Assembly: GCA_965224705.1 (NCBI GenBank)
Contig: OZ245056.1
Location: 1-64,000, forward strand
Direction of reading: 5' to 3'
DNA from: Spirochaetaceae bacterium
GTDB taxonomy: Bacteria > Spirochaetota > Spirochaetia > DSM-2461
DNA: 64,000 bases
Positions 1 through 64,000 of the stretch are shown piece by piece. Below the pieces are notes generated by a model, which searched no databases, had not been told where the DNA came from, and worked only from the letters and a program-made list of their open reading frames with translations. The translations under genes and the position numbers were made by a program. The first letter of the stretch is position 1; every line of letters begins with the position of its first letter.

Positions 1-158
1 CTGTCGGACTTACGCCTCACGGCTCGATTTTTGCCCTTTTTTCCCGCTACGGCGTTGCCAAAATGCTCACGTAGCCCAGCTACGCTCCGCTTTTGCCGCC
101 TTGCATCGGAAAAAAATCATCAAAAAGCGCCTTGAAGTCTCAAAGTCCGACAGACTCC
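1..158 (+). repeat. MITE-like repeat, family 1, long (~163 bp) variant; left end cut by the window edge
   Basis: Near-identical to the reverse complement of 32879-33041; ends ...AAGTCCGACAGACTCC, the inverse of the GGAGTCTGTCGGACTT left end (first 5 nt lie outside the window). Confidence 0.9.
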
Positions 159-185
159 TAAAAACCTATTTTGCAGGATTTTCTG

Positions 186-214
186 TTGACACAATGAATT
201 ATAACAAATACTGT
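186..214 (+). promoter_or_regulatory. Putative sigma70 promoter, probably giving a (near-)leaderless transcript
   Basis: TTGACA (186-191), 17 bp spacer, TACTGT (209-214); ATG at 223 with no Shine-Dalgarno. Confidence 0.55.
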
Positions 215-222
215 GCTAAAAT

Positions 223-1452
223 ATGGCTGACAATAAGAGAGAAATAGACCAGATCAAGGTATTAAATGACGGCTGGCAGATCATTGTTAATTACAACGAT
301 TCCAGACGAAGTGCCAGGCACCTGTGTCGCTTGTTTGCAGAAGTTTTAGGAGCATCCACTGTTGGTATGGAATTCAACGATGTTGGGGGTTATTCCTGGA
401 AAGAACGGGTAGATCAGGTGGGAACAGATGCTTCCACCGGGCTCTGGGAAAGACCTTTTACGGAGAATCAATCACGCTGGTTTTTCGATGGAGGAGAGTC
501 CCTTATCCCAATGTTTTCTCCTGTCCTGGACTTACTTACACAGCAGTGGAAGCATTATCAAAATCCTGAGGCGAGATTAGGAAGCAAGATTCGCATGAAG
601 TCGGTCCCAAGTTCATATAATCCAGCATGGTTCTCTGTCAGTCAGCTATCACGTCAGGTTCTGGATGACTTACCCCGGCTTTGGAATACTCTGTACCCCC
701 TCCTCCTTATCGGAGAATCAGGCAGCGGTAGAGCATATCTGGCTGAAATCATGCATCGAAACGGCCCATTTCCTTCAGAGCCGTTCACCATATACAGGGA
801 TGATGCATCCAACAGAGAGGGAACTTTGCTGATTCCTGATTGGGATAAAATCAATCGTCAGAAAAGAAAAGCCTTGCTGGCATATAAACAGCGCATCATA
901 GCAAAAACCTCCGATGTAAACAATGCATGTGAAATTTCTCGACAGTGGAAAGCTGAAACAAATGATTCCGGCTTGATATTAAGGGTTCCATCTCTTCGTG
1001 AACGACAGGAAGACATCCCTCTTCTGACAAATCACTTCCTTGATATGGCCGCATTGAATACAGGGAGAACAGCACCCGGGATTGGACCCATGGCTTTGGA
1101 AGTTCTGAAAAAGAACCACTGGCCTGGCAATATAAGGGAATTGGAAGAAACTATGGCCTATATTCTGAAAAAAACACCATTCAAAACTCAATGTATCGAT
1201 GTAGAAGACCTTCCGCCTACTATACGGGGAATGTCGACTGATTCATTGAATGGAGAATTCTCAAGCCGATTCACCTCTATAGAGATTGATATTATGAAGA
1301 TAGAATTACAACAACAGAATGGAATTATTACCCATACAGCCAGGGCATTGGGCATGACTCCCCGTCAGGTATCGTGGCGTTTGAAGAAATATGGTATTGA
1401 TCCAAAAGCATTCAAAAAAAGAAAACCCAATAGAATTCCATCAGGCGGGTGA
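223..1452 (+). CDS. Degenerate sigma54-interaction-type (AAA+) transcriptional regulator with C-terminal Fis-type HTH
   Basis: LLIGESGSGR Walker-A-like; VPSLRERQEDIPLL and WPGNIREL motifs; TARALGMTPRQVSWRLKKYG HTH; no GAFTGA. Confidence 0.8.
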   Translation: MADNKREIDQIKVLNDGWQIIVNYNDSRRSARHLCRLFAEVLGASTVGMEFNDVGGYSWKERVDQVGTDASTGLWERPFTENQSRWFFDGGESLIPMFSPVLDLLTQQWKHYQNPEARLGSKIRMKSVPSSYNPAWFSVSQLSRQVLDDLPRLWNTLYPLLLIGESGSGRAYLAEIMHRNGPFPSEPFTIYRDDASNREGTLLIPDWDKINRQKRKALLAYKQRIIAKTSDVNNACEISRQWKAETNDSGLILRVPSLRERQEDIPLLTNHFLDMAALNTGRTAPGIGPMALEVLKKNHWPGNIRELEETMAYILKKTPFKTQCIDVEDLPPTIRGMSTDSLNGEFSSRFTSIEIDIMKIELQQQNGIITHTARALGMTPRQVSWRLKKYGIDPKAFKKRKPNRIPSGG

Positions 1453-1821
1453 TACAGGGATTGTCCTGCTCTTTCCACATGGATTTCCTGAATGAAAAGT
1501 CATGGTTTTCATAAAACCTCATAACACCGATCACACTGCGGCTGAGAACCCAGGCTCAGGAGTTCCATACGCCCAGAAGAAGATTTCAGTACGAAATATC
1601 TAGTGTCAGAAAGCTTGTTATGACCTGGTTTCATTGTAATCCGGTTAGATGAGGATCCTTGTTCAATATGGTAGTTCCGTATTCATTGATAGTTGTGATT
1701 CAACAAATTACTCATCTGGAATGGCAAAAATCTCTCCGATGTAATGTTTAGTCCGAAGTTTTTGGCGAAGAAGTTAGTAATTCTCTATCAAAAAAAGATT
1801 TACAAATAAATTCTGTGTTGT

Positions 1822-3567
1822 TTACTGCTTACACCTCCCTATTCGCATGGGATTGTACTGTACGTTTAGCAACTCAAATACCTTTGTATGAAAAGGATTT
1901 AACTCACTTCCCTGCGAGTAGCAGGGGGCGTTATCCACGGCAGGTCGAATGTCGATGATGGCTACAGCCGAAAGAGAATCAATAAGGGATCGAAAGCTCA
2001 TCACGGGATATCCTTCTTCGTTAACTTTATGTTCTGCTTTGTGATTGCCATGAGGTGAACGCAAAGCCTTCCTCACCGGTGAGCTTTGCCTGCTTCTGTC
2101 TTGATACTCATCCATAAACAGCAGAGGTTTGAGTTTTTCCCTCATAGCAAACTCTACGTAATAGGCAAGCAAGCACAGATAAAAGTGCCCTTTAACCCGA
2201 CTTGCAAGACGATGATGAATGGGACGGGCCTGTAGTCCGGCTATTTTCAAGCAGCGAAACACTTCCTCCACTCGTTGAAGATTTTTGTAGTTCTCCACAC
2301 ATTCTGGTGTTTGCATTCTATCGCTTTCCACATTGGTACGCAGGATATAAATACCGTCACAGGCCTCTTCCTGTCCGATGGATTCTTCGTTTCGAGAAAA
2401 CAAAAAGTCATCGTCCCTGATCTCTACATTGAAATGCTTGCCCATTTTATACTTTCCAATAATTCGGCCATAGCGTTCGGCAATCTTCACTTTGCCCCGT
2501 AAAGCTCTTTTTTCCCTTCTTGCGGCTTTCTGGATGGCACTTAACTTATCTTCAGCTGCACTCAACAGTTCCCGCCGTTTCTTCCTGCGTTCCTGAGCAA
2601 GATAAGGATTGCGGCACACGATAAGCCGTTCTCCGGGAAAGTCTTCGCTGTGTATTTCCCATAAATCCGTTTCATCAAAGAGTTCCGGGGTAATACTCTG
2701 GGTAGTAACCAGTTTCTTGACCGCTGGAGCACTCAAGGCTCCAAGCCATCTTACCCAATCCCCATTGTCAAGCATCTCTTCTTTAATGTTTTTGGCTGTA
2801 ACCATTCCCCGATCACCGACAAACACTATTGCTTTGCCCAGCTTCCTTAACTTTTCAAGCTGCTCTGCTGCGGTAGTGCTGTCACTTCTATTGCCCTTAA
2901 ATACTTGAGCTCCAACCGGAACGCCGTATCGATTTGTCATGACACCTAACTCTATTTGCCGTTTACCCCTTTTCCCGTCCCGGCTATATCCGTATTCGGC
3001 AAGTGAACAGTGAGAACCTTCATACCAAAAGGAACTCAAGTCGTACAGCAAGATCGTATCATCCTTGAGATGACGGTTTCTTAATCGCTGTTCAATACTT
3101 CCCCACTGCTCTTCCAGATTATCAAGTGCTCCGTAAAGATCAGCAGGCTTGACTTCTCCCAGACCAAGAATGCGGTTCAAAGAGCTATGTGTATTCTTTT
3201 CATCAAGAGCATAAGCGGTCGCAAGCTTTGATGCAGGGTGAATAATCCTCTGGGCGATCATTGCCTTAATCAGCATCAGGTTATCAGGAGACACACCTTT
3301 AAGAAGACTCTCTATGTTGAGTTGTTTCATGGTTTGAATGATGGCCAGAGAGTGTCCGTGGGCGTAGGATCGTTCAATCGTGAACATTTTATCCGGAGAG
3401 ATAATTCTTGCTCCCTTAAGCAGAGCATGAAATCCTTCTCTAATTTCTGCCGGCCAATCAGTGAGATTGGCTATTGTTGTAGTCGTGGGTTTTCCATTGA
3501 CGCGGGTTGATTTTCGAAGGAGCCAGCAGCCTGGAGAGTTTCTATTTTTGATATACTGGATATACAT
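1822..3567 (-). CDS. IS1634-family DDE transposase
   Basis: 581 aa; LLYDLSSFWYEG, YGYSRDGK, VFVGDRG, DGIYILRTN, YKNLQRVEEVFR, RPIHH motifs. Confidence 0.92.
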   Translation of the reverse strand: MYIQYIKNRNSPGCWLLRKSTRVNGKPTTTTIANLTDWPAEIREGFHALLKGARIISPDKMFTIERSYAHGHSLAIIQTMKQLNIESLLKGVSPDNLMLIKAMIAQRIIHPASKLATAYALDEKNTHSSLNRILGLGEVKPADLYGALDNLEEQWGSIEQRLRNRHLKDDTILLYDLSSFWYEGSHCSLAEYGYSRDGKRGKRQIELGVMTNRYGVPVGAQVFKGNRSDSTTAAEQLEKLRKLGKAIVFVGDRGMVTAKNIKEEMLDNGDWVRWLGALSAPAVKKLVTTQSITPELFDETDLWEIHSEDFPGERLIVCRNPYLAQERRKKRRELLSAAEDKLSAIQKAARREKRALRGKVKIAERYGRIIGKYKMGKHFNVEIRDDDFLFSRNEESIGQEEACDGIYILRTNVESDRMQTPECVENYKNLQRVEEVFRCLKIAGLQARPIHHRLASRVKGHFYLCLLAYYVEFAMREKLKPLLFMDEYQDRSRQSSPVRKALRSPHGNHKAEHKVNEEGYPVMSFRSLIDSLSAVAIIDIRPAVDNAPCYSQGSELNPFHTKVFELLNVQYNPMRIGRCKQ

Positions 3568-3574
3568 GTGCTGT

Positions 3575-3602
3575 ATTATAGCATGTATTATTTATATGTC
3601 AA
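3575..3602 (-). promoter_or_regulatory. Consensus sigma70 promoter for the transposase (leaderless)
   Basis: Minus strand: TTGACA, 16 bp spacer ending TGC, TATAAT, 7 nt, ATG (3567). Confidence 0.75.
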
Positions 3603-4207
3603 GCTATTAGCAATAGAAAAATTCATATTACATGCGTACATTTTCCTGTTTTTTTAGCGGTATATTCTTGTAACTTTTTTCAGAAAAAGAAATTAACTGG
3701 ATTTTGCGCCAAAAACTTCGGTTTAGTAAATGTTGTTCCATAATGTATTAATTCTTTCGATGAAAGCGATTGTTTCATTTAACAGGCTTCCTGACACTGC
3801 GGAAAAATCCTGAGAGTAGCGAGATATCAGAATTGGAAATCGACTCCAATATTGTTTCTGCGAACACAAAGCCAGGAAACGGGGCTAACAATCAACACAG
3901 GGACTATGAGTAGAATCTCTCCAGGATGGCAACTTCGACACCGTTTTTACCCTGACCGTCACCAGTGAAGCTATAGAGGCTGGAACAACCGACTGTGGGT
4001 GGAAGACGATGCGGCATATCATCAGGAAACATGGACTGACAGCCAGAGTCCTGTCTGACAATGGTGCAGGCTGTGTTGATTCATTCAGTGCCGACAGGGA
4101 AGGAATCGTTGAACAGGGAGCAGCAAAGTATTGAGTCGAATTCCGATATTCCCAACTTCAACCGATGAATTGACAGAGACACATCCTGCATCTAACATCA
4201 CTGAAAT

Positions 4208-6760
4208 ATGCATGGCGGTAACATTGAACGCATCGGCAGGGAATATGGCATCAATCCGGAAAGACTCATCGATTTCAGTACGGGTATCAATCCTCTGGGA
4301 TTCCCCCGTCATGTCCGCTCTATCATAGACCGAAATCTTTCACAAACAGCTGTCTATCCTGATCCGGGATATAAAAGCTTCAAGGAAGCATTGGCGAAAG
4401 AATACGGAATTCCCCACTCCCTGCCCGGCAATGGCAGTTCGGAGCTGCTTTTCGCCCTTCTTCGGGCACTTTGTCCACCTCTGGTGATTGTCGCCATGCC
4501 TTCCTACATCGACTATACCCGGTACAGCCGACGGCTGAATATTCCAGTCAGAGGAATACGTCTCAAAAAGGAAAATGGATTCATTCTGGATCCTGATGAT
4601 TTATTTCCGGTTCTGGATTCTTCCCCCCCGGGATCCATGATGATAGCAGGTAATCCCAACAACCCCACAGGCCGACTGCTACCCTCTGGAATTATTCTGG
4701 ATTCAGCCACCAAGTATCCGCAGCACTTTTTCTGTATTGACGAAGCTTATCTGGGCTTTACAACTCAAGGAAAAAATTTCAGTGCGACATCAAAGGATCC
4801 CGGTAATATACTCAGGCTGCGTTCACTGACCAAACTATTCTCCATTCCCGGCATCCGCATCGGCTACCTTTGCGGTGAGTCTGAGATACTGACCCGCATC
4901 AATCAGGAATTACCCGACTGGAATGTGGGCACCCTGCCCATTCAACTGGCTCAATCCCTGGCAGGGGATCAGACACATGGTCAATTAACAAGAAAGTGGC
5001 TTCAGAAGGCAGGACCCGCTTTCTACGATGAACTTGCTCAGTTTCCACAGCTGACAGCCTATCCAACCGACTGCAACTTTCTTCTTTTACAGGTAAGAGA
5101 TATGGAGCCGAGGCTATTCTACGAATCCATGCTGAATCAGAATATAGTCCTTCGTTCATGTGAGAATTTCGATGGACTGGAACCTGGATTTTTTCGGACA
5201 TCGATCCGTCTGAAGAGAGATAATGAACAATTCATTGAAGCCTTAAAAAAGGTATTCAAAGTCAAAAGAAACAGACAGCGTGCAGGACCTGTGAGAACTC
5301 TCATGTTCCAGGGGACCTCCTCCCATGCTGGGAAATCTCTTATGACGGCGGCATTCTGCCGGGCACTTGTCAACAGGGGAATTTCTGTGGCTCCTTTCAA
5401 AGCTCAGAACATGTCTCTTAATTCCTGTGTTACACCTGAGGGGGGAGAAATCGGACGGGCACAGGTATTGCAGGCAAGGGCCGCCAGAATAGAGCCCCAT
5501 GTGCTGATGAATCCCGTCCTTCTCAAGCCAACAGGGGATACGGGCTCTCAGGTCGTTGTTATGGGTAAGCCAGAATCGACACTCTCAGCCATGGCCTACC
5601 ATCAGCGTAAAAAAGAACTCAAGGGAATAGTCAGGCAGGCCTTCAGTACGCTGGCCGCTCAATATGACGCCATTGTACTGGAAGGAGCAGGCAGTCCAGG
5701 AGAGATTAATCTCCGAGAGCATGACATAGTCAACATGTCAATGGCCGGATATGCTGATTCGCCTGTCATCCTTGTGGGAGATATTGATCGAGGCGGAGTA
5801 TATGCCTCCTTTGTGGGCCACCTGGGAGTGATGGCTGAGTGGGAACGCCATCTCGTTCAGGGATTTCTGGTCAACAAGTTTCGAGGGGACATAACTTTGC
5901 TGGACGAAGCGAATAAGTATATGGCGGATCGTACCGGAAAGCCCGTCATCGGTGTGATGCCCTGGGTTCACAACCATAATTTACCGGAAGAGGATAGTGT
6001 GGATTTCAGCCTCCGCTACAGCAGTCCCAACAAAGACAGAAAGGGGATTCTTATAGGTTTCATCGATTTACCACATCTGTCCAATTCAACAGATCTTGAC
6101 CCCTTCCAGGATATACCGGGTGTCAGTCTGGTTAGAATTGACACCAGGGATAAACTTGTTCATCACCAGCCCGATGGAGTTATCATACCGGGCAGTAAGA
6201 ATGTTATTGCAGATTTCCAATGTCTGCAGGAATCAGGCATCATCGATGTACTGTTACAATCTATCCGTACAGGACGTACAGTTGTGATGGGCATTTGCGG
6301 AGGCTTTCAGATGCTGGGGAACAGTATTTCCGACCCTCATGGCATTGAAGGACCGGCTGGGTCTCGTATCTCAGGGATGGGTTTGATCAATCTTGAAACT
6401 GTTCTTGAAAAAGAGAAGACTCTCCGACTGACAACAACACGATTTTGCCATGATTCCTCACCAGTAAAAGGGTATGAGATTCACCATGGCCGATCAACAT
6501 ACAGGAACGAAGAAGAACTCTTTGAAAAACCTTCCCTGGGCTGCCGCCGGAAGAATGTATGGGGGACTTACCTTCATGGAGTCTTCGATAATGATGGTGT
6601 CCGTGAACGATTTCTATCGGAAATCCACAGTAATTCAGGTGTACCCCGGTCTTCTTCAGGAAGAACGAGAAAAAACCTTGAGGCTGCTCTGGATGAGTTC
6701 ACCGCAGTATTCGAGCAAAATGTTGATATTGCCCACTTGATGAAACTGATGAATCTGTAG
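4208..6760 (+). CDS. cobD-cobQ: Fused threonine-phosphate decarboxylase (CobD) / cobyric acid synthase (CobQ/CbiP)
   Basis: N-term HGG..DFSTGINPLG, GNPNNPTG, DEAY, RSLTKLFSIPGIRIG (PLP Lys); C-term FQGTSSHAGKS, PFKAQNMS, EGAGSP, GICGGFQMLG, GTYLHG. Confidence 0.93.
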   Translation: MHGGNIERIGREYGINPERLIDFSTGINPLGFPRHVRSIIDRNLSQTAVYPDPGYKSFKEALAKEYGIPHSLPGNGSSELLFALLRALCPPLVIVAMPSYIDYTRYSRRLNIPVRGIRLKKENGFILDPDDLFPVLDSSPPGSMMIAGNPNNPTGRLLPSGIILDSATKYPQHFFCIDEAYLGFTTQGKNFSATSKDPGNILRLRSLTKLFSIPGIRIGYLCGESEILTRINQELPDWNVGTLPIQLAQSLAGDQTHGQLTRKWLQKAGPAFYDELAQFPQLTAYPTDCNFLLLQVRDMEPRLFYESMLNQNIVLRSCENFDGLEPGFFRTSIRLKRDNEQFIEALKKVFKVKRNRQRAGPVRTLMFQGTSSHAGKSLMTAAFCRALVNRGISVAPFKAQNMSLNSCVTPEGGEIGRAQVLQARAARIEPHVLMNPVLLKPTGDTGSQVVVMGKPESTLSAMAYHQRKKELKGIVRQAFSTLAAQYDAIVLEGAGSPGEINLREHDIVNMSMAGYADSPVILVGDIDRGGVYASFVGHLGVMAEWERHLVQGFLVNKFRGDITLLDEANKYMADRTGKPVIGVMPWVHNHNLPEEDSVDFSLRYSSPNKDRKGILIGFIDLPHLSNSTDLDPFQDIPGVSLVRIDTRDKLVHHQPDGVIIPGSKNVIADFQCLQESGIIDVLLQSIRTGRTVVMGICGGFQMLGNSISDPHGIEGPAGSRISGMGLINLETVLEKEKTLRLTTTRFCHDSSPVKGYEIHHGRSTYRNEEELFEKPSLGCRRKNVWGTYLHGVFDNDGVRERFLSEIHSNSGVPRSSSGRTRKNLEAALDEFTAVFEQNVDIAHLMKLMNL

Positions 6761-6773
6761 AAAACTGCAAAGA

Positions 6774-7493
6774 ATGGTTTTTTATGGTATAGGCATGGGA
6801 CCGGGAGATCCTGAATTGATGACGCTCAAAGCAGCTGAAATCATACATTCTGTCCCACGAGTTTTCTATGTTAGTGGACAGGCAGACCGGGAAAGTGTTT
6901 CCCGTATGATTGTGAGCAGTGCAGGGAATGGTGTTGACAAAAAGCTCCGAGGGCTTAGTTTTTCCATGAAAAAATCCATTACTGACAGAAGGGAATCCTG
7001 GCAGAAGAACGCCGCAATTATTGTCGAATCTCTTAAAAACCACCATGAGTGCGCCTTTGCAACCATCGGAGATCCCATGATTTACAGCACCTTTATCAAT
7101 GTACTTCCCCTGATAAAAAAGCTTCTGCCGGAACTGGAAGTCAAAGTGATACCCGGCATCACATCCTTTCAGGCCGCTGCTGCAAAACAGATTATTCCTC
7201 TGGCAATGAATGATGAGATCCTGACCATAATACCAGCGTGGAAAACCCCCACCCTCCAGCGTTCGGCTGTATCAGATTCCGATACAACAGTGTTTTTGAA
7301 GGCTTTCAAGAATTGTTCCGGCGTTCTTGACTTCTCAAGGAAAAACCATGCTGGTGAATTTCTGTATGCTTCGCGCATCGGCCTTCCCGATGAGAAATTT
7401 GTAAATGAGAAGATGGATTCATCTGAGATGCCGGAAGAGTATCTCAGCCTGATTATTTCCAGAAAACGAAAACTGAATGATGGATTGGGCTGA
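6774..7493 (+). CDS. cbiL: Precorrin-2 / cobalt-factor II C20-methyltransferase
   Basis: FYGIGMGPGDPELMTLKA, TIGDPMIYSTF, IPGITSF motifs; cob context. Confidence 0.88.
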   Translation: MVFYGIGMGPGDPELMTLKAAEIIHSVPRVFYVSGQADRESVSRMIVSSAGNGVDKKLRGLSFSMKKSITDRRESWQKNAAIIVESLKNHHECAFATIGDPMIYSTFINVLPLIKKLLPELEVKVIPGITSFQAAAAKQIIPLAMNDEILTIIPAWKTPTLQRSAVSDSDTTVFLKAFKNCSGVLDFSRKNHAGEFLYASRIGLPDEKFVNEKMDSSEMPEEYLSLIISRKRKLNDGLG

Positions 7494-8448
7494 TCTGGCC
7501 ATTGATGTGGGAAAGGGCTGGCTCAGACTCACATGTTCCGTGGCTGCTGGAATCGTTCTGGGAGTCCTCCTGGAAGCTTCCGGATGGCTTAAAAAAATGT
7601 CAGCAGCGTGGTCTCCTGCAACAAAGTACTACCACCTTCCAGCCGTATGCGGTTCCAGTTTCTTACTTGCCTTTGCATCCCCATCCAGTGCCAACAGTTT
7701 ACTGGCTTCCTGGTTCCGTGATGGACGTATCAGCCGACGGAGTATGCTCCTGGGAGGGATTACCCATGCCTTCCCGGCATCCAGTCATCACATTCGCACG
7801 ATTGCCCTTATTCTTATTCCACTTCTGGGTATTGCTGGAATCGCCTATGTTCTGTTTCTACTGACTCTGAACACCCTGTGTACTCTGTCAATTCTTTTGG
7901 TTTCACGCCTCTGGAAGGAAAAAAACAGCTGCAGCATGACTGACGGCTGGTTGGAAACGGCTGACATTGATCACCAGCATAAACCATCCTTCCTGGAATT
8001 CTGTCAACTCACTAAAAAGCGGTTCCTGAGTATTTATCTGAGAGTGATGACTGTGAGCTTCCCCCTGTATGCTCTTTTTCTTTTCCTCACTCGAAAAGGA
8101 GTTTTTGCGCATCTGAATCAACTTCTGCCACCCTCACTCCCCTTCCATATATCCGCAGAAAGCCTCAGCATAATAACCAGCCATCTTGGAGGCATACTCA
8201 ATGCCGCCGCCATAGCCGGTCCCTTTCTAAGAAATGGTGTACTCAGCAATTTCCAGGTTTTTATCACCCTGGTAATCGGATATGTTGTGAGTCTACCTCT
8301 GCGTACAATCCGCCATGCCCTGCCCTCAGCATTGGGTATCTTTCCTGGAAAAAATGGGATCTACATAACAGCGTATATCCAGGGACTGAAGATCATTCTT
8401 GCTTTAATTACAATAATAGCGGCCCTGCCCATGGGGAAATATTCATGA
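7477..8448 (+). CDS. Multi-pass membrane protein, nucleoside-recognition (Gate)-like
   Basis: About 8 hydrophobic segments in two repeated halves; AFASPSSANSLL motif; overlaps both neighbours. Confidence 0.6.
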   Translation: MMDWADLAIDVGKGWLRLTCSVAAGIVLGVLLEASGWLKKMSAAWSPATKYYHLPAVCGSSFLLAFASPSSANSLLASWFRDGRISRRSMLLGGITHAFPASSHHIRTIALILIPLLGIAGIAYVLFLLTLNTLCTLSILLVSRLWKEKNSCSMTDGWLETADIDHQHKPSFLEFCQLTKKRFLSIYLRVMTVSFPLYALFLFLTRKGVFAHLNQLLPPSLPFHISAESLSIITSHLGGILNAAAIAGPFLRNGVLSNFQVFITLVIGYVVSLPLRTIRHALPSALGIFPGKNGIYITAYIQGLKIILALITIIAALPMGKYS

Positions 8449-9878
8449 AAGAGCAGGAAGATGTATTTCCAATTGCATGGATAACCCGAAACCGCCATGT
8501 ACTTTTTGTTGGCGGAGGCAAAGTGGCTCTAGCCAAGCTGCAGCGTCTTGCTGGACACAACTGGACGATAACTGTTCTTGCCCCGAAAATCCATCCTGAG
8601 ATTCAAACAATGGCTGTGCAGGGTTTGGTCAGGATTAGAACTGACTGCTATAGAACAGATATGCTGGAAGGCAGTCATCTTGTATTCGCAGCAACCTGTG
8701 ACAGGGATCTGAACGAAACAATCCTTCGGGATGCCCATCATTCTGGTATACCAGCCTGTGCTGTCGATGGAAACTGGCGGAATGGAGATTTCATCACACC
8801 AGCCATTGCCCGAGGAAGCCATGGCATAGCAGCCTTTACTTCTGGTGGAAGATCCTACCGGATAACCAGGTTGGTGAATGGAAGCATCCAGCGTCAATTG
8901 GATGCCACAAATAACTGGATGCCTGTTGTTATTGGAACAAGTCACCTGCAGCTCAACCTGAAGCAGTTGGGGGAAATTCTGTGCAGGGATACTGACAACA
9001 TGAAAGGCCGCTGCCTTGAAGAACTGCGCGGAATTCATGAATTCATGCTGTTGACCACCTGCAACAGGGTGGAATTCTACGGACTGGTCTCAATCCGCGA
9101 TGTCACACTCAGTATGATTCGAACACATCTGGGCTTCAAGAACTTGAAATCCGGTGAATTCTATGAAATGCACGGCTTTGAAGCCCTGACTCACATGACA
9201 CAGGTTGGCTCTGGCATCCTCAGCCAGACACTGGGGGAGAACCACATTGTTTCCCAGCTTAAAAATGCCTTCAGTGAAGCAGAGAAACAGAAATGGGCCG
9301 GGCCATACATGAAGGACTGGCTTTCAAAATCTCTTCATGTTTCCAGAAGCATCCGAAAGGGTATAAGTCCCTATTTGAAGTACAGGGACATTGAAAATCT
9401 TGTTACGGCATACATGGAATGCATCCGTCCTGGGGAAGGAAAAATCCTCCTCATGGGGAGCGGTGTTGTTGGCCGGAGTATAGCAGAAGAGTTGAAGAAC
9501 AGATCCCATCCATTCACATGGGCCTACCACAGCCGCCCTCCCCTCCCCCCGGATGGAATTTCCATCCTGCCGATAGAGCCGGAAGAACTCAGGGCCAACG
9601 GTCCCAGCGACATTGTGATTTCTGCTCTGAATTTGCAGAATCCTCTTAAATACAAAGATTTTAAAGGAATACTGAAGGCCGATGGATGGGCAATTGATCT
9701 GGGTGTTCCCCGCAATCTGGATGCAGAGTGGAAGAAAAATCATTCACTGACTGATCTGGAAGACCTCAAACACTGGTATCGCCGCAACATGGCTGATCTA
9801 CAAACGATCAAGAAAATTACTGATCAGGAAATATCGGGTCACCGTGAAAACTATGAAAAACTCATCTCAACAATTTAA
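8445..9878 (+). CDS. hemA: Fusion of precorrin-2 dehydrogenase (SirC/CysG-N-like) and glutamyl-tRNA reductase (HemA)
   Basis: N-term VLFVGGGKVALAK, VFAAT, GDFITPA; C-term LTTCNRVEFY (catalytic Cys), LGENHIVSQLKNA, IDLGVPRN. Confidence 0.85.
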   Translation: MKEQEDVFPIAWITRNRHVLFVGGGKVALAKLQRLAGHNWTITVLAPKIHPEIQTMAVQGLVRIRTDCYRTDMLEGSHLVFAATCDRDLNETILRDAHHSGIPACAVDGNWRNGDFITPAIARGSHGIAAFTSGGRSYRITRLVNGSIQRQLDATNNWMPVVIGTSHLQLNLKQLGEILCRDTDNMKGRCLEELRGIHEFMLLTTCNRVEFYGLVSIRDVTLSMIRTHLGFKNLKSGEFYEMHGFEALTHMTQVGSGILSQTLGENHIVSQLKNAFSEAEKQKWAGPYMKDWLSKSLHVSRSIRKGISPYLKYRDIENLVTAYMECIRPGEGKILLMGSGVVGRSIAEELKNRSHPFTWAYHSRPPLPPDGISILPIEPEELRANGPSDIVISALNLQNPLKYKDFKGILKADGWAIDLGVPRNLDAEWKKNHSLTDLEDLKHWYRRNMADLQTIKKITDQEISGHRENYEKLISTI

Positions 9879-12000
9879 TCAACTCAACATACGCTGCGGC
9901 TGCCGGACAAGCCCTCTCTCCATGATCCAGACGCAATCCGCAATTGATCAACTTCACAGCCTTTTGCCCTTCATCAACTGGACCGTCATCCCCTTCTCAT
10001 CACCTGGTGACCGGGATGCAAAACTTGATCTCCGGGAAGGCCCTGAGGATTTCTTTACCAGAGATCTCGATGAAGCTGTACAGAGAAGAGATATTGATTG
10101 TGCCATACACAGTGCCAAGGATCTTCCGCCCAGTGGTTCAAAAAATATGGATTGGTTCTGGCTGCCCTGGAAGGACGATCCCGGGGATGCCCTTGTATTG
10201 AGAGAGGGAGAATCAGCAGAGGCATTGAACAACGGGGGCCGTATCGGTGTGAGTTCAGACAGACGTTACCGATGGTGTACAGAGCACTATCCTTCAGCCG
10301 AACTTCTTTCGATTCGAGGCAATATTGAAAGCCGATTAGCTCAACTGGATAAGGGGAGTTTTGATGCAGTGGTCATGGCCGTCGCTGCACTAAACAGATT
10401 ATCTCTTACCAACCGTATAACAAAAATTATTCCACTCAGTGAACTTCCTACCCCTGCAGGACAGGGATATCTGGCTTTGAGCTTCTCACAGGGTCATTCT
10501 TTCTTCCAGAAGCTGAGAGCGCTGCTGCTCCCCCCTGTTCGCTTCGTCGGAGCCGGGGCCGGTGAGGCGGGCTGGATAGCAGAATACGCAGGGGGGGCCC
10601 TGGAGCAGGCCGAAGTATGTCTCCACGATGCCCTTATTGACAACAGGCTGCTGCACAGACTGCCTGTTGATTGCCAGCAAATTCCGGTGGGAAAACGTTT
10701 CGGAGAGCATTCCCACAGCCAGGATGCAATCTGTTCTCTTCTTGTTCAATATGCCCGCCAGGGAAAGAAAGTCGTCAGGCTCAAAGGGGGCGATCCGGGC
10801 ATCTTCGGTCGACTCAGTGAAGAAACGGCATCACTGGATGCCATGACGATACCCCACATTGTATATCCTGGTATCAGTGCCATGACTCTGGGAACCACAG
10901 GGACGGGGTTATTGCTCACCAGTAGAGGACTCAGTCGGGGATTCAGAGTTTACACCCCAGATCGTTCATCATTCTCTCATGATTCCACGAGTATCTTTCC
11001 AGACAACAAAGATATTCCAGCCGTTTTATACATGAGTCTCAGTGAGTTAAAATCGGTCAGGGAGTATTTTCTCAAGGAAGGGTTTTCAAAAGACACGAAT
11101 TGTGCCGCGGTGTATGCAGCTGGCACGTCTGAGGAGGAGATTCACCACTGTTCATTAGACAACCTTGAACATCTTCCTGATCCCGGGGGGAAAACAGGAC
11201 TCATCCTGGTCAATCTACCTATAAATAAACCCTATCATAGAAGTGGTCCTCTTTGTGGAGACCGAATTCTTCTCACCTGCAGCACAGAACTGCTGGATAG
11301 AGCCCGTCTGGGAGTCGAAAATGCAGGAGGTCGACCCGTTCTTTTGCCCCTGATTCAGCAAGAATACATGGAAGGCAGCCTGCCCTCTCCGAAAGAAATC
11401 ACCCGGTATGATTGGATTGTCCTCACCTCACCCATGGCCATCCGAATATTCCTTACCGCCTACAGGGAATCAGGGGGTGATTATCGCTGTCTGCCCAGAA
11501 TTATGGTGTGTGGTACGTCCTCCGCCAGAGTTCTCAATTCCCATGGTTTGATACCTGATTTGATACCTGATACCGGCTCTGATACGAATGCCCTTGCAGA
11601 AGCGGCCCGGTCAGTCATTTTACCTGAAGAGCGCATTTTGCGCCTTCGATCCGATGCGGCAGGTACAGGACTTGGAAAAAAACTGTCTGAACTCTGCACT
11701 GAAATCAACGACATCGAATTCTACCGAACTGCGGGGATACCCACAGATAAACCATGTCCGCCGTTTGAAGCCGCATTCTTTGCTTCCAGTTCTGCTGCTC
11801 AGATCTATCAAGAATACTGGGGAGTGGATTCACTCAGGAATAAACCGATTCTGGCACTGGGACAGCCTGTACGACAGTTGCTGGAATCAATGGGTTTGAA
11901 TAATATAATCGTTGCAGAACAAAGCGATGCCGAAGAAGCTATACAGGCGCTGGCCATAGAATACTTTCGACAGATGGTGAAAGAAAATGGGATTTCCTGA
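9853..12000 (+). CDS. Triple fusion: HemC domains 1-2 / uroporphyrinogen-III C-methyltransferase (CobA) / uroporphyrinogen-III synthase (HemD)
   Basis: HemC: RTSPLS, GDRD, FTRDLD, HSAKDLP, IRGNIESRL, GQG; CobA: FVGAG, RLKGGDPGIFGR, PGISA; HemD: YDWIVLTSP, FASSSA. Start moved to ATG 9853 (ORF track uses GTG 9844). Confidence 0.88.
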   Translation: MKNSSQQFNQLNIRCGCRTSPLSMIQTQSAIDQLHSLLPFINWTVIPFSSPGDRDAKLDLREGPEDFFTRDLDEAVQRRDIDCAIHSAKDLPPSGSKNMDWFWLPWKDDPGDALVLREGESAEALNNGGRIGVSSDRRYRWCTEHYPSAELLSIRGNIESRLAQLDKGSFDAVVMAVAALNRLSLTNRITKIIPLSELPTPAGQGYLALSFSQGHSFFQKLRALLLPPVRFVGAGAGEAGWIAEYAGGALEQAEVCLHDALIDNRLLHRLPVDCQQIPVGKRFGEHSHSQDAICSLLVQYARQGKKVVRLKGGDPGIFGRLSEETASLDAMTIPHIVYPGISAMTLGTTGTGLLLTSRGLSRGFRVYTPDRSSFSHDSTSIFPDNKDIPAVLYMSLSELKSVREYFLKEGFSKDTNCAAVYAAGTSEEEIHHCSLDNLEHLPDPGGKTGLILVNLPINKPYHRSGPLCGDRILLTCSTELLDRARLGVENAGGRPVLLPLIQQEYMEGSLPSPKEITRYDWIVLTSPMAIRIFLTAYRESGGDYRCLPRIMVCGTSSARVLNSHGLIPDLIPDTGSDTNALAEAARSVILPEERILRLRSDAAGTGLGKKLSELCTEINDIEFYRTAGIPTDKPCPPFEAAFFASSSAAQIYQEYWGVDSLRNKPILALGQPVRQLLESMGLNNIIVAEQSDAEEAIQALAIEYFRQMVKENGIS

Positions 12001-12976
12001 AACACGTTTACGCCGACTCAGGCAAAACTCTGCCATGAGGAGTCTATTTGATTCCCCCTGGCCGGGGCCGGGGAAGTTTATCTGGCCAGTATTCTGCCAT
12101 CCCGGTAAGGGCAAAACAGCCATTGATGCCATGCCCGGCCAGTTTCGCCTGGGACTTGATTCCCTCAAAGAGGAAGTTGAGGCAATCATTCATCAGGGAA
12201 TTGGCGGGATTCTTCTTTTCGGGATCCCAGAATCGGATGCAAAAACTTCCGATGGACGGGAAGCGGCCTGTGATGATGGAATTGTTCCCACTGCTGTCCG
12301 AGCATTGAAGGAATCCTTCCCTGAACTACTTGTGTTGACTGATGTTTGCCTCTGTGCATATACGGAACATGGGCACTGTGGACCATTGAACTCACGGGGG
12401 GATGTCGATAACGATGCCGCCCTGAAAATGCTGGTGGAAACGGCTCACTGTCATGCCCGGGCTGGAGCTGATATCGTCTCACCCAGTGCAATGATGGACG
12501 GTCAGGTACGGGCAATCCGGAACGAACTGGATAAGAACGGTTTCCCTGAGACTCTCATTATGAGTTATTCCACCAAGTTTGCCTCATCTCTGTATGATCC
12601 CTTCAGAGAGGCCGAGAAATCAGCTCCCGGACATGGAAATCGCAAAGGCTACCAGCAAAGCTTCCGTTCCCGCCACCAGGCCATTAGAGAATCACTGGAA
12701 GATGAAATAGAAGGTGCTGACATCCTGATGGTCAAACCCTCTCTCTGGTACCTGGACATCATTCAGAGTATTAAAGAAAAAACTCTCCTTCCTGTAGCAG
12801 CCTACAATGTAAGCGGTGAATACTCTATGCTCCATGCAGCCGCCGGTCATGGCTGGGGGAATCTCAATGAAATGGTACAGGAATCACTCTTCGCCCTGGA
12901 ACGGGCGGGAGTGGATATCATCATCTCGTACTGGGCCAGATACTACTCCTCCTATTTTCCAGGAAACCGGGAATGA
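11987..12976 (+). CDS. hemB: Porphobilinogen synthase, Zn-type
   Basis: RLRRLR, DVCLCAYTEHGHCG, SAMMDG, MSYSTKF, LMVKP, YNVSGEY. Confidence 0.96.
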   Translation: MGFPETRLRRLRQNSAMRSLFDSPWPGPGKFIWPVFCHPGKGKTAIDAMPGQFRLGLDSLKEEVEAIIHQGIGGILLFGIPESDAKTSDGREAACDDGIVPTAVRALKESFPELLVLTDVCLCAYTEHGHCGPLNSRGDVDNDAALKMLVETAHCHARAGADIVSPSAMMDGQVRAIRNELDKNGFPETLIMSYSTKFASSLYDPFREAEKSAPGHGNRKGYQQSFRSRHQAIRESLEDEIEGADILMVKPSLWYLDIIQSIKEKTLLPVAAYNVSGEYSMLHAAAGHGWGNLNEMVQESLFALERAGVDIIISYWARYYSSYFPGNRE

Positions 12977-14259
12977 CCAACAAAACGTGTTTTGACAGAG
13001 CGGTCAAGGTAATACCCGGAGGAGTTAATTCACCAGTGCGTTCATTTTCTTCCGTTGGCGGCACACCGATCTGCATCCAGAAGGCGCAGGGTGCATACCT
13101 TACAACAGTGGAAGGGAAGACCCTCCTGGATTTCTGCCAATCCTGGGGGCCGCTGATTTTTGGCCATGGTGACCAGGATGTACTCCATGCCGTCCATCAG
13201 GCAGTGGACAGAGGGCTTTCCTATGGCTGCAATCACGCCGGTGAGGCAGAGCTGGCTGAATTAATCCTCGGAATGATTCCCCATGCCAACCGCCTGAGGT
13301 TGGTCAATTCCGGAACTGAGGCCGTTATGACAGCTCTGCGTCTTGCCCGAGCCGCAACAGGGAGATCAAAAACAGTTAAATTCGATGGCTGCTACCATGG
13401 TCACTCAGACTCTCTGCTGGTGGGAGCAGGAAGTGGATTGCTGACAGGAGGAACTTCATCATCTCTGGGAGTACCCCAGAGTCTGGTAAACGATGTCCAT
13501 GTCCTGCCCTACAACAATCTTAAATCCGCAGAGGAACTTTTTTCTGCTGTCGGCAGTCAAATTGCATCCGTCATTGTAGAACCAGTGGCCGGTAATATGG
13601 GTCTCATCAACCCGATCCCCGGATTTCTGGAGGGCTTGAGAACTCTTACTGAAAAAAGTGAATCCCTGCTCATATTTGATGAAGTTATCACCGGCTTTCG
13701 CCTGCATGCAGGAACCTATGCAGAACTTTCCGGGGTGAGGCCGGATATTACAGTTTTGGGAAAAATCATCGGAGGAGGTATGCCCATCGGAGGAATTGTC
13801 GGCCCTGAGGCAGTAATGGAATTGCTTGCTCCTCTGGGTAGAGTATACCAGGCGGGAACTCTCAGCGGAAATCCTGTGGCCGTTGCTGCAGGAATCGCAA
13901 CTCTCAGCAAATTACAGAAAAAAGGGGAATCCCTGTACAGGCGGTTGGAGGAGATGACCGGGCGCATTGCTCAGGGAATGGAATCTGCGGCCGAACTCAA
14001 TGGCATCAGTATTGCCATGTCCCATACCGGAGGAATTTTTACCCCATTCTTTCTTGAAAAACTGCCCACAAACCTCACTGAAGCTAAGGAAGTGAATACT
14101 GATCTATATGCTCGATTCTTTCATGGGATGCTCAGCAGAGGCATCTATTTACCACCATCTCCCTTTGAGGCAGCGTTTTTCAGTGATGCTCATACGGATG
14201 TGGAGGTCATTTTAATGCTCAAGACTGCTGCTGATGTTTTTGAGGAGATGCAAACGTAG
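12973..14259 (+). CDS. hemL: Glutamate-1-semialdehyde 2,1-aminomutase
   Basis: IPGGVNSPVR, NSGTEA, GCYHGH, FDEVITGFR, GKIIGGGMP, QAGTLSGNP. Confidence 0.96.
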   Translation: MTNKTCFDRAVKVIPGGVNSPVRSFSSVGGTPICIQKAQGAYLTTVEGKTLLDFCQSWGPLIFGHGDQDVLHAVHQAVDRGLSYGCNHAGEAELAELILGMIPHANRLRLVNSGTEAVMTALRLARAATGRSKTVKFDGCYHGHSDSLLVGAGSGLLTGGTSSSLGVPQSLVNDVHVLPYNNLKSAEELFSAVGSQIASVIVEPVAGNMGLINPIPGFLEGLRTLTEKSESLLIFDEVITGFRLHAGTYAELSGVRPDITVLGKIIGGGMPIGGIVGPEAVMELLAPLGRVYQAGTLSGNPVAVAAGIATLSKLQKKGESLYRRLEEMTGRIAQGMESAAELNGISIAMSHTGGIFTPFFLEKLPTNLTEAKEVNTDLYARFFHGMLSRGIYLPPSPFEAAFFSDAHTDVEVILMLKTAADVFEEMQT

Positions 14260-15514
14260 TGTCAGAAAGCCTGTAAAACCCCCTTCAACCCATTCCGGGA
14301 GTCCAATCTCCTCCTAAACCTTCACATACAGCGGATCATAACGGCCGGATTCCACTCCCGGATTACGCCACTCACACAGCCAGGTTTTCTTCTCTGCCAC
14401 ACCCAGATTGACCCTGCTCAAAAAGGCCCTCTTCAACCAGTACCTGCCTACTGCCTTGCGAAGTTTCTTCCTGGTGATCCCGGCCTTCTCAGCATGAGTT
14501 GTGTCCTTCTTCTTCCGGGCCTCCTTCACCCGCCATGGAATCATGCAGTTGTGGTAGTGACGATAAAGAACAAATCGTATCATCATCGCAGCGGGAGATT
14601 TGGCAAACTTGACCGTCTCCCTGACATGATCTGAAATATCTTTCCTGATCTGACGGTCAATGTAGTTAATAGGAAACATCGGGTTATCCATGGTTCTGGC
14701 CGACCTTGAAGATGTCATGACCCGGATGAAGAAGTGGAGAAAATGCTCGGTTTTCGCAAAGGCCCGGGTGTATGCCCTGTGCATATCCGTGAAGAGAAGC
14801 TTATGCACAACCTTTTTCTTCATAAGGAATTGAATCAAATCTTCTGTCAGACTTCTCACCGATTTCTCAATGGCCCCGGGATCCGCCCTGCCCCTGGCCT
14901 CCAGCTTTTTTCGGATCAATTTCTGACGGGAAGTCATTCTTCCTTTCCGCCTGAGATTGGCAAACCCGGTCTCATAGATGAACTCGGACTCACTTCCGGC
15001 AAAGATGTTGATGTGGTTGGGATAGTATTGAGAGAAGGAAAAGGACTCCAGTCCATCGGCGGCCATGGATTCCCTCATGGGGAGTTTTTTCAACAGCCGG
15101 GCATGGATTGCCATGGCGGAACGGGCCAGTCTTTCGCATCGGTTCTGCACCGTATCGGAAGAAACCTCCAGGTGACGGCTGATGTCATTCACACCGGAAG
15201 AGGTCACCAGCTGCTGTAGAAGTTCCTCGTAGTCGATGACTTTTTTCGCATAGTAATCGATTGAAAAAGTCTGGGCGGAAAAGGTTCTTTTGCAGTCATT
15301 GCAGATGTATCGCTGGACTGTTCCGAATGCTTCAGTGTGGTAGGAACTGTGTATCGAAAACCAGTTTTTTTGCTCTGGGGCACTGAAATGGATACATTTC
15401 GGGTTGGGACAGTGAGGGAATAACATGGTCAAACTCCTTTATAAATTGTTTTCTTACTATGTTATAACGAGCCTGACAGGAGTTTTTTGCTGCATTAACA
15501 AGCTTTCTGACACT
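14258..15514 (-). mobile_element. 1257-bp IS-like element with family-2 TIRs; probable autonomous partner of the family-2 MITEs
   Basis: Left AGTGTCAGAAAGCCTGTAAA; right TTAACAAGCTTTCTGACACT (ends 15514); encloses a single transposase-like ORF; no TSD visible. Confidence 0.8.
14314..15432 (-). CDS. IS1/IS1595-like transposase (Zn-ribbon, HTH, RNase H-like catalytic region)
   Basis: CPNPKC...QRYICNDCKRTFS Zn-ribbon; SGVNDISRHLEVSSDTV HTH; ADGLESF, FTDMHRAY, NYIDRQIR candidate catalytic motifs; framed by TIRs. Confidence 0.7.
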   Translation of the reverse strand: MTMLFPHCPNPKCIHFSAPEQKNWFSIHSSYHTEAFGTVQRYICNDCKRTFSAQTFSIDYYAKKVIDYEELLQQLVTSSGVNDISRHLEVSSDTVQNRCERLARSAMAIHARLLKKLPMRESMAADGLESFSFSQYYPNHINIFAGSESEFIYETGFANLRRKGRMTSRQKLIRKKLEARGRADPGAIEKSVRSLTEDLIQFLMKKKVVHKLLFTDMHRAYTRAFAKTEHFLHFFIRVMTSSRSARTMDNPMFPINYIDRQIRKDISDHVRETVKFAKSPAAMMIRFVLYRHYHNCMIPWRVKEARKKKDTTHAEKAGITRKKLRKAVGRYWLKRAFLSRVNLGVAEKKTWLCEWRNPGVESGRYDPLYVKV

Positions 15515-15597
15515 GAGTATTTTCCTACCTGAAGTTAGAGATAATCTTTTGGAATCTTCCCCATAATCCAGAATGGGCATGGAAAACCATGTATCCG

Positions 15598-15626
15598 TTG
15601 ACCCCACATACAAATTAAGATACTGT
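15598..15626 (+). promoter_or_regulatory. Putative tRNA promoter
   Basis: TTGACC, 17 bp, TACTGT, 15 nt upstream of the mature tRNA. Confidence 0.5.
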
Positions 15627-15641
15627 GGGGACGATTGTAAT

Positions 15642-15713
15642 CGGGATGTAGCGCAGGGGGAGCGCGCCTCGTTCGGGACGAGGAGGCCGTGGGTTCAAAT
15701 CCCACCATCCCGA
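15642..15713 (+). tRNA. tRNA-Pro (anticodon CGG); CCA not encoded
   Basis: Acceptor CGGGATG/CATCCCG; D-stem GCGC/GCGC; anticodon arm CCTCG-TTCGGGA-CGAGG; T-arm GTGGG-TTCAAAT-CCCAC. Confidence 0.95.
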
Positions 15714-15765
15714 ATTCCCTTCAATACTTTATCTAATCCAGATAACTTTCCGATGATGGAATAGT

Positions 15766-16557
15766 ATGCATGGGAATTTGCGCTTAATACTTGTGGTATG
15801 TCTTCATTTTATTCTCGCCGATATGGCCTTCACCGGAAGTATCCATGTGTTATCCCGTGGTGATACTCTGTATTCCCTGGCCCGACGCTATGATGTTACA
15901 GTTGCTGAGTTATTGAAAGAAAACAGTATTACTGATCCATCTTCCCTCTCAATTGGAACCAGACTTTTAATCCCGGACAGTGCAAATCCCAATCCTCCAG
16001 AATATGAAACATATAAGGTTGTCAAAGGTGATACCTATTACAGTATCGCACGACGTTTTAACATGACCGTCAAGACTCTACAGCGGATCAATATGAAATC
16101 AGAAAATCAACTCCTCACAGTAGGTGAAATCTTAAAAGTTGATAAAACCATTGAGGCCGCTGATATCCGACCAGCATATCTCACTGGAGTATCCCAGGCT
16201 AATTCAGTTCCATGGTGGCCGGTTGCTGGAAAGATACGTCCGCTGGAAGGAAAACTGAGCGGGGTTTCTATTGAAGCTGTCTCCATGAGTTATATTCATG
16301 CTGTTGCTGCTGGCAGCGTGGTATGGACTGGTCCTTATCGTGAATTTGGGAATGTCGTCCTGATTGATTCCGGCAGTTATATCTATCTCTACGGCGGCAA
16401 TGAAGATCTTTTTGTGAATGTTGGTCAGCCCATAAATGCCGGAAGCAGAATCGGACGCCTTGGAAATTCAGATTCCGATGGGAACCGGCAATACTCATAT
16501 TTCTCAGTGTTTCGAGAGGGCATTCCGGTACCACCTGAGGATGCACCCAGAGGCTGA
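15766..16557 (+). CDS. Exported 2xLysM + degenerate M23 peptidase-like protein
   Basis: GDTLYSLARRY and GDTYYSIARRF LysM repeats; WPVAG...AVAAGSV...FGNVVLI M23 fold without HxxxD/HxH. Confidence 0.85.
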   Translation: MHGNLRLILVVCLHFILADMAFTGSIHVLSRGDTLYSLARRYDVTVAELLKENSITDPSSLSIGTRLLIPDSANPNPPEYETYKVVKGDTYYSIARRFNMTVKTLQRINMKSENQLLTVGEILKVDKTIEAADIRPAYLTGVSQANSVPWWPVAGKIRPLEGKLSGVSIEAVSMSYIHAVAAGSVVWTGPYREFGNVVLIDSGSYIYLYGGNEDLFVNVGQPINAGSRIGRLGNSDSDGNRQYSYFSVFREGIPVPPEDAPRG

Positions 16558-16571
16558 TGCCCTGATACATT

Positions 16572-16850
16572 ATGAAGAAAAATTCTGTGCACTTCTATGT
16601 AACTCCCAGAGATTCATTCTCCAGAAGACACATGGAAAATGATGAATCCACACTTTTTGACGATCTGGAATCTCCCTTTACAGAGGCAGGACGACATCTT
16701 ACTCCAGGGCATGTATACCCAGTTCTGGGAATAAGCGAGGATGTTCGTCAACTAAAAACTATTGATGATAAAGGCAATATCTATACAGGTTTAATAGGAT
16801 TATTCAAATTTGTCAGAGATGAATCAGGAACACCTCGACATACTTGGTGA
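16572..16850 (+). CDS. Small hypothetical protein
   Basis: 92-aa ORF filling the gap between co-oriented genes; no recognised motif. Confidence 0.55.
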   Translation: MKKNSVHFYVTPRDSFSRRHMENDESTLFDDLESPFTEAGRHLTPGHVYPVLGISEDVRQLKTIDDKGNIYTGLIGLFKFVRDESGTPRHTW

Positions 16851-16870
16851 ACCATTTATACTATCAGACT

Positions 16871-17368
16871 ATGAGACAGAGCAAAGCAATTAATGAATTG
16901 GTGGAGGCAGCCAACCTGCTTACAGCCGAACCCGATCCTGTTAATATGCTTATGGTACTTCTGAGAATTTCTTCTGATTACTCACTTTCTGAAATTGCAT
17001 GCCTCTACCTCAAAAAAGATTCTACTGCGGTGATGGAATTGCTCCATCACCAGGGCCCTGGTACCGTTCCAGAATCATTGCCCTGTGAATCAGAGCTGAT
17101 TCAATTTCTGGAAGAATGCAGAGAAGCCATTGTTGTACACCATCGAAGTCAGGATTTATGCTCTGGAATACTGCTGCACGATGAAGTTAACAGTGGAATC
17201 GCATTGCCAATATTCAGCCAAAAACAATTCTATGGTGCTCTGTTTCTAAACAGCAGAAATGAGTATCATTACGGGAACAGCACCCTACAGCATGTCAATG
17301 CACTTTCACTCCTGGCTGGAGGACTATTAAAAAACCCCGTATTCAAATTCAAAGGTCTGCAAGTATGA
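16871..17368 (+). CDS. Stand-alone GAF-domain protein
   Basis: SGIALPIFSQKQFYGALFLNS GAF signature; ATG 16871 preferred over TTG 16844. Confidence 0.75.
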   Translation: MRQSKAINELVEAANLLTAEPDPVNMLMVLLRISSDYSLSEIACLYLKKDSTAVMELLHHQGPGTVPESLPCESELIQFLEECREAIVVHHRSQDLCSGILLHDEVNSGIALPIFSQKQFYGALFLNSRNEYHYGNSTLQHVNALSLLAGGLLKNPVFKFKGLQV

Positions 17369-19824
17369 ATGAAATGCTTTCCTTCATACTCACATTCACG
17401 GCATCACTGCCACTGTCCGTAAAAATCATCGGATTGACAGCTGCAGTAACAGGAGTTTCCATATTGATTCTCCACCGATATTCACCATCTTCATTCAGCA
17501 ACCGGAATCGTCATCAAAGCCTGGAACATCTCATCAAAAAACTGAACCGATGGAAACGGTTGCAGGATGCTCAAAGTCTTCTCCAATTGGATGATTTCCA
17601 GGGCGCTTATCCCGTCTTCCTGGCTGCACTGAAGGATAAACACATTGCCGGGGTATTCAGTGAATGGCTGGAAGAAACACCCGGAATAACAGCCATTCGT
17701 ACAATGGCTGTTTCTGGAAAAGGACGGAATTTTGATGGAAGGAAAGCCAGAGAACTTCTGGACAATGCAATTGACCGTGTTAGAGAGATTTCAGGTGACC
17801 CTGAATGGCCGGCAAGATACTTTGCCCTGTGCGTATTATTGGGAGATGAAGATACCCAGGCACAACGACTGGTGTCTGAGGCATTTCATGATTCACACCC
17901 GCTTTTACGCCAAACGGCTGTAACTGAAGCCAGGATGGATTCAGATGAATTATTCAATCATCTCATTTCCATAGCCCTGGATGATCCTGTTCCAGAAGTA
18001 CGCCGATGTGCCAGGAACAGAATAGACCTGGACTTTCCAAATCGTTGGAAACTCAACCTGGACAGGTTGAATTCTCATCAATACATTCATGTACTTGAAC
18101 AACTGAGAACCGAGTCCAGAGAGGATGAGAATGCAGCTGTTCATGCTCTCTCAGGAAGCTTACCTGAACTCCAGATGACTGCAGCTCAATTTCTTGAAAG
18201 ATCCGGGATGCTGGACAAAATCATAGCAGGTGCTGATCTGGGTGATATCGAAGATTGGAATCGTCGTTTTAACCTGCTTCATCACGCATTAGCAGTCGGT
18301 GTTACAGGTTTCCTTTCTGTACTGAAGTCCACAAAATCGAATGATGTGCAGATGATGGGTGCAAGACTGCTGCAAATTGATGGTGATGTAGAACTCATTG
18401 CTCCATTGGCGCAAAGGGTTTTTGCACACTGGAGACCTGGCTGTTCTGAATCCATGCAATTGTACAAAGAAGTTATTACTCTAATATGCAGTAGAGGACT
18501 TGAAAAATCCCAGTCCCTGTTAGGGATTGAGTTGAGAAAACAACGGTATCAGAACGATATTCTTGAATTCATTCTACCCAATCTTCCCCCTCATGCCGCT
18601 CCAGTTTACAGGGATATTCTACTGGAATTCCTTGTTGATCCCGTTTACTCTGCTGAAAAGGCCTATCTTGATATCATGTCCAGATTACCATATTCCATGT
18701 TCATCAATACTGTTCTTAACATCCTGGAATCTCACAGTGCAAAACCCCGTCCCGTGAGATTACGGGCATTGCGTGTTCTGGGGGTATGGCATCTTAATCA
18801 AAATCTTCAGACAGTCATTGAAAATCTCCCACTTCTATCTACCGAGCATTATCCTGATTTTATCAGGTATTTCTCTGCAGTGAATGAAGCGGTATTGATA
18901 GAAAGGGCATCATTTATTCTCGCCTCTCCTGATGTTGGTATAAGAGCCGCATTAATCTCCTGTTTACCCCAAAACTGCATTTCAGCTCTATCAGAGGAAA
19001 TTCGCTCAGGAATAAGGGACAGTAGTCCTGAGATAAGAATTGCAAGCGCGCGAGCTCTGTCGAGAATTAAAGGATTTCTTCCAGTGGAAGAATCAGTCCG
19101 GCTCCTCAAAGATCCTGTAGAAAGAGTTCGACAGGAATCGGCCATCCTGACAGGTACAACTTCACCCAGGAACATCCTTGAAACACTCGAGCAGATTCTT
19201 TGGAGTACGGATGAATCAATTGAGACGAAAAAGGCAGTTTTAACAAGTCTATCTGTCGACTCCAGAATTCGATCAATTGAAATTCTGGTGCATTTCCTCG
19301 ACCAGGGCAATATCCTTGAAAAAGATGTCCTGGCTGCTTTAACGGTGAAGACCTGTCCCAAGTCACTTATAAGACTGGCCAAGTATTTCCAGCATTCAAA
19401 TTCTGTTCTTAAAAATAAACTGATCAAAGTATTCACAGCCATGGGGAAAGATTGTGAAAAGGAATTAGCACTCATGCTGCGTGAGATTACACCAAACCTC
19501 AAGCCATTTCTGGTGAATGTTCTGACAAGTATTGGATATGTGGAAACTCTTATTCACCGTCTTGGAAATCGATCCCCTGCAATCAGGCGGGAAGCTGCAG
19601 AACTTCTGTCCATTATCGGCACGGAATCGGCATATCGAGGCATTGTACTCGCAGTAAGAGATCCTGATACTGGAGTAAGGATACATGCAGTCAAAGCTCT
19701 CGAAGCACTGGCGAATCAGGACAGCGAATTAATACTGAAATTCCTGAAGTATGATCCAGATAGAAAAGTTCGCCAGTACACCCAATGGGCAATGAAGCGC
19801 ATGGAAGCAAACAATATTCCCTGA
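17365..19824 (+). CDS. Membrane-anchored HEAT-repeat protein
   Basis: N-terminal TM helix; repeated D(P/S)xPxVRxxA motifs; ATGA coupling to the GAF gene. Confidence 0.85.
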   Translation: MNEMLSFILTFTASLPLSVKIIGLTAAVTGVSILILHRYSPSSFSNRNRHQSLEHLIKKLNRWKRLQDAQSLLQLDDFQGAYPVFLAALKDKHIAGVFSEWLEETPGITAIRTMAVSGKGRNFDGRKARELLDNAIDRVREISGDPEWPARYFALCVLLGDEDTQAQRLVSEAFHDSHPLLRQTAVTEARMDSDELFNHLISIALDDPVPEVRRCARNRIDLDFPNRWKLNLDRLNSHQYIHVLEQLRTESREDENAAVHALSGSLPELQMTAAQFLERSGMLDKIIAGADLGDIEDWNRRFNLLHHALAVGVTGFLSVLKSTKSNDVQMMGARLLQIDGDVELIAPLAQRVFAHWRPGCSESMQLYKEVITLICSRGLEKSQSLLGIELRKQRYQNDILEFILPNLPPHAAPVYRDILLEFLVDPVYSAEKAYLDIMSRLPYSMFINTVLNILESHSAKPRPVRLRALRVLGVWHLNQNLQTVIENLPLLSTEHYPDFIRYFSAVNEAVLIERASFILASPDVGIRAALISCLPQNCISALSEEIRSGIRDSSPEIRIASARALSRIKGFLPVEESVRLLKDPVERVRQESAILTGTTSPRNILETLEQILWSTDESIETKKAVLTSLSVDSRIRSIEILVHFLDQGNILEKDVLAALTVKTCPKSLIRLAKYFQHSNSVLKNKLIKVFTAMGKDCEKELALMLREITPNLKPFLVNVLTSIGYVETLIHRLGNRSPAIRREAAELLSIIGTESAYRGIVLAVRDPDTGVRIHAVKALEALANQDSELILKFLKYDPDRKVRQYTQWAMKRMEANNIP

Positions 19825-19868
19825 TGATCAATTTGACTGAATGACGATTAACACGGGAATGAAGACTT

Positions 19869-19877
19869 TGCTATAAT
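19869..19877 (+). promoter_or_regulatory. Extended -10 promoter; likely leaderless dapL mRNA
   Basis: TGCTATAAT followed after 6 nt by the dapL ATG (19884); no SD. Confidence 0.65.
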
Positions 19878-19883
19878 GATCTA

Positions 19884-21116
19884 ATGGTTAAACTGAATAC
19901 AAATTATCAGGATCTTCAAAAGGCTTATCTTTTTGTTGAGATTGCCAACAGGGTTATGGCCCACTCGGCAAATCACCCGAAAAGAAACCTCATTAAACTT
20001 GGCATTGGAGATGTCAGTAGACCGCTGCCTCCAACAATTATAGAAGCCTTCCATAGAGGAGTGAATGAATCAGGATCGGCGTCCACATTTCGAGGATATG
20101 GCCCGGAGCAGGGATACTCTTTCCTCAGGGAAGCCATTGCAGAGTATGATTTTTTTGAGCGAGGATGTGATATTTCCGCTGATGAAATATTCATTTCTGA
20201 TGGAGCAAAATGCGATACCGGCAATTTTCAGGAGCTTCTTTCTATAGAAAACACAGTGGCCATCCCGGATCCAGTCTATCCTGTGTATGTCGATACAAAT
20301 GTGATGGCAGGTCGAGCCGGCAGCTTCAGGAATGGCCGCTATGATAAAATCGTTTACCTTGAAGGCAGGGAAGAAAATGGATTTGTGCCCATGCCGGATA
20401 CTTTGCCGCCAGAAGGTGCTGATCTGGTTTACCTGTGCTTCCCCAATAATCCCACAGGTGTAACTGCAACAAAAACGGAACTCACTCAATGGGTCGATTG
20501 GGCACTTTCCAGGAACTCACTCATTCTATTTGATGCAGCCTATGAAGCCTTTATCTCAGATGAATCCACTCCAAAATCAATTTATGAGATTCCAGGAGCC
20601 GAAAAATGTGCTGTTGAGTTCAGGAGTTTCTCTAAAACAGCAGGATTCACCGGCACGCGATGTGCCTTCACCGTTGTTCCAACAGCGATAGAGTTTGATG
20701 GTATCAGTCTGCATGATCTCTGGAACAGAAGACAATCAACTAAATCCAATGGTGTATCTTATCCAGTTCAGGTGGCAGCAGCGGCAGTCTATTCTCCGGA
20801 AGGCCGGAGGGAAATTGAGGAATCAATCGATTACTATCTGGAGAACGCCAGGATTATGCGATCGGCCATGCAGAAAATCGGATTTGATGTCTGGGGAGGA
20901 ATCAACAGTCCCTATGTCTGGGTGAAAACTGGTCAGGATTCCTGGAAGACCTTCGACTTCCTTCTCAACGAAGCTGATATCGTTGTAACTCCAGGCAGCG
21001 GCTTTGGGCGCATGGGTGAGAATTACATACGTATAAGTGCATTCAATGACAGAGATGCAATCAACGAAGCCGCATTCCGCATATCCCGGCTTCTTCTGGA
21101 TTCACAGATCATATAA
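19884..21116 (+). CDS. dapL: LL-diaminopimelate aminotransferase
   Basis: YLF, LGIGD, GYGPEQG, SDGAKCD, CFPNNPTG, SFSKTAGFTGTRC. Confidence 0.95.
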   Translation: MVKLNTNYQDLQKAYLFVEIANRVMAHSANHPKRNLIKLGIGDVSRPLPPTIIEAFHRGVNESGSASTFRGYGPEQGYSFLREAIAEYDFFERGCDISADEIFISDGAKCDTGNFQELLSIENTVAIPDPVYPVYVDTNVMAGRAGSFRNGRYDKIVYLEGREENGFVPMPDTLPPEGADLVYLCFPNNPTGVTATKTELTQWVDWALSRNSLILFDAAYEAFISDESTPKSIYEIPGAEKCAVEFRSFSKTAGFTGTRCAFTVVPTAIEFDGISLHDLWNRRQSTKSNGVSYPVQVAAAAVYSPEGRREIEESIDYYLENARIMRSAMQKIGFDVWGGINSPYVWVKTGQDSWKTFDFLLNEADIVVTPGSGFGRMGENYIRISAFNDRDAINEAAFRISRLLLDSQII

Positions 21117-21181
21117 GAGGTAAGCAGAGAGTTCCTGGCTTTTCCGCCGCTGTAGACATGCGGAAACTTCTTCGTTGTTTT

Positions 21182-21559
21182 CTAAATCTGTTTATCCCCT
21201 GCATCTCGATGAACAATATGGTGACCAAAAGCCGGAAGGCAGACTGCGATGTATTCTGCACCGCCTTCCCATGGAGTACTGTATCGTATCCATTCATTTC
21301 TTTGTGCGAAAAATCCCTGGTCTTTCCGAACTTCCATAGTCTCCTTCCTCGTTTCAACCCTCAATCGGCCTTTAAGCACAACTGTGTATTCATCGAATTG
21401 AGCTTTTTGACCGCCTTCTTCCCATCCCTCTTCGCTCACCATTCTTGCAATACTGACATCTTTGTCCTGAGTATTCACCCGTCCAAAAAACTCCTGAATC
21501 AGCTTCCTTTCGGTGCCGACAGCTTCAATAATTGATGGTTTTTCAATTAATTTCGTCAT
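21182..21559 (-). CDS. Cupin-domain protein (EutQ-like)
   Basis: IQEFFGRVN, WEEGGQ..FDEYTVVLKG, YIAVCLPAF. Confidence 0.8.
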   Translation of the reverse strand: MTKLIEKPSIIEAVGTERKLIQEFFGRVNTQDKDVSIARMVSEEGWEEGGQKAQFDEYTVVLKGRLRVETRKETMEVRKDQGFFAQRNEWIRYSTPWEGGAEYIAVCLPAFGHHIVHRDAGDKQI

Positions 21560-22505
21560 TTTCTTCCATCCTTCCAGACTGCTTATCCATGTTTTCTAAA
21601 GTAACCAGATCATAGGGGATCCAGTTATTTTTTACGACTGATTCATTTTTTAAGATTTTGAGAGCTGTATCCATCCCTGTAAAACCCTGAACATAGGTAT
21701 TTTCCTTCACAGAAGCATCAAGCCCTTTACCCAGAAACTTTAATGAATCAGGATCCGAATTAATTCCAACTATGAGAATATCGTCATCGGCAACACCAAC
21801 ACCCTGGCTTGCCAGAAGAGCCCCAATTCCCATCTCGTCATTACTACAGATGACAGCGTCAAGGATGATGTTTCCTGAAAACCATTTCTCGGCTGTCTCC
21901 AGCCCCTTCACACGTTCCCAGCCCCCATCATCCTGATAAACAATTCTGAGACTAGTTTCTTTGATAGCTCTATTGTTTCCATTACGAATTGACTGAGCAT
22001 CTTCATCCTCAAGGTGGCCCTTAATAATCCCCACATTGCCGGAACCACCCAGTTTTTCACTCACCCACTCAATCTGCAGGACACCCGCATCAAAGGGATT
22101 TGATGCGACAAAGGCATCAATTTTGCTAATGAAGCTTTCATCTGGCAAGTGATTAACAACAACAATGGGAATTTCAATTTCTTCACAGAGTTCAATTGCA
22201 TTACTCAGCATACTTGAATTGAGTGGAAGTATTACGAAAGCAGCCATACCCCATTTCAACATCTTTTCAATACGGTCGATATGCGTATCATTGTTTCCAA
22301 CTTCTATTTTAGTCTTTACATCCCTGTTTTTGGCATCAAAATCTTTAATACCATCATATAAATCCTCCTGCCGTTTCTCAGTCATTTCAGCAAGAAATAC
22401 GCCTATTTTATACTTCCCTCCGTCACGGACATCCTGTCCGCCACTGGCAGATAATATTGAAGAAGTGAGATACAGCAGTACCAGTGTGAAGGAAAACCTA
22501 TACAT
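21543..22505 (-). CDS. Sugar ABC transporter substrate-binding protein (RbsB-like)
   Basis: Signal peptide ending ASGGQD; IPIVVVN, WERVKG, CSNDEMGIGA motifs; start placed at ATG 22505. Confidence 0.85.
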   Translation of the reverse strand: MYRFSFTLVLLYLTSSILSASGGQDVRDGGKYKIGVFLAEMTEKRQEDLYDGIKDFDAKNRDVKTKIEVGNNDTHIDRIEKMLKWGMAAFVILPLNSSMLSNAIELCEEIEIPIVVVNHLPDESFISKIDAFVASNPFDAGVLQIEWVSEKLGGSGNVGIIKGHLEDEDAQSIRNGNNRAIKETSLRIVYQDDGGWERVKGLETAEKWFSGNIILDAVICSNDEMGIGALLASQGVGVADDDILIVGINSDPDSLKFLGKGLDASVKENTYVQGFTGMDTALKILKNESVVKNNWIPYDLVTLENMDKQSGRMEENDEIN

Positions 22506-22629
22506 CAAAAACTCTCTTATATGATTATCAATCCAGGCGGACACAGCCATACAAGTCTTGACATATCCACCTGGTCAGATTACATTGTGCTGTCGTACGA
22601 AAAAAACCGACCTCTTCAATATAGTAAAC

Positions 22630-23277
22630 ATGAAGCAACAGATTCAACAGTATAATAGAATTCGCGAACTCTATTCCGATGCAGAAAAAACTGTTATTGA
22701 ATCAGAAAAATTTGATAAGGAAAAAGCATTTGGTATTGGAATTGTCGTATTCACATCCGATGAGGTGAATAAGAGCTTACTGCACACTGTCGAATTGCTT
22801 AAACAGGAAGATCCTGATCAGTTATACATACAGGATGATTATTTCCACATCACCTTGCAGCAGATTTCCGTGCTTCCAGCATACTTTGACAATTCAATTT
22901 ATGACAACCACATTGACCGGGTCAATTCAACTATAAGCAAAATTAAACCTTTCACGATAACATATAGGGGATTAAACAACTTTCCCAATGTAATATTTGC
23001 CCAGGTCTTTTCCAGAGACAATAATCTCTACTCCTTTCAGAAGAAGCTTGCAGAAGCCATACCCGGACAGGATTCCCAGCTGGCTTTCATCCCCCATGTC
23101 TCCGTTGTCAGGTTCACAAGAAAGCCAACCAGATTGCTCAAAGTAATTCCAAGATTTGGGAATGCTGATTTTGGCGACCAAACCGTGGATAGTATCGCAT
23201 TGGTAAAATGCAGGCTCCCTTTCAGAGGCGAGCATTACGAGATTATGCGGACTTTCAATCTTGGATCGGAGAATTGA
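22630..23277 (+). CDS. 2H phosphoesterase (2'-5' RNA ligase / LigT-like)
   Basis: Two Hx(S/T) motifs, FHITL and PHVSV. Confidence 0.8.
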   Translation: MKQQIQQYNRIRELYSDAEKTVIESEKFDKEKAFGIGIVVFTSDEVNKSLLHTVELLKQEDPDQLYIQDDYFHITLQQISVLPAYFDNSIYDNHIDRVNSTISKIKPFTITYRGLNNFPNVIFAQVFSRDNNLYSFQKKLAEAIPGQDSQLAFIPHVSVVRFTRKPTRLLKVIPRFGNADFGDQTVDSIALVKCRLPFRGEHYEIMRTFNLGSEN

Positions 23278-23794
23278 ATAAATCCCGGGAATAACAGTTT
23301 TCCAGTTCCAACAGTTTTTTCTTCATCTGCAATCCTCCACCGTAGCCGCCCAATTTTCCATTGCTTTCAATGATTCGGTGGCAGGGAATTATCACCGCTA
23401 TAGAATTGGCTCCATTAGCGGATGCCACAGCACGTACAGCTTTTTCTTTTCCAATATTTTTTGCTATTTGCAGATAAGTGGATGATGTTCCATAGGGAAC
23501 TTTCATAAGGGCTTCCCATACTCTCTTCTGAAAATCGGTTCCGCACAGAAGCAGGGGAATCTCAAACGATTTCCGATTCCCCATAAGATACTCATCAAGC
23601 TGCTTCCGTGTCATATCAAGGATGTCATTATTCCGTTCGATAAACTCAGCTTTGAGTCTCTTTTCAATTCGCCTGTTGATGGTACTTCTCATTTTCCTGT
23701 ACCTGAAGTCCAGTATGCAGAGCTTATCTTCAAAAGAACCCAATACGAGTTCTCCAATACTGGATTTATGGTACTGGATATCGACCTGATTCAT
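23255..23794 (-). CDS. ogt: Methylated-DNA-protein-cysteine methyltransferase
   Basis: GTDFQKRVW, RAVASA, IPCHRII, GGYGGG. Confidence 0.93.
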   Translation of the reverse strand: MNQVDIQYHKSSIGELVLGSFEDKLCILDFRYRKMRSTINRRIEKRLKAEFIERNNDILDMTRKQLDEYLMGNRKSFEIPLLLCGTDFQKRVWEALMKVPYGTSSTYLQIAKNIGKEKAVRAVASANGANSIAVIIPCHRIIESNGKLGGYGGGLQMKKKLLELENCYSRDLFNSPIQD

Positions 23795-25080
23795 AATGCT
23801 TCTCCATCATTTCTGTCATACCCTGTCGATGCAATGTACTCTGACAAACGGCTGCAGTCATTTGGGCTGAGACGGGCCGTAATCCTGATTTCGTTCTCAC
23901 CATATTCTTCGCTGAGAACAGTTGAATCCTGATGCAGCTTCGAACGCATATCCCACCTGCTTTGCGGGATACGCAGTACAACCATTGGCCGTGCCCTGTC
24001 CAGGGTTTCACTCAGTTTCATCAGGAGTTCCTGCAAACCTGAACCCGTATGGGCCGATACCATCAATCCTGTTCTGTAGCACATTCTCAGTCTGTTTATA
24101 TCTTCAGGATTCAAGGTATCAGTTTTATTGAAAACAAGCAAGTGAGGTGTGTTTCCGGCTCCCAGTTCTTCCAGAACACTTTCAGTTACCTTGATATGCT
24201 GATCAAGTTCAGGACTTCCAGCATCAACAACATGCAGGATTACATCGGCCAGAGTGGCCTCTTCCAGAGTGGAACGAAAGGCATCAATGAGATCGTGAGG
24301 GAGTTTCCTTATGAAACCAACGGTATCGGTCAGCAGGATTTCCCTCCCTCCTGTCATTTCCATGCGTCTGGTGGTGGGATCCAGGGTAGCGAAGAGCTTG
24401 TTCCTGACATAGACATTCGAACCGCAGATGGCATTGAGCAGGCTTGACTTGCCCGCATTCGTATAACCAACCAGTGAAACCGAGGGGATGGGTTTATCCA
24501 TGCGTTTCCTGCGGCGTACTTCCCTCTGCTCCCTCAGTTTAATCAATTTGCGTTTCAATTGGGCGATTTTATCAAGAACCAGACGGCGGTCGGTTTCCAA
24601 CTGTGTTTCACCCTTACCCCGGTTGCCTCTGGATCCTCCACGCTGACGTGACAAATGAGTCCAGGCTCGAGTAAGGCGGGGTAGACTGTATTGCATTCGT
24701 GCCAGGGCAACCTGCAGAACAGCCTCCCTGGTCAGGGCCCTGTCTGCGAAGATATCAAGAATCACTTCCCGGCGGTCAATAACCGCTGTATTCCATTCTT
24801 TTTCGAGGTTCCGCTGCTGGGCCGGTGACAAATCTGCATCAAAAACAACAAGATCAATGTGTTCAGCATGCAGACTGCGAGCTATTTCATCAACCTTCCC
24901 CTTCCCCAACAGCCATCGCGGATGGGGTTCCCTTAGATTTATGACAAGACTGACAGCCGTTTTGATTCCAAGAGATCGGACAAGGCCTGTCAGTTCATCG
25001 ACATGAGCCACGGCCTCCTGTCTGCTTTCTGTCTTTTCCATTATCCCGATGAGCAGTGCCTGTTCACACATCCGGGACAT
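23791..25080 (-). CDS. hflX: Ribosome-splitting GTPase HflX (exact start uncertain)
   Basis: GYTNAGKSSL, LFATLDPT, DTVGFI, AFRSTLEE, NKTD. Confidence 0.95.
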   Translation of the reverse strand: MSRMCEQALLIGIMEKTESRQEAVAHVDELTGLVRSLGIKTAVSLVINLREPHPRWLLGKGKVDEIARSLHAEHIDLVVFDADLSPAQQRNLEKEWNTAVIDRREVILDIFADRALTREAVLQVALARMQYSLPRLTRAWTHLSRQRGGSRGNRGKGETQLETDRRLVLDKIAQLKRKLIKLREQREVRRRKRMDKPIPSVSLVGYTNAGKSSLLNAICGSNVYVRNKLFATLDPTTRRMEMTGGREILLTDTVGFIRKLPHDLIDAFRSTLEEATLADVILHVVDAGSPELDQHIKVTESVLEELGAGNTPHLLVFNKTDTLNPEDINRLRMCYRTGLMVSAHTGSGLQELLMKLSETLDRARPMVVLRIPQSRWDMRSKLHQDSTVLSEEYGENEIRITARLSPNDCSRLSEYIASTGYDRNDGEAL

Positions 25081-25111
25081 TGGAACCCTTCCATTCAGTT
25101 CAGCAGGAATG

Positions 25112-25327
25112 CTATGCACTCTCAGTCTCAAGTGTATGGGGAACTCTGCTTACAAGCTCCTGTATTTCATCACTGATCCGGCGGTAGAAGTTGAATTTCC
25201 CTTCCCCACCTACAAAGTCTTTGGAGGAAATTCGGCATTGTTTCTTATACTGGATGCCGTCCGCCATCTGACTCCGACAGGAACTGCCCGTACAGGGAAA
25301 CTGTATGCTGAGCCGCCGATTATTCAC
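25112..25327 (-). pseudogene. arsC: Internally deleted arsenate reductase (ArsC, LMW-PTP family) remnant
   Basis: IQFPCTGSSCRSQMADG resembles the ArsC P-loop (LCTGNSCRSQMAEG) and FYRRISDEI the C-terminal helix, but only 71 aa long. Confidence 0.7.
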
Positions 25328-26364
25328 TGGAACAGTACCAGGTATTCCCCATAGCCTTCAGCTTCCATTTTATCTTTTGGAACGAATCTCATGGATGCCG
25401 AATTGATGCAATAGCGTAATCCGCCTTCTTCCCGGGGGCCATCATTAAAAACATGGCCTAAGTGAGAATCGGCATTTTTGCTTCGAACCTCGGTCCTCAC
25501 CGAAAAAAGTTTTCTATCTGTCTTACTGACGAGGAAGTTAATATCAATAGGCCGGGTGAATGATGGCCACCCGGTCCCTGAGTCATATTTATCCGTCGAA
25601 GAAAACAAGGGCTCACCTGAGATGATATCGACATAAATCCCATCCTCATGGTTATCCCAGTATTCACCGGTAAAAGCCCGTTCCGTACCATCTTCCTGAG
25701 TCACCCTGTACTGAAGATCAGTTAGCTGAGATCTCAGCTCCCTGTCGGTTGGTTTTTTATTCATTTTCCATCTCTCATTCTCCCAGACAGATGTCAGATA
25801 TCCTTTTCTATTCGAACCTTCGTAATAGGCATAGTATCGTTCAGGATTCTTCCTGTAGAAATCCTGATGGTATTCTTCGGCCTCATAAAATGGCGATAAC
25901 GGCAGTATCTCCGTTACAATTTCTTTGTCAAACCTTCCAGTTGCAGACAGCCTTTGTCGGGATTCTTCTGCCAGAAGCTTCTCAGCCTGACTGGAGAAAA
26001 ACACAGCTGTCTGATACTGTTGGCCCCTATCGTAAAACTGTCCATACCGGTCCGTTGGATCAATATTTCGCCAAAAAACATCCAGTAATTCCTTATAGGA
26101 AATTATCTCATCGTCATAACTGACTCTTACTGCTTCGTAATGCCCTGTACCGCCATTAACCACCTGTTCATAGGTTGGATCTTTTACCTTCCCTCCTGTG
26201 TAACCGCTCACAACAGATTTAACTCCCCGCAGAGATTCAAAAGGAGGTTCAAGGCACCAGAAGCACCCACCAGCAAAAACTGCTTCCTGCACCTCTGCTG
26301 ACAGAACTTGAATTGAGCATAATCCAGATACAGCAGCAAATAACAATGCCGAATACTTTTTCAT
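25324..26364 (-). CDS. msrAB: Exported bifunctional methionine sulfoxide reductase MsrA/MsrB
   Basis: Signal peptide from ATG 26364 with [42 protein letters not shown]. Confidence 0.95.
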
Positions 26365-26378
26365 ATAACATCCTCCCA

Positions 26379-26558
26379 GGAGTCTGTCGGACTTACGCCT
26401 CACGGCTCGAAGTCTTAAAGTTCGACAGACTCCCAGGAGCCTGTCGGACCTGCGCCTCACGGCTCGATTTTTGCCCTTCCCTCCAGAAGCAAGCCTCCTG
26501 TCTGATTCTTCCGAGCCGCCTTCGTTTGTTTTTGTCACCTTAAAGCCCGACAGACTCC
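26379..26558 (+). repeat. Tandem pair of family-1 MITE units (55 bp + 123 bp)
   Basis: Units 26379-26433 and 26436-26558, each bounded by GGAG(T/C)CTGTCGGAC...CGACAGACTCC and joined by CA. Confidence 0.88.
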
Positions 26559-26697
26559 TGAAATGTTTCGGACTTCAAGCTGACTGAATACACTCATGTA
26601 CACAATCATTCTGACGAAAAACTCCATTTATTGCAAACCCTCAACGGACGCGTTTCCCTGAGAACTGTCCGGGAGAATCTAACAGAGACTGCTTATT

Positions 26698-26925
26698 TCA
26701 GGCCTTTTTCACCACTATCCTCCACCCGTCTGGTATCCGGGTAACAGAGAAGACCTCATGGCCTTCCAGTTCCATGGATTTCGGCACATTGGCAGCACTC
26801 TCACCATTATCCACAATGAGGGCGAGTACTTGTCCTTTCTCCATTGTTTCAATTTCCAGTTTACTCTTCACAAATGTATAGGGACAAACATCCCCCGACA
26901 GGTTTATTTCACGATCATATTCCAT
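26698..26925 (-). CDS. TusA/YeeD-family sulfur carrier
   Basis: 75 aa; NLSGDVCPY motif, LIVD, NVPKS. Confidence 0.9.
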   Translation of the reverse strand: MEYDREINLSGDVCPYTFVKSKLEIETMEKGQVLALIVDNGESAANVPKSMELEGHEVFSVTRIPDGWRIVVKKA

Positions 26926-26937
26926 CTGAAGCCTGCT

Positions 26938-27849
26938 TCACCGCTCTACAGGGTATTTTTCATCATTGCTCCATTCTATCCAACTGCCGTCGTACAGAGC
27001 AACATTCTCAAAACCAGCTAATTTCAATGCCAGCCAGGTATGGGCACCCCGAACACCAGTCTGGCAGTGTGTTACAATGGTTTTATCAGGGGATGCTCCC
27101 CGAAAAGTATAGAATTCGGAAAGCTCCTCACTGCCCAGAAACTCGGGAATTGATCCGTCCGTATTATTCAAAACCCATTCAATTGACAGAGCACCGGGAA
27201 TGTGTCCTCCACGATTTGCTCGAACATCACTTCCCTCATACTCGCCACTGCTCCGGGTGTCTATAACAACATAGCCGGGAGTCTCAAGATTCTGAAGAAT
27301 TGTGTCACCGTCAACCAGAAGCTGTTCCTGGACATAGGGGATGAATGTACCCCTTACAGGTTTTGAAGGAATCTCAGTACTCAATTCATTCCCGGAATCC
27401 ACCCAGGCTGCATAGCCGCCATTCAGAACAGCCCAGTTCTCATGACCAAGATAGGCCAGGGTCCAGGCAACACGAGAGGCCCAGAGTCCGTTTCCTCCAT
27501 CATAGAGAATCACGGCGGTATCATTTGAAATGCCCAGTTCCTCCAGCCATTCAACCGTTGGTTCAACACCGGGAAACATACCCGGAATGCCGTTCACCGT
27601 CTGGTAATACTCCTTCTGGTCAGCATATAAAGCTCCCTTGATATGACCTGTATTGTATACCTCAATCTTACGGCCAATATCAAGAAATATCAGATTACCG
27701 GCATCCAGGTTTTCAGATACATAACTGACCTCAACCAGTCTGGATGGTAGAACAAGACTGTTCTTCACAGCATCCTGTGATGTACCCATAGCTGCTATCA
27801 ATACACCGACGGCAACAAATAAAGCAGCCGTTATCAACACACGTTTCAT
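26938..27849 (-). CDS. Tandem-domain rhodanese (sulfurtransferase) with N-terminal signal peptide
   Basis: GHIKGA, VLNGG, DTRS, GHIPGA, active loop HCQTGVR, YDGSWIEW; MKR plus hydrophobic N-terminus. Confidence 0.92.
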   Translation of the reverse strand: MKRVLITAALFVAVGVLIAAMGTSQDAVKNSLVLPSRLVEVSYVSENLDAGNLIFLDIGRKIEVYNTGHIKGALYADQKEYYQTVNGIPGMFPGVEPTVEWLEELGISNDTAVILYDGGNGLWASRVAWTLAYLGHENWAVLNGGYAAWVDSGNELSTEIPSKPVRGTFIPYVQEQLLVDGDTILQNLETPGYVVIDTRSSGEYEGSDVRANRGGHIPGALSIEWVLNNTDGSIPEFLGSEELSEFYTFRGASPDKTIVTHCQTGVRGAHTWLALKLAGFENVALYDGSWIEWSNDEKYPVER

Positions 27850-27850
27850 T

Positions 27851-28906
27851 TTATACTCCTTCAGGCATGACAGCCGAATTCATTTTTTCCTGCAATGATT
27901 GCTTCAAGGTTCTCTGCCGATTCCAGATCAAAGCCGTGGCACTCCAATTTCCAATCATTGTAAATACAGTGGCCACGGAACTTGACAGCGCCAGGGCCGA
28001 CAAACCGGTTATCCCATGACCGATGTTGCATCCTCCGGCCAGAGCAGCACCGGTCCCCATCACCAGACCTCCAGAAAACTGGATCAAAGCACGCCGGGGA
28101 TCAGGCAGACGCAGCCGTAAATCCCCGCCTTTCCATGACGCCAGTAATGCTCCTGGTGGAAGAGCGGCCAGCATCCAGGCCGACCAGTTGATCCCCCCCG
28201 CATCTCCAGTCACCAGCCAGGTTCCCCATGCCACAACAGGCTGTATAAAGGAGAGTCCATAATCACGTCCCTCCAACGATGAGAACACCCAGGCAGCCAG
28301 AGCAAGTACACCCACACATACTCCAGTTAAAGGCCACTTCCAACCCGTCGAAAATCGGTTTCCGGGGCTCCGTACAAGGATGTATGCTCCAATTGCCATT
28401 ATTACAGCAACAGCAATCCACCGGCCTGCCCATGGATTTCCCGGCAGGACATGGCCCAGGGAGGGAATGTCACCGGCTATGCTCCATTCAAACTTATTCA
28501 GATATCCACGCAATGGGGAGAGAGGCCCGGTACTCACCATTACTGCCCCGATTGAAAATCCCCCCAAAGCCAGGAAGGAACCCAGCATGCCTTTGGAAGT
28601 ACGATAGCAGGTTCCACTGACACACCCCCCGGCCCATACCATCCCTGCTCCAAACAATAGACCGCCGAGGATAAGCGTCCAGGGTGTAAAGGGGGCCTTC
28701 ATAGGATAGAGAATTCCCATGGAGTCCAGAGCTGTAACGGCTGGAATATTAATGAGAAGAACGAGGATCCATGCTCTCAGTATCGATCTATCTTCCCTGA
28801 AAGCAATACTGCGAAACGCTGTATTCATACAAAATCCACCACGCTGAAGAGTCCATCCCAGCAAGAATCCAGTAATAAGACCACTGCCAACACTCACTAT
28901 CTGCAT
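27851..28906 (-). CDS. YeeE/YedE (TsuA-type) thiosulfate transporter
   Basis: QRGGFC, AGGCVSG, AGGCNIGH conserved Cys motifs; about 9 TM segments. Confidence 0.92.
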   Translation of the reverse strand: MQIVSVGSGLITGFLLGWTLQRGGFCMNTAFRSIAFREDRSILRAWILVLLINIPAVTALDSMGILYPMKAPFTPWTLILGGLLFGAGMVWAGGCVSGTCYRTSKGMLGSFLALGGFSIGAVMVSTGPLSPLRGYLNKFEWSIAGDIPSLGHVLPGNPWAGRWIAVAVIMAIGAYILVRSPGNRFSTGWKWPLTGVCVGVLALAAWVFSSLEGRDYGLSFIQPVVAWGTWLVTGDAGGINWSAWMLAALPPGALLASWKGGDLRLRLPDPRRALIQFSGGLVMGTGAALAGGCNIGHGITGLSALALSSSVATVFTMIGNWSATALIWNRQRTLKQSLQEKMNSAVMPEGV

Positions 28907-28915
28907 CCAATCCTC

Positions 28916-29911
28916 CTAAAAACAGGCGAAGCCCTGACCGGACTTCAATTCAACAGCTTCGAAAGCAACCACTGATCCTTCGCCTGGAAGTTTTCCTGAC
29001 AGTGCAACTCGGTCAGAGTTCGACTCCAGCCGGTAGAGATTTTCTGCCGTGGCCAGCCAGACTCCGCCTGACCCATCAGGGACTGCTCCTCTGCCTCTTT
29101 CCGGCAGACTGTATTGGTTGCTCACCCTGTGCCGCCGCACATCCAGTTTCACCAGATTTCTCCCATCCTGTGCAAGGGCCCAGGCACTCCGGCCATCGGC
29201 ACTGAAACGGGGGATCTCAGCTTTTTTGATACTGATGGACTTCACAATCCGGGCCTTTGATTCATCGACAATTGTCCAACCCCTGCTGTCCGTTCCCCAG
29301 AGATAGCGACCACCGGGGGCCAGGCTCCAGAAAAGGATTCCAGAGGTTTTCGGTACATTTTTAAGCAAACTGCCATCTGATGTTAGAAAAAATTCCAGAT
29401 TTCCCATTCCCCCCCGGTACAGACGAGTCCCGCGACTGCTGACAGCCGGCACCACCTCATCGTAACGTTCATCCACAGAAACACCGGACAGGTTGAATGA
29501 CACGGGATCAGAGATTTCCCCTGCCTTGTGTGAAAAGGAGGTTATCCTGTTTGATGTGGAGCCGACGGCATACAAAACATCTCCCATTGGAGAGAAGACC
29601 AGTCCTGAAAACGGGTAATTCAGTGATAAATCCACCTCCTTCATCTGGTCAGGATTCTCGTAATCCACGGCATAGCCCCGGCCTGTAGAAGAATTCAGCA
29701 CAAAGACATACTTCCCCCCGGGAGTACCCAGAAGAAAATTGCTGTTCCGTGCATTTCTCTGACCAATTTCCCGGCCGTCAACCGCATTCAGTATGTGGAG
29801 GAACTCTCCGCGCAGAAGAAACAGGCGGCTTTCGGCAAAGACTCCATGAATGGAAAACAGAATGCAGAACACGAAAAACCAGACGACCCGGCCGACAGCT
29901 GAAGATTTCAT
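28916..29911 (-). CDS. Exported YVTN/YncE-like beta-propeller ending in GQGFACF
   Basis: Signal peptide; repeated blade motifs TPGGKYVFV, SPMGDVLYA, SSRGTRLY, APGGRYLW, SADGRSAW. Confidence 0.75.
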   Translation of the reverse strand: MKSSAVGRVVWFFVFCILFSIHGVFAESRLFLLRGEFLHILNAVDGREIGQRNARNSNFLLGTPGGKYVFVLNSSTGRGYAVDYENPDQMKEVDLSLNYPFSGLVFSPMGDVLYAVGSTSNRITSFSHKAGEISDPVSFNLSGVSVDERYDEVVPAVSSRGTRLYRGGMGNLEFFLTSDGSLLKNVPKTSGILFWSLAPGGRYLWGTDSRGWTIVDESKARIVKSISIKKAEIPRFSADGRSAWALAQDGRNLVKLDVRRHRVSNQYSLPERGRGAVPDGSGGVWLATAENLYRLESNSDRVALSGKLPGEGSVVAFEAVELKSGQGFACF

Positions 29912-30324
29912 TTTTTGATCACCGTTGGGTATGGTGAAACGACCTTGTCCCGATTGACTGTGAATCCCTTTAATTCGTCGTCGGGTACCGAGTAGATAAC
30001 ATGCACCATCTCGGTATCATTGGCCAGGCGAATATCTTCCAGAGACATGCGAGCCGGTGATTCCGGGTGACTGTGATACACTGCAACAAGGCTGAGACCG
30101 TCATTGCGGGCTGTTTTCATCGCTGTGAATTGTTCCTCTGGGTCCATTGTAAAATGTTCAGGAGATGCATCGGTATTGGTCAGAGGAAGAATCTTCACAG
30201 CCTTCCTGCTGCCATCATCCCCGATTTCACCTGCAAGATATCCACATGCTTCATTGGGCATCTCATTCCGTGCCTGCTGGCCTATGGCCTTGAGAATTTC
30301 TGGCGGTACATTGAGGTTTCTCAT
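29908..30324 (-). CDS. JAMM/MPN+ metalloprotease (Mec/HcyD-like)
   Basis: PNEACG and YHSHP...MSLED JAMM motif. Confidence 0.92.
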   Translation of the reverse strand: MRNLNVPPEILKAIGQQARNEMPNEACGYLAGEIGDDGSRKAVKILPLTNTDASPEHFTMDPEEQFTAMKTARNDGLSLVAVYHSHPESPARMSLEDIRLANDTEMVHVIYSVPDDELKGFTVNRDKVVSPYPTVIKK

Positions 30325-31148
30325 TGCCTTACTTCCCCTTCGGGAACTTTCAGTGTACAGACCTCCTGTTGATATTCCACCAGTTCATCGGGGAGTAAAC
30401 CGCCTTGAGTCATGGGCAGTGCCCACTGAGTTCTTTTAACCGGGACTGTCCGAAAATCCATGGTGAAAGCGTCAAAAGTAAGGATGCGGTCAGTGAGCAG
30501 TTCTCCTGTACCAATGAGGTACTTCAGAGCTTCGGCAGCCTGAATTGTTCCAAGAATGCCGGCAATCGCTCCCAGGACACCGGCCTCCGAGCAGGATGGA
30601 ACAGCATCAGGCGGCGGCGGCTGACGGTACACACAGCGGTAGGATGCAGAGCCGGGAACATGGGTGAGTGTTTGACCCCTGAAGCGAAGAATTCCGCCCT
30701 GGTTAAATGCCTTTCCTTCGAGAATACAGGCATCATTCACCAGGAACTTGGAAGGAAAATTATCTGTCCCCTCCAGTATGAAGTCGTAATCCCGAATCAA
30801 ATCCCGGACATTGGAGGCATCTATACGGCAGGGATAAGTTTTCACGCTGACATCAGGATTCAGGGATTCCAATGTTGCTCTGGCTGAGTCCACCTTTCGT
30901 CTGCCAACATCAGTTGTATGATGGAGAATTTGCCGCTGAAGATTGGACAGTTCAACGACATCGGCATCAACAATCCCAATAGTCCCGATGCCGGCAGCTG
31001 CCAGATAGGTTGCTATGGGAGAGCCCAGTCCTCCTGCTCCAATAACCAGGACCCGGCTGTCAAGGAGTTTTTTCTGTCCCACGCCTCCCACATCCTTGAG
31101 AAGTATGTGTCTGCTGTATCGTTCAATTTGTTCATTTGTAAAACTCAT
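30321..31148 (-). CDS. ThiF/MoeB-family adenylyltransferase (E1-like, HcyF-like)
   Basis: RYSRH, GAGGLG, SNLQRQ, DNF, PSCSEAGVLG. Confidence 0.93.
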   Translation of the reverse strand: MSFTNEQIERYSRHILLKDVGGVGQKKLLDSRVLVIGAGGLGSPIATYLAAAGIGTIGIVDADVVELSNLQRQILHHTTDVGRRKVDSARATLESLNPDVSVKTYPCRIDASNVRDLIRDYDFILEGTDNFPSKFLVNDACILEGKAFNQGGILRFRGQTLTHVPGSASYRCVYRQPPPPDAVPSCSEAGVLGAIAGILGTIQAAEALKYLIGTGELLTDRILTFDAFTMDFRTVPVKRTQWALPMTQGGLLPDELVEYQQEVCTLKVPEGEVRQ

Positions 31149-31174
31149 AGTTTTGTCTCCTGGAATTGATAGTT

Positions 31175-32410
31175 CTACTCAAGAGCCTGTTTGAAATCAT
31201 CAATTAGATCGGAAACGGCCTCCAAACCAACAGAAACTCGAATAAGATCATCCGATACTCCAGCCTCTTCCTGAGCCGCCTTTGTCTGTTCCCGGTGAAT
31301 TGTAGATTCGAGATGCAGGGCCAGTGTCCGGGAGTCTCCAAGATTGGTTTGAACTCTGACAAGCCTCAGCCGTCTGAGAGCATTGAAGGCTCTTTCGCGG
31401 CTTCCTGCCCGAAATGTCAACAGACCGCCCCAGAGTCCTCCAAAATACTTTGACGCACGCTCATGCCAGGGGGATGAAGTCAATCCAATCTGGGAGACTT
31501 CAGGAATATCCGGTCGATCTTCCAGATACCTTGCCAGGGCCAGGGCATTTGAGCTGTGACGATTCATGCGGAGTTCAAGGGTATCTGCTCCCAACAGGGC
31601 AATGTAGGCATCGAAGGGAGAAAGGGCTCCGCCAAGATTCTGCCGGGAAACTTTTTTCATATAGACCAGGAAGGCCATATCAGAGCCTGTCAGCTTTACC
31701 ATATTTCTGATGGCAGTACCGGGGAATTTCTTCCACTCATAAACTCCTGTATCGGTAACACAACCCGATAAAACAGTTCCGTTTCCTGTGAGAAATTTTG
31801 TTCCAGACTGAACCGTCAGGGATACTCCATGATTTCCGGCCTCCAGCATGACAGGAGTCACCAGAGTGGTGTCCAGTACCAGAGGAAGCTGGGCTTCTCT
31901 GGCCAGGGAAGCCCAGGCATCAATATCAGGGACATCCATTCGAGGATTCCCCAACGCTTCAAGAAACAGAAATCTAGTTTTTGATGACAGAGCTTCTTTG
32001 ACACCGGAAAAATCGTCAGGATCCACATAGTGAACAGCAACTCCAGAACGTACGACCGTGTTGTCGAAACAGGATCGAGTTCCTCCGAAAAGGCTTGTGG
32101 AGGCAATGATTTCCTCCCCTGATTCTACCAGAGCTGTAAAAAGTGCAGTGATTCCGGCCATACCGGTTGAATAGACAGCCGATCCCCTGGCCCCATCTTC
32201 CATGGCCGTCCATCGACGTTCCAGAGTCGTGATGGTCGGATTGGAAAGCCGACCGTAAACATGGCCAGCCGTCCGACCGGCAAAAATATCTTCCAATTCG
32301 TCCGGACCCTCAGAGGAAAATGCCGCAGACGCCATAATGGGCATAACGGATGCACCATTCCAATCCTTTGAGTTTAATCCGGCATGCAATGCACGTGTAG
32401 CGAATTCCAT
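31175..32410 (-). CDS. PLP-dependent O-acetylhomoserine sulfhydrylase-like enzyme (MetY family)
   Basis: YGRLSNPT, TGMAGI, LFGGT, QSGTKF (PLP Lys), NLGDSRTL, IRVSVGLE. Confidence 0.88.
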   Translation of the reverse strand: MEFATRALHAGLNSKDWNGASVMPIMASAAFSSEGPDELEDIFAGRTAGHVYGRLSNPTITTLERRWTAMEDGARGSAVYSTGMAGITALFTALVESGEEIIASTSLFGGTRSCFDNTVVRSGVAVHYVDPDDFSGVKEALSSKTRFLFLEALGNPRMDVPDIDAWASLAREAQLPLVLDTTLVTPVMLEAGNHGVSLTVQSGTKFLTGNGTVLSGCVTDTGVYEWKKFPGTAIRNMVKLTGSDMAFLVYMKKVSRQNLGGALSPFDAYIALLGADTLELRMNRHSSNALALARYLEDRPDIPEVSQIGLTSSPWHERASKYFGGLWGGLLTFRAGSRERAFNALRRLRLVRVQTNLGDSRTLALHLESTIHREQTKAAQEEAGVSDDLIRVSVGLEAVSDLIDDFKQALE

Positions 32411-32414
32411 GAAC

Positions 32415-32639
32415 TCATTCCATCCTCAAACCGTTCCCTCCACCCATAAAGTAGAGAAATTCCAAAACATCGCCTTCAGTTACATGGAGTTTGTCAAAGT
32501 CCGCCCTTTCCAGAATCTCTCCATTGTGCTGGACAGAAACCATATCGGGATCTGGAACCTCTTTCAGGGCCAGGAGTTCTTTGATGGTGAGTTTATCCAT
32601 GGCCAGTGACTCTCTGCTTCCATTGATTTCTATGGTCAT
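32415..32639 (-). CDS. ThiS-like sulfur carrier with C-terminal extension after the GG motif (HcyS-like)
   Basis: MTIEING, VQHNGEIL, EGDVLEFLYFMGGG then NGLRME; GGAGG SD before ATG 32639. Confidence 0.9.
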   Translation of the reverse strand: MTIEINGSRESLAMDKLTIKELLALKEVPDPDMVSVQHNGEILERADFDKLHVTEGDVLEFLYFMGGGNGLRME

Positions 32640-32677
32640 TGCATCCTCCATTACTCTCTTGTACTGCTTTTTCCTAA

Positions 32678-32709
32678 ACCATACTTAATAAACTGAATTA
32701 GTCAAGTAT
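32678..32709 (-). promoter_or_regulatory. Sulfur-operon promoter overlapped by an IscR/Rrf2-type operator
   Basis: TTGACT, 16 bp, TATGGT; ATACTTGACTAATTCAGTTTATTAA (32685-32709) matches 21/25 positions of the IscR type-1 consensus as I recall it. Confidence 0.6.
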
Positions 32710-32754
32710 TAAATCATTGAAGAAAGGATTTTTTTATAATGAGTCTGGAATCCA

Positions 32755-33041
32755 GGAGTCGGTCGAACTTTAAGGTGACAAAAACAAACGAGGCGGCTCG
32801 GAAGAAGCAAGCAGGAGGCCTGCTTCTGGAGGGAAGGGCAAAAACTGATCCGTGAGGCGTAAGTCCGACAGACTCCCAGGAGTCTGTCGGACTTTGAGAC
32901 TTCGAGGCGATTTTTGATGTTTTTTTTCCGATACAAGGCGGCAAAAGCGGAGCGTAGCTGGGCTACGTGAGCATTTTGGCAACGCCGTAGCGGGAAAAAA
33001 GGGCAAAAATCGAGCCGTGAGGCGTAAGTCCGACAGACTCC
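32755..33041 (-). repeat. Tandem pair of family-1 MITE units (122 bp + 163 bp)
   Basis: 32755-32876 is the inverse of 26436-26558; 32879-33041 is the inverse of 1-158; perfect 16-bp palindromic junction. Confidence 0.9.
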
Positions 33042-33158
33042 CAGGCTTATTATTGCGATATAAGATTTACTTCAGACTGGTTCCAGAGAAGCAGAAGTAT
33101 AAGGACTGCCGCATGCGGAATGGAGGCCTTTTTTACATCTTCTAATGCCGAGGACTAT

Positions 33159-35675
33159 TTAACTCCTGGCGGCGGCTGTTTCATTCGCAGTTTTCTTCGT
33201 TCTGCGTCTGTTTTTTCGGCGAAAGCGTATTTTCCCGGACTGGAGAAGCTCTACGGCAACTTTGTCCCTACTCTCAAAACGTCCCTGCAGAATAGCCATT
33301 GAGAGAGGATCCTCTATTTCCTTTTGAATAACCCGCCAGAGAGATCTGGCACCGTAAACCGCATCAAACCCCCTGTCCATCAGGAATTCTTTGACGGCTC
33401 TGTCAACTTCAACACAGATGTTTAGATCTTTCAATCTTCCGGATACTTCTGTCAGCATTAAATCCATAATCTGTATGACATGATTGTACTCAAGGCTGTG
33501 AAAAACAACGGTTTCATCAACTCGATTCAGGAATTCCGGTCTGAAAATACGTTTGAGTTCCATCATTGCTGAAGATTTTATCTCCGAGTGGGATATCGCT
33601 CCATCCCTGGTACTGAATCCAAAACTCCCACGGCTGAATTCCCTGGCACCAGCATTAGAGGTCATAATCAAAACAGCATTCTTGAATGACACCTTATGAC
33701 CAAAGCTGTCCTGCAATTCCCCTTCATCCAGAACCTGCAGGAGAATATTAAATATATCGGGGTGAGCTTTTTCAATTTCATCAAGAAGAATAACCGAATA
33801 GGGGCGCTTTCGTATTTTTTCTGTCAGCAATCCCCCTTCTTCATAGCCGACAAAACCCGGAGGAGCTCCAATCAGACGAGATAGATTATGTTTTTCCATG
33901 AAATCCGTCATATCAATCCGAATCAAAGAATCTGAATTTCCAAAGAGATATTCGGCGAGACTCTTTGCAAGCAGGCTCTTGCCCACACCGGTCGGGCCAA
34001 GGAAGATAAATGAACCAAGGGGACGGGATGGAGAATTCAGGCCTGTCCGGGACCTGCGTATCAATGATGAAACAGAAGCGATTGCCTCATCCTGGCCGAT
34101 AACTGTTTTATGGAGTTCATCTTCAATCTGGAGAAGTTTATCCGATTCATTTTTCATTATGCGAATCATGGGAATGCCAGTATTCTCTGAGACAAGTTCC
34201 TGAATGTCTTCTTTTGTAACTTGATTCTTTACCCTGTCAAGAGAACTCTCCCATTCGCGTTTAACAGCATCAATTCTCGACCTCATTTCCTGAACTTTGT
34301 CACGCATTCTTGCGGCACTTTCATAATCCTGTGCATCCACACATGAAACTTTTCTATCGCTGAGTTGTCGGCACTTCTCTTCCAGTTCTTTGATTTCCTC
34401 AGGAAAAATCTTGTTCTGAAGACTTTTTACAGCTCCAGCTTCATCGATTAGATCTATGGCTTTGTCAGGAAGATTTCTGTCCGCAACATAGCGGTCAGCG
34501 AGATCGGCCGCAGCCTGCAAAGCTTCATCGTTATAGCTTACCTTGTGAAAATCACCATACTCACGACTCAGGCCCTTCAATATCTGACAGGTCTCACTGA
34601 CTGTTGGCTCATTGATTATGACAGGCTGAAACCGCCGTTCCAGAGCACTGTCTTTCTCAATGTATTTCACATACTCATCAAATGTTGTGGCACCGATGCA
34701 CTGGAGTTCTCCCCGGCTCAAAGCTGGTTTCAACATATTGGAAGCATCAAGTGCTCCTTCCGCAGCACCAGCACCGATAATTGTGTGAAGTTCATCGATA
34801 AAAAGTATGATGTTACTCGCACTGCTGATTTCTTTAACAACTTTCTTAATTCGGCTTTCAAATGCACCCCTGTACTTTGTTCCGGCAATCAATGCAGCCA
34901 GATCGAGACTGATAATGCTCTTTTCAAGGAAGACATCCGGAACATTGCCCTTGACGATTTCCATGGCAAAGCCTTCCACTACAGCGGTCTTGCCCACTCC
35001 GGGATCACCAATTAGAACTGGATTGTTCTTTTTACGGCGAGCCAGTATGCGTATCAGTCTGTTGATTTCTCTCTCCCGGCCAATAGCCACACTCAATAAG
35101 CCTTTGCGGGCCATGTCCGTAAGATCCCTTGAGTAGTCGCCCAGAATTTCAAACTTCGGTTTATTCATTTTGGATATGTTGATTGTTGAAAAACCTGATT
35201 TCTCCACTGATATGGATATTTTCCTGGTCTGATTCCGTTCAAAATAGACTTCTCTCACGACTCTCCTCAGGTCATCAATTGAGATATTCTTTGATTCAAA
35301 GAATGAACACATGGGACTTCCCTTCTCAAGGACTGCAGCAAGTAATAAATGCTCCGTACCAATGTACTCATGACTGAGCCTGGCAGCCTCGTTCGCAGAG
35401 ACATTGAGAAGTGTTTCCACCCTGCTTGAAGGAGAAATCTTATTAACCTTGTATGGATTTTTAAGATGTGGAATGCCAATCATGAGATGTGGAGTAACAG
35501 CTTCAATGCCAATATTCAATCTGTCAAGGCATTTGACAGCTGCACTGTTTTTATCATTGAGCATGGCAAGAATAACATGCTCATTCTGGATCTGGTCTGA
35601 ATGAGATCTCCTTGCTTCTTCCATGGCAAAATCAGCCAGAATGCGTTTAGCTCGTGGGGTTAAATCCTTGATCAT
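33159..35675 (-). CDS. clpC: ATP-dependent Clp protease ATP-binding subunit ClpC
   Basis: Clp-N repeats; [17 protein letters not shown]-like [26 protein letters not shown]. Confidence 0.95.
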
Positions 35676-35702
35676 GTAAATCTCCTGCTCGTCAGTTAAC
35701 GA

Positions 35703-35815
35703 AGTGTCAGAAAGCTTGTTAAATTCTCTCTTTTTCTAACAATCGCAAGGTTTTAAGTCATCAAAACAGCTATATCAACGAAATGTTTTACTAATTTAAC
35801 AAGCTTTCTGACACT
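35703..35815. mobile_element. 113-bp MITE, family 2
   Basis: Perfect 23-bp TIRs AGTGTCAGAAAGCTTGTTAAATT / AATTTAACAAGCTTTCTGACACT. Confidence 0.88.
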
Positions 35816-35821
35816 CAGTAA

Positions 35822-35830
35822 ATTATACCA
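35822..35830 (-). promoter_or_regulatory. Extended -10 promoter facing clpC
   Basis: Minus strand TGGTATAAT, 6 nt from the MITE end. Confidence 0.55.
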
Positions 35831-35873
35831 TTCTGTCAGATAAATGCTACTGAAATCAGACAGAGAACTGGAA

Positions 35874-37145
35874 TTAATGCTTCCGCATTACTTCCAGGGG
35901 TTTCAGTTTTGCAGCTCTTGCGGCAGGAACCCAGGAAGCAAAAATGGACAGTATAAGAGTGATCACTCCAATTCCGGCAGTAACCATCCAGCGCATTTCC
36001 ACCGGAACTGTCTGGAGATAATGTCCCTCACTCAGCAAAATGGGTGCTGGACCATCACTGAACAAACCAGTTATTAAGGACAGGATGTATTCAATGCCAG
36101 TAATAATTGGGTTGATGAACCAGGATATCAATAATCCTCCGCCGAGACCATAGATTGTGCCGATGAAAGCGGCCATGGTGCCGGTAATCACAAATGCCCG
36201 GCTTATTGTTCCCGGTGAAGTTCCTGTGCACTTGAGAATACCAATTTCCCGTCTGTGCTCAAAAGTCAGCATGACCAGTGATGTCATAACATTGAGTACG
36301 GCGGTTATGATGATGAGTGTCATAATAAGGAGAAGTATGCTCCTTGTATTTTCAAGATTACTCAGCAGATAACGGTTTAATTCCTTCCAGTCCGAAGTCG
36401 ACCATCGGGAAGCCAGATCCAACTCCAGTTTTTCCCACAGTTCGGGGTTTTGTTTGATATCAATGAACTTGCCGCCAATGAAAGTTTTGCTGTTTTCATC
36501 AGCGAGGATACGCCAGCCCATGTCCGGTGAGATAAATGCCCAGGTGCGATCGAGATCCTGGTAACCTGTTGAAAAGACTCCTCTGATCACAAATTCTGTT
36601 ACCCTGGGGATGATTCTGTTATTGGGCATTTGTCTGCCTGTCAACACAAGAATGCTCTCCCCAACATCGGCTCCCAGATATCTTGCGGCTTCCCGGCCAA
36701 GGAGTATGGAATTCCCACTGGTGTTCCATACTCCACTGTCGAATTCGATGTAACGATCAAAGCCGGAATCTCTGAAGGGAGCATTCTCAGGAATGGCTCT
36801 CAATGTCAGAGCAGTTCTGGGGCCCTCTGCACGGGCAAGGCCATATCCTGTTCGTTCAACCCAGGCAGATTTTATTCCTGGTTTCTGTGCAACATCTTCC
36901 GCCGACTCTTCCCAGTTATCCTTCCGTTCCCTCTCCCAGGAACGGATCTGGAAATGATAGGATGAAGTTTCCACATACCTGGCTGTTATACCTTCAATCA
37001 TGGCTGCTGCAAAATGGTCAACGACTACCAGGGGAATAAGAGACAGGGATATGCCCAATGCAGCCCCGAAAAGAGGGTGCCCATGCTGGCGGTTTTTTCG
37101 CCCCCGGAGGAATAATCGCCAGGCTATAAAAATTGAACCCCTCAT
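35874..37145 (-). CDS. LolC/E-family ABC permease
   Basis: GVFSTG..DLD, REIGILKCTG, PAARAAKLKPLEVMR. Confidence 0.88.
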   Translation of the reverse strand: MRGSIFIAWRLFLRGRKNRQHGHPLFGAALGISLSLIPLVVVDHFAAAMIEGITARYVETSSYHFQIRSWERERKDNWEESAEDVAQKPGIKSAWVERTGYGLARAEGPRTALTLRAIPENAPFRDSGFDRYIEFDSGVWNTSGNSILLGREAARYLGADVGESILVLTGRQMPNNRIIPRVTEFVIRGVFSTGYQDLDRTWAFISPDMGWRILADENSKTFIGGKFIDIKQNPELWEKLELDLASRWSTSDWKELNRYLLSNLENTRSILLLIMTLIIITAVLNVMTSLVMLTFEHRREIGILKCTGTSPGTISRAFVITGTMAAFIGTIYGLGGGLLISWFINPIITGIEYILSLITGLFSDGPAPILLSEGHYLQTVPVEMRWMVTAGIGVITLILSIFASWVPAARAAKLKPLEVMRKH

Positions 37146-37822
37146 GTCTGCTGCAGTAAGCCTTCTTTGAGGTAGAGCATTCTATCAGCCTTTCGAGCCA
37201 GATCTTCTGCATGAGTGACAAGGAGAAGTGATTTCCCCGATTCCAGCAGGAGATCAAAAATCAAATCGGTTACCATGGCTCTGTGCTCCTCATCAAGGTT
37301 CCCGGTTGGTTCATCAGCAATGATGAGTTTCGGATTGTTAACCAATGCCCGGGCCAATGCGGCTCTCTGGCGTTCTCCACCGGATAGCTGCGACGGATAA
37401 TGATGGCTTCTCTCGGCAACGCCTGCCTGATCCAGGAATTCCAGTGCTCTGGTTTCAGCTCTTTTGCGGGATACTCCCTGCATAAGCATGGGAAGCATGA
37501 CGTTTTCCAGAGCCGTGAAGTCCTTGAGAAGATAATGGAATTGAAAAACAAAACCAACAACCTCTGACCGGTATTGAGTGGCTTCTTTTTCACCCATCCC
37601 GGTTATATTATAACCACAGGCATGGATCTCGCCGGAGTCGGCTTTATCCAGACCTCCTATTAGATTGAGAAGAGTACTCTTCCCGCTTCCCGATGTTCCC
37701 ATGATGGAAATACTCTCCCCGGTTCTTACCTCAAGGTTTATATCCTTGAGCACTCTCAGTACCTCGGAACCGGAGATATACGATTTCTCAACGCCGCGCA
37801 CCGATAGAATTGTATCATTCAC
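37142..37822 (-). CDS. lolD: LolD-like ABC ATP-binding protein
   Basis: GTSGSGKST, GFVFQFHYLL, LSGGERQR, ADEPTGNLD. Confidence 0.9.
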   Translation of the reverse strand: MNDTILSVRGVEKSYISGSEVLRVLKDINLEVRTGESISIMGTSGSGKSTLLNLIGGLDKADSGEIHACGYNITGMGEKEATQYRSEVVGFVFQFHYLLKDFTALENVMLPMLMQGVSRKRAETRALEFLDQAGVAERSHHYPSQLSGGERQRAALARALVNNPKLIIADEPTGNLDEEHRAMVTDLIFDLLLESGKSLLLVTHAEDLARKADRMLYLKEGLLQQT

Positions 37823-39062
37823 TTCGAAGAACCTCTGCTGGTTTCGATCTGGCGGCCATGGATGATGCCCTGACAGCGGCCAGAAAAGTCAGAATCACTG
37901 CCGATGACAGAATATAAACAACATCAATGACCATAACCTGGGAGTTTTGAAAAAAGGCATCGACTGTCTGGTACCGCACTATATTCAATGAAGTATAAAC
38001 AGTGCGATTCTGAATACTTCTGAAGAACTGGATTATTGTGTTAATATTTTCACCAATCAGTACTCCCAGAATACTGCCGGCAACTCCCCCGAGAATTCCT
38101 GTGATCAATCCATGCTGCAGGAATAGTATTCGAATACTCCACGGGGAAGCCCCTGTTGCTTTCAGTATGGAAAGGTCTTCGATTCGTTCTACAGCCATGC
38201 GTCTCAGAGAATGATCAATATTCACAGCAACCACAACAAATATCAGGGTCACAAGCAGAATCATCATAATCTTTTCATTCCTGAGGGCCCCGAAAAAGGA
38301 ACTGTTTTTCTCTCTCCATGAGCTCAACTCCCCCGATAGAAGTATTTCATTTCTCCCAAGACGGCTCATTACCTGATCAACTCTTTCCGGACGGATGAGT
38401 TTCACACCCAGTTCCACTCTGGAATCATCAATAAGCACATCCATTGTATTCAATGAAACAAAAGCCATACTGCTCTCATAATTCTGGTACCTGCACTGGA
38501 AAATGCCGGTCACCTCAAGTTGAACTTCTTCAGTCGATACCCCGTTACTTGAAAGAGTGAGAACTGAAATCCTGTCTCCGGGGAATGCTCCAAGGTTGTA
38601 GGCCAGAATCTGCCCAAGAACAATTCCCTCACTCTCCACGTTGAATTCACCCTGAACAATTTCCAGGTAATGAGCCAGATTTTTGTCTTTTGTATAGGTA
38701 TCGGGAGGTAAGCCCCTGATGAGGGCACCGGAGAGTTCGGATTGCTTTCCGCTGAGCATTGTTATACCCTCACGGAAAGGAGTCACAAAGATAACATCAG
38801 GGTCCTCACCGATTGTACTGATAACAGAATCGATATCGGCATCATCTCCATCAGGCATCCAGTGAATATGATAGGAACCAATTTCCAGTATACTGCTTAT
38901 GAATCCCTGCTGGAGTCCATTCATAACTGCAAGAATCGTGTTAAGAGTTGCGACACCTGTGCATATAAGCAGTACTCCAAAGAGAAAAACAAACCGGCCG
39001 CGTCCACCCCGACGCCCTGTTATGAATCTCCAGGCAACAAAAAAAGTCCACCGCGATTTCAT
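37815..39062 (-). CDS. LolC/E-family ABC permease
   Basis: VMNGLQ, SWREKNSSFFGALRNEK, KPAEVLRSE. Confidence 0.88.
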   Translation of the reverse strand: MKSRWTFFVAWRFITGRRGGRGRFVFLFGVLLICTGVATLNTILAVMNGLQQGFISSILEIGSYHIHWMPDGDDADIDSVISTIGEDPDVIFVTPFREGITMLSGKQSELSGALIRGLPPDTYTKDKNLAHYLEIVQGEFNVESEGIVLGQILAYNLGAFPGDRISVLTLSSNGVSTEEVQLEVTGIFQCRYQNYESSMAFVSLNTMDVLIDDSRVELGVKLIRPERVDQVMSRLGRNEILLSGELSSWREKNSSFFGALRNEKIMMILLVTLIFVVVAVNIDHSLRRMAVERIEDLSILKATGASPWSIRILFLQHGLITGILGGVAGSILGVLIGENINTIIQFFRSIQNRTVYTSLNIVRYQTVDAFFQNSQVMVIDVVYILSSAVILTFLAAVRASSMAARSKPAEVLRSE

Positions 39063-40003
39063 TCCTGCAGCTCACGTTCTCGAACAACCAAACCATACCG
39101 CAAAAACTCGTCCTTAATACGTCGACCATCCTTCCAGTACACACGTATGACGGCACTTCCATTCCTGAATATGGTTTCGATTTTTTCACCGGGAGAAATC
39201 CAGGCGGTATCCCTTGTTTTCAATCCGTTTTCATAATGAGTTTCCCGTTGTTTCTCTCCCTCCTCAGACCACTCATATTCTTTCAGCGAAACTCTTCCTT
39301 CCCCTCGTTCAACAACACTGCTCAAATTGGCATTGTCCCAGGTAAAGCTTCGAGTGAGCAGAAGAACATCTTCCTTCAAAATCTCTTCCTGTTCAAGATA
39401 TCCCTGTGAATCATACTGACTGATACGAGTTGTATCCCCTTCATGAATAATGGACTGTAGAATCCTGCCGTCTTCTGTTCTTATAAAGGTTTGAGACTTC
39501 ACAATTTCATCATCCCTGTACATAACCTGCTTGAGGGTCTGGGCAAATTCATTCATTTCAGTAATTGACCAATCATCTTCTGCTCCATACTTACTCCTCA
39601 GATTGGAACCATTGACATGGGTACGATACTGACTTTCTACATGGACCTCAGGTTTCTCAGAATCCTGATTGAATATGTAGGAAATTCGGTTGTTTCCATC
39701 TTCATCGTAGAAGTATTCCACTCTGGACAGTCGGCGGTTATCAGCATCCAACTCCTCCCATGCCTGCAGGACTCCATCAACTCGTGTCAGCACGATGGAA
39801 GACTGCACTTTATTATTATGGTAAAGAGTTTGAGTTTCCACGCCATCATTTCTTTCAACGGATATTTTCCAACCGGATTTCGGATTGTATCGAGAATCTA
39901 TGGGCTCCCCGACATACCCTCCGGGACCGGAACTGTACCATTCCACTGCACCGAGGGCTGTACCTGTAACAAAAAAAGCAATGCCCAGGAGAAAACTATT
40001 CAT
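39059..40003 (-). CDS. Exported hypothetical protein with YD/MORN-like beta repeats
   Basis: Signal peptide; YFYDEDGN, YDSQGYL, WSEEGEK, YENG, WKDG units. Confidence 0.65.
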   Translation of the reverse strand: MNSFLLGIAFFVTGTALGAVEWYSSGPGGYVGEPIDSRYNPKSGWKISVERNDGVETQTLYHNNKVQSSIVLTRVDGVLQAWEELDADNRRLSRVEYFYDEDGNNRISYIFNQDSEKPEVHVESQYRTHVNGSNLRSKYGAEDDWSITEMNEFAQTLKQVMYRDDEIVKSQTFIRTEDGRILQSIIHEGDTTRISQYDSQGYLEQEEILKEDVLLLTRSFTWDNANLSSVVERGEGRVSLKEYEWSEEGEKQRETHYENGLKTRDTAWISPGEKIETIFRNGSAVIRVYWKDGRRIKDEFLRYGLVVRERELQE

Positions 40004-40916
40004 CGGGCTGATCCAGGAGCTCTTTTAGGTATTGTTCAGGATCAAATGGGTGCAGATCATCCATTTTTTCCCCTCTTCCCAGGAAGGCTATGGGGAGCTG
40101 CAGATCCCTGCCAATTGCGGTGATAAGTCCTCCTCTGGCTGAGGAATCATACTTAGTCATGCAAATTGCATCGATACCGACCGTTTCATGGAAGACTTCC
40201 GCCTGTTTCATTCCATTCTGACCGGTCGTTGCATCAACAACAAGGACTTTCTTATAGGTATCATTCTCCCCCAATCTATCCTCAATGATTCGGTCAATCT
40301 TCTCTAACTCCCTGACCAAATTCACTTTGTTGTGCATACGGCCAGCTGTGTCCGCAAGAATAACACGATCACCCCGATTTTCTGCGGAGGTAAGGGCATC
40401 ATAGATGACAGCAGCAGGATCAGAGCCATGATGCTGTTTGACGATTCGGGCCCCAACCCTGTCGGCCAGTATTTCCAACTGTTCGACAGCCGCAGCACGA
40501 AAGGTATCTCCTGCGGCCAATGTCACCGGACCAAGATCATTTTTTATAAACCGGTGAGCCATTTTCGCAATGGTTGTTGTCTTACCGACACCGTTTACTC
40601 CAAGTACCAGATACATGGAAAGACAGTTCTCAGGAGGATGGAGTTCTGTCGATATCAATGATGGTCTGATGATGTTTTTCAGCTCATCAACGCATTGAGT
40701 TTGTGACCAGTTCTGTGAGGATGACGTATATCTCCTGCGAAGTTCAGCAACCAGTGCTGCCGCGGTTGATATGCCAAGATCTGATTCTACAAGCAAATCT
40801 TCAAGGTCTTCGTAAAAGTCTTCCAGGCTGGATGAACTTCTTGAAAAAAGATCACGAATACGAAGGCCAATACTTTTTGAGGAAACAGATTTCTTTTTTT
40901 TCTTTCTACCAAACAT
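39996..40916 (-). CDS. ftsY: SRP receptor FtsY
   Basis: GVNGVGKTTT, DTFRAAA, DTAGR, DATTGQNG, TKYD. Confidence 0.96.
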   Translation of the reverse strand: MFGRKKKKKSVSSKSIGLRIRDLFSRSSSSLEDFYEDLEDLLVESDLGISTAAALVAELRRRYTSSSQNWSQTQCVDELKNIIRPSLISTELHPPENCLSMYLVLGVNGVGKTTTIAKMAHRFIKNDLGPVTLAAGDTFRAAAVEQLEILADRVGARIVKQHHGSDPAAVIYDALTSAENRGDRVILADTAGRMHNKVNLVRELEKIDRIIEDRLGENDTYKKVLVVDATTGQNGMKQAEVFHETVGIDAICMTKYDSSARGGLITAIGRDLQLPIAFLGRGEKMDDLHPFDPEQYLKELLDQPDE

Positions 40917-40932
40917 TGGAATTCCATTGTAG

Positions 40933-42375
40933 TTAATTCGCTAAATCTTCAACAGATTTCAGATACTTTCCAAGGTTAACCAGTGTGAGGATAAGAAGTC
41001 CAGCATTGATTGCAGCACTGCCCCACATTACCCCGGTTGTGATCTGAGATGTGGCGTAAGAAGATTGTTTATCTGAAGAGTTGGTGCTTTTATTGTACTG
41101 ATCCAATAGATTTTGATTCACTCCCATCAGTATCAAAGTGGGAGCAAGAGACAGGGAAAACCATGCCGCAGCACTGTCAAAACGACGCCTTGCCTTCTTC
41201 ATCTCTTCTTTCGGATCAAGCAGTACTTCATCGAGAGGAATTGTAAGACGTTCGGTCTCTGGTGTCAGGGGAACTGTGCGATTCTTGAATCCCTCCTTTT
41301 CCAGTGTCAGAGGCATGATTCGATCCGGTTCAACAACGGGCAAAGGGGTTAAACCCAGCCACATGGCACCCAGGCGAACCGACGCCCCGGCTGGAATAGA
41401 ACTTACCAGAACCTGGTTCACCTCAACAGCCTCCATTTCGATGAGGATGTCCAGATGCTGATCAGGTAGAAGTACGGTTTCCTGAATCACGGGCTTGTAT
41501 CCATGAGCACTCACTTCAATACTGTACGTGCCGGGATCGAGAATTCCATCAACCCAGTATCCCACTCCCGCAAATTGATTATTCACACTGATGAATCCCA
41601 CAGAAGGTTCTACCTTGACAGAAAGAGAGGACCAGGGTCTGCCCAACAGAATTCCACGAGCCCTGGAGGCTATTGCATCAGCGGTATCTTCAAGCTCAGT
41701 TCTTTCAATTGCACTTTCCCACAGAACTGATTTACCAGCTTCTGTCCACGCATAGGCCACAATACCATAGTAATCACCTGCCTGAACAATGCTTCCGGTA
41801 ATCAAAGTATCTAATCCATGTTTTTTTCTGTAGATCTCGGGGATGGCTCCCTTCAAACTCCAGAAACGGCCGTTGTCTTCAGCAGGAGGAAATGAAATAC
41901 TCAGCTTCTCCGGAACAATGATGCTTTTGGGCAGAAGACTTCGATTCTTCTTCAATGCCTGATGAGTTTCAAGGATTTTTTCCTTCTCCTGAGAAATTTT
42001 ATCAGGGTTGATACTGAGTTCAAAGAGATAGTTATCAAGGTTCTTGTGAGAACTTTCAAGGGCTTTGAGGAGTTTCAACTCTTCACTGGCGATTACTTCC
42101 CGGGCCAGAGATAATCGCTCATTTTCTGTTAGATTGTGTTCGGGGATATCACTGAGTCCTTCATGTAAAAGTCTGCTCATCACTGTTGAAACAGATATAA
42201 GGGACAAATCGTCTTCGTCAACCTCGAATATGGCAATCCCGACATCCCATGATTCTTTATCTGAAGATAAATCATCCCCTGCCCTCACTTCCAGAGAAGA
42301 GAATACCAGGACAAGAATACACAGAATGAGTCCCTGTTTTTTTCCCGGCAGAACCTGAATCACTGGCGGAATCAT
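40933..42375 (-). CDS. Exported PEGA-domain protein
   Basis: PGTYSIEVSAHGY and SSIPAGASV..LGLTPL PEGA repeats; C-terminal hydrophobic helices. Confidence 0.8.
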   Translation of the reverse strand: MIPPVIQVLPGKKQGLILCILVLVFSSLEVRAGDDLSSDKESWDVGIAIFEVDEDDLSLISVSTVMSRLLHEGLSDIPEHNLTENERLSLAREVIASEELKLLKALESSHKNLDNYLFELSINPDKISQEKEKILETHQALKKNRSLLPKSIIVPEKLSISFPPAEDNGRFWSLKGAIPEIYRKKHGLDTLITGSIVQAGDYYGIVAYAWTEAGKSVLWESAIERTELEDTADAIASRARGILLGRPWSSLSVKVEPSVGFISVNNQFAGVGYWVDGILDPGTYSIEVSAHGYKPVIQETVLLPDQHLDILIEMEAVEVNQVLVSSIPAGASVRLGAMWLGLTPLPVVEPDRIMPLTLEKEGFKNRTVPLTPETERLTIPLDEVLLDPKEEMKKARRRFDSAAAWFSLSLAPTLILMGVNQNLLDQYNKSTNSSDKQSSYATSQITTGVMWGSAAINAGLLILTLVNLGKYLKSVEDLAN

Positions 42376-43476
42376 TGAACCAGTCCACTGGACCAGCGAA
42401 GATAAGTATCAATGAATTGATCAATATCACCATCCAATACGGCCTGAATGTTACCTGTTTCATAGCGGGTTCTCAGGTCTTTTACCATGGTATAGGGGTG
42501 AAAAACATAGGAGCGAATCTGGCTCCCCCAGCCAATATCTTTTTTCTCAGCCGCATTGGATGCTCGTTTTTCACTCTGTTTCTGGCGATAAAACTCGTAA
42601 AGACGGGATTTCAGAACTTTCAAAGCTGTTCCTCGATTTTTCAGTTGACTTCTTTCATTCTGGCACTGCACAACTATGCCGGTTTCCAGATGAGTCATTC
42701 GGACAGCACTTGAAGTTTTATTGACATGCTGACCACCGGCTCCGGAAGCCCTGTAAGTATCGACTCGAATTTGCTCTGGTTTCACCTGTATCTCAATATC
42801 ATCTTCAAATACAGGAGAGACATAAACAGAGGCAAAAGTTGTATGTCTTCTATTGGCCGAATCAAATGGGCTTATCCGAACAAGACGATGTATGCCTCCC
42901 TCTCCTTTTAGAAACCCATGAGCATAGTCACCATCCACCTGAAAATCAACAGATTTTACTCCACCTTCCGCATCCTGAATATCCAGCAATGTCAGTGAAA
43001 AGCCACGCCGCTCTATCCAGCGGGCATACATTCTGTACAGCATGGATGCCCAGTCACAGGATTCAGTGCCGCCAGCACCAGAATGTATCGTAACGAAGGC
43101 TGATGCGGAATCAGTTTTTTCACTGAACAATTCCAGAATACTCAGATCATCATAAGCCAATGACACAGATTCAATGGCCTCAAGAATTTCCTTTTCCATA
43201 TCTTCATTCCCGGCCTCAACCGCCAGGTCGTAAAGAGCTATTGTATCTTCAAGTTCAGTAATGAGTTCATCCCATGGTTCATAGCGAGTTTTCAACTTTT
43301 TCAGCTCCGCCATTGTTTTCTCGGCAGACTCCCGGTTGGTCCAGAAATCGGAATCTGCTGATAGTAATTCAAGGCGTCTGGCTTCTTCTTTAAGCTTCAA
43401 AGAGTCAAAGATGACTCCAGGTTTCGCGAATATCATTTTCAAGTTTTTTTAGCAATGGGTTCAAATCATTCAGCAT
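42372..43476 (-). CDS. prfB: Peptide chain release factor 2 with programmed +1 frameshift
   Basis: AAGGAG SD, ATG 43476, 23 codons to CTT-TGA-C (43410-43404), then +1 frame with SPF and GAGGQ. Confidence 0.96.
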
Positions 43477-43503
43477 GTTTCAAGTACTCCTTATGTTGTT
43501 TTT

Positions 43504-45312
43504 CTATTTCCTTTTATCTGTGAGATCATTTAATTCACTCCATGCCTTCTCCTGCTGCTCTCGAGTAAGAATCTTTCCCTGTCGGGGAATTTTTTGATTT
43601 CTCTGCTTATTCCCGTTTCTGCCTGTAATCACTTCCTCCCGCTTCATAGTCTTCTTCACCGATGCAGGTTTTCGGGTTTTCCTGGCTGTCCTGGTTTTGA
43701 CCGGTTTTCTGGCTTTCCTGGGTGTTTTTTTCTCTTCCTGAATCACTTCCCGCTCTGAATCCTGATTCAATGGGCTATACCGATTCAGGTAGTTTTCATA
43801 TTGACCAGAGACTCTCATGAGGAATCGACGGATTAAGGACAGCTGTGAAAATGTTTGTTCAAATATCTGTGATAGATGGAGATTGAATAAATCATCGATT
43901 TCTTTGAATTTCACACTTCCCGGGACGAAGTACTTATCCAGCACACTTCTCAGCCGCTGCATTTCAGTATTCTTCAAGACCTTGGTACCATAGTGTATTA
44001 TCCCGTCAGCAACCAGACGCGGGGATGAATACAGAGAATTCATAACTTGATAGTTTTCAGCTATCCTCTGCTTAACTTCTGTCCTGAATACCCTCAGGGT
44101 TGAGAATACTGAGGCTTTCTTCCTGTTATTCGATCTCAGGACCAGAGAGAACTGCTTTAAATAGTATTTACGGAGTTCAGAAGAGACGACATCATGTTCA
44201 GTCTTAAACAACAAATACACGTTGTCACGGTAGATATATTTATTATCAAGTAAGATTACAGCAGGAAGACCAGATTTCGTGTTGGATTTCAGGAATCTCT
44301 CATCGAAGACCTGTCTTATATCTTCCCATTTCTCTTCATACGGCTTGAACAGATCATTGAAATCCTTACGTTCGACAAGAAAACCATCCTTTTTAGCTAT
44401 GGAGAGTAGAAGTTTTTTCATGACGCTGAGTTTTTCCTCTTCATCTTTCCGCATCGACTCCATTTCCGTCATTTGATTTTCTGTGAATGCTCTGATAATC
44501 CTTGCCGATCGAAACAACTCTATTGAAGTAGTAATCTTCTCTTCAGCCAGTCGTGTCCGATTTTCGATTAAGGTGTTCGTGAGCCGATTCCAGAAATCAT
44601 GTTCGTCCCTGGCAATAGACTGTTTAAACGCTGTTTCCAGTACACCCATCATTCGCGAAACAGCAGACTGTAGACTTGAATCCTTCTGAATTGTCTGACG
44701 AATCCTGACTCTGGAAACATCCATCATAACTGGAAGAGATGCCGGTGTAATAATAATACTGCAATTCTTGCCGGTATCAATCTTGAAGATTACAACACTG
44801 TTTTTATACGTATTCACAAGATCCGTTGTGATATCGGTAAGAGGCAGCTGCTGCAGGAGTTCGACTGGAAGTTTGTGTTTTTTACCAAAGTCCTCAACAG
44901 TCGGGAATGGCTCGGCACCTGACAGCTTGATGTTTTTCCAGGTGTTTTCAATAAGCCAGTACCAGAATCGGGGAGAATTTACCCCGGTCAGTATGACTCG
45001 AGAATTCTCCAGTCTCCCATTACTGATACTCTTCTCCAATATCCCGCATCTGCCTGCCTGTAGAAATTCCATAAGAGATTCAAGGGTCTCAGCAACCGAT
45101 GGAACCTTTCCTTCCAGTAAGGAAACCAGCTTCTTAAAAGATATTTCCGGCTCCAGCAAATCACAGATTTCAGAGAAGAGGATTCTTGGGTGATCGGCAA
45201 TCGTTCCAAGCTGAAACAAGAAGCCATCTCTGTCTTTCGGATCCATCTGAAGGTAGGAAGGGGTTTCGGGCTGGTTGAGTATGAGTGCATTATCACTTAT
45301 TTGATCGGCCAT
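43504..45312 (-). CDS. Hypothetical protein with Lys/Arg-rich C-terminal tail
   Basis: 602-aa ORF with GGAGG SD; no recognised motif. Confidence 0.7.
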   Translation of the reverse strand: MADQISDNALILNQPETPSYLQMDPKDRDGFLFQLGTIADHPRILFSEICDLLEPEISFKKLVSLLEGKVPSVAETLESLMEFLQAGRCGILEKSISNGRLENSRVILTGVNSPRFWYWLIENTWKNIKLSGAEPFPTVEDFGKKHKLPVELLQQLPLTDITTDLVNTYKNSVVIFKIDTGKNCSIIITPASLPVMMDVSRVRIRQTIQKDSSLQSAVSRMMGVLETAFKQSIARDEHDFWNRLTNTLIENRTRLAEEKITTSIELFRSARIIRAFTENQMTEMESMRKDEEEKLSVMKKLLLSIAKKDGFLVERKDFNDLFKPYEEKWEDIRQVFDERFLKSNTKSGLPAVILLDNKYIYRDNVYLLFKTEHDVVSSELRKYYLKQFSLVLRSNNRKKASVFSTLRVFRTEVKQRIAENYQVMNSLYSSPRLVADGIIHYGTKVLKNTEMQRLRSVLDKYFVPGSVKFKEIDDLFNLHLSQIFEQTFSQLSLIRRFLMRVSGQYENYLNRYSPLNQDSEREVIQEEKKTPRKARKPVKTRTARKTRKPASVKKTMKREEVITGRNGNKQRNQKIPRQGKILTREQQEKAWSELNDLTDKRK

Positions 45313-45440
45313 TATCCCTCCTATGCCTGTTTCGAGACCTGAAGTGAGGTATGAAGTGAATGAGAGTTCTCAATAATACCATAACTCCGAGAAAAAAAAG
45401 GACTGAAACCAGGGCCTTCATTATGATTCAGTATACGCAA

Positions 45441-47585
45441 TTAGAAGGGCTTTGGCAACGAAATTTTCCAGCACCGATGACTGTGCGATTGCAGAACGAA
45501 ATCCGGATGCAGGGTTTCTCTGGTAATATCGACAACATGGTAATCTTTCCCTATTGAAGAATCCAATACGAACTTCCTCAAATTCACAGAAAAAAGAACC
45601 GACCCGGAAGGATTAAGGCGGGATGCGGCCAGCCTGATGATCTCAGAATGATGCCTTTGAACTGACCAGTCTTCCCGGCCGGCTCCAGTGGAGTACGAGG
45701 GAGGATCTATAAGTATCAAATCAAATTTGTCCAGAGGCCTCCTCAGCCAGGACAATGCATCAGAACAGACCAGCTTATGCCTGTCACCTGCAACCCTGTT
45801 AAGCTTAAGATTGTCATGGCACCAGTCAAGATAGGTGTTGGAAACATCGACACTGACTGTAGAAACAGCTCCTCCCAGGGCTGCCATGACGGTAAATGTA
45901 CCCGTATATGAGAATAGATTGAGGAATTTTCCATGCCCAATCGTCCTCCTGACAAGTTCTCTGGTTGGCCTGTGGTCAAGAAAAATGCCCGTATCCAGAT
46001 AATCAGTCAGATTGACAAAGAACCGTGCCTGATTCTCATTGACGATGATACGATTGCCTTTATTCCTATGGCTGGACCGTACACCTCTTCTCCAGGTCTT
46101 AAGAAAAATATCCGCATCGCTGCAGCCGGTAAGCTCTTTTAGAACACTCAGAAAGGTTTCCATACGCAGTTGGGACGTTTTCCCTGGAATTCCATCGGGT
46201 GCGGCAAACTCCTGAACATGAAACCAGCGATTCTCATAGCAATCCACGGCTATATTGTATTCAGGTATATTGGAATCCCATATTCTATAGCAGGTTATAC
46301 CGCTTTTATCAGCCCATTTCTTCAATGCCCCAATGCTTCGCTGCAGAGCTGTTCGCAGTGCAGCTTCTTTGGAGTCTATGACTGGTTTGCTGCGGACAGT
46401 GGTTTTCTTCTCTCTTTTTACGGGTATGGATTGTTTTTTCGAAGCAAATTTATCGTAAACACCCAGCACCAGATCCATGCCGCCGCTGACTGTCGGACAG
46501 TATTTACTGGGTTTCAGACAGCTTGAGGATGCTGTTTTCCGGTCCGGTGCCAGAAGTGCCAGATGCCAGTCCGTGTCCATGGTACGAAACAATTCTCCGA
46601 TAGACGCATAAATAGGTGATGGGTCCGAATTGTCACGATGCCCGTAAGGAGGGTCGGCACAGATGAGTCCATTTCTGGTGTTCGGCCAGAAATCTGGTCT
46701 TCCCTTTCTTACATCGTGGGTTTGCAGACGTATCAGAGATCCCAGTCCAGTACGCCGAAGATTGTTGCCGGAGACTCTGATGGCATGGGGATCAATATCG
46801 AAACCCATAATCATGGGCAGGTGTTCCAGGGCGTTGCCAAATTGGATCTGGGCTCTGGTCAATATGTTTCGCCACAATGCTTCATCGTGATTTTTGAAGT
46901 ATGAGAATCCCCAGTTTTTGCGATGGATGCCCGGAGCGGCATCAGCAGCAATCATGGCGGCTTCAGCGAGAAGAGTACCGCTGCCGCAGACCGGGTCAAC
47001 AAAAGAGCCGCCGTCATCAGCTATTTCCTTCCATTCGGCCATAGCCAGAATTGCTGCAGCGGTTGTTTCTCTCAGAGCTGTATCTGATTGTTCCAGACGA
47101 TATCCGCGCTCATGTAATGGGGGGCCGCTCCAGTTCAGATAGATGACAGCTTCATATCCATCCCAGCGGGCCTCGACACGTACATCAGGATTCCGTTTAT
47201 CGACAAAGGGCCTTGTGCCGCATTTCTTCACGAACCGATCGGCTATGGCATCTTTGAGTCTCAATACTGAGAATCGAGGATCATGCTGCCTGGGGACTCC
47301 GGTAACACGGCATGCAATACTGACTGAGGGCAGGAATTTCTCCTCCCAGGGGATGTCTGCGGCAATCCAATAGAGCTCATCGGCGGTTTTAGCCCTGCCC
47401 CTGCCCATCTCCAGCAGAAGACGTGATGCTGTCCGCAGGGACAGTGAGGATTCATAGGCAATCGGCAGGTCGGCATCAAATCCAACTCCATGGGAACCGG
47501 ACTGCAATCCTCCTGCTCTCAGTTCCCTCAACTCTCTGTACAGGTATTTTTCAGCTCCCGGAGGGCAGGGGGCAAAGAATCTCAA
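45441..47585 (-). CDS. rlmKL: Bifunctional 23S rRNA methyltransferase RlmKL
   Basis: THUMP region; LHERGYR, DPVCGSGT, DPPYG, DYLDTGIFLDHR, LNLFSYTG, DPPSY. Confidence 0.93.
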   Translation of the reverse strand: MRFFAPCPPGAEKYLYRELRELRAGGLQSGSHGVGFDADLPIAYESSLSLRTASRLLLEMGRGRAKTADELYWIAADIPWEEKFLPSVSIACRVTGVPRQHDPRFSVLRLKDAIADRFVKKCGTRPFVDKRNPDVRVEARWDGYEAVIYLNWSGPPLHERGYRLEQSDTALRETTAAAILAMAEWKEIADDGGSFVDPVCGSGTLLAEAAMIAADAAPGIHRKNWGFSYFKNHDEALWRNILTRAQIQFGNALEHLPMIMGFDIDPHAIRVSGNNLRRTGLGSLIRLQTHDVRKGRPDFWPNTRNGLICADPPYGHRDNSDPSPIYASIGELFRTMDTDWHLALLAPDRKTASSSCLKPSKYCPTVSGGMDLVLGVYDKFASKKQSIPVKREKKTTVRSKPVIDSKEAALRTALQRSIGALKKWADKSGITCYRIWDSNIPEYNIAVDCYENRWFHVQEFAAPDGIPGKTSQLRMETFLSVLKELTGCSDADIFLKTWRRGVRSSHRNKGNRIIVNENQARFFVNLTDYLDTGIFLDHRPTRELVRRTIGHGKFLNLFSYTGTFTVMAALGGAVSTVSVDVSNTYLDWCHDNLKLNRVAGDRHKLVCSDALSWLRRPLDKFDLILIDPPSYSTGAGREDWSVQRHHSEIIRLAASRLNPSGSVLFSVNLRKFVLDSSIGKDYHVVDITRETLHPDFVLQSHSHRCWKISLPKPF

Positions 47586-50500
47586 TCACTTCTCCAGATA
47601 GAATTCCACCCGTCTGTTACGCCATCTTTCTTCAACATCTCCGTGAGGTACGATTGGTTTGCTTCCTCCGATCCCAATTGCGGTAAGACGATTGGATATT
47701 ATTCCCCGATTTGATAATTCTCTGACAACAGTCTCAGCACGATTTTTTGACAATGGAACCAAAATACTGTCCTGTTCCCTCTTTGCGGCTGCTGGATTGT
47801 CCCACTTCAAACTGACAGCATGTCCCTCAACAATGATTCTGTATCGTCCATATTTCTTCATGATTTCCGCCAGTCTGTCGAGGACCTTAATATTCTTCCT
47901 TCCCTCATCTCCCGTGATAGTTAACCGGGGTGAGCTGGGCTGGAAGGTCATGTTATTTATACGAATCTTCAGCCTGTTCCCTTCCCGTACAACCAGAACA
48001 TCCACAGGAATAAATCCCTCGCTGCTGGCTGTATGACCCAGAATATCGGTGACTTCAAAGGTATATGGATAATCTTCGGCCGATTCGACCAATTCCCCCT
48101 TGCCGCTGCGGCCATCCCATATTATACGTTCCGAAGGTCTGCCGCGGCCGGAGAAACTTATGTAATTCCTTTTACGGGGATCCAGTATATTGAAACTCCA
48201 CTCGCTGATGCGTGAACTGTCTTCCACCAGAAAACCAATGACAACCTCATCGTCAACATTGTCATCATCAGGGCTGAATGGCTGTGGATTGATTGTAACT
48301 TCCAGATGAGGAGGAGAGCCATCCGATACAAAGGCCCGGGACTCAGCTCGAGGTTTTGTGCCCTTTGCATAGTGAACAGTGAGAACACCCTTGAAAACTC
48401 CCTCAACTGGTTTTCCCCGGGCATCAGTGCCGTCCCATTCAAATCGGCCCGGTACTGCATCCTCACCCGATTGGGAAACAATTGTCTGTTCTTCAGCGTC
48501 TTCAATAGAAAAGACCCATGAATCTATGCCTGCCGTGTTTGGAACAACGGATACAAAGGACTGAAATTTCTCCTCATCCGTTTCTCCGGCTTTGACGTAA
48601 CCTTCCTTTGCAGTGAGATATACCGGTGTCGGTTTCGTATCAATCTGTAAGTTTTCAATCCTTCGAGTGGTTTCATTACCCGCCCTGTCAGTTCCTGTTA
48701 TAACATAGCTGTAAACTCCATCAGGCAGAGAATTACCGGATACATCTGTTCCATCCCAATCAATTGATTTCAGGGAATCTGACCACAGCCAGGAACGGAC
48801 GGTTTCTCCTTTTTCATCACGGAGGTAGGCTTCAAATCTCTCTTCCTCTGAAGACTGCTGCAGGATTTCAAGCACATCCTTTTCCCCATCTCCATCCGGA
48901 CTGAACAGTGGGTCCCTGACAGACACCTCAATGAATGGCGACTCAGTATCAACAGTCAGACTGCCTGTACTTGCAGAAGCTGATGTACCTTTGACATAGT
49001 TGACTGTCAGGTTTCCTGTGTAGTCACCATCATCCACACGGGTTCCCGAACGGCTGCGGCCATTCCATATCTGTTGATCCGGTAATGCTCCTTCACCAGT
49101 CCAGTTCATGACTGTGTTGCCCCTGGAATCGACAATACTGAGATTCCAGCCTGCTACTGGTGAATCGTCCTGAGCCGAAAGGAAGAAGCTCACCTCATCC
49201 TTCTGGCCATTACCTGTTGGACCAAATACATCCAGAGAAGCCGTGAGGGATGCCTTAACGGATCGAGTATCCACTTTGACCGATACAGGAGAAGACTGAC
49301 CGGTATTACCGGCTTCATCCGTTGAAAATAGAACATAGGTGTATTCGCCATCGGCAACTAAACGGCCTGTTGAACTGCGTCCATCCCAGACCAGAGATGT
49401 ATCAGCCACTTCAATCCATGACCATTCGTTCACGATATCACCCTGGCTGTTTCGAATGGTTCCCTTCCATGTTTTCTCCGGCGAAGAATCCTGTTTAAAT
49501 GTAACACGATCTCTATGACTTCCTTCTTGAGGAGAAAACACGTTCCAATTGGCCCTGACACTTGCCTGGGGCGGAGTTCTATCGATTACAAACCCTGGTG
49601 AACTTGTCTCTGAGATGTAGCCGTTATCATACTCAAGTCTCAGACGTCCGAAGTACTCGCCTTCCTCTAAAGGCTGTCGGGCATTATTCATGCCATCCAG
49701 TCTGAGTTCTTCTGGAATTGGACTGGAGCCAGTCCTGGTCCATGAGCGGTCAGATTCACCGTTCACCCCGACAATGTCCACACTCCAGTCAACTATGCCT
49801 GAAATCAGAGAGACTTCAGGAGTCAGAGTCAGGGTGGAGAAGCGGCTTGCAGTTCCCGGAGAAAAAACTGCCCTATCTATGGATAAACCAATCTCCGGCC
49901 TTTTTGTGTCAATAATGATCCCTTCGATGGATCCCATTGTTGCATTACCGGCTTCATCGGTTGATTGCACGATATAACGGTAAACACCGTCCAGAATTGC
50001 AGAACCCTCATCACTCCTGCCATCCCAATCCAGAACTTCCGGAGAGGAGCCAGACCATGTCCAGGTTCTCACTGAATTCCCAGCAGCATCCTGGAATTCA
50101 GCTTCCCAGCGATACTCCTGGCTGCCCTCCTGTTGAACAGGAAAGGAATCCTTCAAACCATCTCCATCAGGCGAAAAGATCAGATCCAGACCTTCAACGA
50201 CTTGAAGTTTAAGTTCCGGAGCCGCTGTGTCCAGAACGATTGGAATTGATTCGGACAATGCTGAGTTATTATTGTCATCACTGAATTGAAGAGAAACTGC
50301 ATACTGCCCATCTGCAGCGGTGGTGCCGGCATCTGTAATACCATCCCATCTTAAAACCTCCGGCAGCGGAATGCCTGTTCTGGGGGCAATAAGTCTTGTC
50401 CAGAGATTCTGAACCGACTCATTCTCGGGTCTTTCTTCCTTATTCACAAATGTGCGGACAGGATTGCCCCCCGAATCAACAATCTGCCATTTATACGTGG

Positions 50501-51605
50501 TTATAAAACGTTCATCTTTCACCTTATATGGAAGAATGAGTTCATCCTGAACTCCATCATAGTTGGGGGAAACATACTGAATCTCGTCACTCTCCATGGT
50601 TATCACCGGAGGATTCGTATCCTTTACACCGAATGGAAGCATCACACCGCCGCCAAATCCCCATATTCCTGCATAAAGAGGTGATGCAGCAGCTTGAATA
50701 TCAAGTTCAGAAGTTTGAATCTTCCTCTCCTTGCCTGCTTTTCCAAGAGCAAAATTCAGACCAAATGTGACCGATGGAATGAGTGTATTCAATGAGCCGG
50801 AGATTGCATCCCGAATCGTCAGCGAAGAAGATACTGAAAATCTGGCTGACTGGCCCAAATAGAGGTCACCTGCGACACCTAACCAGAGATCGGTTACAGA
50901 GGGAAGACGCAGGTCGGTGCGCACGGCCAATCTTGTCTTCTCACCATTAAGAAGGTCTAATGCAAAACCGACGGCAGGCGTAATATTGCCCGGTATTGCA
51001 TTGAAATATCCCCGGGATGAACTGCCAAAACGGTAGCCTACACCTGTAATGCTTCCGCCCCAGGAGAAATTCTTCAATCCCCATATATCGTCTGGAATGT
51101 GCAGGAATCCAACATTCAAAGCGGCACCGCCTTGAATAGTACCGTCAAGTTGACCAAGATCTCCCACCAGGCCAATCCCGAACCATAAATCTGAGTAGAT
51201 GGCCTTGGAAAAGGCGGCACTGAGGTAGGCTGACGTACCCAGATCCATTTCAGTTTCTTCATAGGCCTTTGTATCCAGAAAACCCATCGTTGTGCTTATC
51301 ACACCACGACGGACAGGGATGGAAATTCCTATATTGGCAGAATGACCCATTCCCTTCACAGTATCCAACCCCTGAAGGTTGATGTAATTGAGATCCAGGA
51401 CTGTTCGCTGAAATCCCGCAGCGACCGCCGGGTTTAGAAGTATTCCATGCTGCGTTTCTGTCCGGGTAATATGGGCCCCACCACCAAGGTAGAATGGGGA
51501 TAGTAAACGGTACCGAAGCTCACCAGCTGATGGAGGCGGTGATTGACCGGCAGCCAATACTGAGAATACTACTGTGATAACGAGAAATAAAGTTATGTGT
51601 TTCAT
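47586..51605 (-). CDS. Large exported protein: beta-rich N-terminal domain, about 8 FlgD-like Ig repeats, C-terminal OmpA domain
   Basis: Repeated FSPxxDGxxD...WDG...DGxY; C-term IIVEGHA, LSKNRAETV, NRRVEF. Confidence 0.85.
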   Translation of the reverse strand: MKHITLFLVITVVFSVLAAGQSPPPSAGELRYRLLSPFYLGGGAHITRTETQHGILLNPAVAAGFQRTVLDLNYINLQGLDTVKGMGHSANIGISIPVRRGVISTTMGFLDTKAYEETEMDLGTSAYLSAAFSKAIYSDLWFGIGLVGDLGQLDGTIQGGAALNVGFLHIPDDIWGLKNFSWGGSITGVGYRFGSSSRGYFNAIPGNITPAVGFALDLLNGEKTRLAVRTDLRLPSVTDLWLGVAGDLYLGQSARFSVSSSLTIRDAISGSLNTLIPSVTFGLNFALGKAGKERKIQTSELDIQAAASPLYAGIWGFGGGVMLPFGVKDTNPPVITMESDEIQYVSPNYDGVQDELILPYKVKDERFITTYKWQIVDSGGNPVRTFVNKEERPENESVQNLWTRLIAPRTGIPLPEVLRWDGITDAGTTAADGQYAVSLQFSDDNNNSALSESIPIVLDTAAPELKLQVVEGLDLIFSPDGDGLKDSFPVQQEGSQEYRWEAEFQDAAGNSVRTWTWSGSSPEVLDWDGRSDEGSAILDGVYRYIVQSTDEAGNATMGSIEGIIIDTKRPEIGLSIDRAVFSPGTASRFSTLTLTPEVSLISGIVDWSVDIVGVNGESDRSWTRTGSSPIPEELRLDGMNNARQPLEEGEYFGRLRLEYDNGYISETSSPGFVIDRTPPQASVRANWNVFSPQEGSHRDRVTFKQDSSPEKTWKGTIRNSQGDIVNEWSWIEVADTSLVWDGRSSTGRLVADGEYTYVLFSTDEAGNTGQSSPVSVKVDTRSVKASLTASLDVFGPTGNGQKDEVSFFLSAQDDSPVAGWNLSIVDSRGNTVMNWTGEGALPDQQIWNGRSRSGTRVDDGDYTGNLTVNYVKGTSASASTGSLTVDTESPFIEVSVRDPLFSPDGDGEKDVLEILQQSSEEERFEAYLRDEKGETVRSWLWSDSLKSIDWDGTDVSGNSLPDGVYSYVITGTDRAGNETTRRIENLQIDTKPTPVYLTAKEGYVKAGETDEEKFQSFVSVVPNTAGIDSWVFSIEDAEEQTIVSQSGEDAVPGRFEWDGTDARGKPVEGVFKGVLTVHYAKGTKPRAESRAFVSDGSPPHLEVTINPQPFSPDDDNVDDEVVIGFLVEDSSRISEWSFNILDPRKRNYISFSGRGRPSERIIWDGRSGKGELVESAEDYPYTFEVTDILGHTASSEGFIPVDVLVVREGNRLKIRINNMTFQPSSPRLTITGDEGRKNIKVLDRLAEIMKKYGRYRIIVEGHAVSLKWDNPAAAKREQDSILVPLSKNRAETVVRELSNRGIISNRLTAIGIGGSKPIVPHGDVEERWRNRRVEFYLEK

Positions 51606-51629
51606 ATAATTATCCTCAAAGGAAGGGGA

Positions 51630-52082
51630 TTACAGTTTCAATACGTGCTTGATTGACTCAAGGTTTAATCGAAATGAAGAACCTCGGCCTTCCAAGAATC
51701 CATGAACTTCCAGCAGATGAATTGAAAGATCTGTGTAGAATACTTTTTCTCCAGTATCCTTACGTTCAATAGTGACATTTATCTTCCTGGAAATTGAATC
51801 TTCCCAGGGGCAGGCAAGATGTCCCCTTGCCTCATCAGTCTTAACCAGCCATTCTTCTTCAACTGTTATTGGTTCTCCCAATCCCTTCCGTCCTTCTTCC
51901 ATGAAGTGTTGAAGTTTTTTACTGATCTCCACTCTGTCCAGTCCCAGCCGCTGCAGAATCTGTGCATCCTCATCAATGATGGTGGAAAGGTTCCGCTTAT
52001 CGGGGCCAAGAAAGCCTTCCGCTGTGATCACACCTGCCGCCATGTTGGATTGGGCCTTGATCAATTCCTGTGTCATTTTCAT
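51630..52082 (-). CDS. Hypothetical protein at the end of the nqr-like operon
   Basis: 150 aa, 11 bp after nqrF; RGHLACPW and HLLEVHGF motifs. Confidence 0.7.
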   Translation of the reverse strand: MKMTQELIKAQSNMAAGVITAEGFLGPDKRNLSTIIDEDAQILQRLGLDRVEISKKLQHFMEEGRKGLGEPITVEEEWLVKTDEARGHLACPWEDSISRKINVTIERKDTGEKVFYTDLSIHLLEVHGFLEGRGSSFRLNLESIKHVLKL

Positions 52083-52093
52083 ATTTGCCCCCC

Positions 52094-53209
52094 CTATGCA
52101 AACTTATCATAGTATATATTGTCCTGGATGATACCATTATCATTCATTACTCGATTACAGGCATCAATCATACCAGGGCTGCCGCAAAGATAGCCCTCCA
52201 GTTTCTTTCCTTCTGAATCTATATGATCTTTGAGATAGGTATCAAGAACTTCCGTGATCAGGCCTGTTGGACCATCCCAGCCATCCCCCTCTTCCGGTTC
52301 AGAGAGGGCCGGAACAAAGTGATAATTTGGGAGTTTACTTTCCAGTTCCTTCATCTCATCAAGATAGAACATATCTCTGGTTGTTCTGGCTCCAAAGAAA
52401 TACCAGACTTCACGATTTGTCTCTCCTTTTTCAACCATATCGTACAGCATGGATTTAAAAGGAGCCATACCGGATCCTCCGGCAATGCAAAGCATGACAG
52501 AATCTCCTTCTGTACGTTTGAAGTCACCAAATGGACCGACGAGCTGCATTCCCTGCCCTTCCTGGAGGAACTCATGAACATAGGTCGTGGCAATTCCGCC
52601 AGGTACCAGCCGGACAAGAACTTCAATTTTAGTAGTGGTGGAGGGACAGGATGACATGGAATACGCCCGTTGAGTGGTTCCTTTTATTTTATTGTAGGGA
52701 GGAATGACCAACTGAACATATTTGCCGGATTCAAATTCCACTGTTTCGCCGTTCAAGTCAAAAAGGACTTCCTTTATATCATAGGTAACATCTTTGATTG
52801 AAAGCACCGTGGCATCAAACTGTTTGACATTGAATAAATCCTCATCGATTTCAATGCCCATGTTGTCCTTTACCTTGATTTGACAGGCCAGTCGAACGTT
52901 CTCTTTCTGTTCTTCAAGCGTAAGATATGGTGTTTCAGTAGGCAGATACGGGCCAATATCTGTTACAACCCTGCATTTACAGGCCCCGCAGCTTCCCCTG
53001 CCCCCGCAGGCTGAGGGCAGATAGAGTCCTTCGGCAGAAAGTGTGATTAGAAGCGGGGCACCGCCCTTGACCGTCATATCCTTCCTGCCGCCGTTGATAT
53101 CAATATTGACATCGCCGTAATTGTTTGCAACCAGATCAACAACTGTAATGAGGGCGGCCATGACACCGGCAATAGCGCCAATAGCCAGGGGTGCAATTAA
53201 ATAGCTCAT
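52094..53209 (-). CDS. nqrF: NqrF-like 2Fe-2S/FAD/NAD oxidoreductase subunit
   Basis: SACGGRGSCGAC, RLACQ, RAYSM, GPFGDF, AGGSGMAP, YLCGSP, YYDKF. Confidence 0.88.
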   Translation of the reverse strand: MSYLIAPLAIGAIAGVMAALITVVDLVANNYGDVNIDINGGRKDMTVKGGAPLLITLSAEGLYLPSACGGRGSCGACKCRVVTDIGPYLPTETPYLTLEEQKENVRLACQIKVKDNMGIEIDEDLFNVKQFDATVLSIKDVTYDIKEVLFDLNGETVEFESGKYVQLVIPPYNKIKGTTQRAYSMSSCPSTTTKIEVLVRLVPGGIATTYVHEFLQEGQGMQLVGPFGDFKRTEGDSVMLCIAGGSGMAPFKSMLYDMVEKGETNREVWYFFGARTTRDMFYLDEMKELESKLPNYHFVPALSEPEEGDGWDGPTGLITEVLDTYLKDHIDSEGKKLEGYLCGSPGMIDACNRVMNDNGIIQDNIYYDKFA

Positions 53210-53218
53210 AAGTCCTCC

Positions 53219-53812
53219 CTATTGTACGTTAAGCATTCCGCTGAAACCAACAAAAGCCAGAGCCATGAATCCGATAGTGATCAGTGTCAGACCCGGGCCC
53301 ACCAAACCGGATGGAACCGGAGCCCGGGCCACCTTTTTCTGAATGGCCGCCAGGGCCAGTATGGCCAGCCACCACCCCAAACCGGAACCCAGTCCGAATG
53401 TAAGGGTTTGCAGAAAATCATAGTTCCGGATCTGCATGAACAAGGCCACTCCCAGTATAGCACAGTTCACTGTAATGAGGGGGAGAAATATACCCAGACT
53501 CATATATAATGCGGGACTTACCCTGTCTATAACCATCTCCAGCATCTGCACAGTGGCGGCAATGATCACTATGAATATTATGTAGCGGTACACCATGAGA
53601 TCCAGGGGGATCAGAATGTATTTCATGACGGTCCAGTTAATGGCAGCCGTAATGGTGAGGACCACTGTTACGGCCAGGCCCAGTCCGTTTGAAGATTTCA
53701 TGTCCTTGCTGATGGATATGAAGGAACACATCCCCAAGAAATTGCTAAGGAGAATATTGCCGGTAAAAACCGAAGCAAACAATATAACCAGAGGATTAAT
53801 CTGTGGAGCCAT
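53219..53812 (-). CDS. nqrE: NqrE/RnfA-family membrane subunit
   Basis: FLGMCSF, GIFLPLITVNCAILG. Confidence 0.85.
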   Translation of the reverse strand: MAPQINPLVILFASVFTGNILLSNFLGMCSFISISKDMKSSNGLGLAVTVVLTITAAINWTVMKYILIPLDLMVYRYIIFIVIIAATVQMLEMVIDRVSPALYMSLGIFLPLITVNCAILGVALFMQIRNYDFLQTLTFGLGSGLGWWLAILALAAIQKKVARAPVPSGLVGPGLTLITIGFMALAFVGFSGMLNVQ

Positions 53813-54420
53813 TACGCATTTTCCTTTTTAAGCATGATAGTTTTTGCAGCCCAGATGAGGCTTCCCAGGAGGAAGAAGGCACTTGGCGGCATTACCATAA
53901 TCGTCCAGGTGGTAAAACCCTCACCAAAAATTGGAAATCCAAGAAGGGATCCAGCTCCCAGAATCTCCCTGACAATGGCAATGATGATAAGAACGGCCAT
54001 GTATCCCACACCGCTTGTAATGCCATCCCAAAGGGCTTCCAGAGGAGGATTGGCCTGAGCAAAGGCCTCTGCCCGTCCCATGATTATACAATTAGTAATA
54101 ATGAGACCAACATAGGGGCCCAGGGCCTTGGAAATCTCAGGAAGGAAGGCTCTGATCACAATGTCAACAATTATAACGTAGAATGCGATGATGATTGTTT
54201 GAACAATCATACGCACTTTGCGGGGTATGAGGCTCTTCATCAGTGAAACCGTTGTGTTGGACAGTCCTGTAACAAAAATCACAGCCGCTGTCATGATCAA
54301 TGTGTTGGCCAGATTGTTGGTGACAGCCAGTGTGGAACAGATTCCCAGAATCTGGACAAAGATGGGATTATCCGTCCAGAGATTCTTCGTCAGAATAACA
54401 GCCGGGGTATCAGTACTCAT
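53812..54420 (-). CDS. nqrD: NqrD/RnfE-family membrane subunit
   Basis: LGICSTLAVT, VGLIITNCIIMGRAEAFA, PPSAFF. Confidence 0.87.
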   Translation of the reverse strand: MSTDTPAVILTKNLWTDNPIFVQILGICSTLAVTNNLANTLIMTAAVIFVTGLSNTTVSLMKSLIPRKVRMIVQTIIIAFYVIIVDIVIRAFLPEISKALGPYVGLIITNCIIMGRAEAFAQANPPLEALWDGITSGVGYMAVLIIIAIVREILGAGSLLGFPIFGEGFTTWTIMVMPPSAFFLLGSLIWAAKTIMLKKENA

Positions 54421-55013
54421 TATCGAGCCTCCCGAAGCTTGGCAATTTCATTATTAATGATGACCTCCATGGCGGCACTTGTAAGGGATGCACCTGTCAC
54501 TCCATCCACCACTGCATTGTCGGGATTAGAATCCGATCCTCCCTCACCCTTTCTGATTGAGATCCCATCGGACTGGATCTTCTCATGTCGAAACTGATCT
54601 TTGAACCAGTCCTCTTCAATACGCCCGCCAAGGCCGGGAGTTTCGGCATGACTCATGATGTCCAGACCAATGATTCGCTCAACAGAAGCATCAGAAGCCA
54701 GAACCCCGGTAACGGTTCCCCACAATCCCTGGCCGCTGAACTGCTTGATCAGAATCTCCTTTCCCTCGATGGAAGCCTTTATAACGGAATCACCATCAAC
54801 AGTACCAAAGAGACTGTTGAACGTACTCAATGTTTTTTCGTTGTCATCTTCAGTCAGACCAGCAGCACTCAGAAATGCCTGAGCTTTAACCAGTTCTCGA
54901 TTCTGAGCCACCCTGGCGGCAGTGGCATTGTCAGCCAGGGCGATAATAAAAACAAATATAAAGGCGACAAAGAAGGTGAATACAACGACGTAAAGAAAGG
55001 ATTCCTTGTTCAT
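54420..55013 (-). CDS. nqrC: NqrC/RnfG-family FMN-binding subunit
   Basis: GLWG, ETPGLG, DGVTGAS flavinylation motif; start ATG 55013 coupled to the upstream stop. Confidence 0.85.
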   Translation of the reverse strand: MNKESFLYVVVFTFFVAFIFVFIIALADNATAARVAQNRELVKAQAFLSAAGLTEDDNEKTLSTFNSLFGTVDGDSVIKASIEGKEILIKQFSGQGLWGTVTGVLASDASVERIIGLDIMSHAETPGLGGRIEEDWFKDQFRHEKIQSDGISIRKGEGGSDSNPDNAVVDGVTGASLTSAAMEVIINNEIAKLREAR

Positions 55014-55984
55014 GAAGCACCTCCTGATTCCCTGACAGGTTTCGACACTGTTTTTTTCTTCTTCACGGCGGCAGGGAACCACTCGTCCAGTAAGCTTGCA
55101 AAGGTGTTCCCAATAAGGAGTCCAAAACTCACCCCCTCGGGAAAGAGGGAGAAAATCCTGATTGCGGCCGATACGCCGCCGATCAAAAAGCCATAGGCCC
55201 ATTGGGAACCAGGATTCTTGGGTGCGGTTACAGGGTCGGTCACCATGAAAACTGCTATGTAAAGAAAACTCCCTGAAAAGATGGATTCTAGAGGTGGAAA
55301 GGGGTTTATACTCCCGGCAGGTTTAACGCCAATGGCCCACAGAGCCGTTGTAACAGCCACAAAACTCAGAAATGTGGAAATAATAATTTTCCAACTGGCT
55401 GTTTTGGTTGCTATAAGATAAACAGCCGCAGCAATGATCAGAATGGCAGCACTTTCGCCCAATGCTCCGATTCGAAAGCCAGTCACAAGGTCGATGAGAT
55501 CCGGTGTAAAGCCCTCCTTCAGATCCATCAACGGCGTCGCCGCTGTGGCCGTATCAATGGAGGTATCCAGACCAAAGTTCCACGCCATACCGGGTTTCCA
55601 GGGTTCAAGGAAACTGCGCTGCATGCCATTGGGAAAAGAAACATACACAAACAGCCGACCGGCAATGGCCGGGTTGAAAATATTCCGGCCGAATCCGCCA
55701 TAGATGTTCTTGGCAAAAATCACACCGAATACGATGCCCACAGCGGCTATCCACAATGGAACCGCCGGCGGCATTGACAGAGCGTACAGGGAACAGGTAA
55801 CGAGTACCGCTTCACTGACTTTTTTACCCCTGGGTTTGGTGAACACATATTCCGCTAAAATACCAAATACGAATACAACACACGTAATCGTTAAACTTCG
55901 CCACCCATACAGTAGAATGGAAAACATGAATATCGGAACAAGAGAGTATACAACTCTCCTCATCATCAATTGTTTCTGGAACAT
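55010..55984 (-). CDS. nqrB: NqrB/RnfD-family membrane subunit
   Basis: GGFGRNIFNPA, TAATPL, GALGES, MVTDPVTAP, PEGVSF. Confidence 0.85.
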   Translation of the reverse strand: MFQKQLMMRRVVYSLVPIFMFSILLYGWRSLTITCVVFVFGILAEYVFTKPRGKKVSEAVLVTCSLYALSMPPAVPLWIAAVGIVFGVIFAKNIYGGFGRNIFNPAIAGRLFVYVSFPNGMQRSFLEPWKPGMAWNFGLDTSIDTATAATPLMDLKEGFTPDLIDLVTGFRIGALGESAAILIIAAAVYLIATKTASWKIIISTFLSFVAVTTALWAIGVKPAGSINPFPPLESIFSGSFLYIAVFMVTDPVTAPKNPGSQWAYGFLIGGVSAAIRIFSLFPEGVSFGLLIGNTFASLLDEWFPAAVKKKKTVSKPVRESGGAS

Positions 55985-56120
55985 TCCTGCCCACCTCTAA
56001 TGCAAATTTCAATGTAAAGGACAAACACTTCATAAACTATCATCTATTTCGAAATATTTGCCTAGGGTCATGTTCAAGTTTAGGGAATTATTATAGTGTT
56101 GGCACTGTATATTATGGCCA

Positions 56121-56579
56121 GTGGAGAATGCTATGCTGAGAAAAGCTGTTGTTGCTGATATTGGACAGACCGATGTCTGGTTATTGATGCTGGATGAGGT
56201 AGAAAAAGCTCATGAAGAAGCCTGTCATCAAGATGTCGGCTGTGGTTCATCAGGCTGTGGATGCCGTGTAAGCGGCAGGCGGTTCAGGGCAGCTAAACCA
56301 GCAGATTTTGCGATAAAACCTGGTGATACCGTAGAAGTTTCCTCTCCGGCAGGTCTGGGAGCTTCATTGCTTATACTGGGAATTCCAGTTGTCGGAGCAA
56401 CGGCTGTCTGGTTTGTTATTACCAGGTTCTTCCCCAATGCTGCGGAAGGCTTTACCGCCCTCGGAGCCTTTCTTGGTGCCATTATTGCCGGCGGACTGGC
56501 ATTCATCCCCGGCAGCCGAAGGGGAAGGAAACGTCTGCCGGAGATTGTCGCCACTGTGGAATCAGGGTCGACTCCGTGA
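56121..56579 (+). CDS. RseC/MucC-like protein
   Basis: ACxxxxGCGSSGCGC Cys cluster, PGDTVEV, two TM helices; divergent from the nqr-like operon. Confidence 0.75.
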   Translation: MENAMLRKAVVADIGQTDVWLLMLDEVEKAHEEACHQDVGCGSSGCGCRVSGRRFRAAKPADFAIKPGDTVEVSSPAGLGASLLILGIPVVGATAVWFVITRFFPNAAEGFTALGAFLGAIIAGGLAFIPGSRRGRKRLPEIVATVESGSTP

Positions 56580-57223
56580 AGAATAGATTTTTGACAATCC
56601 TGATTCTCCCTGCTATTCTGGCCGCAGCCGTCAGCACCGCATGGACACAGTCGGTCAACTCAATTCTCCGCCAGGCCGTTGAACTCACAGGAACTCCCTA
56701 CCGAAGTGGGGGGATGAATCCCGGAGGCTTCGACTGTTCCGGATTCGTTGTCTATCTTTACAGACCGGCCTTACCCGATATACCGCGAATATCAAAACAT
56801 ATCGCCGGCATCGGGAAGAGTGTTGCAGCCAGGCAATGGCGGCCAGGCGACCTTCTATTCTATGCGACCGGTGCCGATCCAGACCAGATCAATCACGTTG
56901 CGATATGGTACAGCGAGAATCAAATCATCCATAGTATTTCCGGCGGCCCGGAGACAGGCGTTGTGATAACTCCGGCTGACAGCCGTTATTGGAAGAACCG
57001 CTATGTTCTGGCCAGACGGGTGCTGCCCCTGGAAGAAGTGATTGATGAACTGCCGCTTCCAGAACCAGTAGAATCGACTGAATCCCCAAAAGAGATGCCG
57101 CCTCCAACTCATCGGGAGAAATCCCCATGGGACGATTTCGATGGCATTCTTCGCGGTGATTTTGATGCCTGGAAGAAAGCCGATGACGCAGCATTCGAAG
57201 CGTTTAAAAAGAAGAATGGGTGA
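56576..57223 (+). CDS. Exported NlpC/P60 (C40) peptidase
   Basis: GTPYRSGG, GFDCSGF, PGDLLFY, HVAIW. Confidence 0.9.
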   Translation: MKNRFLTILILPAILAAAVSTAWTQSVNSILRQAVELTGTPYRSGGMNPGGFDCSGFVVYLYRPALPDIPRISKHIAGIGKSVAARQWRPGDLLFYATGADPDQINHVAIWYSENQIIHSISGGPETGVVITPADSRYWKNRYVLARRVLPLEEVIDELPLPEPVESTESPKEMPPPTHREKSPWDDFDGILRGDFDAWKKADDAAFEAFKKKNG

Positions 57224-57262
57224 TTTATGCAGATTCCCCGAGTTCCTGCCTGAACAGTATAA

Positions 57263-58126
57263 TCAGTTCCACTCTTCCGGACATACGGCCAGAGACCATA
57301 CACCCGATTTATCATGCCATCGTGCAATAACTGCAAACCCCCGAATACTTCCGAATCCTTTGCCATAGGCTGCCGAAGAAGTTTCCGTGCGCGACCAGGT
57401 CGCAGATGATCGAGTTCTTTCAATCGCCAGAGAGCTGTTTTCCCCATGAATCCTGAGAATCATCGCGGCCAGGGCTGCTTCATCAGCTCTTCTAATCGTC
57501 CTGATCAGCGTGCTCTGCTCAGCTCCCAGTCCCACAGCGATCACCCACCCCGGGATTACCGGGGGCCTGTTTATCCATGAAGGCCTGCCTCCCACGTAGT
57601 CGGGCTGCCAGTTCAGGCGGGGGATATCCGGTTTTTCCAGCTCAAACTTCACCCATGTTCCCTCTTCAGTCACCCATATCTCTCTGGCTCTCATGTTTTC
57701 GATGGCCAGATCCATGGCCTCACCATCATAGTAGGCCCGGGTTCTCTCTGCAAAATTCGCCCCCTGCTGATTGCTTATCATGAAATCCTGGCTGGATCCC
57801 CAGAACTCCGAGAATACACCGGCCTGGAGTGCGGCATTTTCAAGTGCCAGCAATTTCTCCTCCTCCCTGTTGGAACGACGGGGACCAGCCGCCACAAAGA
57901 AAAGAGAATCACCGGAGAACCTGCTGTCCCAGAGCCAGGGAGGAATGCCGTCTTCTGTTACTTCAGCCTGGACAGGATTAGATTTCTCGGGCGTTTTCTC
58001 AAGGGTAATGCAGGAGGCAATCGTTGTGATTAAGACTGCTGCCGCAATGATGCATGGAGTCTGTTTCCTTAAATTTTGATCTTCCGAATACAATGTCTGC
58101 AAGCAGAAGGACTTCAGGAATTTCAC
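57263..58126 (-). CDS. Putative lipoprotein (LPP20-like repeats); start uncertain
   Basis: Lipobox-like IASC; PPWL and RPSWI...AVG..A motifs. Confidence 0.6.
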   Translation of the reverse strand: MKFLKSFCLQTLYSEDQNLRKQTPCIIAAAVLITTIASCITLEKTPEKSNPVQAEVTEDGIPPWLWDSRFSGDSLFFVAAGPRRSNREEEKLLALENAALQAGVFSEFWGSSQDFMISNQQGANFAERTRAYYDGEAMDLAIENMRAREIWVTEEGTWVKFELEKPDIPRLNWQPDYVGGRPSWINRPPVIPGWVIAVGLGAEQSTLIRTIRRADEAALAAMILRIHGENSSLAIERTRSSATWSRTETSSAAYGKGFGSIRGFAVIARWHDKSGVWSLAVCPEEWN

Positions 58127-59553
58127 TGCTTCATAATCCTGTTCAAGCTCTCAAAATCCTTGAGAAGCAGGGCATTTTGAGGAAGTATTGACAGTCCTTC
58201 CAGAATATACGCACGAGCCTGATCAAATTCCTTTTTTCGATATGACCGGACAAACTGGTTATGAAATGCGGCCGCTGTACTCTGTTCAAAGGAATCCAGC
58301 ATCCTCTTCCATTGGGGAATTCCTGCCAGTTCAGGAGGGGCATTTCTCAGGAATTTCAATCCTTCAATCCAGTTTTTTCCTGCTGACAGTCTGTTTGCTT
58401 CCGTAGACCAGATGTAAAGCGATAATTCAGACCACCTGTCCAATGTGATAATGCCATCATTCAACGCTGAATCAACGGAAGCCGCAGCTTCAGAGAAGGG
58501 ACTGTTTTTGATTTCATCCTCCAGAATCCACTTTCTAACTTCATTGTACTTCTCTTTAACGTACGAAGGCGGCAGCAGGGCCGTGAATCTACTATCCTCA
58601 ATGAAATTCAGCGCATCATCAAATTCATGGGCTCTTCCATGGCGTGTCAGTTGATTACTGAAGAGAATTTTCGCACTCTTCTCCAACCCATGCCCGGCAC
58701 CCAGCAGCCGGGCCGCTTTGCTCAGCATGACCAGAGCTTCTTCGTTATTGTTGTGATTATCGCTTTCCGCAGCAGCATTGTTGAGAGACTGTATGAAATC
58801 CTCCCGGGCAGTATCAGTTCCGGACAGAGTCCACTGATCCAGTGCCAGGCCAACGGCCGGCTGCCAGTTATTCGATTGATGGAGGAAGGCTATGCGATTC
58901 TGAAAGATGAGGGAGATGAGTTCTTTATGATTTATATCTCTCCGTTGTTTATAGTTACTTGGAGGGACATAGGCAAACCCTATCCGACCTTCAACCAGAT
59001 CCAGTATCTCCTGCCTGGAACCGGGATCAAAGCCGTAGTAATTGGTTGTTTCCACATCAATACCATTTCCAATATTGGGAAGCCTACAGAAAGCATGATC
59101 CCTGGTGACGACTCCCCTGATTTCAAGACCGATGGAACGGGTAAGGATCAGGTAAAAGACGGCTGAGGATACACAGTTATATTCACCGGTATCCAGAAGG
59201 ATATCCATGCGTGTCTGAGTCTCTACATAACGAGTAAGGTAATTATCATGCATCCATTTAAGAAGCGCCTCGCTATCGGCCATATCATTGCCGGTTGCTG
59301 TTGCTGCTGCTTTGCGGGAAATATCCAGATACCGGCCCGTATATCCTTCAATACGGTCACTCTCAACTCCAGAAGCGATGAGGGAAGACTGGATCAATGC
59401 TTTGACGGAAAGTGGTTCCGGCATTGCGGAAAAGGAGACTATTTCCCTGGTAGGTACAAGGCGAACCTCTCCAGAAACCATGCCGGGAACGAATGCCAGA
59501 GTGAGCAGGAGGATGTATCCAGATGTATTTCTGAACGAGAGATTTTCGCCCAT
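58123..59553 (-). CDS. Exported transglutaminase-like cysteine-triad protein with helical C-terminus; start uncertain
   Basis: YNCVSS, DHAFC, DVETT triad; signal-like stretch after Met 59553. Confidence 0.7.
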   Translation of the reverse strand: MGENLSFRNTSGYILLLTLAFVPGMVSGEVRLVPTREIVSFSAMPEPLSVKALIQSSLIASGVESDRIEGYTGRYLDISRKAAATATGNDMADSEALLKWMHDNYLTRYVETQTRMDILLDTGEYNCVSSAVFYLILTRSIGLEIRGVVTRDHAFCRLPNIGNGIDVETTNYYGFDPGSRQEILDLVEGRIGFAYVPPSNYKQRRDINHKELISLIFQNRIAFLHQSNNWQPAVGLALDQWTLSGTDTAREDFIQSLNNAAAESDNHNNNEEALVMLSKAARLLGAGHGLEKSAKILFSNQLTRHGRAHEFDDALNFIEDSRFTALLPPSYVKEKYNEVRKWILEDEIKNSPFSEAAASVDSALNDGIITLDRWSELSLYIWSTEANRLSAGKNWIEGLKFLRNAPPELAGIPQWKRMLDSFEQSTAAAFHNQFVRSYRKKEFDQARAYILEGLSILPQNALLLKDFESLNRIMKQ

Positions 59554-59728
59554 CCGGGTGCAGCGCGCAGCCAGACCGCATGAACATTGTAACAGCGCCG
59601 CAACGGTAAAGAGGATTGAGTCAGGAACTGAGCGTAAACTGTTTTTTTCAGGGGTGCCCCTGGGCATATTACTGGCAACAGTCAGAGTCATGATATATAT
59701 TGTATTCTTTGTTGAGAAGGAGAGCAAT

Positions 59729-60679
59729 ATGTCCCCGGATTATGATATTGTGGTAATCGGCAGCGGACCGGCCGGTATGACAGCGGCTCAGTACGCAGCA
59801 AGGGCCAATCTTGACGTTCTTGTTATTGAGGAAATGGCTCCCGGCGGGGCCATGCTGCTCATCAACGAAATGGAGAATTATCCGGGATTTCCCGATCCAA
59901 TCAACGGGTACGAAATCAGCGACAGGATGCGGAAACAAAGTGAAAACTTCGGAGCTGAATTCAGAATGACCACAGCGAATTCCATAACCAGGGAGGAAAA
60001 TATATTCACGATTGAAACAAGCGAAGGCAAAGTGACATCCTGGACCGTTATCTTATCGACTGGAGCAAAGCATAAGAACCTGGGTGCATCCGGTGAAAGT
60101 GAATTCTCCGGTCGAGGAGTCTCATACTGCGCCACCTGCGATGGTCCCTTTTTTAAGAACAAAAGGATTCTGGTTGTCGGTGGAGGCGATTCTGCCTGCG
60201 ATGAAGGATCTTATTTAGCCAATCTTACCGACCAGGTTGTATTGATACACAGACGTGATCGTTTCCGTGCACAAAAAACACTGGCAGATCGGATTATCAA
60301 CAACTCACACATCGATGTGAGGTTCAATCATGTTCTGGAGAAGATAGAAGGGGAAAACAAAGTTAATTCTGTTATTCTGAAGCAGCTGGATACCGGGAAA
60401 ACCTATAAGGAGGATATGGATGCCGTTTTCATATTCATCGGATCCATCCCTCAAACCCAGCTCGTCCCGGACATTGAGAAAGATGAGGCCGGGTACATTG
60501 TTACAAATCATAACATGGAAACGCAGATTGACGGTCTTTTTGCTGTAGGAGATGTACGGGCCACACCCTTTCGTCAAGTTGTCGTCGCCTGCGGTGAAGG
60601 AGCCATTGCAGCTCACATGGCTTCGGCTCACATCGATGGGATCAAGGGAAATACTTATGCGGGGTTGAAACAAACTTAG
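59729..60679 (+). CDS. trxB: Thioredoxin reductase
   Basis: AAGGAG SD; IGSGPAG, GVSYCATCDG, GGGDSA, HRR, FAVGD. Confidence 0.95.
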   Translation: MSPDYDIVVIGSGPAGMTAAQYAARANLDVLVIEEMAPGGAMLLINEMENYPGFPDPINGYEISDRMRKQSENFGAEFRMTTANSITREENIFTIETSEGKVTSWTVILSTGAKHKNLGASGESEFSGRGVSYCATCDGPFFKNKRILVVGGGDSACDEGSYLANLTDQVVLIHRRDRFRAQKTLADRIINNSHIDVRFNHVLEKIEGENKVNSVILKQLDTGKTYKEDMDAVFIFIGSIPQTQLVPDIEKDEAGYIVTNHNMETQIDGLFAVGDVRATPFRQVVVACGEGAIAAHMASAHIDGIKGNTYAGLKQT

Positions 60680-60680
60680 C

Positions 60681-62351
60681 ATGCCTCCCCGTTCAATTGT
60701 TCCAGTAATGCTGATCGCTGCTGCGCTCAATCCGGTATTTACAAATTCGCTGCCCCACTTTGATGACGACACTGAACCGCAGGTACTCGCCAGACAGATT
60801 GTCAATTCAATGAGCAGCATCGAAGTCATTGGTCAGGTGCTCATGTTTGGCTACCATGGCGAAAAACCCGATACGAGTATTCTCTCCCTGATCACCAAAA
60901 ATGGTCTGGGTGGAGTGAAAATATTCGGCAATAATGCTAACAACCGGAATCGTCTGGCAGAAACCGTAACGGCCTACCAGAAATCGGCACTTAAACTGCG
61001 TTTTGGAATACCCCTTCTCATTGCCACCGATCAGGAGGGCGGCTGGGTCAGACACATCAGGGGGGGGAGTTCAATAACACCTGGCAATATGGCTCTGGGT
61101 GCGGATCCCATTCCTGGAGATGCCCTGGAAACCGGGCGCATCATCGGCCGGGAACTGGCCGCTGTTGGAGTAAATATGAATTTTGCTCCCACTGTGGACA
61201 TATTCATCGATCCACAGGCCGATGTTCTCGGCCCCCGTACCTTTTCATCCCATCCCGGTTGGACAGGAATCCTCGGCCAGGCATTTGCCCGGGGCCAGGA
61301 AGAACATGGAGTGATCAGTACGGCCAAGCATTTCCCTGGCCATGGTGACACTTCTGAGGATTCTCATGGAACCCTGCCCGTCGTTTACGCTGACCTTGAA
61401 ACTCTTCGGCGGCGTGATTTCCTGCCCTATGAAATGATGATAAAATCTGGACTGCCGGCCATCATGGTGGGACATTTAGCTTTCCCGACAATTACTGGAG
61501 ATCACGTCCCGGCCACTTTCTCGGAAGAATTTCTAACCATTATTCTCAGAAAGGAAATGGGATTCGATGGGATCATCGTTACCGACGATCTTTTCATGGA
61601 CGGTGCCCGTATGAACGGAGATCCCCTCCATCAGGGCAGCTATCGTGCCATGCTTGCCGGAGCTGACCTGCTTCTCGTTTCCCAGGATCGCCGTGCTCAC
61701 AGAGATATATACAGTCGATTCCAGACTGAAATGCTCAGGGACAGGTCATTCAATGACAGAGTCCGGGAAGCAGCCGTAAGAATACTGAAGATGAAAATCA
61801 CATGGCTGAAGGGTCCTGAATCGGTCCCCTACTTCCCAAAACCATCCGAAACTGAACCTGATGAAGCATCCGATTCCAATGAATTCATACTGACCCAGGC
61901 CGCAAGAAGCATCACTCTGGTGAGGGACAAAAGATTTCCAATAAAAAGAGAAGATGCCGGAAAGGTGCTTATTGCCGGGTCCTATCCGGATTTCTTCACC
62001 GAAGGTAGAAATCGTTATCCCAATGCGAAAACCTGGTCACTGGATTTCAACAGAAATACTGAAATTCTCCAGCGTCAAGGCCGGGTACTGGCTCAGGCAG
62101 CCACAGCTTTTGATACGGTTATAGTTCTTCTATCCAGTAAGGAGACGGCGATTCTCCTCAATGAATTGGAAGGAATCGGAGATCGGATTGTGATTATTTC
62201 TGTTCTTTCACCAGCTCACCTTGACAGGCTGGAATGGGCCCGGACGGCTCTGGCAGCCTACGGTACCGGGAAGGAGAGCTTTCAGGCAGCTTTTGCAGCT
62301 CTGGCGGGTGATTTTGTACCTGAAGGCCGACTTCCCATTCCTCTAAAATAG
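60681..62351 (+). CDS. nagZ: GH3 beta-N-acetylhexosaminidase, exported two-domain type
   Basis: DQEGG, KHFPGHGDTSEDSH, TDDLFM. Confidence 0.88.
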   Translation: MPPRSIVPVMLIAAALNPVFTNSLPHFDDDTEPQVLARQIVNSMSSIEVIGQVLMFGYHGEKPDTSILSLITKNGLGGVKIFGNNANNRNRLAETVTAYQKSALKLRFGIPLLIATDQEGGWVRHIRGGSSITPGNMALGADPIPGDALETGRIIGRELAAVGVNMNFAPTVDIFIDPQADVLGPRTFSSHPGWTGILGQAFARGQEEHGVISTAKHFPGHGDTSEDSHGTLPVVYADLETLRRRDFLPYEMMIKSGLPAIMVGHLAFPTITGDHVPATFSEEFLTIILRKEMGFDGIIVTDDLFMDGARMNGDPLHQGSYRAMLAGADLLLVSQDRRAHRDIYSRFQTEMLRDRSFNDRVREAAVRILKMKITWLKGPESVPYFPKPSETEPDEASDSNEFILTQAARSITLVRDKRFPIKREDAGKVLIAGSYPDFFTEGRNRYPNAKTWSLDFNRNTEILQRQGRVLAQAATAFDTVIVLLSSKETAILLNELEGIGDRIVIISVLSPAHLDRLEWARTALAAYGTGKESFQAAFAALAGDFVPEGRLPIPLK

Positions 62352-62355
62352 TTCC

Positions 62356-63207
62356 GTGAATTTCAGACTTTTGAAAAGGTCTACCTTTAATCAACTGGTA
62401 GAATTTCTTAAAGCTGATGAATGGCAGCATGTCCACCTGACATCACGCTTGAAAGAATCCGGCAATGTACTCCCCTGCACAATTGCTGATGGACGTATCT
62501 GGCTGCTCAGTGATAGGGGAGGGATTCATGGCTGCCTGTACATGGCCAGACATGGTCTTGTCATACCAGTTTTCAAATCACAGGAATTCCATTCCCGGGC
62601 AGAAACCTTTCTACGGAGACTCATAATGAGCCGTCAGAACAGCATTTATTCCGTTACAGGAATGAGATGCCAGGTTGATCTCATCGTAAACCTGTCCAGC
62701 ACAAAACCGGTTCACAATGTGCATTACAGAATGCTGACGTATGATTCACAGAAGAGCAGAGATGAAATCAGGAATCCTTCTATCAGGATAGACATGGCTG
62801 ATCCATCAGATTTTGAGAAACTCTGGCCCCTTGAAAAGGCGTATCAGAATGAAGAGGTGGTCAGAGCTGGATACAGTCTGAATGAGAACCATGCCCGAAT
62901 GCTCTTTTCTCATTCCTTGAAGAATCAACTTATATACTATATAACTCTGGGAGGACATACCATTGCCAAGGCCGGTACCAATGCCCGGGGATGGAACTAT
63001 GATCAAATTGGAGGAGTTTATGTCGATCCTGCATACAGAAACAGGGGTATGGGTCGGCAGGTGATGCAGGAACTTCTAAAAGCTGCCGACAGGGAAAACC
63101 GCCGGGTATGCCTTTTCGTCAAAGAAACGAATAAACCAGCTCTGTCGCTGTATTCATCACTGGGATTCAATGACAGGGGAAGTTTCCGTATCTCATACTG
63201 GAGGTAA
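62356..63207 (+). CDS. GNAT-family acetyltransferase
   Basis: QIGGVYVDPAYRNRGMG, NKPALSLYSSLGF. Confidence 0.88.
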   Translation: MNFRLLKRSTFNQLVEFLKADEWQHVHLTSRLKESGNVLPCTIADGRIWLLSDRGGIHGCLYMARHGLVIPVFKSQEFHSRAETFLRRLIMSRQNSIYSVTGMRCQVDLIVNLSSTKPVHNVHYRMLTYDSQKSRDEIRNPSIRIDMADPSDFEKLWPLEKAYQNEEVVRAGYSLNENHARMLFSHSLKNQLIYYITLGGHTIAKAGTNARGWNYDQIGGVYVDPAYRNRGMGRQVMQELLKAADRENRRVCLFVKETNKPALSLYSSLGFNDRGSFRISYWR

Positions 63208-63213
63208 AAAACT

Positions 63214-64000
63214 GTGATTGTACTGATGGTCTGTTCTGAGGCCGTTCCATTTGTTAAATCCGGCGGCCTTGGGGATGTTGTTCCTGCGCTGGCCGGAGCA
63301 TTGAGTAAAAGGGGACACGATGTTGGCCTTCTGATGCCCCGATACTACTCCGTGGATAAAAGCCAACTTGAGAAGCTGGATGAACCCCTGGGCATTCCAA
63401 CCGGTCAGCAGGAATTGTGGTGTGGAGTGTACAGAACCCAACTCCCTGGAAGCCGTGTTCCGATCTGGATGCTGGACAGGGAGGATCTATTCGGCCGTCA
63501 GGGGATCTATGGTCCTGACGGTTCTCATCCCTGGCCTGACAATGCCCTTCGATACGGCTTTCTTTCCATAGCAGCATTTCAATTATCCCGATACCTGAAC
63601 CGCATCCCCGACATTCTTCATCTGCATGACTGGCAGGCAGCCCCAGCGGCCTGGCTTCTGAAAAACTGGGAGCGAAACCGCGGTTTTGAACGAACGGCGT
63701 CTGTACTCAGCATACACAATCTTGGCTACCAGGGTGTTTTTCCCGCATCTGAATCATGGATATTTCCTCCGGAACCTCGAAAACTGGCCCGGGAAAGTCT
63801 CTTCAGAAAAGATGGCATGATGAACTTCCTTGCTGCGGGAATCAATACAGCCGATGCAATCAACACAGTCTCCCCGGCATATGCGAAAGAAATACTCTGT
63901 GCCGAGTATTCTCATGGACTCGACGACATACTGACTGCCAGAGCCGACAAGCTGACAGGCATACTGAACGGGATGGATTACCATGACTGGAATCCGGCCA
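63214..64000 (+). CDS. glgA: Glycogen synthase, partial (runs off window; absent from ORF track)
   Basis: GGAGG SD, GTG start; SEAVPFVKSGGLGDV, HLHDWQ, SIHNLGYQG, TVSPAYAKE, GILNG. Confidence 0.92.
   Translation, partial: MIVLMVCSEAVPFVKSGGLGDVVPALAGALSKRGHDVGLLMPRYYSVDKSQLEKLDEPLGIPTGQQELWCGVYRTQLPGSRVPIWMLDREDLFGRQGIYGPDGSHPWPDNALRYGFLSIAAFQLSRYLNRIPDILHLHDWQAAPAAWLLKNWERNRGFERTASVLSIHNLGYQGVFPASESWIFPPEPRKLARESLFRKDGMMNFLAAGINTADAINTVSPAYAKEILCAEYSHGLDDILTARADKLTGILNGMDYHDWNPA

Follow-up and report, generated by a model that had tools for sequence, protein, structure and literature searches.

Two groups of described systems bear on the locus presented here. The thiocarboxylate system of Wolinella comprises HcyS, HcyF, HcyD and MetY, and sulfite reductase reportedly provides the sulfide that loads its carrier. 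The documented role of YeeE proteins is thiosulfate import, and a relay from one channel cysteine to the next is doubtful given the distance between them (PMC11582611). The same paper proposes that the YeeE-like protein SoxT1A takes up sulfane sulfur offered by proteins of the periplasm that have a C-terminal cysteine, and passes it on to TusA or a rhodanese in the cytoplasm. This proposal is a precedent for sulfane-sulfur uptake via the YeeE of the operon described below. PMC11073785 reports that StYeeD decomposes thiosulfate, becomes persulfide and releases sulfide.

The locus lies in a window of 64,000 nucleotides (contig OZ245056.1, positions 1 to 64,000). Eight co-directional minus-strand ORFs are found at 26698-32651, each at the place where the initial annotation had put it, with gaps in operon order, from the carrier gene to the TusA gene, of 4, 26, -4, -4, 9, 1 and 12 nt. 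Seven of the eight proteins pass Pfam gathering scores (PF02597, PF01053, PF00899, PF14464, PF04143, PF00581 in two stretches, and PF01206). These positions and matches, together with the propeller fold of the remaining protein, agree with the eight-gene operon and the gene identities first assigned, and none of the eight genes is a sulfate-activation or sulfite-reductase gene, as had been stated. A literature search found no description of this gene combination, in line with the earlier remark that the full combination was not known as characterised.

The operon can be read as a cytoplasmic thiocarboxylate module (module A) and an envelope module (module B), and we consider it likely that the two are functionally coupled. 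Firstly, the operon is tight, with a JAMM protease gene overlapping both its neighbours. Secondly, according to Iyer (2006), the E1 proteins of class 4e have no rhodanese domain and 'always' have a neighbouring SirA/TusA; the only TusA here belongs to module B. Thirdly, the operon holds the only ThiS, E1 and TusA found in the genome by blastp, as well as its only PF04143 gene, encoding YeeE.

Module A starts with a ThiS/HcyS-like sulfur-carrier protein (32415..32651, minus strand; PF02597, E 1.4e-08; TIGR01683, 46.3 bits against a cut-off of 37.45). Its ORF has 78 codons, but a GGAGGA precedes the fifth one (32639), which is probably the start, giving 74 aa. At the C-terminus, FLYFMGGG is followed by the six-residue tail NGLRME, and FLYFMGGG with 0-7 variable residues occurs in 10 of the 11 carrier homologues found, the L004 copy being left out. 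Since neither a true ThiG (a 28.6-bit partial match only) nor a MoaE was found in the genome, the carrier does not appear to serve thiamin or Moco synthesis. The next gene encodes a divergent MetY-type PLP enzyme, here called MetY2 (31175..32410, minus strand; PF01053, E 1e-97), which is predicted to be a thiocarboxylate-dependent O-acylhomoserine sulfhydrylase. It scores 353.6 bits with TIGR01326, under the cut-off of 495, and is 35% identical to the canonical MetY of the genome, which scores 587 bits. In a tree of 30 rows, sampled non-randomly, all 14 ThiS/ThiF-linked MetYs, including MetY2, fall on one side of a branch with support 87/87. Among solved structures, it matches O-acetylhomoserine sulfhydrylases best (8sf5, 279 bits; 3ri6, 266 bits). 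The ThiF/MoeB/HcyF-type E1 adenylyltransferase that follows (275 aa; 30321..31148, minus strand; PF00899, E 9e-78) scores under every NCBIfam equivalog cut-off, and a Pfam search found no rhodanese domain in it. Module A is completed by a JAMM/HcyD-type metalloprotease of 138 aa (29908..30324, minus strand; PF14464, E 1.2e-22), with a 4-nt overlap on either side. The protein contains EACGYL and HSHPESPARMSLED, the latter being the H-x-H-x7-S-x2-D motif. This half of the operon corresponds to the known HcyS/HcyF/HcyD/MetY-type module of Wolinella and of class 4e in Iyer (2006).

Module B opens with a seven-bladed beta-propeller of 331 aa (28916..29911, minus strand), for which no Pfam or NCBIfam match was found. 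The AF2 model (pLDDT 86.4, pTM 0.83) places the seven blades behind an N-terminal signal-like helix, and Foldseek matches are YVTN, lactonase and AztD propellers (1l0q_A, E 4e-14); both agree with the designation as an exported beta-propeller. Its last residues are GQGFACF; the tail that carries Cys330 is disordered (residues 327-331 below pLDDT 50). The family that it represents has no name and comprises at least 60 clusters. Sixty stored members end in [FY]ACF with at most one extra residue, and 58 of them have no other cysteine after residue 40. Residues invariant among 15 sequences include T63, P64, G65, G66, F106, S107, H128, R160, T162, R163, Y165, D216, E217, A329, C330 and F331. YeeE directly follows the propeller gene in 10/10 lineages. 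This YeeE/TsuA-family membrane channel of 351 aa (27851..28906, minus strand; PF04143, E 1e-66) matches the Spirochaeta thermophila YeeE structures 8j4c and 6leo with E 1e-39. Its scores are under both TsuA cut-offs (NF052577, 192.8 versus 400; NF041049, 137 versus 645), and C26, C95 and C293 are invariant in nine orthologues.

The third protein of module B is a tandem-domain rhodanese (26938..27849, minus strand; PF00581 in two stretches; NF008557, 122.6 versus a cut-off of 250) with the catalytic loop CQTGVRG. Its N-terminus, in which K/R precedes a hydrophobic stretch in 8/8 primary copies, predicts export by a signal or anchor. CQTGVRG[AS]HT is kept in all six full-length primary copies; an extra copy in genome G005 reads CQAGVRAAHT, and the L035/L036 lineage has a 124-aa remnant without the catalytic domain. 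Lastly, the TusA-family sulfurtransferase (75 aa; 26698..26925, minus strand; PF01206, E 2.8e-19) carries Cys14 in CPYTFVKSK. It was rejected as a YeeD equivalog, as it scores 22.7 bits with NF041048 against a cut-off of 147.5 and has CPYT instead of CPxP. With 27.8 bits to StYeeD and 56-64 bits to TusAs of sulfite-reductase-type thiocarboxylate clusters, it is closer to the latter. In general, catalytic features are kept across both modules: the three YeeE cysteines, TusA Cys14, the rhodanese cysteine loop, and the carrier Gly-Gly with its variable tail.

The observations cover gene content, motifs and fold, the co-conservation of the genes and their presence or absence as a block, their occurrence in an RNA library, and the genomic context; every transfer of sulfur, the substrate, the place where thiosulfate is cleaved and the end product are what we infer. 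If the modules are coupled, it is rather probable that sulfane sulfur, and not intact thiosulfate, crosses the membrane, and on balance we lean towards a full route that runs from periplasmic sulfane-sulfur mobilisation via YeeE, a TusA persulfide and a carrier thiocarboxylate to homocysteine. Outside the cytoplasm, the exported rhodanese, with the cysteine of CQTGVRG, and the propeller, with the tail cysteine of [FY]ACF, would mobilise the sulfane sulfur of thiosulfate, polysulfide or S0, and any sulfite would stay on that side. The sulfur would then pass through the three-cysteine YeeE channel to cytoplasmic TusA, yielding a TusA persulfide. Meanwhile, the JAMM protease would trim the six-residue tail of the carrier, exposing Gly-Gly, and the E1 would adenylate the trimmed protein. 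The TusA persulfide, replacing the rhodanese domain missing from the E1, would attack the adenylate, and reduction would give carrier-COSH. MetY2 would join carrier-COSH to O-acylhomoserine from the MetA of the genome; the JAMM protease may then free homocysteine, which MetH would methylate. MetA and MetH are both present in the genome and complete the surroundings of a homocysteine pathway. The locus would be an accessory sulfur-assimilation operon, in which a known thiocarboxylate core has a different sulfur-supply partner.

The check for cysDN, cysH and sir called for in the initial annotation had a divided outcome: CysD, CysNC and CysH are encoded elsewhere in the genome, but the search for an NIR_SIR sulfite reductase came up empty in this genome, and over the set G000, G005, G011 and G249 as a whole. 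With that, keeping sulfite out of the cell would make sense. The idea that the route avoids free sulfide is conjecture, since the sulfide-using CysK and canonical MetY are also encoded outside the operon, so that sulfide released by TusA could serve these ordinary routes instead.

A coupled pathway could also work by ordinary import, with YeeE taking up intact thiosulfate like the TsuA of E. coli or S. thermophila, and TusA cleaving it in the cytoplasm to persulfide and sulfite and loading the carrier. The rhodanese and propeller would then be accessory, for example in binding or presenting the substrate, processing polysulfide or polythionate, or handling sulfite. The match of YeeE to StYeeE, with all three cysteines kept, fits this reading, as do the thiosulfate decomposition by StYeeD, which becomes persulfide (PMC11073785), the lineage without the catalytic rhodanese domain, and the invariant propeller residues R160, R163 and H128, which could bind an anion. 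However, the search for an NIR_SIR sulfite reductase that could dispose of cytoplasmic sulfite found none in the genome. TusA is far under the YeeD cut-off and has CPYT in place of CPxP, and YeeE is under both TsuA cut-offs. Binding alone would also hardly account for the fact that nearly all lineages retain both a catalytic rhodanese that is exported and a propeller with one cysteine on its tail. Ordinary import is considered unlikely.

Comparison among lineages bears on whether the modules belong together at all. The thiocarboxylate genes precede propeller, YeeE, rhodanese and TusA in 8/9 lineages with readable upstream sequence, which bears out the co-conservation of the two halves, and the junction is kept down to 26-32% propeller identity, including contigs of 57-71% GC. 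In G249, the uptake module stands alone without a close E1; module B can thus work without module A. The core itself has other partners. In G029, a relative of the same class, it occurs with DsrE2, TusA, a Sir::TusA fusion, a PAPS-reductase-family gene and CysNC, and in Clostridia with a small Sir, TusA and thioredoxin. Because sulfite reductase accompanies the same core in these lineages, the YeeE half looks like an alternative sulfur-supply module. In G166, a second TusA and DsrE2 adjoin the JAMM gene, which suggests that the TusA of module B may not be the partner of the E1. Within the genus, the operon has been gained or lost as a block: MetY2 has matches of over 60% identity in 3 of 13 other genomes, and the operon-less G001, G009 and G012 lack an E1 homologue at E<=1e-10, with no YeeE found in G001 either.

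As to expression, a metatranscriptome (X3) contig of 4195 nt covers 28467-32661 with 11 differences, bridging YeeE to ThiS, and a second one covers 26669-27860. Their depths are 19 and 8.3, compared to 0-4.8 over the flanking genes, as measured on assembled contigs from one study in which DNA carry-over is possible. Co-transcription of the halves thus gains one RNA-library contig that crosses the junction, while such a multi-gene contig does not by itself prove a single transcript.

Alternatively, the modules may be independent neighbours, the uptake module providing sulfide for CysK and canonical MetY, and the thiocarboxylate module being loaded by free sulfide or a cysteine desulfurase. The lone module B of G249, the cores without YeeE in G029 and Clostridia, the presence of CysK and canonical MetY, and the loading of the Wolinella carrier reportedly with sulfite-reductase sulfide are compatible with this. 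Against it stand the overlapping start and stop codons, the junction kept across wide divergence, the gain or loss as a block, the RNA contig spanning the junction, and the fact that module A has no TusA of its own here, though its class always has one according to Iyer (2006). Independence is improbable on these grounds.

If the coupled relay is retained, its product could still differ: MetY2 may use O-acetyl- or O-phosphoserine to make cysteine, or may form some other thiol metabolite. The CysO/CysM pair of M. tuberculosis makes cysteine by a carrier-thiocarboxylate route, a CysK/CysM-like PALP enzyme is encoded in related clusters, and MetY2 is under every NCBIfam equivalog cut-off, the best model being a bifunctional OAH/OAS sulfhydrylase subfamily. 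Nevertheless, its solved relatives, its grouping with MetYs of Wolinella-type neighbourhoods and the presence of MetA and MetH make another product a minor prospect. A role outside sulfur assimilation, in selenium handling (YedE/YedF-like) or ubiquitin-like conjugation (SAMP/UbaA/desampylase-like), is suggested by weak sub-threshold matches (YedF, 42 bits versus 79; YedE/FdhT, 79.7 versus 350; ExtH, 53.8 versus 200; UbaA, 307.7 versus 450; desampylase, 69.9 versus 130) but is scarcely credible, given that sulfur models score higher, selD is not over its cut-off in the genome (26 bits versus 125), the operon contains a MetY, and relatives link the core to Sir, CysDN, an Rrf2 regulator and CysK-like genes.

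A promoter-like -35/-10 site (TTGACT, 16 nt, TATGGT) precedes the carrier gene at 32678..32705 on the minus strand. The pattern by itself is weak, as four such sites are present here versus 5.9 expected in shuffles; neither promoter-like nor terminator-like sites in the region exceed chance in this comparison. Contigs of the RNA libraries X3 and X6 stop at 32661 and 32656, respectively, which is 10-25 nt past the -10 box and consistent with a transcript start at this site. The end coordinate of the region first marked, 32709, matches the promoter-like site at 32705-32678. Copies of an interspersed repeat with 73 matches in the 3.0-Mb genome mark the boundaries, outside the pathway, at 26360..26570 in the 3′ flank and, inverted relative to these, at 32753..33041 in the 5′ flank. 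RNA-contig depth over the 5′-flank repeat is 262-702, a sum over many genomic copies.

The eight minus-strand open reading frames that the initial annotation had reported were all confirmed at their places. From upstream to downstream, they encode a ThiS-like carrier (32415-32651, 78 aa), a divergent MetY paralog named MetY2 (31175-32410, 411 aa), a ThiF-like E1 (30321-31148, 275 aa), a JAMM protease (29908-30324, 138 aa), a propeller without Pfam or NCBIfam assignment (28916-29911, 331 aa), YeeE (27851-28906, 351 aa), a tandem rhodanese (26938-27849, 303 aa) and TusA (26698-26925, 75 aa), all on the minus strand, with spacings between consecutive genes of 4, 26, -4, -4, 9, 1 and 12 nt. All of the proteins except the propeller (7/8) score above their Pfam gathering thresholds. 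Several of them, i.e., MetY2, YeeE, the rhodanese and TusA when scored as YeeD, miss the NCBIfam equivalog cut-offs and are therefore considered divergent members of their families. The earlier statement that genes for sulfate activation and sulfite reductase are absent from the operon holds as well in the ORF and Pfam reading. Judged by its sequences, the first half of the operon (carrier, MetY2, E1 and JAMM; module A) agrees with the known thiocarboxylate-homocysteine kind in all features tested apart from the genes for sulfur supply. The second half (propeller, YeeE, rhodanese and TusA; module B) is a separable four-gene unit.

Within module A, the carrier scores above the cut-off in both PF02597 and TIGR01683. 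Its C-terminus reads FLYFMGGG followed by NGLRME, and in the ten carrier homologs read, FLYFMGGG is followed by 0-7 variable residues, as would be expected of a carrier whose Gly-Gly end has to be exposed by a JAMM protease. Translation of the carrier probably starts at the fifth codon (32639), as this codon is preceded by GGAGGA and the N-termini of the orthologs agree. The E1 matches PF00899 at residues 11-238 but not PF00581, hence it is without a rhodanese domain. The JAMM protease matches PF14464 (E 1.2e-22) with the HSH-x7-S-x2-D motif legible in its sequence, and MetY2 matches PF01053 (E 1e-97), with a TIGR01326 score of 353.6 that lies below the cut-off of 495.

To our knowledge, sulfate or sulfite reduction is the only source of sulfur described for the thiocarboxylate route to homocysteine. 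HcyS, HcyF, HcyD and MetY of Wolinella succinogenes reportedly form such a protein-thiocarboxylate pathway, which is said to belong to class 4e. As delimited by Iyer, Burroughs and Aravind 2006 (PMC1779556), this class contains ThiS/MoaD, JAB, an E1 without a rhodanese domain and always SirA, as well as O-acetylhomoserine sulfhydrylase, sulfate/sulfite ABC transport, ATP sulfurylase, APS kinase, PAPS reductase and sulfite reductase. Like class 4e and HcyS-HcyF-HcyD-MetY, the operon clusters a carrier with residues past Gly-Gly, a rhodanese-free E1, a JAMM protease, a PLP enzyme of the O-acetylhomoserine sulfhydrylase type and SirA/TusA. Unlike in class 4e, the sulfate/sulfite genes are replaced by the propeller, YeeE and the exported rhodanese, and NIR_SIR was not found in G000, the genome to which the operon belongs.

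Relatives with the sulfite-reductase type of supply were found as well. In G029, a genome of the same class, ThiS-MetY2-ThiF is followed by DsrE2, TusA, JAMM, a sulfite reductase::TusA fusion, a PAPS-reductase-family gene and CysNC. A search of genome contigs with MetY2 resulted in 24 loci, none of which exceeds 38% identity or belongs to the clade of the operon; seven of these (L009-L015) are Clostridial thiocarboxylate clusters. MetY, TusA, ThiS, ThiF and JAMM are all present in L009-L012, L014 and L015, and L013, a contig of 3.3 kb, carries MetY, JAMM and ThiF. L011, which was annotated in full, encodes MetY, a small sulfite reductase, TusA, thioredoxin, ThiS, ThiF, JAMM, a pyridine-nucleotide disulfide oxidoreductase and a PALP enzyme. 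By their predicted gene content, G029 and the Clostridial clusters are the class 4e neighborhood of Iyer et al. (2006). In a maximum-likelihood tree of 30 rows, for which the sample is not random and the root arbitrary, all 14 cluster-linked MetYs (MetY2 and 13 others) fall on one side of a branch with support 87/87. The spirochaete MetY set (n = 7) has a support of 99/94, and within it the sulfite-reductase-linked G029 falls between YeeE-linked rows. As a side observation, L011:10001-16110 (a Lachnospira hominis record), L009, L010, L012, L014 and L015 all encode a small sulfite reductase of the ferredoxin type, TusA, thioredoxin and a flavoprotein resembling thioredoxin reductase, the latter two being candidate reductants of an acyl-persulfide intermediate.

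In module B, YeeE is covered by PF04143 over positions 1-309 of 310 and aligns to the Spirochaeta thermophila YeeE structures 8j4c and 6leo (E 1e-39). Its C26, C95 and C293 are invariant in nine orthologs. The protein stays under the NCBIfam TsuA cut-offs (NF052577, 192.8 versus 400; NF041049, 137.3 versus 645). TusA matches PF01206 (E 2.8e-19) and has its Cys14 in CPYTFVKSK, i.e., CPYT instead of CPxP. Its score against the YeeD model NF041048 is 22.7 with a cut-off of 147.5, and it is closer to TusA proteins from thiocarboxylate clusters of the sulfite-reductase type (56-64 bits) than to StYeeD (27.8 bits). The arrangement resembles the YeeE/YeeD (TsuA/TsuB) system of E. coli and S. thermophila, as described in PMC11073785, in having a three-cysteine YeeE channel and a small cytoplasmic TusA-family partner with a reactive cysteine in one operon. 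It differs in that YeeE and TusA lie far under the TsuA/TsuB cut-offs, TusA has CPYT, a rhodanese gene separates yeeE from tusA and an exported propeller gene precedes them. Moreover, the downstream user is a thiocarboxylate module here, whereas the YeeE/YeeD system has CysM and sulfite reductase.

The rhodanese matches PF00581 in two stretches, with the catalytic loop CQTGVRG in the C-terminal domain. It reaches 122.6 bits against NF008557 (cut-off 250), which argues that it is not an SseA equivalog. A K/R residue followed by a hydrophobic stretch is found at the N-terminus of all eight primary copies, and CQTGVRG[AS]HT is kept in the six full-length ones (6/6). Periplasmic rhodaneses, such as Sud from Wolinella and PspE and YnjE from E. 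coli, are exported, carry a catalytic cysteine and handle thiosulfate or polysulfide sulfur outside the cytoplasm. The rhodanese of the operon is like these proteins in having a catalytic cysteine and a predicted export signal, and unlike them in being a tandem-domain protein of the 3-mercaptopyruvate/thiosulfate sulfurtransferase kind that is encoded directly after YeeE. In G005, a genome of the same genus, a second rhodanese (L003:1647-2495) sits between the exported one and TusA. It has the loop CQAGVRAAHT, has no N-terminal hydrophobic segment and is presumably cytoplasmic. A YeeE-rhodanese fusion in L003 and in the metagenome contig L032 was considered and ruled out by the stop codons between both genes.

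The fifth protein of the operon has zero Pfam or NCBIfam matches at E<=0.01; three of its distant relatives bear precomputed PF13360, PF10282 or PF21783 assignments. An AlphaFold (AF2) model, made with an alignment of 11 relatives, is confident and all-beta (pLDDT 86.4, pTM 0.83, 27 strands), with an N-terminal helix at residues 8-20 and a disordered stretch of five final residues (pLDDT below 50). Foldseek places the model among the YVTN, lactonase, AztD and N2O-reductase propellers (1l0q_A, E 4e-14; 6nau_A, TMq 0.72), which points to a seven-bladed fold, and its neighbors in the ESM Atlas, at 0.93, are generic clusters of YncE, cytochrome d1 and lactonase propellers. While a word-indexed search yielded 10 propeller clusters, this was an understatement that was corrected by a profile search of 1.84 billion representatives. 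Among the 150 best profile matches, the single-domain proteins form one family. The ending [FY]ACF, followed by no more than one further residue, is present in 60 of the 158 proteins collected, and in 58 of these 60 the tail cysteine is the sole cysteine after residue 40; in G000 it is Cys330 of 331 residues. The proteins without this ending are four short matches that look truncated or chimeric (P0035, P0043, P0050 and P0077) and 94 long, multi-repeat proteins. Positions that are invariant in 15 sequences include TPGG (63-66), FS (106-107), R160/T162/R163/Y165, DE (216-217) and ACF (329-331). These features indicate that the putatively exported propellers with a single tail cysteine in [FY]ACF form a family without a name that comprises 60 or more clusters. 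One of the short matches, P0035 (325 aa), runs from a family propeller in its first ~230 residues directly into a catalytic C-terminal rhodanese domain (CQTGVRGSHT). It may be a genuine fusion or the product of a deletion, or else adjoining genes that were joined in the assembly.

Swinging-arm cysteine carriers are known in sulfur metabolism, with SoxY ending in GGCGG and DsrC/TusE having a penultimate cysteine. The propeller is like them in that a lone cysteine of the reactive type is situated at or near a flexible C-terminus in a sulfur-trafficking context, Cys330 being in the modeled disordered tail. The folds are unrelated, as the propeller is of the seven-bladed YVTN/YncE type, and hence the likeness concerns a possible mode of action and not a family.

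The two halves of the operon, for which the initial annotation had proposed a gene-neighborhood search, are co-conserved. MetY2 is present at more than 60% identity in three of 13 other genomes of the genus (G004, G005 and G011) in a survey of 40 relatives, throughout which the canonical MetY (34-38% identical to MetY2) is widespread. The complete eight-gene order is also found in G011, in G005, where one rhodanese is added, and in L032; in G004 the end of the contig is reached after JAMM. In the operon-free genomes G001, G009 and G012 of the same genus, an E1 homolog was not found. When 401 genomes of the phylum were scanned with a profile, full-length propeller matches were obtained in three, namely G000, G166 and G249. 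G166, from another family, has the order Rrf2-PALP-ThiS-MetY2-ThiF-propeller-YeeE-rhodanese-TusA-DsrE2-TusA-JAMM. In G249, propeller-YeeE-rhodanese-TusA occurs on its own, and no close E1 was found genome-wide. Metagenome contigs of 57-71% GC, with propellers that are 26-32% identical, show the order (MetY2-ThiF-)JAMM-propeller-YeeE(-rhodanese-TusA). Altogether, YeeE comes directly after the propeller in 10 of 10 lineages, with L035 and L036 (99.95% identical over 2064 nt) counted as one, and thiocarboxylate genes lie upstream of the propeller and YeeE in eight of the nine lineages with readable upstream sequence.

For the sulfur genes outside the operon, G000 was available as one contig that is 95.2% complete, in which absences mean 'not found'. 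The genome check proposed earlier for cysDN, cysH and sir had a mixed outcome: CysD, CysNC and a CysH-type reductase are present outside the operon, and a PF01077 sulfite reductase was not found, in a search that was positive for 11 of the 14 control genomes. G005, G011, G249 and G001 likewise yielded no NIR_SIR, which is present in G166 and G029. The canonical MetY (2600294-2601598) reaches 587 against the TIGR01326 cut-off of 495 and is adjoined by CysK (428, cut-off 351). MetA and MetH are present as well; MetX, MoaE and MetE were not found, and ThiG gave a partial match of 28.6 bits only. The only homologs of ThiS, E1, JAMM, TusA, YeeE and the propeller in G000 are those of the operon itself (blastp; for YeeE also PF04143). 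A reading of the operon in terms of selenium handling was set aside, as G000 has no selD above the cut-off. The CysD and CysNC genes are part of a locus outside the window (L007, G000:C1:2384262-2389824), where they come directly after a 3796-aa ORF and precede genes for cysteate synthase (TIGR03844, 459 bits) and an acyltransferase similar to serine palmitoyltransferase/BioF. This locus resembles a branch toward sulfonolipids (capnine type), in which sulfite would be consumed, and may explain why sulfate activation is found without a sulfite reductase in this genome.

The overlap of the genes, the conservation of the junction, the distribution in blocks, the rhodanese-less E1 and the single TusA are most simply explained if module B supplies module A with sulfur. 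Release of sulfane sulfur in the periplasm is favored, since both the rhodanese and the single-cysteine propeller are conserved and, by prediction, exported, since no sulfite reductase was found that could clear cytoplasmic sulfite, and since a similar model is proposed for SoxT1A in PMC11582611. In the SoxT1A/SoxT1B system of Hyphomicrobium denitrificans, as presented there, sulfur would likewise pass from periplasmic proteins with a C-terminal cysteine via a YeeE-like channel to cytoplasmic rhodanese/TusA, the logic being a proposal in both cases. That system differs in serving dissimilatory oxidation and signaling, in having SoxYZ and DsbA- or SoxS-type thioredoxins as partners, and in having no thiocarboxylate module.

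Against these arguments for periplasmic release stands a serious alternative, according to which YeeE imports intact thiosulfate. The spacing of the channel cysteines of YeeE argues against a direct relay, and the L035/L036 lineage has lost the catalytic rhodanese domain: its gene after YeeE is a 124-aa remnant (L036:1742-2116, L035:4009-4329) consisting of a signal sequence and part of the first rhodanese domain, with TusA starting 4 nt before the stop codon of the remnant. Alternatively, the propeller itself could be catalytic instead of a carrier, by analogy with tetrathionate hydrolase, a beta-propeller enzyme acting on polythionates according to PMC11323534.

Starting from periplasmic release of sulfane sulfur, a complete route can be drawn, although we regard it as tentative and, taken as a whole, rather doubtful. 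The exported rhodanese would strip sulfane sulfur off thiosulfate or polysulfide, after which the periplasmic propeller would bring it on the swinging-arm cysteine of its C-terminal [FY]ACF to the mouth of YeeE. The channel would then hand the sulfur to TusA, the persulfide of which would directly load the ubiquitin-like carrier that builds homocysteine. In this way, external sulfur would be built into the amino-acid backbone and would at no stage be present as free sulfide or as sulfite in the cytoplasm. Propeller-YeeE-rhodanese-TusA would constitute a portable 'sulfane-sulfur import cassette' that replaces sulfite reductase before thiocarboxylate pathways and that may also work alone, as in G249.

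In a full-text literature search, no match was obtained for thiocarboxylate together with YeeE, and the combination of YeeE with ThiF/MoeB/MetY, a sulfur carrier or a propeller is undescribed in the literature covered, the scope of which ended at subscription-only TusA reviews. The partner families are not mentioned in the searchable supplements of PMC1779556 and PMC11582611. The combination in this operon therefore appears, from its gene content, to be new, with a thiocarboxylate core that is already known and an unnamed propeller family as a component. As the known core is placed on a different front end, it would be missed when prototrophy for methionine and cysteine, or the sulfur sources that can be used, are predicted from genomes; as of 2017, the thiocarboxylate homocysteine route was missing from KEGG and MetaCyc (PMC5764234). 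In addition, the operon offers a concrete downstream acceptor for sulfur imported by YeeE, together with two candidate periplasmic partners, and bears on whether YeeE-family proteins carry thiosulfate or sulfane sulfur, as raised in PMC11582611.

At least part of the stretch is present in 11 public runs, four of which are RNA libraries from one study labeled as mollusc metagenome. Their contigs were mapped on 25200-34200. In run X3, a contig of 4195 nt (28467-32661, 11 differences) stretches from within YeeE up to 10 nt ahead of the carrier's annotated ATG, and further contigs cover 26669-27860 (TusA and rhodanese) and 27990-28485, with a gap at 27861-27989. The depths of 19 (28467-32661), 8.3 (26669-27860) and 5.4 (27990-28485) compare with 0-4.8 over the neighboring MsrAB and Clp ATPase genes. 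A second RNA run has a contig end at 32656, and in X6, X8 and X11 the operon is covered in parts only, gaps in coverage being uninformative. The operon stretch is thus present and bridged in an RNA library, in assembled contigs from one study that do not imply a single transcript and may include DNA carry-over. Given these operon reads in mollusc-metagenome libraries, the operon is probably expressed in a host-associated setting in which reduced sulfur species are available. Upstream of the carrier gene, a promoter-like TTGACT-16-TATGGT is present at 32705-32678, but compared with shuffled sequences neither promoter-like sites (4 found, 5.9 expected) nor terminator-like sites (6 found, 6.8 expected) exceed chance. 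No significant hairpin was found at the 3' end of the operon (z 0.21). A terminator-like hairpin with a T-run lies at 28927-28947 on the minus strand, within the last propeller codons before YeeE, and is crossed by the X3 contig. No riboswitch or leader RNA was found: Rfam at the gathering threshold gave only a tRNA at 15642, and when 32500-33300 was scanned by E-value, the only matches were chance ones below the threshold, within an interspersed repeat.

This repeat flanks the operon as inverted arms of 130 nt (26403-26532 and 32780-32909) that are 85% complementary. A mobile cassette between inverted repeats was ruled out, as the element is interspersed genome-wide, with 73 matches in the 3.0-Mb G000, and is an ordinary interspersed repeat. 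It measures about 100-130 nt and has the palindromic core GGAGTCTGTCGGACTT; in the window, copies are situated at 143-158, 26360-26570 and 32753-33041. Often several tandem or inverted copies are found in one intergenic region, giving spurious ORFs. The depth of RNA contigs over the repeat is 262-702, summed over copies, with many loose ends into other loci. Just downstream of the operon, the ORF of an MsrA-MsrB fusion (25324-26538, minus strand, 404 aa) extends about 58 codons into the repeat. Its true start is probably internal and signal-peptide-like, in which case the product would be an exported methionine sulfoxide reductase.

Follow-up and report, generated by a model that had tools for sequence, protein, structure and literature searches.

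An unnamed family of exported spirochaete beta-propellers with an invariant C-terminal cysteine is linked to one clade of YeeE sulfur transporters

The window is the whole stretch of DNA that was analysed (64,000 nucleotides; positions 1 to 64,000 of contig OZ245056.1 from a Spirochaetaceae bacterium). An operon on its minus strand consists of eight genes in the order thiS, metY-like, thiF, JAMM, propeller, yeeE, two-domain rhodanese, and tusA. The first gene (32415..32651; PF02597, TIGR01683) encodes a ThiS-type sulfur carrier with an extension past its GG motif (...FMGGGNGLRME). It is followed by the genes for an O-acetylhomoserine sulfhydrylase-like PLP enzyme that is MetY-like (31175..32410; PF01053, with TIGR01326 as the best NCBIfam match, below its cut-off), a ThiF/MoeB-type adenylyltransferase (30321..31148; PF00899), and a JAMM protease (29908..30324; PF14464). 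The propeller gene (28916..29911) encodes P0001, an exported seven-bladed beta-propeller of an unnamed spirochaete family that was recognised from its ORF, an AlphaFold2 model, and a fold search. The last three genes encode a YeeE/YedE sulfur transporter of a distinct clade (27851..28906; PF04143), an exported two-domain rhodanese with the active loop CQTGVRG that contains Cys262 (26938..27849; PF00581 twice), and a TusA/YeeD-like cytoplasmic sulfur carrier with a VCPYT motif (26698..26925; PF01206). The first-pass annotation had described the propeller gene as overlapping the JAMM gene and lying 9 bp from yeeE, and the coordinates agree: the overlap with the JAMM gene (29908-30324) is 4 bp and the gap to the yeeE start (28906) is 9 bp.

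A sigma-70-like promoter candidate, TTGACT / TATGGT, lies ahead of the operon (32678..32705, minus strand); it matches the consensus, and such matches are equally common in shuffled sequences. A weak hint comes from RNA-library contigs of two samples in one study, which end at 32661 and 32656, and from a DNA run, which continues. One RNA-library contig spans 28467-32661, including the whole propeller gene; the remainder, down to 26669, is mostly covered by two others. These contigs, read with no silent stretch as control, suggest that the operon is transcribed. The stretch is present in sequencing runs labelled mollusc metagenome from two studies. Palindromic REP-like repeats flank the operon (window 26368-26560 and 32752-33045), and their 17-base core has about 235 copies in the genome with at most one mismatch. 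Upstream of the module or of its Rrf2 gene, a TTGAC box about 17 bases ahead of a TATACT-like box was seen by eye, with no control, at loci L021, L022, L023, L024, L100, L101, and L110 and at window 32678-32705, several of them followed by a similar A/T-rich stretch. Judged from these sequences, the boxes are possibly a shared operator. A CymR-like Rrf2 gene is found far from the operon in the window's genome (G000:C1:2850850-2851263, locus L044), and it resembles the Rrf2 genes that head the operon in L001, L021, L026, and L110.

The YeeE encoded in the window keeps Cys26, Cys95, Cys293, and Arg214, which correspond to C22, C91, C293, and R215 of Spirochaeta thermophila YeeE in an alignment made via the TsuA-type locus. 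The YeeE-YeeD systems of E. coli and S. thermophila (TsuA-TsuB) have the same three channel cysteines and outer Arg, followed by a TusA-like carrier with a CP motif. However, the YeeE of the window is only 32% identical to the TsuA-type protein and scores below the TsuA cut-offs (193 bits against 400 for NF052577; 137 against 645 for NF041049). Its clade comprises about 109 clusters at an identity of at least 44%, and the named organisms among them are all spirochaetes. C26 is conserved in 105/109 of these clusters, and C95, C293, and R214 in 109/109. The small residues found at the positions of S. thermophila YeeE K67 and E241 are not distinctive, as E. coli has Gly at both. The propeller module also differs from TsuA-TsuB in having two exported partners, the propeller and the rhodanese, whereas the TsuA-type locus L037 has neither. 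Cys262 of the rhodanese is invariant in 120/120 homologs, and a hydrophobic N-terminus of the exported type is found in 111/120.

Several variants of these partner genes were observed. In L005 (10853-12886) a single ORF of 677 aa encodes both YeeE and the rhodanese, and the rhodanese signal stretch is retained in it, likely as an extra membrane helix; this is a single case that may reflect a lost stop. A second two-domain rhodanese is often found beside the module (L023, L024, L100-L105, L108, L109, L112, and L113), mostly without an obvious signal peptide and sometimes divergently transcribed. About 95 of 401 Spirochaetia genomes contain weak two-part matches to the YeeE profile, an N-half in an ORF of about 240 aa and a C-half in an adjacent one of about 190 aa, which by their sequences are likely split YeeE/YedE-type pairs. 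In L039 (G327) a distant YeeE follows an exported rhodanese, and no tailed propeller is found in the 4 kb fetched.

P0001 is translated from 28916-29911 on the minus strand as a protein of 331 aa that ends ...VELKSGQGFACF*, with KSGQGFACF as its C-terminal residues. Its only cysteines are residues 16 and 330. Cys16 lies within the hydrophobic N-terminal stretch, the core of a signal peptide (residues 1-26; 29834..29911) that was assigned by inspection of the sequence, has a basic start, and would be cleaved after VFA. Cys330 (codon 28922-28924) lies in a C-terminal tail, K323-F331 (28919..28945), which was delimited by conservation and pLDDT and extends beyond the strand that closes the propeller. 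No significant Pfam or NCBIfam match was obtained for P0001, and at E 0.001 none of TIGR03866, NF052280, and TIGR02276 was matched.

The AlphaFold2 model of mature P0001, built on a 50-row alignment, is a seven-bladed propeller (mean pLDDT 94, pTM 0.91). It consists of seven four-stranded blades in a ring that is closed by the final strand (residues 314-321). A second member that is 24% identical to P0001 has the same predicted fold and the same unplaced tail; the last 3-4 residues have pLDDT below 50 in both monomer models. The unplaced tail fits a mobile arm, with the reservation that low pLDDT is common in terminal tails and is no proof of mobility. The claim in the first-pass annotation of an exported propeller with a penultimate cysteine was therefore borne out by the positions of the two cysteines, by the AlphaFold2 propeller, and by the retention of the tail in relatives. 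The conserved residues are T63-P-G-G, D83/E85, F106-S-P-M-G, H128, R160/T162/R163, P199/R202, D216/E217/R219/R221, and R259. Part of the conserved loops is generic to YVTN blades; the Cys tail, the N-R-R-G-T-R loop, and the D-E-x-R-x-R loop are specific to the family. From the AlphaFold2 strand order, the conservation, and standard propeller topology, the conserved Arg-rich residues are predicted to share the face from which the tail exits. In this placement, which is read from the strand order, they would occupy the loops that follow strands one and three in every blade.

The fold search returned generic YVTN, lactonase, and WD40 propellers, none of which stands out. The best match is 1L0Q, a YVTN surface-layer domain (Z 28.1, rmsd 2.9, 284 aligned residues). 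The YVTN/YncE-type propellers (1L0Q, YncE, NirF, hydrazine synthase beta, and AztD) have the same fold and blade motifs at 11-17% identity, and P0001 does not reach the family-level score of YncE or of the PQQ-dependent catabolism-associated propellers (NF052280, TIGR03866). Sulfur enzymes with a seven-bladed propeller are also among the matches, namely thiocyanate dehydrogenase (Z 24.4) and selenium-binding protein (Z 22.8).

The copper-dependent propeller oxidoreductases that act on thiols and thiocyanate need several conserved His residues as copper ligands. H128 is the single conserved His of the propeller family, and a copper site is unlikely because there is only one. The sulfur enzymes raise the reading that the tail folds into the conserved face, where Cys330 would be the nucleophile of a periplasmic enzyme that produces the YeeE substrate by cleavage of polythionates, polysulfides, or organic disulfides, with H128 and E217 as possible catalytic residues. 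Thiocyanate dehydrogenase (5F75) and methanethiol oxidase/SELENBP1 are likewise seven-bladed and act on sulfur compounds, and according to the available text of PMC13603461 a relevant Cys is located close to the C-terminus of the methanethiol oxidases. However, that text gives these enzymes as copper-dependent, and they are larger (455-474 residues) than the family described here. Their fold matches do not rise above those of generic propellers, and in neither monomer model is the tail packed on the propeller. We consider this enzymatic reading very unlikely.

The family was first delimited by a word search, which gave 9 relatives with 26-60% identity, 9/9 ending in G[QE]GFACF. A profile search of 1.84 billion representatives was then used, from which the best 150 matches were taken. 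Together with the set of the word-search relatives, these gave 51 family-length proteins, of which 47 terminate in [FY]ACF (in two cases with one further residue). In three of the four proteins without the tail (P0045, P0073, and P0112) the match stops early. In the fourth, P0018, the N-terminal two thirds of the propeller are joined to the C-terminal domain of a rhodanese, likely by an intra-operon deletion or a mis-assembly. The long matches among those listed were 107 unrelated repeat propellers, which served as a control: a Cys lies in the last three residues of 1/107, and the [FY]ACF tail, which might have marked fusions, ends 0/107.

Across 60 distinct tails, A-C-F is invariant and is preceded by F or Y in 60/60, which gives the consensus x-G-[EQG]-G-[FY]-A-C-F. 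The A-C-F tail in the family is more than chance, and the median pairwise identity of 19 genome-derived members is only 22%. The first-pass annotation had likened the tail to the Gly-rich arm of SoxY and had staked its proposal on conservation of the terminal cysteine. The cysteine is indeed invariant; the glycine part of the likeness is weaker than had been stated, as the two glycines are present in 43/60 and 44/60 tails and it is F/Y-A-C-F that is fixed. A second Cys is found beyond residue 55 in 0/47 members and beyond residue 70 in 0/21 genome-derived members, to be read against non-family propellers, in which a Cys-free window of 260 aa occurs in about one third of cases. The tail thiol, as the single Cys of the mature protein in these members, has no intramolecular partner. 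Members differ in the synonymous codons they use and in which of the three stop codons ends the gene, and selection therefore acts on the tail peptide. The same variation led us to reject the tail region as a DNA or ribosome-binding signal for yeeE. No Cys-to-Sec change and no stop inside any match were seen, in a protein search that could miss such variants. A hydrophobic N-terminal stretch was detected by a simple hydropathy test in 41/44 full-length members; the remaining three appear to be truncated at the N-terminus. Members of a divergent subgroup (L055-L068) are longer, at about 350-400 aa, and have x-G-[SNT]-F-A-C-F as their ending; most of them have no ThiS/MetY genes nearby.

There is no dedicated Pfam or NCBIfam model for the family, and its members match generic propeller models only. 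Partial matches to TIGR03866, NF052280, and TIGR02276 occur in up to 27/50 members, with best E-values of 3.3e-25 for TIGR03866 (27/50) and 8.7e-11 for NF052280 (17/50). Where the source annotation names the members, they are YncE or hypothetical. The ESM Atlas gave generic YncE, NirF, and lactonase clusters only, and a scan of viral contigs gave no relatives. No published description was found in a literature search that had supplements and most subscription journals outside its scope.

The tailed propeller is tightly linked to yeeE, as the first-pass annotation had expected homologs to be linked to sulfur genes. A pattern scan of species-representative genomes gave 7 loci, all titled Spirochaetia, Spirochaetales, or Spirochaetaceae, and metagenomes gave six further loci; the range beyond Spirochaetota was probed with narrow patterns only. 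In a phylum set of 401 genomes, 13 passed the E-value, of which 5 have the tailed propeller and the other 8 have generic propellers without the tail. The close YeeE is found in the same 5 genomes only, among 10 with any YeeE match. In a class set of 401 Spirochaetia genomes, the propeller is found in 24 and the close YeeE clade (at least 456 bits; next match 329) in 23, all of them among the 24. The 24th genome is 82% complete, and its propeller gene lies at a contig end. Each of the 21 complete genes encodes the [FY]ACF ending and sits directly upstream of yeeE; contig ends truncate three further matches. At the three next-nearest YeeE loci, one of which is of the TsuA type, no propeller is found within the 1.5 kb fetched per side.

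Among 23 wide loci, the rhodanese is found in 23, yeeE in 22, and tusA in 21, with the misses at contig ends. From these neighbour counts, the core module consists of propeller, yeeE, rhodanese, and tusA. The position of yeeE beside the propeller is fixed, and that of the rhodanese varies among loci. Other neighbours are ThiS, ThiF, and JAMM (9 each), MetY-like (8), CymR-like Rrf2 (6), and cysK/cysM (4); no amino-acid biosynthesis or CymR-like gene is found nearby in 12/23. The sets of loci and genomes overlap and the genomes are kin, so all these counts are descriptions and the co-occurrence is not independent evidence. The pairwise distances of propeller and YeeE are correlated (Spearman 0.76, 19 pairs), which is not evidence of partnership, because shared descent gives the same.

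With JAMM near the propeller in 9/23 wide loci, its overlap with the propeller gene, which the first-pass annotation had pointed out, is incidental. An action of JAMM on the propeller tail was rejected for the same count, for the absence of a terminal GG in the tail, and for the ThiS extensions, which account for JAMM: all 8 related ThiS proteins examined have residues beyond the GG motif. By analogy with the Wolinella pathway, JAMM probably trims this C-terminal extension. In Wolinella, the protein-thiocarboxylate route to homocysteine uses HcyS, HcyD, HcyF, and MetY, with sulfide supplied by sulfite reductase. The operon in the window resembles it in having an extended ThiS, JAMM, ThiF, and a MetY-like gene, but no sulfite reductase was found in its genome, and the YeeE module occupies that position. 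In L002 (8308-9318) and L047 (3-911), a single ORF of 336 aa (…FMGGGAFSEEQIKRYSR…) encodes an in-frame fusion of ThiS and ThiF, and release of the ThiS end would require cleavage of this precursor by the neighbouring JAMM; in L002 there is no metY nearby.

The invariant cysteine tail and the one-to-one pairing with one YeeE clade beside sulfur-transfer genes make it very probable that the propeller is a dedicated, Cys-using partner of this clade in sulfur uptake. An assimilatory role is indicated because the CymR-like Rrf2, cysK/cysM, and ThiS/ThiF/JAMM genes are its neighbours. The opposite direction has also to be weighed, namely that the module exports excess sulfane sulfur or handles selenium and that the tail catches the YeeE output. 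YedE/YedF relatives annotated to selenium metabolism give weak matches, and half of the wide loci (12/23) are without the assimilatory neighbours mentioned above. However, the selenium-type models score far below cut-off, no Cys-to-Sec change was seen, and the CymR-like, cysK/M, and metY neighbours indicate uptake. We regard export or selenium handling as extremely unlikely.

In the window's genome, which is 95% complete, neither soxY nor a NIR_SIR sulfite reductase nor Sbp/CysP was found. Among the carrier genomes (the window's genome and five others), soxY is present in 0/6 and NIR_SIR sulfite reductase is absent in 5/6 and present in 1/6; Sbp/CysP is absent in 4/5 and present in 1/5. The missing sulfite reductase in 5/6 genomes fits the import of sulfur that is already at the sulfane level. 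CysM, the cysteine synthase that uses thiosulfate, is found at two loci (L108, typed; L109, a near copy). In the window's genome, CysD- and CysN-like genes are followed by threonine-synthase-like and aminotransferase-like genes (G000:C1:2384262-2389824), a cluster that by eye is possibly for cysteate or sulfonolipid rather than for sulfate assimilation, and a separate PAPS-reductase-family gene lies at 1663217-1664254.

In the available text of PMC7449682, thiosulfate lies in the periplasmic hollow of S. thermophila YeeE, next to C293 and under R215. The characterised YeeE/YeeD pairs import thiosulfate, and the accessible parts of PMC7449682 and PMC11073785 describe no periplasmic partner; the latter states that before YeeD no YeeE-associated protein was clearly defined. 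In the portion of PMC11582611 at hand, direct Cys-to-Cys transfer across gaps of 7 A is doubted and the transported species is left undecided. For cable bacteria, periplasmic rhodaneses are proposed in the available text of PMC13047784 to make thiosulfate for YeeE, with no carrier, and the periplasmic sulfur-transfer components are left open in that of PMC13510729.

The nearest functional likeness is found in SoxYZ/SoxT1A of Hyphomicrobium denitrificans, where an exported protein likewise carries a conserved Cys on its C-terminal arm and is proposed to feed a YeeE-type channel, and where a rhodanese or TusA inside is a feature in common with the propeller module (available text of PMC11582611; arm, PMC11237559). 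The hand-over from SoxY to SoxT is itself a proposal there (PMC11582611, in the part available). The propeller family, like SoxY, has a conserved Cys on the C-terminal arm of an exported protein, its flexibility being read from low pLDDT only. It differs from SoxY in its aromatic-flanked [FY]ACF motif, against the VTIGGC given in the available text of PMC11237559, in its seven-bladed propeller in place of the SoxY beta-sandwich, and in its assimilatory rather than energy-yielding context. PF13501 (SoxY) has no match in P0001, in the 50 members, or in the window's genome.

We consider it on balance probable that Cys330 is a covalent carrier of sulfane sulfur, which would pass from the rhodanese to Cys330, YeeE, and TusA for assimilation. 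A sulfur carrier is the simplest reading because the tail offers a lone, invariant, exposed thiol that is paired one-to-one with a cysteine-relay channel and is encoded beside an exported sulfurtransferase that needs an acceptor. The exported rhodanese would take the sulfane sulfur off thiosulfate or polysulfide, and the sulfite would stay behind on the outside. Cys330 would be the acceptor thiol of the Cys262 persulfide and would become a persulfide or S-thiosulfonate. The conserved propeller face would dock near YeeE, and the F-A-C-F end would enter the periplasmic hollow. There Cys330 would hand the sulfur to Cys293, as an extra outer cysteine before the known relay of Cys293, Cys95, Cys26, and TusA. 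TusA would then supply ThiS/ThiF/MetY, which lead to homocysteine, or CysK/CysM, which lead to cysteine. All of these transfer steps are drawn from the established chemistry of rhodanese, TusA, and YeeE, and the thiocarboxylate route from that of Wolinella. The first-pass annotation had proposed sulfur capture and hand-over to YeeE or the exported rhodanese; its foundation holds, in the conserved tail Cys and the linkage to yeeE and rhodanese, and the loading and transfer of sulfur stay at the level of what may be deduced from it. A three-chain prediction of YeeE, rhodanese, and propeller gave scores of 0.41, 0.09, and 0.17, with a median below the 0.32 mark and with no control complexes, and these scores favour neither binding nor its absence.

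Several findings count against this carrier mechanism: the lack of a VTIGGC motif, the lack of a described periplasmic partner for the characterised YeeE/YeeD pairs, the doubt about direct Cys-to-Cys transfer in PMC11582611, the sulfite reductase in 1/6 and Sbp/CysP in 1/5 genomes, and CysM at two loci, which suggests that intact thiosulfate reaches the cytoplasm there. A second reading is non-covalent capture, where the Arg-rich face would bind intact thiosulfate or polythionate in the manner of CysP, for a channel that lacks an ABC binding protein, the tail thiol would only extend the hydrogen-bond relay of YeeE, and the rhodanese would act separately. The many conserved Arg residues on one face, the CysM genes, the absence of Sbp/CysP in 4/5 carrier genomes, and the variable position of the rhodanese beside the fixed position of yeeE are in its favour, as is the view in the available text of PMC7449682 that YeeE moves thiosulfate by S-H-S hydrogen bonds. 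However, the rhodanese is found in 23/23 wide loci and is of the exported type in 111/120 homologs, a periplasmic rhodanese needs an acceptor thiol, and a lone invariant thiol is more simply a reactive one. We therefore hold non-covalent capture to be unlikely.

The tail might instead plug the periplasmic hollow of YeeE or the active site of the rhodanese by bonding reversibly to Cys293 or Cys262 in a disulfide or polysulfide bridge, and so shield that thiol from oxidation or switch uptake off without carrying sulfur in bulk. Its invariant aromatic flanks and fixed C-terminal Phe resemble a docking peptide, and the one-to-one pairing with the YeeE clade would suit such a role. Against this, a full relay of sulfur carriers is co-encoded, which suggests flux, and a scaffold of 305 residues with its own conserved face exceeds the need of a plug, so that a gate or protector seems distinctly unlikely.

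The family is real, unnamed, and sharply defined, and the transport module is a variant of the known YeeE-YeeD core with two added exported partners. The family merits its own profile, as its members are now labelled YncE or hypothetical. With its four genes, the module offers a compact and complete system for tests, in which a single residue has to be mutated. If sulfane sulfur is what the tail carries, as we favour, it would be a SoxY-like arm on an unrelated scaffold that is used for assimilation. It is conceivable, though we lean slightly against it, that YeeE-type channels have a general, so far unrecognised outer step in which a periplasmic carrier with a C-terminal Cys delivers covalent sulfane sulfur, and that such carriers were invented repeatedly on unrelated folds (SoxY and the propeller). 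On that view the family would be the first carrier of this kind for sulfur assimilation, and spirochaetes that lack sulfite reductase could take up the reduced sulfur atom of thiosulfate or polysulfide alone, with sulfite remaining outside. The carrier mechanism, if true, would also explain how the ThiS-thiocarboxylate route can be fed in genomes without sulfite reductase.
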